Shown: positions 1 through 64,000, counted from the stretch's first letter. The stretch is DNA of 64,000 nt from Cyanophora paradoxa CCMP329 (GCA_004431415.1 QPMI01000022.1:434001-498000), one strand, 5' to 3'. Translations and numbers: made by a program. The notes: generated from the letters alone by a model not told the origin.

Positions 1-229
1 CAATTGGGGGAGGCAAACGAGCGCGGCGATATTTACCTGCGATCCCTCTTTTCGTTTCAGTTTACAGAACCGCGCCTTTAGTGTCTTGCCAGCGATCCTC
101 GTGAAATGAGCCGGCAGGATGGTCCGGCAGCGGAGACCAACGGGGGCCTAGCCCTTTGGACGCGCTCTTGCCTTGCCAGCCCCGTGCCTCTCGTGGCAAT
201 TGGGGGAGGCAAACGAGCGCGGCGATATT
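1..229. repeat. 33-bp direct repeat spaced 196 bp apart (probably the tail of a tandem array running off the window)
   Basis: CAATTGGGGGAGGCAAACGAGCGCGGCGATATT at 1-33 and 197-229. Confidence 0.6.
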
Positions 230-821
230 CTCCTATTTCAATAGATTAAAGCGTAGCTATCTCGTGATTCTTTAAGACCTTCTTTTGAGCTCGCGATTGA
301 CTCGCCCTGTCCGCAGGAGTGCGTAGACACTCCCTCCAGGACCGGCAAGCGCACACAAGCGACGCGGAGGATCCGAATCCCAAGGTTCGCTCATCTTTCT
401 CGCCGCTCAAATGATGCTCTAAAGAAAGAAAGAAAAAGTGCCGGTGATGATAAAAAGGTTTTTGGTTGACCCTCCTAGTGGCGGCTCGCCGTCCTGCGGA
501 CAACAACCCGCGCTGCTGAGGCACTCCCGATCGCTTGCATAGATCCCATCGCTCACTCTTGCTTTCCAAACAATTCACTCGCTTTGTTGTGCAGGATCGG
601 CAGACTCGACGATTGTGCGGGGGCAAATTGCTGCTGGCCTACAGCGATGCGCGTGCCCTGTGTTATCAAACGGAGATATCGATGTGCGCATGTACAAAAC
701 ACGATTTCGATCTTCTAGTTGTGCCCCGCGCCGCGGCGCCACCAAGACAATGCAGGGGGGGCCGGGGCCGGGCATGTAGGCTCCTAGCTATAGCTCCCCT
801 TGGCGGGGGGAAATGAGGGAG

Positions 822-855
<34 letters not shown>

Positions 856-1033
856 TCCCCAGGTGCTCCAGCTCCTGCCGCACTGAGGGTGGGCGAGGGG
901 GGGGGATTATGGACGGGGGAAGGATGTGAGAGGAGGGGAAGCTTAAGGAGCTAGATCGAGGAAAGAAAGGATGGCCCCTGGGCGATCCGGCGCCCGGCCA
1001 CCATGACAAAGCAACTTGGCAAGGGCCAGGCTA

Positions 1034-1531
1034 GTCAGGCGAAGCCTCTTTCTCAGACCCGGTCACCGCCGATCTAAATTCCGATCGGATTCGAACCCGA
1101 ATTTTTTCGTCCCCCCTGTAAATAATTTTCCTGTCCAGCCTCCTCATGAAAAATTAATAATTTTTCCTCGACACGGACGTGACGCTTCCCCCATCACACA
1201 CAAATGACTCAGCTACCCTAACCCCCACAGACCTCTCTAGATCCATTTCTAGCGTCCTGGCTCCCCTAAGACGACCGCTCTCCCGTGGGCGTCGCCCGAA
1301 AATCGAATTTCTGGGCTCTCCCGCGGGCGTCGCCCGCATGTAGCTGGCCATGGGCGGGGCTGCACGCTCTCCCGTGGGCGTCGCCCGCATGTAGCTGGCC
1401 ATGGGCGGGGCTGCACGCTGCAGCTGGCCATGGCCATGGGCCAGCGCTAGCCTGGCCGCCTACTGTGACAGCCGCGAGGGCGTCCGCGAGGCTTCGCCGT
1501 ACTTAGTGCTCCGCAGGAGCACGGATCTTGT
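1034..1531 (+). mobile_element. Non-autonomous Helentron/Helitron-like element (HINE type), family A, 5' tip missing
   Basis: Sub-terminal IR GGCGAAGCCTC (1038-1048) / GAGGCTTCGCC (1488-1498); 3' hairpin GTGCTCC-GCA-GGAGCAC followed by GGATCTTGT; internal 51-bp tandem repeat; homologous (inverted) to 19400-21050. Confidence 0.7.
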
Positions 1532-1870
1532 TATGTTTCTCCTGCCTTCATTTTTAGTTTGGCGGGGGAATTAAGGTGGGGAAGCTTATAATTAAGGAGG
1601 GAAGAGGAGGGGGAACTTCGGAAGGAGGGGAGAGAGAAGGTCCTGAGCTCGAGGGAGAAAGATTTATAATTAGAGGAGGGATATTTAATTGAAAGTGGAT
1701 ATGTATCGATCGAGAACCGCGAAAGTTCTAGATAACTATAGCTATATATATATAGCTAGAGGGAGAAATTTAATTGACGCTGGATATCGATCGATCGCGA
1801 GATCTAGAAACGAATTCGAAATGGAGATGAGATATCGATATATATATCGGGGTGCGATATCGATCGATAT

Positions 1871-4800
1871 ATGGGGACCGCAAAAGCGCCCGGCGACGGC
1901 GCCGGCGCCGGCGGCATCTTCAGCTGCAGCCCGATCGACGCTCTGCCCGACGAGCTCGTGGCCCGCTTCATTTCACTCGCCTCGGAATGCAGCGGCGCGG
2001 ATCGGGAGCTCGAGGCGGGGGCAGTCCGCGGGTGTTCCGCCTCCCGCTACCGCAACGACCGAGATCTGCGCCAGATCCTGCGGCTCAGCCACGTCTCCCG
2101 CCGGTTCCGCTGCGTCGCGCTCGACCCGAGCCTCGGCCTCTGGCGGCGCGTCCTCGTTCAGCCGGCCACCGACGCGGCCGTCGGCGCGCTCCTAAGTCAG
2201 CCGCGAGAGTGCAGGGAAGCCGTGTCCTCTATCAGGCTGCGCGACGGCGACCTCAGCGGAGAATCTCTCATCAAGCTCTCCGAAGCGTTCGGGGGGCACG
2301 TTACCGAGTTCGGCGTCACGCTGCAAAATGGCTCCTTTTTATGCGCGCTCGCTGCATGTAGTTCGGCAATTCCGGCGACTTGAGCAGGTTCGAATTCTTA
2401 TCTAGATCTGGCCAAGGCCATGCGCTTCCGAAAATTTAGATAATATGCATGTGATCATGATGTTGATTCGATTAGCTGACCGCGTCCGCGCGCTTCTTTC
2501 ATGATCAGCTGTCATTCTCTTGCTTTACGATGGAAAACGGCCCCTTCCTGCAGAAGATTTCGCCCATCGTTCAAGGCTTAGTGCAAGCGTTGGCTCCGCT
2601 CCCGCTGCAGGCGTTGGAGTTATCTTCGTGCGCAAGTTTTATTATTAATTCTATTCGACTCGCGATCGCATCGTGCATTTTTGCAAGGGGGGAAAGAAGA
2701 CCGCAGGTCTTCCCCCCTTGCTTCCCGTTCCCTCGCTTCAGCCAAAATTTCTTCTATGAGGCCGTTTTCGAGGTCCAGTTTGCAACGCGGGAAAAAAATG
2801 AGCCGAAATTCGGTTGCAGCGACACGTGTTTGTCGCTGCGGCCGTCCATGCAAAAAAAGGTTTTCGAGGGCGAAGACCCGTGACCAGTTTTCCTTGACTT
2901 GAAGCCTGGAAACCAACTTCTCTCTCATTCCGGTCTTCGAATTCCTTCCGCGGTTCTGCATGGAACCAGTTCTCCCTATAGCTAGCTGTCTCCTGTAGAT
3001 TTCGGCTTCCTCGCAGTGCGTTGCGTACGCCTTGCTCTTCGTTGCGCGGTTCTGCATGGAACCACTTCTCCCTAGCTGTCTTGCTCGATCTCCTCTAGAT
3101 TTTCACTTTCTCGCACTGCGCCGCGCACGCCGCACGGAATTTCTTAAAAATTCTCCCTAGCTGTCTTGCTCGATCTCCTCTGGATTTCCACTTCCTCGCA
3201 GTGCGCCGCGTACGCCGCACGGTACCCGTGCCGCCTGATCTACTTTTGACTGCATCAAGCTTGCACCGCAGCACGTGCACCGAAGCACGCGCAGCCCGTG
3301 CACGTGGGCCGGATTGGCCCGTACCGCGTAGCTTTTCCTCGCGATCCAGCCTCTGCTCGCAGCCGCATCGCTGCGCCGACCTCGTTGGCGCCCCGGCCGC
3401 TGTCCTGCCGCGCGCGCTGGGCCGGGGTCGATCTACATCTGCCCCGTGCATGTTCGTGCCACTACTACTCTTTCATTAGATCCAGATTCCCCCCTTGCAC
3501 CCCCGGCGCGCCAAAACGCGGCCGGGCCACTAGTAGTGATATCAAAATCTTGTGGTTATACTCCGGTCCGCAGCTTGTCGATCACGCTGGAAACCTTGCA
3601 AGCGCTCGCGCCTCTGGCACCCACTCTGAGGCGTTTGAAGTGTGGCGTCGTCGTCGACAGAAATTCAAGTGGGGCACTGCTTCCTATTCTGTCGTCGATT
3701 GCGGCTTTTCAGCAGCTGGAGCAGCTGACTGTGGGCGAGTACTTGTCTTATTAAATCATCGCCTTCACATTCGCTGAAACCCTTGCAAATTTAATCGATC
3801 CACCACTAATCATAATATTTGTCGATATCCTCAGAATTCTACAATGAGTTGGGATTGAGGTTCCCTCCCGTCGCTCTCGAGTCGGACCTGAGGCCGCTTT
3901 CCACTCTCTCTTCGCTGAAAGGTGCACGCGCGCGCGGCCGGGCGCCACGCTTCCATTATAATTATAATGATAATTGCACGTTCTCACGCTGTTCGCTGAT
4001 TTTCATTTCGCATGCAACTCATGATCAAATTAAACATTAATATTTCCGGCAGCGTACAACGTGCAGGCGTCGCACAAGGGCACCGGGCACTTCGGCCGCC
4101 TGCGCCAACTTGACTTCGTCCGCGTCGTAATGGAGGGCTCCGCGGACGCCTCGCCGCTCCTGGGCTGCGCGGGCGCGCTCCGTGTCGCCGGGCTCGTTCA
4201 TTACTGGATCGAGCGCGCCGGGGCCGACCATGCCGAAATCGCATCGAGCTCCTCGAAGCTCGCGGCGATGGTCTCGGACCTCTCCGCGATCGAGGTCCGC
4301 CGTTCAAATCTAATTAAACTTCAACGTCGACCTCTAGATCTGCTAGCGCTGAGGCCGTTCAAGTTTACATTCAAGTTTGTGGTCCTAATGTCCTAGCTCG
4401 ATCGCGAGCGCAGGTCCTCTCTCTCTTCGTGGAGCCGGAAACCCTCGCGGCCCTCGCCGAGCGGCCGCTGAGGCGGTGGGCCCGCCTCCACACCCTCGTG
4501 CTGAGCTGCGTGCGCGCGGCCGACGGGGGCGGGGAAGTGGGCGAGGCCGCCGGGGAGATCCCGAACGCCCTTCTGAAGGTCTGCCCCACGCATTTTAATT
4601 TGCGGTTTAAGACTTAAGGTCTGCCCCATTTATGAGGTTTTAATTATATAATGCATGGCCGCGGTTTGTAAAGGCCCTAAAGCATATCAAATCTATATTC
4701 AATATTCGCGATGCCTAGTCTGATCCTGATCATGAACTCCGAACTGTACATGTCGGATGGAGCAGAGGCTGGCCTCGGACGTGCCCTCCCTCGAGCAGCT

Positions 4801-5014
4801 CGTCCTCCTCTCCCCCCTCGCCCCCGCCCCCGCCGCCGCCGCCGCCGCCGCCGCGCCCCTGGCGGCCCTCCCGAGGCTCCGCCGCCTCGCCTTCGAGGGC
4901 GCCGCCGCCGCCGCCCTCGACCCCGCCGCCCGCGCGGCGCTCCGGGCCGCCCTCCCCCGCGTCCAGATATCGGCAGACACTTCTAATTTAATTAACCCCG
5001 GGCCCGGATCCTAA
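1871..5014 (+). CDS. F-box-like / degenerate LRR protein, multi-exon
   Basis: N-terminal F-box-like motif PIDALPDELVARF...LSHVSRRFRCVALDPSLGLWRRV; downstream exons with LxxLxL patterns (LRRLKC, LEQLTV, LHTLVL, LRRLAF); short GT-AG introns. Confidence 0.6.
2678..3534 (+). mobile_element. Non-autonomous Helentron/Helitron-like element, family B, in an intron of the F-box gene
   Basis: Begins in a T run; 13-bp sub-terminal IR TGCAAGGGGGGAA (2682-2694) / TTCCCCCCTTGCA (3487-3499); GC hairpin 3502-3526; CTAGT end; internal ~90-bp imperfect tandem repeats. Confidence 0.65.
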
Positions 5015-5949
5015 AGCTTGAGCTTGCACTTGCCGGCGACCCGCGGCACCCGCCTATGAATTCGAGCTTGCTCATGGAGCTATTCTGACTATGCTCATGG
5101 AGCCGGCCATGAACGGGGCCCTGCAGGACGTATACGGTATACGTACTGAGCAGCGGGAGGCGCCGGGAGCTCGAGCGCTGCCCGGCCGAGCTTGCCCCCC
5201 CGCGTTAACGTTCAGCCTGACTCGCTACGAGTCGCTAGCTCCGGCTTGTTCGGAGGTTTGTTCCCTTACTAGTTAAGCTTAAAGAAATGGTGATCATGAA
5301 TTCGAATAATTGAATTGAGCAAATTGATGAATTCGGTGAATTGATCGAATCATTGAGTGGTAATAGGTCCGGTCCGGTACCGCGGCCGGCCGCGTAGCGG
5401 CGTAGCCGCGCTGGCAGCAGCTGCAGGCTGCGCAGCTGCGAATCCTGCCGCGATTCCTGCGATCTCAGAACTTCGGAACATCCAGCTGCATCCAGAAGAA
5501 GAATCGAAGACGACCGGCCGGGGGAGCGCATAGAAGGTGCGCGCGCGCGCGTGCTCGCTTTAAATTTTGACCGGACGGCTCACTGAGTCAGCTTTTGGCC
5601 GCCCGGCGGCCCCAGGCCTGCCCCGCGCAGGGCCCGACCGTCGAGCCCTCCACGTCTTCGTCTGCGCGTGCACGTGTGCTCCACGTAAAAGGTGCGCAGG
5701 CGTGCGCGCGCCGCGCCCTCGCTTTTGACCGGACGGGTCACAGGCTCACAGCCCGAGCTTCGAGCTCATCATCTCGAGCTTCACGTCGCTATCCGCATCT
5801 CTCGCGTGCGCCCACAGGTGCGCGGGCGCCGTGCCGGCGCGCGCCGATGCAGCTGAGCTTTTCATTTGCAGTTGCAATTGACAGGTCGACGTCGTGCGCG
5901 CACGTCTTCCGTACGCGTGCACACTACAGCTGCACCCACAGGGCTGCTT

Positions 5950-9038
<3,089 letters not shown>

Positions 9039-9364
9039 TTATACGGGCCCACGGGGCGCGCGGCGCGCCACATGTGCAGGGGACAGACGCGGGAGGGCAA
9101 GCTTTTCATGTTTTGCACTGTCGTGATTAGAATGCAACGCTTGCAAGTAATGCAAATCCAGTAATCCAGTACGGTCGCACGGGGTGGGGGAGACTGTTTG
9201 GGGGCATGCATGTATGCGTAGTATATTACGTAATGCTTCATGTTTAAAATTACCCCCTGGGCTCGCAAACTTACGCGTAAAATGGCAGCTTTGTGCTTCC
9301 CCCGCATCAGGCGTCAGCAGAGGAAAAAAAGAGGGAGCTCGAGAGCGACTTATTGATTCAGCGG

Positions 9365-9790
9365 TCTGCCCCACGGGGTTTATAGGTTTAATGCATGCCC
9401 GCGGTTTTTTAAATTTATATATATTCAATATTCGCGATGCCTGATCCGGATTCTGATATCGATCGATGTATCATGAACGTTTAACTGTACATGTACATGT
9501 CGAATGGCGTATGCAGAGGCTGGCCTCGGACGTGCCCTCCCTCGAGCAGCTCGTCCTCCTCTCCCCCCTCGCCCCCGCCGCCGGCGCCGGCGCCGCCCCG
9601 CCCCTGGCGGCCCTCCCAAGGCTCCGCCGCCTCGCCTTCGAGGGCGCCGCCGCCGCCGCCCTCGACCCCGCCGCCCGCGCGGCGCTCCGGGCCGCCCTCC
9701 CCCGCGTCCAGATATCGGCAGACACCTAATTAATATTACCCCCGGGCCCGGATCCTAGCTTGCACTTGCCGGAGCCCCGCCTATGACTTC
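9365..9790 (+). pseudogene. Orphan duplicate of the last intron and exon of the 1871-5014 gene
   Basis: 9517-9726 nearly identical to 4766-4980 (RLASDVPSLEQLVLLSPLAP...RVQISADT); flanking intron and 3' sequence similar but diverged; no upstream exons seen. Confidence 0.75.
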
Positions 9791-11467
9791 GAGCTTGCAA
9801 TTGTGCATATGGAGCTTAAGCTTGCTCATGAATTCGAAGCCGGGGCCGGCCTTGAACCGGGCCCGGGGCCCTGCGGGAGCTGCCGAGCTTAAGCTTGCTC
9901 CCCCGCGTTCAGATATTTGCAGACAATTAAATATAACCCGGATCCGGATCGCCGGAGGAGCGTTAACGATATATATTAGGTAAACTGAAGCTCAAGATTG
10001 CTCCGCCTTGCACGCAATGTACTTTTAAGCTTGAAGTATAAAGGGGAGGGGAGGGGGAAGGGGAGGGGAGGCATAGGGGAGGCCTAGGGGGGCTGGCCGC
10101 GGAGGAGAGGAGGGGAGGCTAGGGGGGGAGGGGGGGGGGCAGGGGGGGAGGGGAGGGGAGGGGAGGGCTGGGAAGGGGGGGGGGGGGGGGGCGTACGAGG
10201 AAGCCTAGAGGAGGCCTAGGGGGGATCGATGGATCGAATATTAATGTGCACGCGTACGTGCACTCGAGCTCTATGCATATGTATATATAATTATAAGAGG
10301 AGCGTGCACGCACGTGTACATGTAAGAGGAGCACGTATACGTACGTATATGCGCATATACGCGCACGTGAAACAGTTTTCGCAACCATCGCGCGGGTCAC
10401 CCGGGTGCGCGCACGCGCGCTGCGCTCGCGCCTTGCATACGCGGGCTTTAGATTTCGCCTTGCGCGGTGTCAAGCCTATAATGAGAATTATGGCGCGCGC
10501 TTGTTATGCCGGCCGAATATATGGCTAATTGCATCTTCTTGTGCAGGCGGATCGGCCTGAAAGCTTTGAAGGCGATCGCGAGCTCGAGTAGCAATAGGGA
10601 GAGATCAAACGCGCAAACATTCTTAATTCGAAGGTGGCGGTGCGTCCGACGGTCGCTTGCGATGTCGAACGTCGATATGTCGAAATTTAATTACGATAAT
10701 ATGCATGAACATTAATTACAGTTCGGCGCGCGCATGCATGCGATCGCAATATTACGGCTGCGGCGCTGGCCGCGCACGCAAATTAAAGCGCTTCGCGATC
10801 GCCTGCAGTTTGAATTTAATTATTCTCGTGCAATGCCGCAGTGCGACAAGCCGCGCGGATCCGAATCGGAGCATTACAATTGCACGCATCTGCATCCGGG
10901 GCATTGAGAAGGTCCGGGCCCGGCCCGGGCATGCATTTTTGCGCTTAAGCTTGGAATCGCGGCGTCGACGTCGACGAGAATGTACAGCTCGAAATTCTAT
11001 TATGTCGCCCTCAAACATGGCATTGAAGTTTCGAATTACATCCGATCTGGATCCGGGGAGCTCGAAATTAATATTGACCGCGTATAGGTATTTCAAGCTG
11101 ATCATTGAGCCGCCGTAGGTCGCGATATCGATCGGGCAGCTGTCTCATCTCTCTTGCGTGAGGTCAAAGATTCGAATGTTGCAGTGAACGATATCGCGCA
11201 TTAATGTGCACACTTGCTCACGCCGCTGTACGGCAGCTGTTCACGCGGCAGTCGCGGGGAATTCGAATATAACGTCTTCGAATTCTGAGGACTGTATCAT
11301 AGTATCGAGGCCTGTCCGTTTCCAGGCTCTCTTTCTTCCGATCCGCGGCCGTTGCACTCGAATTCTGACGACGATCTTAAGCTGACCAGAGCGAGAAGCA
11401 GCAGCATCGATCTCTCCGCAATATCAACACTGTGACAGCTATTTAATCATTAGCATCAACAACAGCG

Positions 11468-13603
11468 ATGGAGATCAACAGCAATCGCGAGACCAACGTT
11501 TTTAACGCGGCCGCGGCCGGACTCGCATCGCTTCCAGCCAGCATCCTCCAAGTCATCTTCGCGCACGCTTATCCAGATATCTGCGATGCCTTTTTCGTGT
11601 CACGACTCCAGACCATCTGTCGGAATTTCCGCCAAGCGCTGCCGGACGTCCACTGGGAGCGCCTGGACTTTGCCCGCGCGCTCGGCCCTCTCGACGGCAA
11701 CGCATTCGAGGCGCGGGCGGCCGCTCTTCTCTTCTGGATAAAGAACGGCTTGATTTCCCGCGTCTTTCATTTTGACGTGGAGCTGGACTTCGCCCCTATA
11801 AGCACATACAGCTCTTTCAGCTCCGTCGAAAGGAACAGCGCTTACTTCCTGGAAGATTTCATGGAGACGTTCTATGTTGCCTGCCAGTCATTCGCGCAGC
11901 ACGCCGTGAACACTCTGATCGCCCTCGCCTCTTCGAATTCGCGCGCCGGCGCCGCGCCCACCGTCGTTTCTATCGGCCTCGAGGAGAATCCGGAGCTCGC
12001 CACGCATGTGTCTTCAATGGGCCTCGAGTCGTTGGCTGCTCCGTTTTTCTCGTCGATTCTGCAAGCTCTGGCCCCCGCGGGCTCGGAAATTGAGCGGATT
12101 CTCGTCCAGGGCGAGATTTCTGCACGGAGCTACGAGTTCAACAGCCCGGAAGGCCGGTTGACCGACGCGAATTTCTGGGCGACGCGTCTCTCGCCGTTCT
12201 CGGCTCTCAAATGGCTCGGCATTGCCTTTAGCACCTTCAGCGCTTTTGACAGCATGGTTGCCGAGTACGCCGACTATTCTGGCCACGGAGGGTTCGGACA
12301 AGCCGCTGCTGCAGGGGGGCGCTCTCGGCGGGCCTTGTTCGACGCTTCCACGGCAGTGCTACGGGGTGCCGGCGCCTGCAGCTTCGCTGCAGGTTTGAAG
12401 CAGCTCTGCGTGGGCGCGATGAGTAAGGACGACGATCCGCACCTGCTGCTCCAGCCTTTCCGCTCCGTCGAAATCTTCAGCACGACGCCCCAGTTTCTCA
12501 TGGAGCCGGCCCTGAATGGGGCCCTGCGGGAGCTGCCGAGCTTGCTCCGGCTGGACATCTCTGAGCTGCCCGAGCAGGCCGGCGCCCTCGACATCTTTCC
12601 TTCGGAGCTGTTCGCTTCTCTTGGTGCGCTCGGGCTCGTCGCCCTCTCTGTGCCGATGGCGGTCGGCGTATTCGACGGAATGCTGGATTTCGCGGAGGCG
12701 TGCCGTCTGCCCGCGCGCGGCACTCGTGATCAGAAACCGTCGACGTCGCAAGCCCTCAAAATCCTCAAGATCTCCGGCCAGAGTCTCTCGCCTCGTTTCA
12801 TTGGCGGCTGCTTCGAGAAACCGGAGGCAGAGTTTCTTCTGCCGCCCGCGTCCGCCTACTGCCTCGGCGCCGACCAACTGTCGGCGATCTTCTTGAGCTG
12901 CGGTCTGCTCGAAGAGCTCGAAATTCCGGTGCATCCTGCCCATTCTTAAGCTTCATGATCAGATCTAGAGCTTCACAAACTGACCGCGCCCGCGCCGGCG
13001 GCAGGTGGCGTTGCACGCGTGGCCGGCGCTCGACAGCCTCGCGAACCTCCCCCGCCTCCACACCCTCCGCCTCGCCGTCTTTAACACCAAAGAGGTCCGA
13101 CTTCGCTGTGCACTTCTTTAATTTTCTGCGAAGGACAGATTGCGATTAATATTTTCGCAGGACGCGACGGGCGGGGCGGAGTTCTTTGGCGCGGCAGCCG
13201 ACGCCGTGCAGCGGGCCCCGGCCCTGCGCGAGCTCCGCGTCCGCCTCTTCCCGGGCTGCGGGGCGCCCCTCGGCGGCCCCGCGAAGGCGTCCTTCGTGCG
13301 GGCGGCGGGGCGCGCGCTGGCGGCGTGGGAGTACGGCGAGGACGGCGGGCCGCTGTGCCGCGAGGAGGCGGGGGCGCTGGCGGAGGCGGCCGCAGCGCAC
13401 GGGCGGCTGGGCCGCGTCGCCCTCCGCTGCGCCGTCGAAGGGGAGGACGGCCTTCGCGACTTCGCGGCCCTCGACGCCCTCGCCGCCTGCCCCTCCTTCA
13501 AGGCGCCCGCGCGCGCCGCCCGCGCCGCTCAATTTCCAATTTCCCGCCGCTGAGTGCGAGCTCGAGCAGGGGCGGGAGCTGAAGCTGGAGGTGGCGGTGC
13601 CGG
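11468..13603 (+). CDS. F-box-like / degenerate LRR protein, interrupted in its last exon by the integrated virus (continues at 26680-26774)
   Basis: 493-aa first-exon ORF with F-box-like LASLPASILQVIFAH...LQTICRNFRQAL..VHW and LRR-like segments; later exons ~13005-13094, 13160-13502 and 13570-13603. Confidence 0.65.
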
Positions 13604-13932
13604 AGCTGAGCTGTGAGCATTACACCCAAAAATTACCCCAATATAATTTGCCCCTTCAAGCAATATCCGCATGATTCCCAGTAACCCAATCCCCAATCTC
13701 AGTAAATCTCAGTAAGCCTCAGTCACAATCTATTTTATTTAATCGAAGTTATATGCATTACACCCAAAAATTACCCCAATATAATTTGCCCCTTCAAGCA
13801 ATATCCGCATGATTCCCAGTAACCCAATCCCCAATCTCAGTAAATCTCAGTAAGCCTCAGTCACAATCTATTTTATTTAATCGAAGTTATATCTAAAATC
13901 TAATCAATCGAAGTTATATGCATTACACCCAA
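13604..13932 (+). repeat. Left terminal inverted repeat (329 bp) containing a 138-bp tandem duplication
   Basis: Reverse complement of 26345-26673; unit GCATTACACCCAAAAATTACCCC... starts at 13617 and 13755, with a partial third copy at 13920. Confidence 0.95.
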
Positions 13933-14100
13933 ATTTTACCGCATTTTATTTACGACATTCAGTAACAACGAGAGATTCCCGATGATACACCCAATATACC
14001 CATATTTCTCGATTGAATCCATAAAAAACAACAACCACTAAACCATTCACAGTTACACCCGTTACACTTCCACATCTCCGATTGATTCACATTACACCCA

Positions 14101-14424
14101 TCACATTCGCATAAATTGCATCCAAGTAGCAGGATTAGCAATACTTACGTCTGATTCGGAAGACATACCTTTTTGGTAATTATAACAGAATTCACAAAGT
14201 AGTCCCTGAGACATTGGTTTGAGTTTTTCAGTATCTCCACAAATCATACAACAGTTTCGGGTTCCCATTCGTTCATACATAGCATTTGCTTTTGCCTGTT
14301 GTGAATGTGTTAATTTCAATTCGCCGACGTTTTCATTTACCATAGAAACAACCGGACGTCCACTTTTAGCGCCGACGTATTCAGTCATATTACGATGTCG
14401 TTCACTTGCTTTTCTCTTACCCAT
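14101..14424 (-). CDS. Small viral zinc-finger protein (107 aa)
   Basis: ATG-started ORF with CMICGD...LLCEFC (two CxxC); AT-rich upstream region with AAAATTTGA motif. Confidence 0.6.
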   Translation of the reverse strand: MGKRKASERHRNMTEYVGAKSGRPVVSMVNENVGELKLTHSQQAKANAMYERMGTRNCCMICGDTEKLKPMSQGLLCEFCYNYQKGMSSESDVSIANPATWMQFMRM

Positions 14425-14530
14425 CGTTATTACTACTTCTCAGATTCCTTTTAAACTTTGTCAAATTTTGCCCCGATGCAAAAAATGACGCTTTAAAACT
14501 TAAAACTTTACAACGATACACTTGTAATCA

Positions 14531-14713
14531 ATGGCGACCAAACGAACCGCGGACATTCTGTGTTATAACATGGACTTCTTACCTAATTCAAATAGTGTTT
14601 ACGCTGATTTTTTCGGAGATAATCTAACTGATGAATCTATTTCGATTATATTTGGTGTATACAAGTGTTTGCATCAATTCCAAGGTGTAACATCGTTTAT
14701 GGTATGTTACTGA
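14531..14713 (+). CDS. Possible small viral protein (60 aa)
   Basis: ATG ORF filling the gap between the Zn-finger and ATPase genes; no recognisable motif. Confidence 0.25.
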   Translation: MATKRTADILCYNMDFLPNSNSVYADFFGDNLTDESISIIFGVYKCLHQFQGVTSFMVCY

Positions 14714-14785
14714 TCCTGAAAGTGAGATATGCAAGATCTTTAAGATGTTCACACTCGAACAGGTAGAAGATCTGAGAAGACCAAA

Positions 14786-15553
14786 TTAAACCGTAATAGT
14801 CGTAGGTTCATTACTAATTCTTATTGATTCTCTCTTTTTTATCGCTCGTCTCTTAACAAACTTCTTAAAGCCCTTCATATCATCATCTGTTAATATTGCC
14901 CGGTCTGTGTATACTTTTATATCATACCCTTGCAATCCAGTTATGACTGTTTGGTAGTTATAACCCCACAGTCTATGCAATTCCTTGTAGGTCTTTTTAT
15001 CAAGACCACCATTATACTCATCATAAGCGCAGTTAAACTCCTTCTCATTCCCGAGAATATTGAAAAATACTACGAACTCAACATTTCGACGAATCGTAGT
15101 AGAAATTGAACATAAACGTTGAGTATTAATAATTACTGTAATCGAATAATGACGGGCTGTAGTGATCAATTTAGATAACACAGCCGAATTATGCATATCC
15201 AAAGAAGAACCGATCATATCGTCTAAGATTATAACCAAATTATTACGCTTCTCATTATTCTCAATTCGTTTCTTTTGCATGCTAATGAGTTTCACTACTA
15301 CATTATCGTCCCATTCCTCATAGATATTATCAGGATGCGTTATATCTCTGAATTGACCAGTAAACGCAGTAGAACTAAAGACTACAATCTGATCGATCTT
15401 ATCCCTCAGTTCATAAAGTAGATATTTGCAGTAAGTTGTCTTACCAGAATTGCTGCGTCCACATAATAAAAAACGCGTGCTTAATTTAACTGTTCTTGCA
15501 GGCTCAAACTCTGAGATGTCATTCAAATCAATATCCATTCCTGTGTTATCCAT
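14786..15553 (-). CDS. A32-like / FtsK-HerA genome packaging ATPase
   Basis: Walker A GRSNSGKT, Walker B LVIILDD, ARHY arginine motif, INTQ sensor; 255 aa; adjacent to the capsid gene. Confidence 0.9.
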   Translation of the reverse strand: MDNTGMDIDLNDISEFEPARTVKLSTRFLLCGRSNSGKTTYCKYLLYELRDKIDQIVVFSSTAFTGQFRDITHPDNIYEEWDDNVVVKLISMQKKRIENNEKRNNLVIILDDMIGSSLDMHNSAVLSKLITTARHYSITVIINTQRLCSISTTIRRNVEFVVFFNILGNEKEFNCAYDEYNGGLDKKTYKELHRLWGYNYQTVITGLQGYDIKVYTDRAILTDDDMKGFKKFVKRRAIKKRESIRISNEPTTITV

Positions 15554-15632
15554 TACAGTAATAAGATAAAAAACAAAATAAACCCCAACCCTACTAATTT
15601 TGCGCTTCCTACTCTAACGAAAGAAAAGAACT

Positions 15633-16859
15633 TTAAAAGTTCGAGACTTTTAGGGTAGAGATGTTGTAGCCATTGATGACCATAACATTGTGTCGTAAGC
15701 AAAAGATATCCACCTGAACAGGCGCCTCGGTAGTGCATCCCGAAACAGTGAGATCCATGTAACTGGAACTGCTGTTGAAGAAATCCTGATAACCCATAAC
15801 ACTGTTCCGAAGCGAATCTTTTCCAGATTTGGAAAGAACAATTCCATAAACATTTCCATTCTCGAATCCATAAGTAGTATTGCCAACAGTAACACCCTTG
15901 TAATGAGAAGGAATGTGATTGATAGCCGAGAGGAAGCCAGAAATGGGTTTGTTGGAGATATCCAGGGAGCGATTGTTGTGGAAGATCTGGAACTGATCGA
16001 TCTTAACATCCGAAACATGACCACAGAAATCAGAGTGATTGTAAGTGTTAAGTTTGTTCACCTCTCGAACTGTCATGAGAATCGAATGAACCAGACCAGA
16101 AACATTAGCGAGTGTCACCTCAACCGATTCACCAGCATCAGCGGTTTTGAGCGCTCGTGTCTTCTTGTGGATGACCTCTGTGATCGGAATACGAATGCCA
16201 CCTTGTTCATTTGCCATTTTCAAAAGTGTCTCAGCCTCAGCCGAAGCGATGTTTACAAATTGACAGATCAGGGAGCAATCCGCAAATGTAACAGATCCAC
16301 CAGCAGGAACTTTGACTATCCCAGCGTCACGGAAATCAATCTCGATTGTTGGCATATCAGCCAGTGTGCATAGTGGGAAGTAAGCATCATCCCAGAAAGC
16401 AGCGGGAATTTTCACAATGTATTCCATAGCCTCATCTGTGCTTTCACGATCAAGTTCTTTGAAGTAACCAAGAGAAGCATACATGCTGCTCATGGTAGCA
16501 TGATCATTATCAATCAGAGAGTTAATCGTAATCCAGTCTCCATTTAGGATATGTTTAAAACCCCCATGAACAAAGCGGACCTCATTAATAAAGGAAGAAC
16601 CACCATTGGGGAGGGTGCAGGCTACACCACCACCAGTAGTAACCTTAAAGTAAATCGAAACACCAGCAAGGAGTTGCTTGCGAGGTAGATCAAAGTAAGC
16701 GGTATTCTTAAAGCCAAAAGTATTGCCTCGGGGACGAACTTGCTCGAGGAATGGTTTGTACTTGGGGTTGGTTCCGATTTGGAGACCAGGGGATAGATAA
16801 ATTTGATCGGAACCGGGAGTTACGAGGAGTTCCTTAAGGGTAGTTCCAGTGAGTGCCAT
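15633..16859 (-). CDS. Major capsid protein (double jelly-roll), PLV type
   Basis: 408-aa beta-rich ORF; N-terminal FG..TAYFDLPRKQLLAGVSIYF...FINEVRFVHGG...NGDWI pattern and C-terminal VDIFCLRHNVMVINGY resemble DJR MCPs; position between ATPase and penton genes. Confidence 0.8.
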   Translation of the reverse strand: MALTGTTLKELLVTPGSDQIYLSPGLQIGTNPKYKPFLEQVRPRGNTFGFKNTAYFDLPRKQLLAGVSIYFKVTTGGGVACTLPNGGSSFINEVRFVHGGFKHILNGDWITINSLIDNDHATMSSMYASLGYFKELDRESTDEAMEYIVKIPAAFWDDAYFPLCTLADMPTIEIDFRDAGIVKVPAGGSVTFADCSLICQFVNIASAEAETLLKMANEQGGIRIPITEVIHKKTRALKTADAGESVEVTLANVSGLVHSILMTVREVNKLNTYNHSDFCGHVSDVKIDQFQIFHNNRSLDISNKPISGFLSAINHIPSHYKGVTVGNTTYGFENGNVYGIVLSKSGKDSLRNSVMGYQDFFNSSSSYMDLTVSGCTTEAPVQVDIFCLRHNVMVINGYNISTLKVSNF

Positions 16860-16911
16860 CTCTTATGTTTAAAATACCAAAAGAAATTTTTAAAATGCTT
16901 TATTAAACAGA

Positions 16912-17811
16912 ATGACGCGTCATTACCTTAATATTGATTCCAGGGACCGAGATGATGGAACCCCAACGAACTTTACTTACAAAATTCCCCATGCAATCCA
17001 AAATGTGAGAGCCTGCAGAGTGACTAACTTTGAGATGTTCAATAACATTTACAATCTTAGCGAGAATGGAAGTTTGATTACAGGAACCTATGATGTTGGA
17101 GATGTAATTAAAACTAAGAATAACACTATTTCAAAAGGGACATATACTTCGGATAGTTTGGTGAATCTTCTAAATGCCAAACTAGCTTCACAAGTGTATG
17201 GTGCAGCAGGAACTACCTATACTCGCCATTTCTACGTTACATATGATCCTGTTACCATGTTTCTAAGGTTCATGTGCGATGCAACATTTACCCTCACCTT
17301 TGGAAGTCGGATCTTAGCAAACTTCCTTGGGTTTCCAGAGCGTAGACCTGACAGTTCAGAAAATGGTTACGCTTCTGCCCTGCTGGATTCACCTGTAACA
17401 GTCGGAACTAATACTTATAATTACTACATTGACAGTGTTATACCGCTCGATCTTCTGTTCAACTCTTACATCCTTCTCCACGTTGACCCACTCAAAGGCA
17501 ACTATGTAAGCAAGAACACAAGCGATGATAAAGCCCTCGCAAAAATCGAGATTGATCAAACGGTAGGCAGTCTCTTAAAATATGATTCATCGAATAATTC
17601 CATGATCCTGCATGAGCAAAACGGTTTGGTGGAAGTTGAAACGCTAAAAGTTCGTCTCACATACTGGAATGGTGCCGAAACGGATATTACCACTGATTGG
17701 TCGATGACGCTTGAACTCATTACGGAAGATGATAAAGATCTGACAAAGAAAGCATTGAAGAATGTCATTAAAGAGTTGGAGGGACTCTACTTGCCGTTCT
17801 CACGGTCATAG
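16912..17811 (+). CDS. Minor capsid (penton) protein
   Basis: N-terminal YLNIDSRDRD...PTNFTYKIP and C-terminal LKVRLTYWNG...DWSMTLEL pattern typical of PLV/NCLDV pentons; 299 aa. Confidence 0.8.
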   Translation: MTRHYLNIDSRDRDDGTPTNFTYKIPHAIQNVRACRVTNFEMFNNIYNLSENGSLITGTYDVGDVIKTKNNTISKGTYTSDSLVNLLNAKLASQVYGAAGTTYTRHFYVTYDPVTMFLRFMCDATFTLTFGSRILANFLGFPERRPDSSENGYASALLDSPVTVGTNTYNYYIDSVIPLDLLFNSYILLHVDPLKGNYVSKNTSDDKALAKIEIDQTVGSLLKYDSSNNSMILHEQNGLVEVETLKVRLTYWNGAETDITTDWSMTLELITEDDKDLTKKALKNVIKELEGLYLPFSRS

Positions 17812-17847
17812 GAAATACTGTAGAATAAATTTGTCTCGATATTACAA

Positions 17848-18597
17848 ATGGCAACTCGAAAGACCCAGCCAAAGAATTTCTTAGCCAAACCAGTTGAGCA
17901 AGCGGAACCAGAACGGAAACAGTTTAAGAAATCAAAAGGAACCGCTGCATATGGAACTGGTGATCTCGATAAAAATGTTCACCAGACCATGAATGCTCAC
18001 ACAATTGCGCTTACTTCAAACTCAAATGATGATAATGCCCTGGTTGATCAAGTCCCACTGAACCGCATGCCTGGAGCCAAACGAGGAATCAAGAAAGGAC
18101 AGTTCAAATCATCGACAAAGGACAAGGTTGCCTCATCATCAACACTGCTGAAACTGCTTGATGGTGGTGAGCGACTCTACTCAACCTATTCCGAAAAAGA
18201 CCATCGCAACCGCTACTTTATTCGTTCAACCACTGGTGGACTGAAATCTGTGACATACCAGTATGCTAAGAGTCTTGTTGATGGTATCGCCGATGAGACA
18301 CAGAAAGAGAAGAAGATAACGGAGCAACCGATAACCAAAGAGAAGGTAGACAAGAAACCAAATGTTACGTTTGATGTGCTACCCGATCCTATTAAGGTTA
18401 CCAAAGAATCACCAGCAGAACTGATTGCGAAGACAATTGATTATCAAGACTCCAACAAAACGGATTTGCCGGTCCTGAATAAATCAATCCTTCGGGTTGC
18501 CACTTCGCAGGCTGATCCAGTCAACTCGATTCCAAATGCTGCCCCAATGGTCTCAGGGTTTGCCAAGCTCGGTATTAAACCTGGTTATCGCCGTTAA
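17848..18597 (+). CDS. Lys-rich viral protein of unknown function (249 aa)
   Basis: Clean ATG ORF with viral composition, downstream of the penton gene. Confidence 0.7.
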   Translation: MATRKTQPKNFLAKPVEQAEPERKQFKKSKGTAAYGTGDLDKNVHQTMNAHTIALTSNSNDDNALVDQVPLNRMPGAKRGIKKGQFKSSTKDKVASSSTLLKLLDGGERLYSTYSEKDHRNRYFIRSTTGGLKSVTYQYAKSLVDGIADETQKEKKITEQPITKEKVDKKPNVTFDVLPDPIKVTKESPAELIAKTIDYQDSNKTDLPVLNKSILRVATSQADPVNSIPNAAPMVSGFAKLGIKPGYRR

Positions 18598-18870
18598 GGG
18601 ACGGCTCACGCATCATTTCCGAATTAAAAAAATCTTGAACATTGTTAGCGCTACGTAACCAATCTTATCCCGTAGGCTCAAAACTTCTTCATTTTTATGG
18701 AGGCGTTGTAGAGTGAAGTGAAAAATATCCATAGGTAAATCACTTTAATCACCTGTTCTATCGGGTTCAGTGGTAGAAACTTGCAGCCGACAAGTGAACC
18801 TTCTGGGTATCGGTGGCTTTATCATTTTTCCAGCATCTTCTTTCATACTGGATGCAATGCGATTGGGACC

Positions 18871-18960
18871 AAAAATTGACAGGAGTTTAATCGCTATATA
18901 CAAACAGAAAAACTACTTAAAGATTTCTTAACATATATTAAGAGAGTAGAAAAGGACAAA
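18871..18960 (+). promoter_or_regulatory. Putative early promoter: AAAATTGA + TACTTAAAGA + TATATTAA
   Basis: AAAATTGA at 18872-18879; the same three elements occur upstream of the replicase gene. Confidence 0.55.
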
Positions 18961-19218
18961 ATGCCAATCAGTGAGGCTCAGAAGCGTGCTATTTACCGTT
19001 ATCGCAAAACTGAAAAAGGTCAAGAATATTTAAAAAAGTATAATGCGAAATTAGCAAAGCAAATGCGTGATTTATACCATACTGATGAGTGTTACAGAGC
19101 CATGAGAATCGTTGAGAGTTCCCAGCGTCTCTATGCTTCCAATGCAGTCTGCTTTGTTAAGTATCTCTATGGCGTCCCCTATTCTAACCGTGGTCGCAAA
19201 TCGAAATATGTCTGTTAA
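18961..19218 (+). CDS. Small basic helical protein, putative DNA-binding (85 aa)
   Basis: MPISEAQKRAIYRYRKTEKGQEYLKKYNAK; highly basic; clear promoter-like upstream region. Confidence 0.65.
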   Translation: MPISEAQKRAIYRYRKTEKGQEYLKKYNAKLAKQMRDLYHTDECYRAMRIVESSQRLYASNAVCFVKYLYGVPYSNRGRKSKYVC

Positions 19219-19399
19219 TTGTTTTTCTCAGCGCGATCTGCTCTGAGAAACCCGTGGGAACCGCGCTGGAACCACAAATAAAATCATTCTATTATTTTTA
19301 GAGTTCGATGATCGAGCCAACCCTTTGTTATTTTTATGAATGCCCTCGACTGAATTAATTTTGTTGGAGACTTTTGTTTTTTTGCCGGTAAAAAATTGA

Positions 19400-21050
19400 C
19401 AAGATCCGTGCTCCTGCGGAGCACTAAGTACGGCGAAGCCTCGCGGACGCCCTCGCGGCTGTCACAGTAGGCCTATAGGCTATAGGGCACTGGCCACTGG
19501 CCAGCGGCCTGGCCGATCGCGAACAGCTTTCTGGCTAGAAGCTGGCTGGCTGACACAGTCCACTGGCCAGCTAGAGCTGGTCGGCTAGAGGAATATTAAT
19601 GCCATGTACTGAGCGAGGAAATAATTAAAGGGTGGAGCAGATCGATCTAGATTAATTGAGAGGAGATTAATTATATAATATTGTTGGGAAGGAGGCCCGG
19701 GAGGGGCGAGGTTCTCGCGGCCAGGCGCATGCACAGAGCTTGCGATTCGCTTAAAAAGAATCTCGAACGCATATATATAGCATCGATGTGCAGGTCTGCG
19801 GAGGCGAGGGCGCGCGGAAAGATGTGCAGGCGTGGCCAGGATCGCATTTTTGCGTCGGCTGAATTGCCGCGCCCTGTCGCGTCCGCAGAGCTTGCGAAAG
19901 GTTTTTAAAAGATCTTAGATGAATATTGTAGCGATGCGCATGCGTGAGGATGCGAGGGCGCGCGGAAAGATGTGCAGGTCCGTGAAGGATCGAATTTTCG
20001 GAGTCGGCTGGGTCGTCGCAGCCTGGCGCATCTGCAAAGCATGCAGAATGCTTTGTCTACATCTTAACTGTTTATGCTATTGTTCCGCGCATGCGCCGCG
20101 GCGTGGGCGCGCGGAAAGATGTCCGGGTCCGTGCAGGATCGAATCTTCGCCGTCGGTTGGGTTCTTGTGGTCTTTCGCGTCTTCGAAGCTTGTGGAAGGC
20201 TTTGATAAAATCTCGAATGAATATACCCGCGATGTGGCCTGCGTGAGGATGCGAGGGCGCGCGGAAAGATGTCCAGGTCTGTCCAGGATCGAATTTTCGG
20301 AGTCGGCTGGGTCGACGAGGTCCGGCGCATTTAGAGACCGTGCGGAAGGCCTCGTCTACATCTAAAATGCTTATGCTATCGTTCCGCGCATGCGCCGCAG
20401 CGTGGGCGCGCGGAAAGATGGCCGGGCCCGTGCAGGATCGAATTTTTGCCGTCGGGTACCTTCCTGCGCTGTTCCGGCTCCGCAAAGCGGATTTCGGGGG
20501 TGTGCAGGCCGTGCTATGTCTATGCGCGCCAGTACGCATCGATTGCGCGCGTCGCGGGACCGGGCGGAACCGGCCGGATCAAATTTTCGGCCGACTCTTC
20601 GCACTGGAGCGTCGACGGCGCCCGAAATCGAGCTTGCGGCGATGCGCTCGCCCTCGCGCGTCATTCTGTATCGTTCTGGGGCGTCCCTGGCGCGATTTCG
20701 TCGCGGGACCGGGCGGGACCGGGTCCCACCTTCTGACTCGGACTGCATTTGTCGGAGGTTAAGTACCGGAATTGATCCAGAGGGAAATTCGATTTTCGCG
20801 GGATGCCTACGGGAGAGCGGTCGTCTTAGGGAAGCCAGGACGCTAAAAATGGCTGTGTGCGGGTTCGGGGAGCTGTGTTACCAGCGGCAATCGCGTCGGT
20901 GTCGAGGCAGAATTAATAATTCTGCCTCGAGGGAGTGTGATACGGAAATTATTTAGCAGGGGGGATCTCGAGTGGAAAAAAAGGTTAAAAAAGGAATTTA
21001 TATCGGCGGTTTTTGGTTTTGAGAAAGAGGCTTCGCCTGACGCGAGTATA
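19400..21050 (-). mobile_element. Non-autonomous Helentron-like element (family A) nested in the virus
   Basis: GC-richer island; minus-strand start TTTTATACTCGCGTCAGGCGAAGCCTC; sub-terminal IRs at 21027-21037 and 19432-19442; hairpin 19408-19424; CTTGT end; five or more ~149-bp central tandem repeats (GGGCGCGCGGAAAGATG near 19808, 19957, 20105, 20255, 20404); terminal ~74 bp match 1458-1531. Confidence 0.8.
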
Positions 21051-21103
21051 AAAGTATTTAAAGAAAACTTTTGTAGGTATATATTAATAGAGTGAACAAA
21101 GAA

Positions 21104-24100
21104 ATGCCTCGACCAAGTAATCGAATTTCGAAGAATTTGCAGGATGAGATTCTTGGTTACTACATGCAAGCAAAAGTAGAAGACAAATTGACCCGAGAGC
21201 AGGATATCTATTTCTTGAGAGAATTTACTTTCAAAGCAATTAGAATTCCAAAGTTGATTGATATCAGAGATACACTGAGAGGTATCGTAGAGCCTCGTTT
21301 GTATCGCAAGCAGGAGAAGAAGGAGAAGAGGGCTGAGAGAGCCGCTAAGAATGTTGAGAAGCAGAACAAGAAAGCAGCCGAAGCAAAGAAGCGGAAGCGC
21401 TTTGATCGCAAGCAGAATAAGAAGGCTAAACGTTCCGCTCGTTCCCAGAAGAATGTGGAAAAGCAGCAAAGTAAGCAGTTCAAAGCGCTGGTAAGGAGGA
21501 TCATAAGGGATATTGAGGCCCAGGATGGTGATACAGTCTCGCTTCGTGTGAGGTTTTACAGAATTCCTGAAGACTTTAATAACCTCCCAAACAACTACGA
21601 TGTTGTTATCCACGAAGACACACCATATATTGAAACACAAAAATCCGGAAAACGCGCATTGATGGTCTCCTGCCCCAAGCAAGTGCTGGTGAGATTGCTT
21701 GAACAGGTGCAAGAGGACTTTAATAACTTCTTTGCATTGTGGACTCTGAACGAGATCGCTTCCTTCCTGATTTCTATTGGGCAAAGCAACCCTCGCAATC
21801 GAGACTATCAATTCGTTAAGGTTTTCACGAATGATGCGCCCAATGGTTCAGACATCAAGTATCCAGAGGTGATGACAATCGAGGAGATTATTGTCAGCGA
21901 TAACAAAACAGTATACCCTTTGAATGAACGAGTTCTGCGAGATGGGCAGGCTCCAAAAATCGTTTCTCGTTTCGTGAAATACACCCTCAATGGTCAGGCT
22001 AAGTGTGTGATGGACCAAATATGTCCCGATGATTCACTTACCATCAAAGATTGTTTAATCGAAGCATTACATCAGGTTCTATGCAAAGGGTTTGAGTATG
22101 CCCGCAGCATCAAGAAGTATAAGAAGGTCAACTACTCCAAAGACTGGCTCTTTGCTCAGATCAAGGGATATGAACCTAAGCCTGATTCCGATTGGGGAGT
22201 GAGTTTTGATGAGCTTCTTCCTTTCTTGAAAAAGTGGCGCATCAGGTTCATTGCAATTGGAAAGGATGACAAGGTTATTCATACTCTTTCCTTCAAACCG
22301 AATCGAACCAACTCTCACTTAGTTCCCGCAAGTGTTTATGTGCAGATTGCAAACGACCACGTTTATGTATTAAATAAGGATCTCAGTAAACTGGTTCGTT
22401 CTTTCAATGGAACTGGCGCCCGTGAAACCAAGAAGAGTATGGGTTCAGCAGCCATGAAATACAAGATCAAAACACAGTTCAACGATAACAGCTTCTTTGC
22501 TTACAGCGAGGAGGATATCATCAAGATCATTGCCAGAGAGAAAGATAGCAATTCCGAAAAAATTAAGATCACATACAACAAGCCGTTACTTGAGTTGTTG
22601 GGAAGCTTCCGAAAGGCTAATCACGAGGTTCACACTTCCATTACTGATGAGGGAACAATAACATACATTCACTACACAATAGAGGATAAAGATGTAATTA
22701 TCCTTCCACCAGGCAACATGGTGGATATGGAAAATATTGATGTGAACCTTGCAGATGATGCCCATCGCAAGTTGTTTGATGAGATGAGTCAGATGATGTA
22801 TAGGGCGCTTATCAACAAACCCTACAAGAGCAAATATAATCCAGAAACATATGCAGCATTTACTAAAGGGCAACAGAGTGCATTGACTGGGTTCTTTGGA
22901 TCTGCCTCTGAGGTCCGAACAATGGTAGAGAACATTGCCTATGGATCCATTGATACTCACAAGCTCGACATTTCCAAAGCATACACACACATCGTTTCGA
23001 AAGTGCTTAAGGTGTTTCCAGTTTTCAGTTCATTTGATAGATTCGAAAAAGTCAAAGTGTCTTGCAGCTCGGACATCGAAGACAATTCGTTCTATTCCGT
23101 GAAAGTGAAAGCCAAACACTTCAAAGCATTCAGAAATTATGGTGAGGCGAATACCTTGAATCAATACAAGAGGATTCTCGTCGATTCAAAGTATAACCTG
23201 ATGTATGGTGAGGTTTTGAAAGAGTTTTACGAGGATATTAAGGATGACATCAGCATTGAGGCAGTTCTAAGACCTTATCGGATTGCCGAGAATGTCACCT
23301 TGCAGGCTTTCAAGCAGTTGTATGCAAGTCAGCTTTCGACCAAGGAGAAGAAAGACATTGCCAACCATCACATTGGTCTATTTGGTAAGAAGTCCCAGCG
23401 AAAAGCAACCACCTACACCTTTTTCAATAAAAATGATGCTCTGAATTTCATTGAAGAGAATGGAGGGACCCTGAAGTTTATAAGTTTCGATCAAGAGAAG
23501 CCAACACACACATCAGTTAAGAATGAGAAGGACATTAAATCGCCCATGATTTGGTATGTGAACCAGGAAGAACAAGAACGGGCTTTCATTGATGGTTTCC
23601 TGCCAATGCAGTGCGTGATTTACTCCACCATGCGAGGCATCATGTATCGCCTATGCAAGAAATTGCTCTCTGAGGGAGTGGGAGTCCTTGCAATCAAGAC
23701 CGATGAGCTGACAATCGATAGACCATATCCATTCGAGCAGTTTGACCGAAACCTATTCGAGAACACTGGAAAGTTTGATGTGAAGCCAGCAAACATGAAC
23801 TCGATAACCCACAGTAAGAGGACTTCCAAAAAACCAAAGAGCCACATGATCACATTTGATCGACTCAAAACTCGTTCCAAACCTTTCATCAATGTTGAAA
23901 AGATTGTTCACAAGGTTCACAAGTTCCAGGATGAGTATGACCTCCCAGCAATCGTAAATGCTTTGGATGGGCAAGGTAATGTGCTGATTAAAGGAGTGAA
24001 ACCGGAACTGGTAAGACTACTTTGGCAAAGGCAATGGCCAAGAAGTATGGTAAGAAATGCTTGTTCGTTGCGCCTACTAATAAGAGATGCAAGGATTTGC

Positions 24101-24112
24101 GAATGGAACTAA
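21104..24112 (+). CDS. Divergent family-B (protein-primed-type) DNA polymerase, N-terminal part of the replicase polyprotein
   Basis: Motif A KLDISKAY, motif B KDIANHHIGLFGKK, motif C variant AIKTDEL; upstream OTU-like DCLIEAL...NDHVY; first ATG at 21104; runs into the first strand of a P-loop (NVLIKGVKP). Confidence 0.7.
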   Translation: MPRPSNRISKNLQDEILGYYMQAKVEDKLTREQDIYFLREFTFKAIRIPKLIDIRDTLRGIVEPRLYRKQEKKEKRAERAAKNVEKQNKKAAEAKKRKRFDRKQNKKAKRSARSQKNVEKQQSKQFKALVRRIIRDIEAQDGDTVSLRVRFYRIPEDFNNLPNNYDVVIHEDTPYIETQKSGKRALMVSCPKQVLVRLLEQVQEDFNNFFALWTLNEIASFLISIGQSNPRNRDYQFVKVFTNDAPNGSDIKYPEVMTIEEIIVSDNKTVYPLNERVLRDGQAPKIVSRFVKYTLNGQAKCVMDQICPDDSLTIKDCLIEALHQVLCKGFEYARSIKKYKKVNYSKDWLFAQIKGYEPKPDSDWGVSFDELLPFLKKWRIRFIAIGKDDKVIHTLSFKPNRTNSHLVPASVYVQIANDHVYVLNKDLSKLVRSFNGTGARETKKSMGSAAMKYKIKTQFNDNSFFAYSEEDIIKIIAREKDSNSEKIKITYNKPLLELLGSFRKANHEVHTSITDEGTITYIHYTIEDKDVIILPPGNMVDMENIDVNLADDAHRKLFDEMSQMMYRALINKPYKSKYNPETYAAFTKGQQSALTGFFGSASEVRTMVENIAYGSIDTHKLDISKAYTHIVSKVLKVFPVFSSFDRFEKVKVSCSSDIEDNSFYSVKVKAKHFKAFRNYGEANTLNQYKRILVDSKYNLMYGEVLKEFYEDIKDDISIEAVLRPYRIAENVTLQAFKQLYASQLSTKEKKDIANHHIGLFGKKSQRKATTYTFFNKNDALNFIEENGGTLKFISFDQEKPTHTSVKNEKDIKSPMIWYVNQEEQERAFIDGFLPMQCVIYSTMRGIMYRLCKKLLSEGVGVLAIKTDELTIDRPYPFEQFDRNLFENTGKFDVKPANMNSITHSKRTSKKPKSHMITFDRLKTRSKPFINVEKIVHKVHKFQDEYDLPAIVNALDGQGNVLIKGVKPELVRLLWQRQWPRSMVRNACSLRLLIRDARICEWN

Positions 24113-35571: not shown

Positions 35572-36388
35572 GTGGCCGAGCCGGGCTTGTGGCCCCGGCT
35601 GCGGCCGCCCGAGCGGCCCTTTTTTCGCCGCACGACCTTCGTGTCCGAGTCCTCGGCCGAGCGCGGCTTCGGGAAGTGCGCCACGGCGCCGATCTGCTTG
35701 CGCGAGATCGCCACGCGCCCCTTCAGGATGACGAACATTCGATCCGCGAGGTCCCCCTCCCGGAACACTGCGCCGCGGGGGCGGGGGCGAGGGCGAGGGC
35801 GACAGCGGTCAAGCCCGGCGCGCGCTGCGGGGCGGCGGCGGCGGGGCGGGGCGGACCGATCTCGCCCACGCCGAGCGACTTGAAGACGGCGTGGCGGCAG
35901 ACGTCCATGAGCGTCCGGTGGTCCAGGTTGCTGAAGACGTTCTTCTCCTTGAGGAAGCGCCCGAGCCGCTCCACCTCCTCCGGGTTCCGCTCCTCCGCCC
36001 GCTTCAGCATCTCCTCCTTGTTGAACCCGAGCTTGTTCTTTAGCGTGTTCACCGCCCGCTCCGCGGCGAGCACCGTCATCAGCCCGCCCAGCGCGCTCCC
36101 CGCCCGCACCAGCCTGCGCGCCCCCGCTCGGCGCCCGCGGCTTCGCAGGGGCGGCGCGCGGTCTCACCTCCTCGGGGTGCCAACCACGGCGATCGGTGCG
36201 ACGCTGGCCACCGGCGAGTTCGGCGCGGGAGGCTGCAGAAGCGCATTGCTGTCCTTCCTGCTCGACGTTGGGGCTTCTCGCGGCGACTGTGCGTTCTGGG
36301 GCTGCTGCTGCTGCTGCTGTTGCTGTTGCTGCTGCTGCGGCTGCACGCCTACAGCGGCCTGGACTTTCTTGCTAAGCGAGCGGATCAT
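32095..36388 (-). CDS. Cyclic nucleotide-binding domain protein (two cNBDs), multi-exon, poly-Gln N-terminus
   Basis: FSNLDHRTLMDVCRHAVFKSLGVGEI|VFREGDLADRMFVILKGRVAI; RNATVTCETDCEFLYI; second domain VVDKGSKARSVYFIKEGECSV...LSTGEYFGD; 3' end approximate. Confidence 0.75.
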
Positions 36389-36706
36389 ACTTAGCTATGG
36401 TCTGCGCTGGTGGTCAAGCGGTGCGGAATCCTGCTTTGATTGAAGCCCTAGGTCAAGGCAAGGCTACGTCGCTGCCTCCAGGCCCAGCACGCTCATGGGC
36501 GGTTCGCAGCGGGGGCGCAGCGGGGGCGTAGCTGGCGACAACCTGTGCACTACAGCTGAGATCTAGAAAACTAAAGGGGCCCAACCTCGGATAGGAGCCC
36601 TTCCAAAGCAGGCTGCACCGGAGATTAAGTGTACCCCTACGCCAACGCAGCCGCCGCAGCGTCGAAGCCAGACGCCTCCCAGCAGTTAGAGTGAAGTAAC
36701 GTGAAG

Positions 36707-39591
36707 ATGAACGGTAGCTCTAGGCACTTCAACCCACCCGGCTCGGGCATGCTGTCCCCGCACGCGACGGCGTCACTTTCCTCCGGCGCGCGGGCGGTGA
36801 CCGCTGGCACAGTGCACCCGCACCCAGTTCTTCCCGACATCCCTCAGCCGCGGTCCCCTGGGTCGTATTCACCAGGACCGACCGACTTCTGGGGTTCGCG
36901 AGCTTCCCCTTGACAGCACGCACCTGCAGCTGATCACCTTGCAGACACCGGCCGCTCTGGATTCACTTCCCCGCACAATATCACATCAGGACGCTTCGCT
37001 GGTGCGCTCCTGCACTCCCAGATGCGAACGCGCAATATTAGGTCGAGGCCTAGGCTCCGAGCGGTGGCTCCCGACGTGCAGCACCTGTCCCCGCGTTGCG
37101 CGCTCAGCGCTAACGCTTAGCAAGCGTGAGGTAGATCGAATCCGTCTGAGCGGGTTGCGTTCGCGGACGCAGAGCTGGGGGCCCGCATCACGGACCTGGA
37201 CTCCGACATCCAGAAGAAGCGCGAGCGCCAGGTTGCCAGGTGCGCTCTGACTTCCCGCATGCAACGCGCGAGCCCGGGCCGCGCGCGCGCCGAAGTCCGC
37301 CGCTTGCCGCAGGCACTACGACCGCGAGACGGTCAAGGGCGCCCTCGGAACCGTAACGCAGAGGTCCGCGGGCACACACGCGCGCGCAGCGTACGGCCGC
37401 TCGAGACCCAACTGACTCGCCCGGCGGCGCAGCGTGGGGGACGTCGCCTCGCGCCTCGCGTCCCTGGAGGAGCGCATGGGCCGCGGGGAGGCCCGTGCGC
37501 GCACTCCCCGGCCCCGCCCGGCTCCGCTCGGCTTCGATGCCGACGCCGGCGCCGACGCCGCGGCCCGCAGATGCGCAAGCCGAGAAGGACCGCCTCGAGT
37601 CGCTCGAGTCGCGCGTGTGGAAGGCGAGCGAGGCCGCCCCGCGCCGCCCCGCCGAGCCTCCGAGCGACCTCTTCCGGCCCGCACGATTACTGAAGCGGCG
37701 GCTCAGGTGATGGAGGAGCGCTTCAAGGCGCTGCTGGCGCGCTCGGACCAGGAGCGCGTCGACCGCGAGCACAACTCCCTCGAGCTCCGCAAGCGGTCTT
37801 TTCGAATTTGATCTCGAATACGATCCCGGCGAATTCGAATTTGATTCGCCCGGCAGGTGCGCGGCGCTGGAGGAGCAGGTGGGCGCCCTCCGCGCCGCGC
37901 TGGACGAGGAGCGGCGCTCCACGCGCGGCCTGGAGGCCCTCCTCGCCAAGACGAACGATCGCCTCGCCGAGGTACGGTACCCCCCTCCTCCTCCTTCCCC
38001 CCATATTCTTAGCCTGTTCCTATTCAGGTGTCCAGCGCGTCGAACGCGGAGCGCGCCAAGCGGGACGAGGAGGTGGCCGCCCAGTGCGTTCGGCGGCCCC
38101 TCTCCAGGCGCCCTGCGCCACACCAAGCTTAGAGTACCCCCCCAGGTTCCGGGGCGTCGCGGCGAACATGGCGAACCTCACGGGCGCCATCGACGCGGAG
38201 CGGGTCCGACCCCACCCACCTCCCTTCTCCGATCCGATCCGATCCGACGCGATTTGATCCAGGTGGCGCGGGAGAGGGACGGGGAGAAGGTGCGGGGCGG
38301 GCTCCTGCGGGAGCTGGACGACGTCCGGCGCCGCGTCGAGTCGGACCGGAAGGAGGCCCTCGCCGCCCGCGACGCCCTCGTCGCACCCCTCCACGCCGTG
38401 CGCCCCCCAAAAGCAAAGCCCAGCGAACCTAGAGCCGGAGGCGCTCTAAGCTTTGCCCCCCGTGCGCTGTGCTCTAAGCCCACGAACCTAGAACTCAGAG
38501 CTTTGAGCCGCGGGCGCCAGCGAGCCGGAAGCTTAGCGTTAGAGCTAAGCTCCGCCCCCGGCGCAGGAGCTGCGGGACCTGCGGGAGGCCCTCGAGCACG
38601 AGCGCCGCGCCCGCGACGCAGCCCTCCAGGCCGCCGCCTCCCGCGCCGCCGACCAGGTCCGCCCCGCCCCGCCCCGCCCCGCCCCGCCCCGCCGTTTACC
38701 CACGCCAAGCTGGCTAGCACGCCTTCTTCTGAGCTAGCAAGCTTCTTCTAGCACGCCTAGGGCGCGACGCCCCCGGCCGGCCGCCGTCTAAGATTGACCG
38801 CTCGCCGGCGGGCAGATGGCGGAGGTGCGGGGGCTGGTGCAGCGGGCGGAGCGGGCGGCGCGGGACGAGGCGGCGGGGCGGGCCAAGGCCGCGGAGGACG
38901 CGCTCGCCAAGGCGGCCTTCGCCGCCGAGCGCGAGCGCGAGGTCCGGGACCGCCTCCACCGCCAGGTCAGTGGCCGGCCGGGCAGGGGCTCAAAAGAGGG
39001 GTAGATAGATAGATAGATGGGTACAGAGCGGGACGCGTTCTTCTGTAGAGCGCCCGGGTCGGGGGCAGCAGGAGGGGCAGCGGCCTGGCCCGGCCGGGAG
39101 GGCCTAGGGCCCAGCCTAGTGCTCTCCTCCACCTGCTTCCTGCGGGGGCCGCCAGCGTGATCACGCCGCCCCCAACCGCCCCCCCTCAGGTGACGGAGGA
39201 GCTGGCGGCGGAGCGGTTCGCGCGGGAGCAGTCGGACGCGCGCCTAGCCGAGCTCCTTGACGCCGCCCTCCTCAAGCTCAAGCAGTGCGCCCGCCGCCCG
39301 CCGCCCCCGCCGCCCGTCCGCTGCTCGAGGTTTCAGGAGAGCATGGGCGCCTAGGCGCTTAGCGAACTAAAACCAAGGCTCTTCATTCCCTCTCGTCGGG
39401 TCTGACTATCTGGGCGGCAGGGGAATGGAGGGCCTCAACGCGCCCCCGCAGGCGGCGGGCCCGCCGCGCTCCGCGCCCCTCTCGCCGGCCCCGATGGGCA
39501 TGTCCACCACGGGCCGCTTCTCCAGCGGGGGGGCGGCCCCGCCCCCTCCGCGCACCGCCGGGCCCGCCTCGTTCGGGTTCAGCCCCCGCTG
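36707..39591 (+). CDS. Coiled-coil protein of unknown function, multi-exon
   Basis: Series of E/R/A/L-rich heptad exons bounded by GT/GC-AG introns; stop TGA at 39589-39591. Confidence 0.5.
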
Positions 39592-40065
39592 AGCCTAGCC
39601 TAGCCTGGCCTGGCCTGCTCGGGTTCTTGGAAGCCGGCGCCGGAAGCGCCCGAGCTCGCCCCGTTCAGACCTCCGCTTTTCCTGTACCCCGAGACGCTTT
39701 TTCTGTACTGCGAGATGCTTTTTCTGTACCTTGAGAGCAGTTTTTCCCTTAAATGTAACGGCACGAGCGCTAGCCGCGGTTCTTCACGCATGGCTTGCGA
39801 GGTCCTTCAGCAGGGCCCGCAGCTGTAGTATTGTGTACGCTCAGGCGGCCCCGCTACAGCGCCGCGGCGCGACCGCCCACTTTTTCCTCAGTATCATAGT
39901 ATTATAGTATCGCGATCGACGATGTGATTGTTAGCTTTAAAAAGCAGATGCCATGATGCATGGTGACGAATATACAGAAGACGCTGCCTAATAGCTGTGG
40001 CCTGCCCTACGCTGCCCTGTTTGGCTGCCGCTATCTAAATCTGGAACCCGCCGGACGCGCCCTGA

Positions 40066-40848
40066 TCAGCCGCCCGTCATGATGTTCACGTACTCGAGGT
40101 AGTTGATGAGGCCCGTGTTGTCCGGGTCAACCTGGCAATTAGCGGCAGCTCAGCCCGGTCAATTTCAAGGCACGAGCGCAGGGGCGCATGCGCACCTGGG
40201 CGAGGAGCTCCTGGGCCTCCTCCTTGGAGAGCTTGTCCTGCCCGTACGTCGTGAGCGCCTTCTCGACGTCGCCCGTGCGAACGAAGCCCGGCGGCGTCCC
40301 CTTCTCGAAGACCTGCACGCCCGCGGGCCCCCGCCCGCTCGGATGCCTTCGTGCGGCGGCGGCGCCGAGGCAGAGCGCGCGCACCTTGAAGGCGGCCTTG
40401 ACCTGCTCCGGAGTGTACGCCGGCTGCGCTTTCCTCGACATCACGTAGACGAACTCTGCGGCGCGCCGCGTGAGCCGCTCGGCTCGCGGCCGACGCCGAG
40501 CAGAGCGGTGGGCTGCACCGTCGAAATCGATCTCCCCGTTACCGTCCTGGTCGATCTCAGCGACCATCGCGTCGAGCTCCTCCTGCACACGCGCGGGCAG
40601 ACAGCGGCCAGCGTCAGCCAGCGCAGCAGGCGGGTGGGCGGGCTGAAGGGCACCTGGCTGGGCCTCAAGCCGAGCGTGTGCATAAGCTGGCCTAGCTCTT
40701 CCTTGCTGATGGAGCCGCCGTGGTCGACATCGACCTGGAAATAGAGCGCTCGGAAGCAGCGCGGACAGGAGAGGGCGCAGGGATGCCGCACCAGGTTGAA
40801 GATCTCCCTAAACTCCGCAATCTCCTGCTCTGACAGGCCATGCGGCAT
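40066..40848 (-). CDS. Calmodulin-like EF-hand protein, resembling outer-arm dynein light chain 4 (18 kDa)
   Basis: Spliced: MPHGLSEQEIAEFREIFNL|VDVDHGGSISKEEL...|...IDQDGNGEIDFD|EFVYVMSRK...|VFEKGTPPG...|VDPDNTGLINYLEYVNIMTGG*. Confidence 0.85.
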
Positions 40849-41045
40849 CCTGGCGGGCTAGAGGTGCTCGACGTTGCTGTTGCAGGCGTGGTGGGGAGTG
40901 GCGCAAGCCCTTGTAGATACCGCCTCCGAGCGTGCTAAGTGTCGCTGCTGCTTGCAGGTAGCGCTGTTTGCTCGCAGGTCTTTTTGGTTCTGGGTACAGG
41001 ATCACAACTGCCAAAAAAATGAACCGTGCTCCGGCGCCCGGCAAC

Positions 41046-41337
41046 ATGAGCAAGATGCAGGCGGCGCAGCAGGAGATGGAGGCGGTGTCTGATATGTACA
41101 ACAAGTTCGCCACCTGCCCCGCCCACCCTCGTTCCGCGTGACGCCCCGCGCGATCCGCAGCTCACGCGCGATCTTTGCTTACGCAGAATGGTGGAGACGT
41201 GCTTCAAGAAGTGCGTGGGGGCGAAGCACTCGGAGTCCGACCTGAACAGCGCCGAGGAGACCTGCCTCGATCGATGCGTCGAGAAGTACGTGGAGGCGCA
41301 CAACAAAGTGGGCCAGGTCATGGCGGGCACCCGATAG
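41046..41337 (+). CDS. TIM10: Mitochondrial small Tim chaperone (Tim10-like)
   Basis: AAQQEMEAVSDMYNK|MVETCFKKC...ETCLDRCVEKY, twin CX3C; one intron; divergent from the EF-hand gene. Confidence 0.85.
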
Positions 41338-41929
41338 GCTCGCGCACCGGTTCGCCCACTCACGAGCACCCGCCCTCCGCGCTTGCGAACGGCGAGGGAG
41401 GAAGCTCCTTAGCTAAGCTGTCTAGGTAGCTAGATCCCTCGCGTGCGATGCCGTTCTCCCCCGCGCCGCTTCCCTTCCGCCCTTCGAGCCCGATCTCCCC
41501 CAGCCTCGAGGCCTCGGACTCCCAGCGCAGCGCGCGCGTTCCTCTGAAGCATGTGGAGTAGCGAATATGTAAGCTTTGTTTTTACAATGATAGTTTCCTA
41601 GTGCCGCAGCTCGAATGCGGATGCGCTGGCGCCGGCCCAGCCGCAGCGTCCGAAGGCAGCAGCAGCTCATGATCACTCGGGCATCTAGATCTGGAGCTCG
41701 GGGGGGTTGAGGATTGGGGCGCGTTCTGGCGACTTCGCGATCACGTATGAAGCTCGGCTGCCGGGGGCGTTGAACATGTCAGCGTCTCTGGCCGGGCCAT
41801 GCCATTCGGATCTAGTTCTGGAGCCGACCGAACCCGACTCTCTCGATCGGCGAGACTGCGTGCAGCTTTTGCGTCGCCATTCTTAATTATACTGGTATCG
41901 ACAAGAAGAACAGGGACGGGGGGTCAGAT

Positions 41930-43874
41930 CTAGAACTCCTCCTCGCCGTCGACCGCCGAGACTTGCTGGCCGAGCGCGTACGCCTCGAAGTCCTGCGGGG
42001 CGGGGCGGGGCGGGGCGGTCAGGAGGGGCGGCCCCGGCGGGGTCTGGTCGGGGCGGAGGGACGGGCGTACGTCGATCTCGTCCTCGACGTACGTGTTCTC
42101 GGCTCCCAGGAGCCGCGGCTCCTCCTCCTCGGCGCCGAAGATCGAGCTCAGCAGGCCCGTCACGCCGCCCGACTGCTGCTGCTGCGGCTGCTGCTGCGCC
42201 GCCGGCTGCGCCTGCGCCTGCGCCTGCGCCTGCGCCGCGCCCGCCGAGGAGTCCTGCGAGGCGCCCGTCCTGCGAGGCGCGCGCGTGCGCGCGTGAGCGC
42301 GGGCTGCGGCGGCGCGAGGCGGAGGGAGCTGGGCCGCCGCACCCGCTGCTGCCTGCGCGGTCGCGGCCGCTGCCGCGCCCGAGCCGGAGCCGGAGCCCGA
42401 GCCCGAGCCGGAGGCGCCGCCGAAGAGGTTATTGAAGAGGTTGTCGATCGCATTCGACGAGGAGGCGCCGCCCGACGAGGCGCCTGCACCCGCCTGCGGC
42501 TGCTGCTGCGCCGGCGCCTGCTGCGCCTGCGCCTGCGGCTGCGCCGTCTCCGCCGCCGGCTGCTGCGTTGTCTGCGCCGCCGCCGGCTGCTGCTGCTGCT
42601 GCTGCTCGGGCTGCTGCGTGGAGCCGGAGCCGCCGCCGACGAGGGAGGAGAGCTGGCCCCAGCCCCAGCCGAGGGCCTGCTGGGCCCCGCTGGCGACCGC
42701 GTCGGCGGCCCCCTTCGCGGCGCCCTCGACGCTGCTCGCCGCCTGCGAGGCGCCCGACGCGAGCGCGCTGCCGGCCTCCGAGGCCAGGCTACCCGCCTTC
42801 TCCGCCGCCTGGGACGCCCCGCTCGCCACCGCGCCCGCCGCCGCTGCAGTCGCCGACGGCAGTCAGGCGGCTTCGGAGCGAGAGGAAGAGCGAGAAGGGG
42901 CTCACTGTTGACGGCGTTGGTGGCCTCGGTGGCGGCGCTGGAGGCTGCCTGCGTGATCGCGTTGCCGGCGTCGCTCAGCGCCGTCGAGGCCGCCTGGTAG
43001 GCCGAGTTCGCCGTGTTGGCGATGGCGTTCCCCGCCGAGTCGATGGCCGAGGACGCGGCGTTGACCGCGCTGCTGGCGGCGTTCTGCAGCGCCTCGCCCG
43101 CCGAGTTCACCGCCCCCGCGGCGGCGCTGCCGGCGCTCTCCGCGGCGCTCCTCACCGCGTCGATAGTCTGCTGCACCTGGTTGCCTCCATCCTGGCCGGC
43201 GTTGCCGCTCGGCTGCTGCTCCTGGGCTGGCTGCTGCGCTGCCGGCTGCGCCGCGCCGCTGGCCGCGGAATCGCTGGCCGCAGTGCCGCTGGCCGCGGTG
43301 CCGCTGGCCGACGAGTTTGACATGTTCAAAAGGGAGGGGAGCTTGAGGTCGTTCACGGCGGACTGCTGCTCGGCGGCGGATCAGCGCTAGAGGGGTGCGA
43401 AAGGGGCGAGGAGCCTTGTCGGACGAACCACGGCCTGGGCGCCCGACTGCGCAGCCGACTGCGCGGCGGAAACGAGCTCCTTGACGCCGTCGACCGCCGC
43501 CTGGCCCGCGGAGGAAACGGTGGAGGCGACCGACTTGAGGTCCTTGGACCTGCTGGCCTGGGTGGATTCGGTGGATTCTCCCTGCACATCCCCGACGCTG
43601 CGGGAAACGACGTTGCTCGATTCGCTTGGTGTGGCGGATTGCGCCGGGTCTCCACCAGTCTTCGGGGCTTGCTGGTCCGCGGTGCGCGGGGCTGTTGTCG
43701 TCTCCGTCGTCTCCGGCTTCGCCTCGACTTCCGCCTCGGCCGACCCTGCCTGCTGCTGCGCAGCGGCCTGCTGGCCGACGATCTGCGGTGCGGGTTGGCG
43801 GCAGGAGACGCACGGGAGCTGGGCGCGTAGGGAACGAGACCCACCGTTGGCGACTCGGGCGGTACTTTCGGCAT
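41930..43874 (-). CDS. Ala/Ser/Gln-rich low-complexity protein, multi-exon; start uncertain
   Basis: Long Ala/Gln-rich frames (AVNAASSAIDSAGNAIANTANSAYQ; QQQPAAAQ) joined by short introns; ends VDGEEEF*. Confidence 0.55.
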
Positions 43875-44809
43875 GGATTACGGTTGGAAATGAAGTGTAG
43901 ACTCGACAAAATCGCTCAGGCCGGCGGGCTGCTGACTTCGAGGAGGTACGAGCTCTTTTTCAGTGCCGCGTGCGTGCTATGTGCAGGCAAGACGATGGTG
44001 GTGTCCGTTCAGGTGTGCTGGTGCCTTCGATGCGCTCGGGGGCCGGCTTTTCGTGCCGTGGTCTGGGCTCCTAGTCTCCTCTTTGTTCAGGGGGGTACGC
44101 GGCGAAGAAGGTGAACGAGCCCCTATCAGGGATGCACGCATGCCGCGCCGCCGACCGCGGCCGGCGCTCTATATTGCTAGATCTCTCGGAATCCGCGTCG
44201 CGGCCGCGGCGCGCGGCCGCCGGGCCGCCCGGCGGCCGGGCGCTCTGGCTGGCCATATGCATGGCGCGCGCTAGCGCTGCAGCTGGGCTGCAGCTAGCGC
44301 TGGCCATGGCTGCTGCTAGCGCTGCGCGCTGCGCATGCATATGCCAGGCGGTTAGGTTGCAGAGACGCCGAGCCGCGGCCGCTGCGACTCGGCGACGCGC
44401 GGCGCGCGCGCGTCGCTGTACATGCACAGCTGCAGAGCTCGCGATGCATATGGAGCAGGCGCTGGCGGCCGCGGCCGCGAGCTCGAGTCCCGCCGGGCCG
44501 CGATATCGATACTGCACATGTCCGGTGCCGGCGCCGGGCCCAGGCCTAGGCCTAGGGCGCCGCGGGGACGTCCGTGATCGATCTAGATCGAGACGAGCGC
44601 GCGGTGCGCATGCCGCACTGCGGCAGTGCGGACGGTCGGCGCCGCCTGCCGGGCCAGCACCGTACGCGTGGCACCACTGCGCCGTACGCGTGCACGTAAT
44701 TCCGAGTTCGATCGCGAGATGGTCGCCGCGGCCGCGGCGCCGGCGCGCGCGAATCGCGATCGCCGACTCGACGTCGACGCGACGACGTCCGACGGTCCTA
44801 GCTATAGCT

Positions 44810-46185
44810 TTTTTTTTTTCACAAAGCCCGGCTGGGCGTTTTTGTATTGGTCAAGAGCCACATATGTAACCCCCGCGCGGGTATGTCCCGCGCTGGGTCA
44901 GTCGTTGCTAGTAGGGCTGGAACCTACCCTAACTGCTTACGCGACGGCGCCTCCAGGGGGGGGGGGGGAGGGGGGCGCCGGCGACGTGAGGGGTGGGGCG
45001 GTGAGAGGGGGGGGGGTCACGGGGGCGGGGGCCGCGGGTGAGGGGGCCTGGGGGGGAGAGCATGGGGGGGAGGGGCTTGGGGGGGGGGCTTGGGCGTGCC
45101 CGTAGGGGGGCTTGGCGGGGGGGGCGGAGTGGGCTCTGAGCCGGGCCAGGGGGGCGTAAGGGGGGGCGGAGGGGGCCGTGCGCGCGGGGGGAGGGGGGTG
45201 GGGGGGGGGTGCGCGGGTTCCTGTGAGGAGCATGCGTGAGGTCATGGGGCGGAATCGTGTGCCGGGCGTTAGGAACGGGGGGGGGGGGGTAGCAGGGGGT
45301 TCGTAGGGGGGGTGAAGGGAGCGTGGGCATTGACACATACCAGAGAGAAAAGAAATGAAAGGGAAAGGTGGAATATTAGAAAGGGCTTTGGTAAGAAATG
45401 AGAGAGAGAGAATGGGGGACCGTATACGTATGCAGGGTAAGAGGGGTCAATTGGAAAGGGCGGGGGCCGCGCGCGCTAGAACTAGACGTGGGGTGCACGC
45501 GGTCACCGGGTGGGGTACACGGGGTGGGGACGTGGCCAGGGGGGGGGGACTTGGCGGGGTACGCGTTGCGCCCAGGGCGGCCGGGGGGTCTTGGGGCTGG
45601 GCCAGCGCTAGTGGGGGGAACCTGGGGCGGAGCCGACGGGGCCGGGCAGGCGACTTGCTGGGGGGGGGGGCAGCGGCGGCCGGGGAGGCCGTTTCAGCTT
45701 CTTGGGAGGCGTTGGCGGGGGACGGGAGGGCCAGAAGCCTCGGGCGGGCGGAACCCCTCAGGCTCGGACCCCGCGGGGGAGGTCGCCATCGGCTCCTGCA
45801 GCCCTAGTGGCCCGGGCCGTGGGACGGGACAGCCATGGCGGGCCCTATCGGTCGCGGCGGAGGACGGGGACTCGGCGTCGAGGGCGAGTTCCGCCACATT
45901 CGAAGCGGTGGCGGGAGACCATCGGCCGGCAACGGCCTGTCTGGGAGCGTGAAGGAGGGCGCCGAAGGTGATTCCGGAGAGCGAGGAGGACAATGCGGCT
46001 GGACGCTGCGGTCGGGCTGGCCTACGGAGCTAGTTCGGTCGTGCGGGGTCGGAGGGCAACGCTGACGCGAGTTTTGGGCACGGCTGTGTCCCTGCAGCGC
46101 TCGCAGGCACCGGAATTCCGGGAGCCCCGCTGCGCCGGCCTACTCGCTCGCGCGTCGTGCTTTTTTCCGTACCCCTCTCCGCGTC
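44810..46185 (-). mobile_element. Non-autonomous non-LTR retroelement (SINE-like or deleted LINE) with poly(A) tail
   Basis: T run at ~44809-44819 (poly-A on the minus strand); flanked by 15-bp direct repeat GTCCTAGCTATAGCT at 44795-44809 and 46186-46200; strong G/C skew; no RT motif. Confidence 0.65.
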
Positions 46186-47968
46186 GTCCTAGCTATAGCT
46201 ATATATATAGGTCTAGTTCCGTGATCCCGGAGTCCGCCGTGCGCTGCACTGCGGCATGCGCGCGCAGCTGGCACTGCAGCTGCCTGGCCATGGCAGGCAA
46301 GCGCTGTATCATACTATGATAGTATACGTAGGCCGTACCGTAGTACTACGGTACTGCAGGCAGTGGCAGCCTGCAGGCTGCAGGCACTGCATGGCAGCCT
46401 GGCATGCGCACTGGCAGTGCGCATGCTGGTACATGTGCATGCTACGGTAGAAATTAAATGGTTGCGATCGCCCGGCGGCCGCGTGGCGGCGCGAATCATT
46501 TGCCAAGTTGAATCGCGCCGCGCGCGCTCTGGATCCGAATCATCCGATCCGCCGTACGCGTGCGCTGCGCATACGGCCGGCGGCTCAGCCGCAGTGCGCA
46601 TGCAGCTGGCAGAGCCTGGCACCGTGGCACGTGCATGCGCACTGTGCACCGTGGCCCAGTGGCGCCGGCAGTGCCGGCGCCACGGTGGTGGCACTGCCTG
46701 CGCATGCGCATGCCGCTCACCGAGTCATGATCAGCGGCTGGCCATGCATATGGCATATGCATGCCGCAGTGCGCACTGGCGGCGGCAGCTGCCGCAGTGC
46801 AGGCTAGCGATGTATACGTAGGCCGTACTATAGCTACGGTAGCCTAGTAATTATAATGCACTGCAGCCTGCAGCTGCGCATGCAGGCACTGGGCCACTGG
46901 CAGCCTGGCACTGCCGCAGCTGGCAGTGCTGGCACTTGAATTTTAGTCTTGAAATCGCCACGCTGTAAATGTGCTGGCAACCTTAAGCTTATCGCCAGTT
47001 GGCGAACCACCTGTACCCCCCACAAAAAAGGCCGCGTGCCTGAAATTCGGGAGCGCGCGAGCGATCTCAGCGGATCGCTGTAGGCGTAGCCTCTCCCAGA
47101 CCAGCCAGCCAGCTTCCAGCCGGAAGCTTAGGCCCAGCAGCCTTGACTAGGTGGGCGTGTTGTCACTCGCAAGCTTGACCATTAGCCCCATTATCGTGCC
47201 CGAGCTCACGGTTGACAACTGCAGTTCGTTGCTGGTAGCCCGTCCAAGCGTCTTGTCCCGTTTCGGTTATCTTTGGCGTCCCTTTCTGGAGGAACTTCGA
47301 AGGTCGGCCAGCGTGTCGTGCTCCGAAGGCTTAGGCGCTCGATGTATCGGCTGAGAGCATCCTTTACATTCATTTGCATGTCTCTGACGCGCCGCGGACG
47401 CAGGAGTGCGGACCGTGATTGAATCGGCTGTCTACCGAGTCCAGCGTGCACGGCAGTCTCTGCTCTTTCGGGTTCGTCCAAACAGAGTCATTCGTGATGC
47501 TCTAGATCTTACAGAGTCCGTCGGGAGCATGCGCTCTGCAGGACTTGTCATGCGTTGGAAGTTGCCGAGTAGCCAGGACCCAACGACGCATGCATCGGGC
47601 GCTGATGAGTGTCTTCTGTGCGTAGTGCAGGTGGAGAGCACTCCAGCGCCAGTTGGCGCCCGAGTTCGGAGTCCCGCGCCCTCCCCGAGTGGCCGCTGAC
47701 TGTCCGTCCCCTGCCTACCTATCCATCTTTGCCGCCCTCGGGCTGTGCTTACGGGAGTGCGCTTGCAGTCGGACCGGTGTTACGGGGTCGGCCCATCGTA
47801 ACACTCCGGTTAGCGCGAAGCTCAGCCGAGTCGGCTCTCACGCGCCCTGCTCACGCGTGTCTCAGGGCTTGCGTCGCATGATCCCGGAGATGGTAACTGA
47901 TGCAAGATAGACAGATCGCATCACAGGCCATGCCTAACAGAGTTCCGCAGTTGAGGCTACACTCCACT

Positions 47969-56050
<8,082 letters not shown>

Positions 56051-56703
56051 TCCGGCCCGGCACGCGTGACGCGCGCCCCGGGCGCGCGCCCGTCCGCCAC
56101 CAAACACCCCCCTCACCCACCCCTCTCCCCCTGCGCCGCGCATCGCTACTTTGTTTAGCCCATATTCGCTTCAGTTGTTGCATGATTAGGCAGGTTTTGC
56201 GCCTCGCACCGCTTTCTCCATCTATTTTTTCAAAGCGTACGTCGTGTATCTCGCTCCTCTGGAGCTTATCTTGCAGCACGTCGACGGTGACCGCCAGCAG
56301 CCTTAGGCACAGCGCCCACCATTCGCCCAGTATACAGCTTTAGCCTGGCCCTTCGATATACGTGTTTACTTTGATAACGATGTATTTAGCAGTGCATTGA
56401 GCCAGTTTGCGGCTGCAGCCGCGCGCCTTGGCCCTCGCTGGCAGAGACACTGCTCAGCACCTTGTGGGCCCCTTCCGAAGTTCCGCTGCTACGGACGCTG
56501 CAGTCCGTCCCATTACAAAGCATAGAATCGATATCATGAGTGCATTGTCCACATATGCGTATGCAGAATCCTCTGAAGAGGAGTCAAATTTGATCTGGAG
56601 CTGCCTGAGCGCCGTGTCTACCCCTAAACGCCCAGGTTGAATTCCGAGCGCGCGCGCAGCCAGCGCTGGCAAGGCAGCTCAGCGCTAGCGTATAGCTCGA
56701 GCG

Positions 56704-57836
56704 ATGGAGTCAGTGGATCCGGCCACGCGCGAGCGGCTCGAGCAGCTGCGGGCGTGGGATGGGCTCTTCGAGACTCTGTACGCGGCGGCGGCCGGCGTGG
56801 CGGCGGACAGCGACGCGCTCGCAAAGTTCACAGGCGGCAATGATGGAATGCAAGAACTCGTGAGCGCTGCGCGCGCCAAGCTCAAGCAGATGCGGGAGTC
56901 GATGGAGGTCGGTTCGGGCGGGCGAGGGCTTCGGGGCGCGGTCGCTCACGCATTTCGACAGGAGCTGGAGGTCGAAGCCGAGGCGCAGGAGCGGGAGGCC
57001 GACAGCGTGTTCATCCTGGAGCTGCTCAACAAGGCCCGCCGATCGCTGAATGAGTGGGCCCCTCGTCGCGCCTCTGACCGGCGGCGCTTGACTCGCTCGG
57101 GCGAAGTTTGCAGGATCGCTTGCGGGAGGCGATGAAGCAGTACTCGGAGAACGTGCGCGAGCAGCGGATCAAAGAGCGGGAGGCGCTCCTGTCGGGGGCG
57201 ACGTCGAGCGAGCTGAGGCGAAGAGAGCCGTGCGCGCCCGCATTCGACGCCACGCGCATGCATTGCAGGGGCAGCTCGAGCTCAGAGGAGCGGCAGGCGC
57301 TCGGGGGAGGACTCGCTGGCGCAGGCGCAGGAGGCGACGGACGGCCTGCGGCGCACGCGGCAGATGCTCGCGGAAGCAGTGTCGCAGGGCTCAGCGACCA
57401 TGGCTCTTCTGGGTGCGCGCGAGGCGCAGGGACGACGCTCCGCCGCGAAGCTTACTTACGCCCCTGCAGACCAGTCCTCGCAGACGCTCCGGGCGACGGG
57501 TGCGAAGCAGGAGGCGGCGAGCGACTCGATCGGGACCGCGCGGGGACTCATCACGGGCCTCGAGCAGAAAGAGGCCAGAGACCGAGCCATGATGGTACGC
57601 GCACAGCGCCTGCCGGCGCCCGCGCCCGCGCCCGCGGCGCTCGCTCACGCCCGCCCCGCCCCGCAGATGGGCGCCTTCGCGTTCTTCGTCTTCGTCTGCT
57701 TCTACATCCTGTGAGCGCCGCCGCGATCGATATCCTGGCCTGTCCCCCGGACGGCCCGCGAGCTTGCTAACTCCCGGGCAGGTACAGGAGGCTTCCCTCC
57801 CTCGGCCTCCTGTCCTCCTCGCCCGCCGCGCCCTGA
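56704..57836 (+). CDS. SEC20: Sec20/BNIP1-family SNARE
   Basis: EREALLSG...ELRRR; ATDGLRRTRQML; SSQTLR; LITGLEQKEARDR; C-terminal TM GAFAFFVFVCFYIL|YRRL. Confidence 0.85.
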
Positions 57837-57896
57837 GCGCGCCAGCGCTGTTGATTCGCCTTCTGAGAGCGTTTGAAACATTCGCACGATCTGAGC

Positions 57897-60507
<2,611 letters not shown>

Positions 60508-60902
60508 CGGAATTCGAATGCGTATCTTCCGGATTCGAACGCGCGACACGCAAGTGACGGCGCGCGCGGCCGGGCCGCGGCCGGGCGCCGCGCCGCGGCT
60601 CGCGTTGCCTGGTCATGACATGCATGTCCGATCCCGCGCCGCCCACGGCAAGCTGCCAGCTGCAAGTACTGCTAGTACGGGCTTCCGAAGTTCCGAAGTT
60701 CCGAAGTGAAGCCCTCGAAGCTCAGCTGCAGACGGTCCGACTCGAGAGAAGACGGCCAGTGGCCACTGGCCAGGCCGAGGGCGAGCGGCCAAAAAGAGCC
60801 TTATAGCTACTGAGTTCCGGACGGACCCGTCACGCGTGCGGCGTGATTCGGGAGTGAACTTAGAAATTCCTACACGAGATACACCTGAATAAGCATCCTA
60901 AG

Positions 60903-62056
60903 CTACATACTGCAGTGGAGACTCGAGATCTGGGCGCACGGCGACTCTCGATTAAATCCAGCCGAACGTGCTCCTGTCCGCGAAGCTCGCGTCCTGCGAG
61001 CGACGACAAGTCTCGAGCTCAGCGCGCGGCGACCGTCAGTAGACATCGCCTCGCTCACCTCGGACGAGAAGACCGCGCCGGCGAGCGAGCCGTCCGCGTC
61101 GCAGAAGGGGCCCTCGCCGTGTGCCCCCGCGTCCTCCGCCGCGTCCTCTGCGAACGCTGCTGCGCTCTCCTCCGCCTGCGACAGCGGCAGCGGCAGCTTG
61201 AGCGGCCAAGCCGCGGCGATGCCGGGCGGCCCGGCGGCGGGGCGGGGCGGGGCGGGGCGGCCGCGGGGCGCGGGGCGCGGCACCTCGTGAATATCGGTGT
61301 CCGCCCGGTACGCCTTCTGTGTTCCGCTGATCGACGTGAACTGGGGCTTCTCGAACACCGGAACGACCAGGTTGCTGCACTCCGTCTGCGCAGCGTCCGG
61401 GGGCGGTCAGCCGCGCGGCCCCGCGGCGGCCGGGCTGGGCCAGGCTGCGGCGGCGGAGCGCGGGGGCCGCTGCCCGGGGGCGCGCTGCTCGCCTTCTCGA
61501 ATCCCGCCTTCGTCATCCACTTCTTGTCCACGCTCTTGCCGCCCAGCGCGAAGCACTTGTCCTTGAATGACTCTCCGGCAAACTTGTCCTCAAGCACTTT
61601 GCCTGCATTTGGCGGTCAGCTCTGGCGTCCAGGGGCGCAGAGCGACCGCCACGGGCCATGCACCTTTGCATCTCGGTTCGGAGTAGCATTTCTGGTTGGC
61701 GGCCCGGCGGCGGCAAGCGGCGTCAGCGACCTGACAACGCGGAGGCGCACACGCACGATGACCGCGGGACCCGCGCACCTTCTGCGAATCGAAAGCGTGT
61801 TAGTGGTCGTGAGATGCATGAGCCGGGCGATACTGACCGGAAAGCCTTTCAGGCACTGCTGTGGTTGGGCAGGAGCCGCAGGGGCAGCCGCGACCGGCTG
61901 GGGAGCTCCGGGATATCCATACGGTGGATATGTGTACGGTGCAGCAGGCGGAACTGCAGCGGGTGGCGGCTGGGCCGCTAGCATCGCCGGCGTTCCGGTG
62001 GTCGCCGGTGCGCCGCCGGGCGGCGGGGGCGGCAACTGCGGCGCTGCTGTCGCCAT
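60903..62056 (-). CDS. Hypothetical multi-exon protein with a Pro/Tyr-rich segment and Cys-containing domain; may start further upstream
   Basis: Coding-like exons (PYTYPPYGYPGAPQP; KFAGESFKDKCFALGG; FEKPQFTSISG) with canonical introns. Confidence 0.4.
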
Positions 62057-63132
62057 TGCTGATTAGAACTCGCCTCCCTGCCGACTGCCCGCTCTCTGCC
62101 GAGTCGTGTGCTGCTGATGAACTTCACCACCGCGTTGTGGTCAGAGCGGGGGTACACGCGCTTAGAGGGAAGAGACGGGTACGAGAACATTTCCCACCGC
62201 GTCGGCGCGCGGCTGGCTGCGGCCCGTCCATGGCGCCGCCGCTGTCGCTCAGCGTGACCAGCGTGAGGTAGACGGCTGGCGCGCCGAGCGGCGGCGTGAA
62301 ATGGGTGTCGAGTTGGCGTTCTCGGCGGCGGTCCTCGTTGCCGGCCATTCCGTAGGAGATTCAGGAGCGCGCGCGTTAGGGGATTGCTTCTATGTTGTCT
62401 CCGGTGCGGCGAGGAGCTCCGCGGGAGCGGCCGCGGCGACGTCGGCTGGCCGCAAAGTCGGCCGGCTTTCGCGCAAAGCCCACGCCGCCACGCGCCGCAG
62501 CGTTAGTGAACGCGCGGCAGCCTTGGCGTGGCACACTGGCGCGGCGACGTGTTCCGTCAACACGTGGACGGCGCCCGGCCCCCGCTCCCTTGCTTGGCGC
62601 TGGAGCTCATCGGCGCTTTCTCATTTCGTTCCGCTCCTCATCTCCTCGCAGTCGAGTCGCTAGATGGCGGGTCTTTTCCACATGCAGGGAAGCTCAGGTC
62701 TTTCCGTCGACCTTTGCTTGTCAGGCGTAGTGCCTTTCTTGCCCTCCGCTATACGTGGGTCTTCCCTAGGGCGGACTTCCACGTCTGGAGGGTGTTTGCG
62801 CGCTCTGTTTGCCTTCATCGGTCTGCGTAGGGCGCCGGGCTTTTTCTGCAGGTGTATCTTTCGGCCTCTCGCCCCATTCGTAGATATGGGACGTAGATAG
62901 AATTTCTCATCACTTAGACAGAGCACAGCACTCGACGGTCCTCAGTGTTATCTAGTCGGAGAGATAAATTGGGCGATGTGAAACTCCTAGTAGTTGTTGT
63001 TTTGTGCTAATGCAAATCCTTCTCACACGCGCTTAGAGGAGGGGGGTCGATACACAGCGGGTACACCAGAGCTGAAGAAGCGCTTGGCGGCGGACTGCCT
63101 GTAGCTAGCGGATGCCTAGCTAGCAGGAGGAG

Positions 63133-64000
63133 ATGGCGACCGCGCCAGCCGTGCGGTCAAAGATAACGCCGCTGCCGGATCCGGACGACCCGCACGATGT
63201 GGAGGTCGCACGGCCGCCGGGTGTACAGCCCGCGGAGGTTCTCCGGGCGGCTAGCGGCTCCTCGAGCTCACAGAGCGTCAAGCCAGCCCCTCAGGCACCA
63301 GCCGAGCACGCTACGCAGTTCCGAAGGGTCCTGTTCAACGATGCGGCCGCGAACGCTCTGCACAAGTTCTGCAACAACGTGCGGGAGCTCCAGGCCCCTT
63401 GGCGTGGCCGCCCCGCTGAGCAGCTCCGCAGGTCATCATCACGTCCAAGTACACGCTGCTCAACTTCATCCCCAAGAACCTGTTTGAGCAATTCCGGCGC
63501 ATAGCCAACATCTACTTCCTTATCATCGCCATCCTACAGGCTTGCCCCCAGCGGGCGCATGCGCAGGCGCCTTGCGGCGTTAGCTAACGAGCCCTTCGAC
63601 CCCCGCAGGTCTCCACCGACCTCTCCCCAACCTACGAGTACTCCACCCTGATCCCACTATGCATCGTGCTTGGAATTACCGTGCGTGCCGCCCCCCCGCA
63701 CCCGCCGCCACGCACGTAACCGACCGCGGCCCTGCCGCCCGCAGATGATCAAGGAGGGATACGAGGACTGGGTGCGTGCCTGCCGCCGCAGGACGGGCCG
63801 TGCGCCTCTCTCCTGCCTGCGGCATCCGACGCGCCCCGCAGAAACGCCACAAGTCGGACCACAAGGTCAACATGAGCGTCGCGAAGGTCCTCCGCGGCGG
63901 CAGCTTCGAGGACGTGCTCTGGAAGAACGGTGCGCGGCTAATGCAGCGCAGCGCGTCGCGGCGCGGCGCGGCTAACCCGCGCCGGCGCAGTGGTCGTGGG
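63133..64000 (+). CDS. P4-type ATPase (phospholipid flippase), 5' part, runs off the window
   Basis: FCNN|[30 protein letters not shown]; MIKEGYEDW|[10 protein letters not shown]; W..VVVG. Confidence 0.93.

Follow-up and report, generated by a model that had tools for sequence, protein, structure and literature searches.

The window, a 64,000-nt stretch of Cyanophora paradoxa CCMP329 DNA, holds an integrated polinton-like virus (PLV) at 13604–26673. The element is ~13 kb long (13.07 kb including a 1.64-kb insertion) and AT-rich, set in GC-rich host DNA.

13598–13603 and 26674–26679: TGCCGG, the 6-bp target duplication flanking the PLV
13604–13932, plus strand: left terminal inverted repeat, 329 bp, with a 2 × 138-bp tandem inside
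14101–14424, minus strand: 107-aa ORF with CxxC pairs, putative zinc finger
14531–14713, plus strand: 60-aa ORF (60 codons, ATG at 14531)
14786–15553, minus strand: A32-type packaging ATPase (Pox_A32, E = 3e-14)
15633–16859, minus strand: major capsid protein, predicted double jelly-roll
16912–17811, plus strand: probable minor capsid (penton) protein
17848–18597, plus strand: 249-aa ORF
18961–19218, plus strand: 85-aa basic ORF, immediately 5' of the replicase
19400–21041, minus strand: nested non-coding high-copy transposon, 1.64 kb, within the polymerase promoter
21104–24112, plus strand: pPolB-like replicase, the N-terminal part of a pPolB–SF1 helicase–HNH fusion
24034–25287, plus strand: SF1 helicase and HNH-like part of the same fusion
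25287–26219, plus strand: rve integrase, its start overlapping the helicase stop
26345–26673, minus strand: right terminal inverted repeat, 100% complementary to the left

Of the features that define PLVs, a predicted double-jelly-roll capsid, an A32 ATPase, an rve integrase, terminal inverted repeats and a 6-bp duplication are present, in an element slightly small against the PLV range of about 14–40 kb. An AlphaFold model of the major capsid, of moderate confidence (pLDDT 59.6, pTM 0.65), matches the PBCV-1 capsid in Foldseek (E = 8e-16, TM 0.62) and lies nearer in fold to it than to mavirus or Sputnik; a single-sequence prediction was discarded (pLDDT 31). PDB sequence searches gave no match. 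This capsid is rare: 1.84 billion representatives yielded only 3 homologues, and C. paradoxa is the only named organism to possess one; a word-based homologue search returned one member of the alignment and nothing further. Pfam finds no Sputnik/mavirus family in it, whereas the L142 and L143 capsids match Sputnik_MCP_1st, and tblastn of virophage capsids against the window is likewise without a match. By capsid type, the element thus lies outside the Lavidaviridae, lacking a Sputnik- or mavirus-type capsid. Neither Pfam nor tblastn with one protease-like protein located a capsid maturation cysteine protease; a very diverged one is possible.

Several assignments draw on L001, a distant free PLV (about 25% protein identity) found by replicase protein homology and not via the motif described below. 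The ORF at 16912–17811 is probably the penton, judged by its place next to the major capsid gene, by a weak BLASTP match (E = 2e-6) to an L001 protein encoded near the L001 capsid gene and by viral look-alikes at 0.97–0.98. The N terminus of the 85-aa protein weakly resembles that of a 64-aa ORF in the corresponding position of L001 (9/15 identical), and a look-alike search with it gave nothing informative; a Pfam search of the 107-aa CxxC ORF found no match. The replicase shares 24% identity with a 1403-aa fusion, P0004 (E = 6e-23). A frameshift near 24000 splits the fusion, placing Walker A in another frame, and the integrase has a probable frameshift near its 3' end; either mutation or assembly error would account for these.

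Four non-structural genes are preceded by a recurring pair of boxes.

18871–18879, plus strand: early-type box AAAAATTGA (10-nt form AAAAATTGAC, 18871–18880), 90 nt before ATG 18961
18909–18922, plus strand: second box AAAACTACTTAAAG, at −52 from ATG 18961
19391–19399, plus strand: early-type box AAAAATTGA (10-nt form AAAAATTGAC, 19391–19400) of the polymerase promoter, parted from its gene by the nested insertion
21050–21064, plus strand: second box AAAAGTATTTAAAGA of the polymerase promoter
14469–14460, minus strand: early-type box AAAATTTGAC, 45 nt before the zinc-finger ATG
14457–14449, minus strand: AGTTTAAAA, following AAAATTTGAC and fitting the chlorovirus ARNTTAANA
14480–14489, plus strand: early-type box AAAAAATGAC, 51 nt before ATG 14531
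14497–14505, plus strand: AACTTAAAA, following AAAAAATGAC

Ahead of ATG 18961 and ATG 21104, the early box is followed by TACTTAAAGA/TATTTAAAGA and TATATTAA. AAAAWWTGAC has exactly four matches in the 64-kb window, all on the sense strand 45–90 nt before a start codon and all upstream of non-structural genes, with none upstream of capsid-module genes; a second, TTAAA(G)-type box sits about 35–55 nt before the ATG. The preliminary description had reported three of these early boxes, each confirmed here, and had omitted the one at 14480–14489. Its statement that the capsid and ATPase genes lack the motif is borne out and extends to the penton, the 249-aa ORF and thus every capsid-module gene; the integrase also lacks an early box. 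Measured against the early promoter of Imitervirales, in which AAAATTGA or AAAAATGA lies no more than about 150 nt ahead of early genes, two sites are exact AAAATTGA, one is the AaV-type AAAAATGA and one a variant; C comes next in 4/4. Two of the four promoters contain ARNTTAANA, at −33 and −34, and exact AATGACA is absent upstream of every gene of the element. No general 3' hairpin signal was seen, only a single hairpin after the 85-aa ORF (z = −2.2).

Enrichment over shuffled sequence, proposed earlier as a check, holds for placement and fails for raw number. AAAATTGA occurs twice in the element against 1.8 expected (300 shuffles, P = 0.54), and 24 of 100 whole-window shuffles reach two copies; being equal to chance expectation, the octamer count was dropped as evidence. 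In a position test, both exact octamers fall inside upstream windows (2/9 windows, P = 0.001). None of 200,000 simulations reaches the four-gene AAAAWWTGA pattern, which was defined after the data had been seen. WWWWWTGW, the most permissive of the published forms, picks out these four genes too, without significance (P = 0.32) and, at 44 matches in the element, was rejected as too loose a search word. Four of four non-structural genes carry the early box, versus none of four in the structural module (Fisher p = 0.029). These data support a positioned, conserved, viral-type early-promoter word on the non-structural genes, confirming the original observation in a stronger form than first stated.

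Both boxes are conserved between the window PLV and L001. There, AAAATTGA stands at −100 to −20 in only 1 of 15 genes, the orthologous polymerase, and the small ORF upstream of that polymerase has the 14-mer AAAACTACTTAAAG at −52, identical in sequence and offset to ours; 3 of 3000 shuffles reach such a 14-nt identity. The L001 capsid does not align with the window capsid family, so the kinship of the two rests on replicase, integrase and gene order, to which penton and ATPase add weak matches. Searches of viral contigs with capsid, ATPase and integrase uncovered no relatives, and a helicase alignment search recovered the L001 contig only.

More widely, the two-box pattern lies in non-coding DNA 10–50 nt before an ORF in 18/35 viral versus 2/71 prokaryote matches (p = 6e-9). 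The viral loci include pPolB elements, giant-virus TFIIB and RPB3 genes, and virophages with Sputnik-type capsids, where the pair precedes the replicase; virophages of this class depend on giant viruses. Six freshwater virophages with a D5-type primase-helicase (IMG/VR L125, L127, L138, L139, L142 and L152) share the layout of the window PLV, with a small ORF bearing an AAAAC/GT(A)CTTAAAG-type box followed by a two-box replicase, but have another capsid family and replicase and are free contigs, not integrated. The preliminary reading of a giant-virus early promoter in a virophage-like element stands as regards a viral-type word on non-structural genes; its Imitervirales helper stays conjectural, with C following TGA at 4/4 window sites versus 1/51 sites in 16 hand-picked giant-virus loci (2/40 in 21 small-virus loci). 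Across 111 genes of the giant-virus loci, the second box shows hardly any strand preference (18 sense, 12 antisense); 9 genes have both boxes, a number no higher than the search itself had seeded. Among small viruses, the motif marks 0/13 structural versus 15/92 other genes, not significant at p = 0.21. A metagenome scan gave 59/88 promoter-like matches, a share partly by construction because the pattern contained ATG. The looser AAAATTGA..TACTTAAAG pattern was rejected as mostly chance (17/120 promoter-like); among the 80 matches listed, 4/6 GVMAG-labelled loci were promoter-like.

The nested transposon has asymmetric 11-bp subterminal inverted repeats, a 3' hairpin (19408–19424) and an internal tandem of about 149 bp. 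A related short copy lies at 1034–1531, repeats and hairpin being present in both. It is putatively Helitron2/Helentron-like. Non-autonomous members of that class are defined by asymmetric subterminal inverted repeats, a 3' hairpin and no target duplication, and use a T-rich target; the insertion site here is G/T, unlike that target. No autonomous partner was found. In two of three DNA-type runs, sister contigs skip 19382–21037 and read AAAAAAT/TGAC or AAAATT/TGAC into the polymerase leader, so that natural empty sites display the junction predicted earlier for the 19391–19399 box, and these copies keep the early box at the polymerase. Sister copies also align over 14420–14492, though not over the flanks. 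The PLV family numbers tens of copies in a cultured organism, and the nested repeat is 10–20 times deeper than the PLV in DNA runs. This copy is probably disabled, because the transposon puts 1.64 kb between the polymerase and its upstream box and the replicase carries a frameshift; with the polymerase promoter interrupted and the polymerase–helicase broken, it is unlikely to act alone as an antiviral trap.

PLV-family contigs occur in 5/5 RNA-like runs of the same organism (their RNA nature is a guess), among them stretches of capsid, penton and ATPase from a diverged relative. In four of the five, contigs of this relative (ATPase, capsid start, penton start, integrase) are at high word depth, and the nested repeat reaches only 0–80. 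The contigs carry no strand, start or level information. Closer copies yield lower-depth contigs that span several genes or extend into the terminal repeat, which looks like read-through, not a viral programme. The polymerase has no cover in these runs, an observation not counted as evidence. None of the runs listed with the element is recorded as RNA, which says nothing on expression.

Gezel-14T (PgVV-14T), a polinton-like virophage dependent on Phaeocystis globosa virus (PgV), has AAAATTGA before its polymerase and recombinase (10.1101/2022.07.28.501842). It shares with the window PLV a AAAATTGA-type promoter on replication/non-structural genes, a double-jelly-roll capsid, a penton and an A32 ATPase, but uses TVpol and a tyrosine recombinase where ours has pPolB–SF1 helicase–HNH, an rve integrase and a 6-bp duplication; ours also has the rare capsid and the TGAC variant. 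Helper dependence is demonstrated for Gezel-14T and presumed for the window PLV. Related Tetraselmis PLVs strictly require a giant virus, and polB–SF1 helicase fusions with rve integrase, the kind of replication and integration modules seen here, are described among PLVs (10.64898/2026.06.19.733378); the main text of that source does not contain the word promoter, and the window capsid could be placed in none of its clusters. The Mavirus/EMALE provirophages of Cafeteria burkhardae are likewise multi-copy and integrated, with rve integrase, pPolB and giant-virus-like promoters, and are often interrupted by nested transposons (PMC10945749). They are lavidaviruses carrying their helper's late promoter, whereas our motif is of early type and our element has no Sputnik/mavirus capsid match and no protease found.

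We put at slightly better than even the chance that giant-virus infection switches on the PLV non-structural genes via the two-box promoters. Once a giant virus infects, its transcription factors would act on these promoters, the first products being the small basic protein, the pPolB–helicase and probably the adjoining integrase. Capsid, penton and ATPase would come later, from other AT-rich promoters, after which sister copies that are intact would leave the chromosome, replicate and be packaged. The match of the early box to those of giant viruses and their small parasite viruses makes helper dependence of the family likely; host protection is suggested by analogy only. Counted against this explanation are the constant TGAC, the two ARNTTAANA promoters, the family contigs in RNA-like runs, the slight strand bias and seeded co-occurrence of the boxes in giant-virus loci, and the non-significant structural split among small viruses. 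Early transcription in Imitervirales is generally placed inside the virion core, in the cytoplasm, where a nuclear provirus would have difficulty reaching it.

That the motifs arose by chance in AT-rich DNA between genes is highly improbable and largely refuted: the raw count at expectation, the insignificance of WWWWWTGW and the mere four sites would suit it, but the positional result for the published octamer, the identical 14-mer and offset in L001 despite the protein divergence, retention of the box in sister copies and the viral–prokaryote contrast do not. A somewhat unlikely alternative is that host RNA polymerase II reads the boxes in the nucleus, chlorovirus-like. The TGAC box would then be the site for a factor from host or PLV, with the TTAAAG box in the role of a TATA-like element; the cycle would start, and perhaps complete, without a giant virus, the likeness reflecting shared ancestry or promoter grammar. 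Chloroviruses use host RNA polymerase, with AATGACA (−60 to −90) and ARNTTAANA (−15 to −45) (PMC5294985), comparable to ours in the two boxes, ATG distances, TGAC core (invariant here) and the 2/4 promoters fitting ARNTTAANA. Exact AATGACA, however, precedes no PLV gene, the AAAAWW flank is A-rich as in Imitervirales, and both replicase-side boxes enclose the exact mimivirus octamer. Tsv was originally obtained as a lytic, nuclear PLV (10.64898/2026.06.19.733378), and the deep contigs of the diverged relative in guessed RNA runs are a weak hint in the same direction; the read-through appearance of the closer copies' contigs and the presence of the same promoter on replicases of virophages with Sputnik-type capsids speak against host reading. 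An improbable variant replaces the incoming Imitervirales virus with a helper that passes through the nucleus (chlorovirus- or prasinovirus-like), or with a giant virus that is endogenous or persistent in the host. A TGAC-type box and a nuclear provirus would fit early genes read in the nucleus, endogenous elements of giant viruses have been reported from Cyanophora paradoxa, and PLV-family sequence appears in RNA-like runs, but no helper sequence was seen in the DNA examined.

The basic idea of a PLV with a giant-virus early promoter is already published, and the lifestyle is known from Gezel-14T. The second box was found neither in print by full-text search nor in one virophage motif table, and serves as a simple sequence marker of early promoters in virophages and PLVs alike. 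More doubtfully, the two-box promoter (AAAA(A)TTGA ... AAAACTACTTAAAGA) on a small-basic-ORF and replicase cassette may be a shared plug of unrelated virophages and PLVs into giant-virus transcription; the TGAC variant of this PLV family, probably a glaucophyte's, would point to an unknown helper, and one member may be active in laboratory cultures. Were this so, a direct test of whether these promoters depend on a giant virus could be had in existing cultures. At stake is whether most integrated PLVs are giant-virus parasites or autonomous nuclear viruses. For that question the family offers a cultured organism with tens of copies, a promoter defined sharply enough to be mutated, an insertion that naturally splits it, and RNA-like data hinting at activity.

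The AT-rich island at 13604–26673, its coding part mostly 36–43% GC against about 55–80% in the surroundings, ends in perfect 329-bp inverted repeats with a 6-bp duplication, TGCCGG. It encodes an A32 packaging ATPase, a 408-aa protein whose structure model matches the PBCV-1 double-jelly-roll capsid (a predicted fold), a probable penton protein, a pPolB–SF1 helicase–HNH replicase, an rve integrase and four further ORFs without assigned function. Neither a virophage capsid family nor a protease was found in the element, which is therefore a polinton-like virus (PLV) rather than a lavidavirus. The capsid is deeply diverged, with three homologues (25–27% identity) among 1.84 billion representatives; the sole named one is from Cyanophora paradoxa, a glaucophyte for which the literature describes both PLVs and endogenous giant viruses, so a glaucophyte is a plausible host. 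In DNA runs of one organism the family is covered tens of times more deeply than the flanking host DNA and is thus multi-copy, this depth not being an exact copy number. Capsid and penton genes stand head to head over 52 bp (16860–16925), the penton start inside the palindrome ATGACGCGTCAT. In diverged copies the spacer between them still aligns, and the late promoter may be located there.

Features of the window
13617–13892 and 26385–26660: two perfect 138-bp tandem copies in each terminal repeat
14460–14469, minus strand: early-type box, putative zinc-finger ORF
14480–14489: early-type box AAAAAATGAC, 60-aa ORF
18871–18880: early-type box, 85-aa ORF
18909–18922: second box, 85-aa ORF
19391–19400: early-type box, polymerase
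19400–21041: nested element
21050–21064: second box, polymerase
29922–31106: host gene, LRR-SAM protein
49734–51932: host gene, Ser-Pro repeat protein adjoining fibronectin-III exons, repeat frameshifted
59551–60507: host gene, RlmN-like methyltransferase fragment

Early-type boxes before the non-structural genes are a real feature of this element. The three sites named in the preliminary description are all present, and a fourth (14480–14489) forms, with the zinc-finger site, a pair of promoters set back to back. AAAAWWTGAC has four matches in 64 kb, every one on the sense strand, 45, 51, 90 and 72 nt upstream of a start codon (the last discounting the nested insertion). As had been noted for capsid and ATPase, it is absent there, and none precedes the penton, 249-aa or integrase genes either. 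The count of the exact octamer matches that in shuffled sequence (2 versus 1.8 expected), but its position is above chance (P=0.001). The wider pattern AAAAWWTGA exceeds chance by a large margin, though it was defined post hoc; for the loosest published form no significance is reached (P=0.32).

A distant relative retrieved via its replicase, the free 18-kb contig L001 (about 25% protein identity), keeps the gene order of small basic ORF, pPolB–helicase–HNH and rve. Among its 15 genes only the polymerase carries AAAATTGA at −100 to −20 (chance 0.027 for that interval). Its small ORF has AAAACTACTTAAAG at −52, the same sequence and offset as the 85-aa ORF of the window, a 14-nt match reached in 3 of 3,000 shuffles. 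This identity, with AAAATTGA at the L001 polymerase, argues on sequence grounds that the early promoter of the PLV is two-part.

Among viral contigs the pattern AAAATTGA-N10-40-AAAACYACTTAAAG matches at 35 loci, and across 596 Gb of prokaryote genomes at 71; all of these loci were chosen by the motif itself. The pattern is non-coding and 10–50 nt before an ORF in 18/35 viral versus 2/71 prokaryote loci (p about 6e-9; 12/17 versus 2/64 with near-duplicates removed).

Among the viral contigs carrying the two-box pattern
Sputnik-type capsid: L135, L142, L143, L152
D5 primase-helicase: L125, L127, L138, L139
pPolB gene: L183, L205, L223, L232, L234
Giant viruses: TFIIB downstream in L160, L172; RNA polymerase genes in L155, L157

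At L125, L127, L138, L139 and L142/L152 the second box also stands at a small ORF preceding the replicase, which the search pattern did not request. The cassette, in which a TTAAAG box stands before a small basic helical ORF and a two-box replicase follows (L001:9612–15472 and the loci just named), is found repeatedly, in PLVs as well as true virophages, and with different replicases. The closest integrase relative seen, 36% identical to that of the window (E=1e-47), lies on a short metagenome contig (L191:1–1510) and adjoins a RING-finger gene bearing a two-box promoter. Across 11 giant-virus loci (111 genes) AAAATTGA is strand-biased (28 sense versus 9 antisense); the second box hardly is (18 versus 12), and both occur together in 9 genes, no excess over the search-seeded sites. 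In 10 small-virus loci, 0/13 structural versus 15/92 other genes have the motif (p=0.21).

The nested element is a non-coding repeat whose depth in DNA runs is 10–20 times that of the virus. Its subterminal inverted repeats are asymmetric, it ends in a 3′ hairpin and contains internal tandems of about 149 bp, and a related short copy lies at 1034–1531. It belongs to a non-autonomous, high-copy family that may be Helitron2/Helentron-like. Both copies are inserted between G and T (context GTCA/GTTA). Insertion hit the polymerase promoter at its TGAC, leaving that gene 1.64 kb from its upstream box. Sister-copy contigs skip the element and join AAAAAAT|TGAC or AAAATT|TGAC to the leader of the polymerase gene, so the junction previously reconstructed by removing it occurs naturally. 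Some sister copies retain the double promoter (14420–14492) though their flanks stop aligning, and in one family copy the match restarts exactly where the second box begins (18909). The replicase is broken by a frameshift near 24000, with probably a second at the integrase end; since long sister contigs show one or two gaps against the window in this stretch, the frameshifts read as private mutations or assembly errors. This copy is likely inactive, not certainly so, because Cafeteria EMALEs (provirophages) with nested Ngaro elements may still reactivate (PMC10945749).

Family contigs are present in 5/5 runs whose RNA nature is guessed, the contigs carrying no strand, start or level. Four of these (X15, X16, X18, X20) contain short pieces of a diverged relative at high word depth, with the nested repeat low; the pieces are ATPase, capsid start, penton start or integrase (window 14900–16960, 25400–25880). 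In the cultures this relative may be undergoing transcription or replication, a hint and no proof.

Two-box promoters would drive an early module of small ORFs, replicase and probably the overlapping integrase, with the capsid module expressed later from other signals. By analogy, we lean towards a co-infecting giant virus as the provider of the transcription factors. Confidence goes no higher because C follows TGA at 4/4 window sites versus 1/51 in sampled giant-virus loci, and because the RNA-like runs contain family contigs. Early transcription in Imitervirales, which probably takes place in the cytoplasmic core, also limits confidence. So do known provirophages, which respond via late promoters (10.1101/2022.07.28.501842), and the chlorovirus-like layout: chloroviruses use the host polymerase, with AATGACA at −60 to −90 and ARNTTAANA at −15 to −45 (PMC5294985), the latter fitted by 2/4 window promoters. 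The helper reading draws on Gezel-14T, in which AAAATTGA precedes polymerase and recombinase (10.1101/2022.07.28.501842). The box before the polymerase is shared; dependence on Phaeocystis globosa virus is a feature of Gezel-14T, the window element being known from sequence. Tetraselmis PLVs are the second analogy (10.64898/2026.06.19.733378). The further step put forward in the preliminary description, that the provirus could serve its host as an antiviral trap, is speculative here.

The second box was not found by full-text literature searches or in the PMC5636890 motif table; Gezel-14T figure logos and bioRxiv supplements may show it, and subscription papers lay outside the search. Further literature comprises 10.1101/2025.10.09.676808, 10.64898/2026.07.28.741278, 10.64898/2026.10.09.758095, PMC12220804, PMC12480563, PMC8502044, PMC10120064, PMC12344493, PMC11998528 and PMC5917014. 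Early promoters of giant-virus type have already been published for a PLV; new here are the distant PLV lineage, the TGAC variant of the box and the conserved second box.
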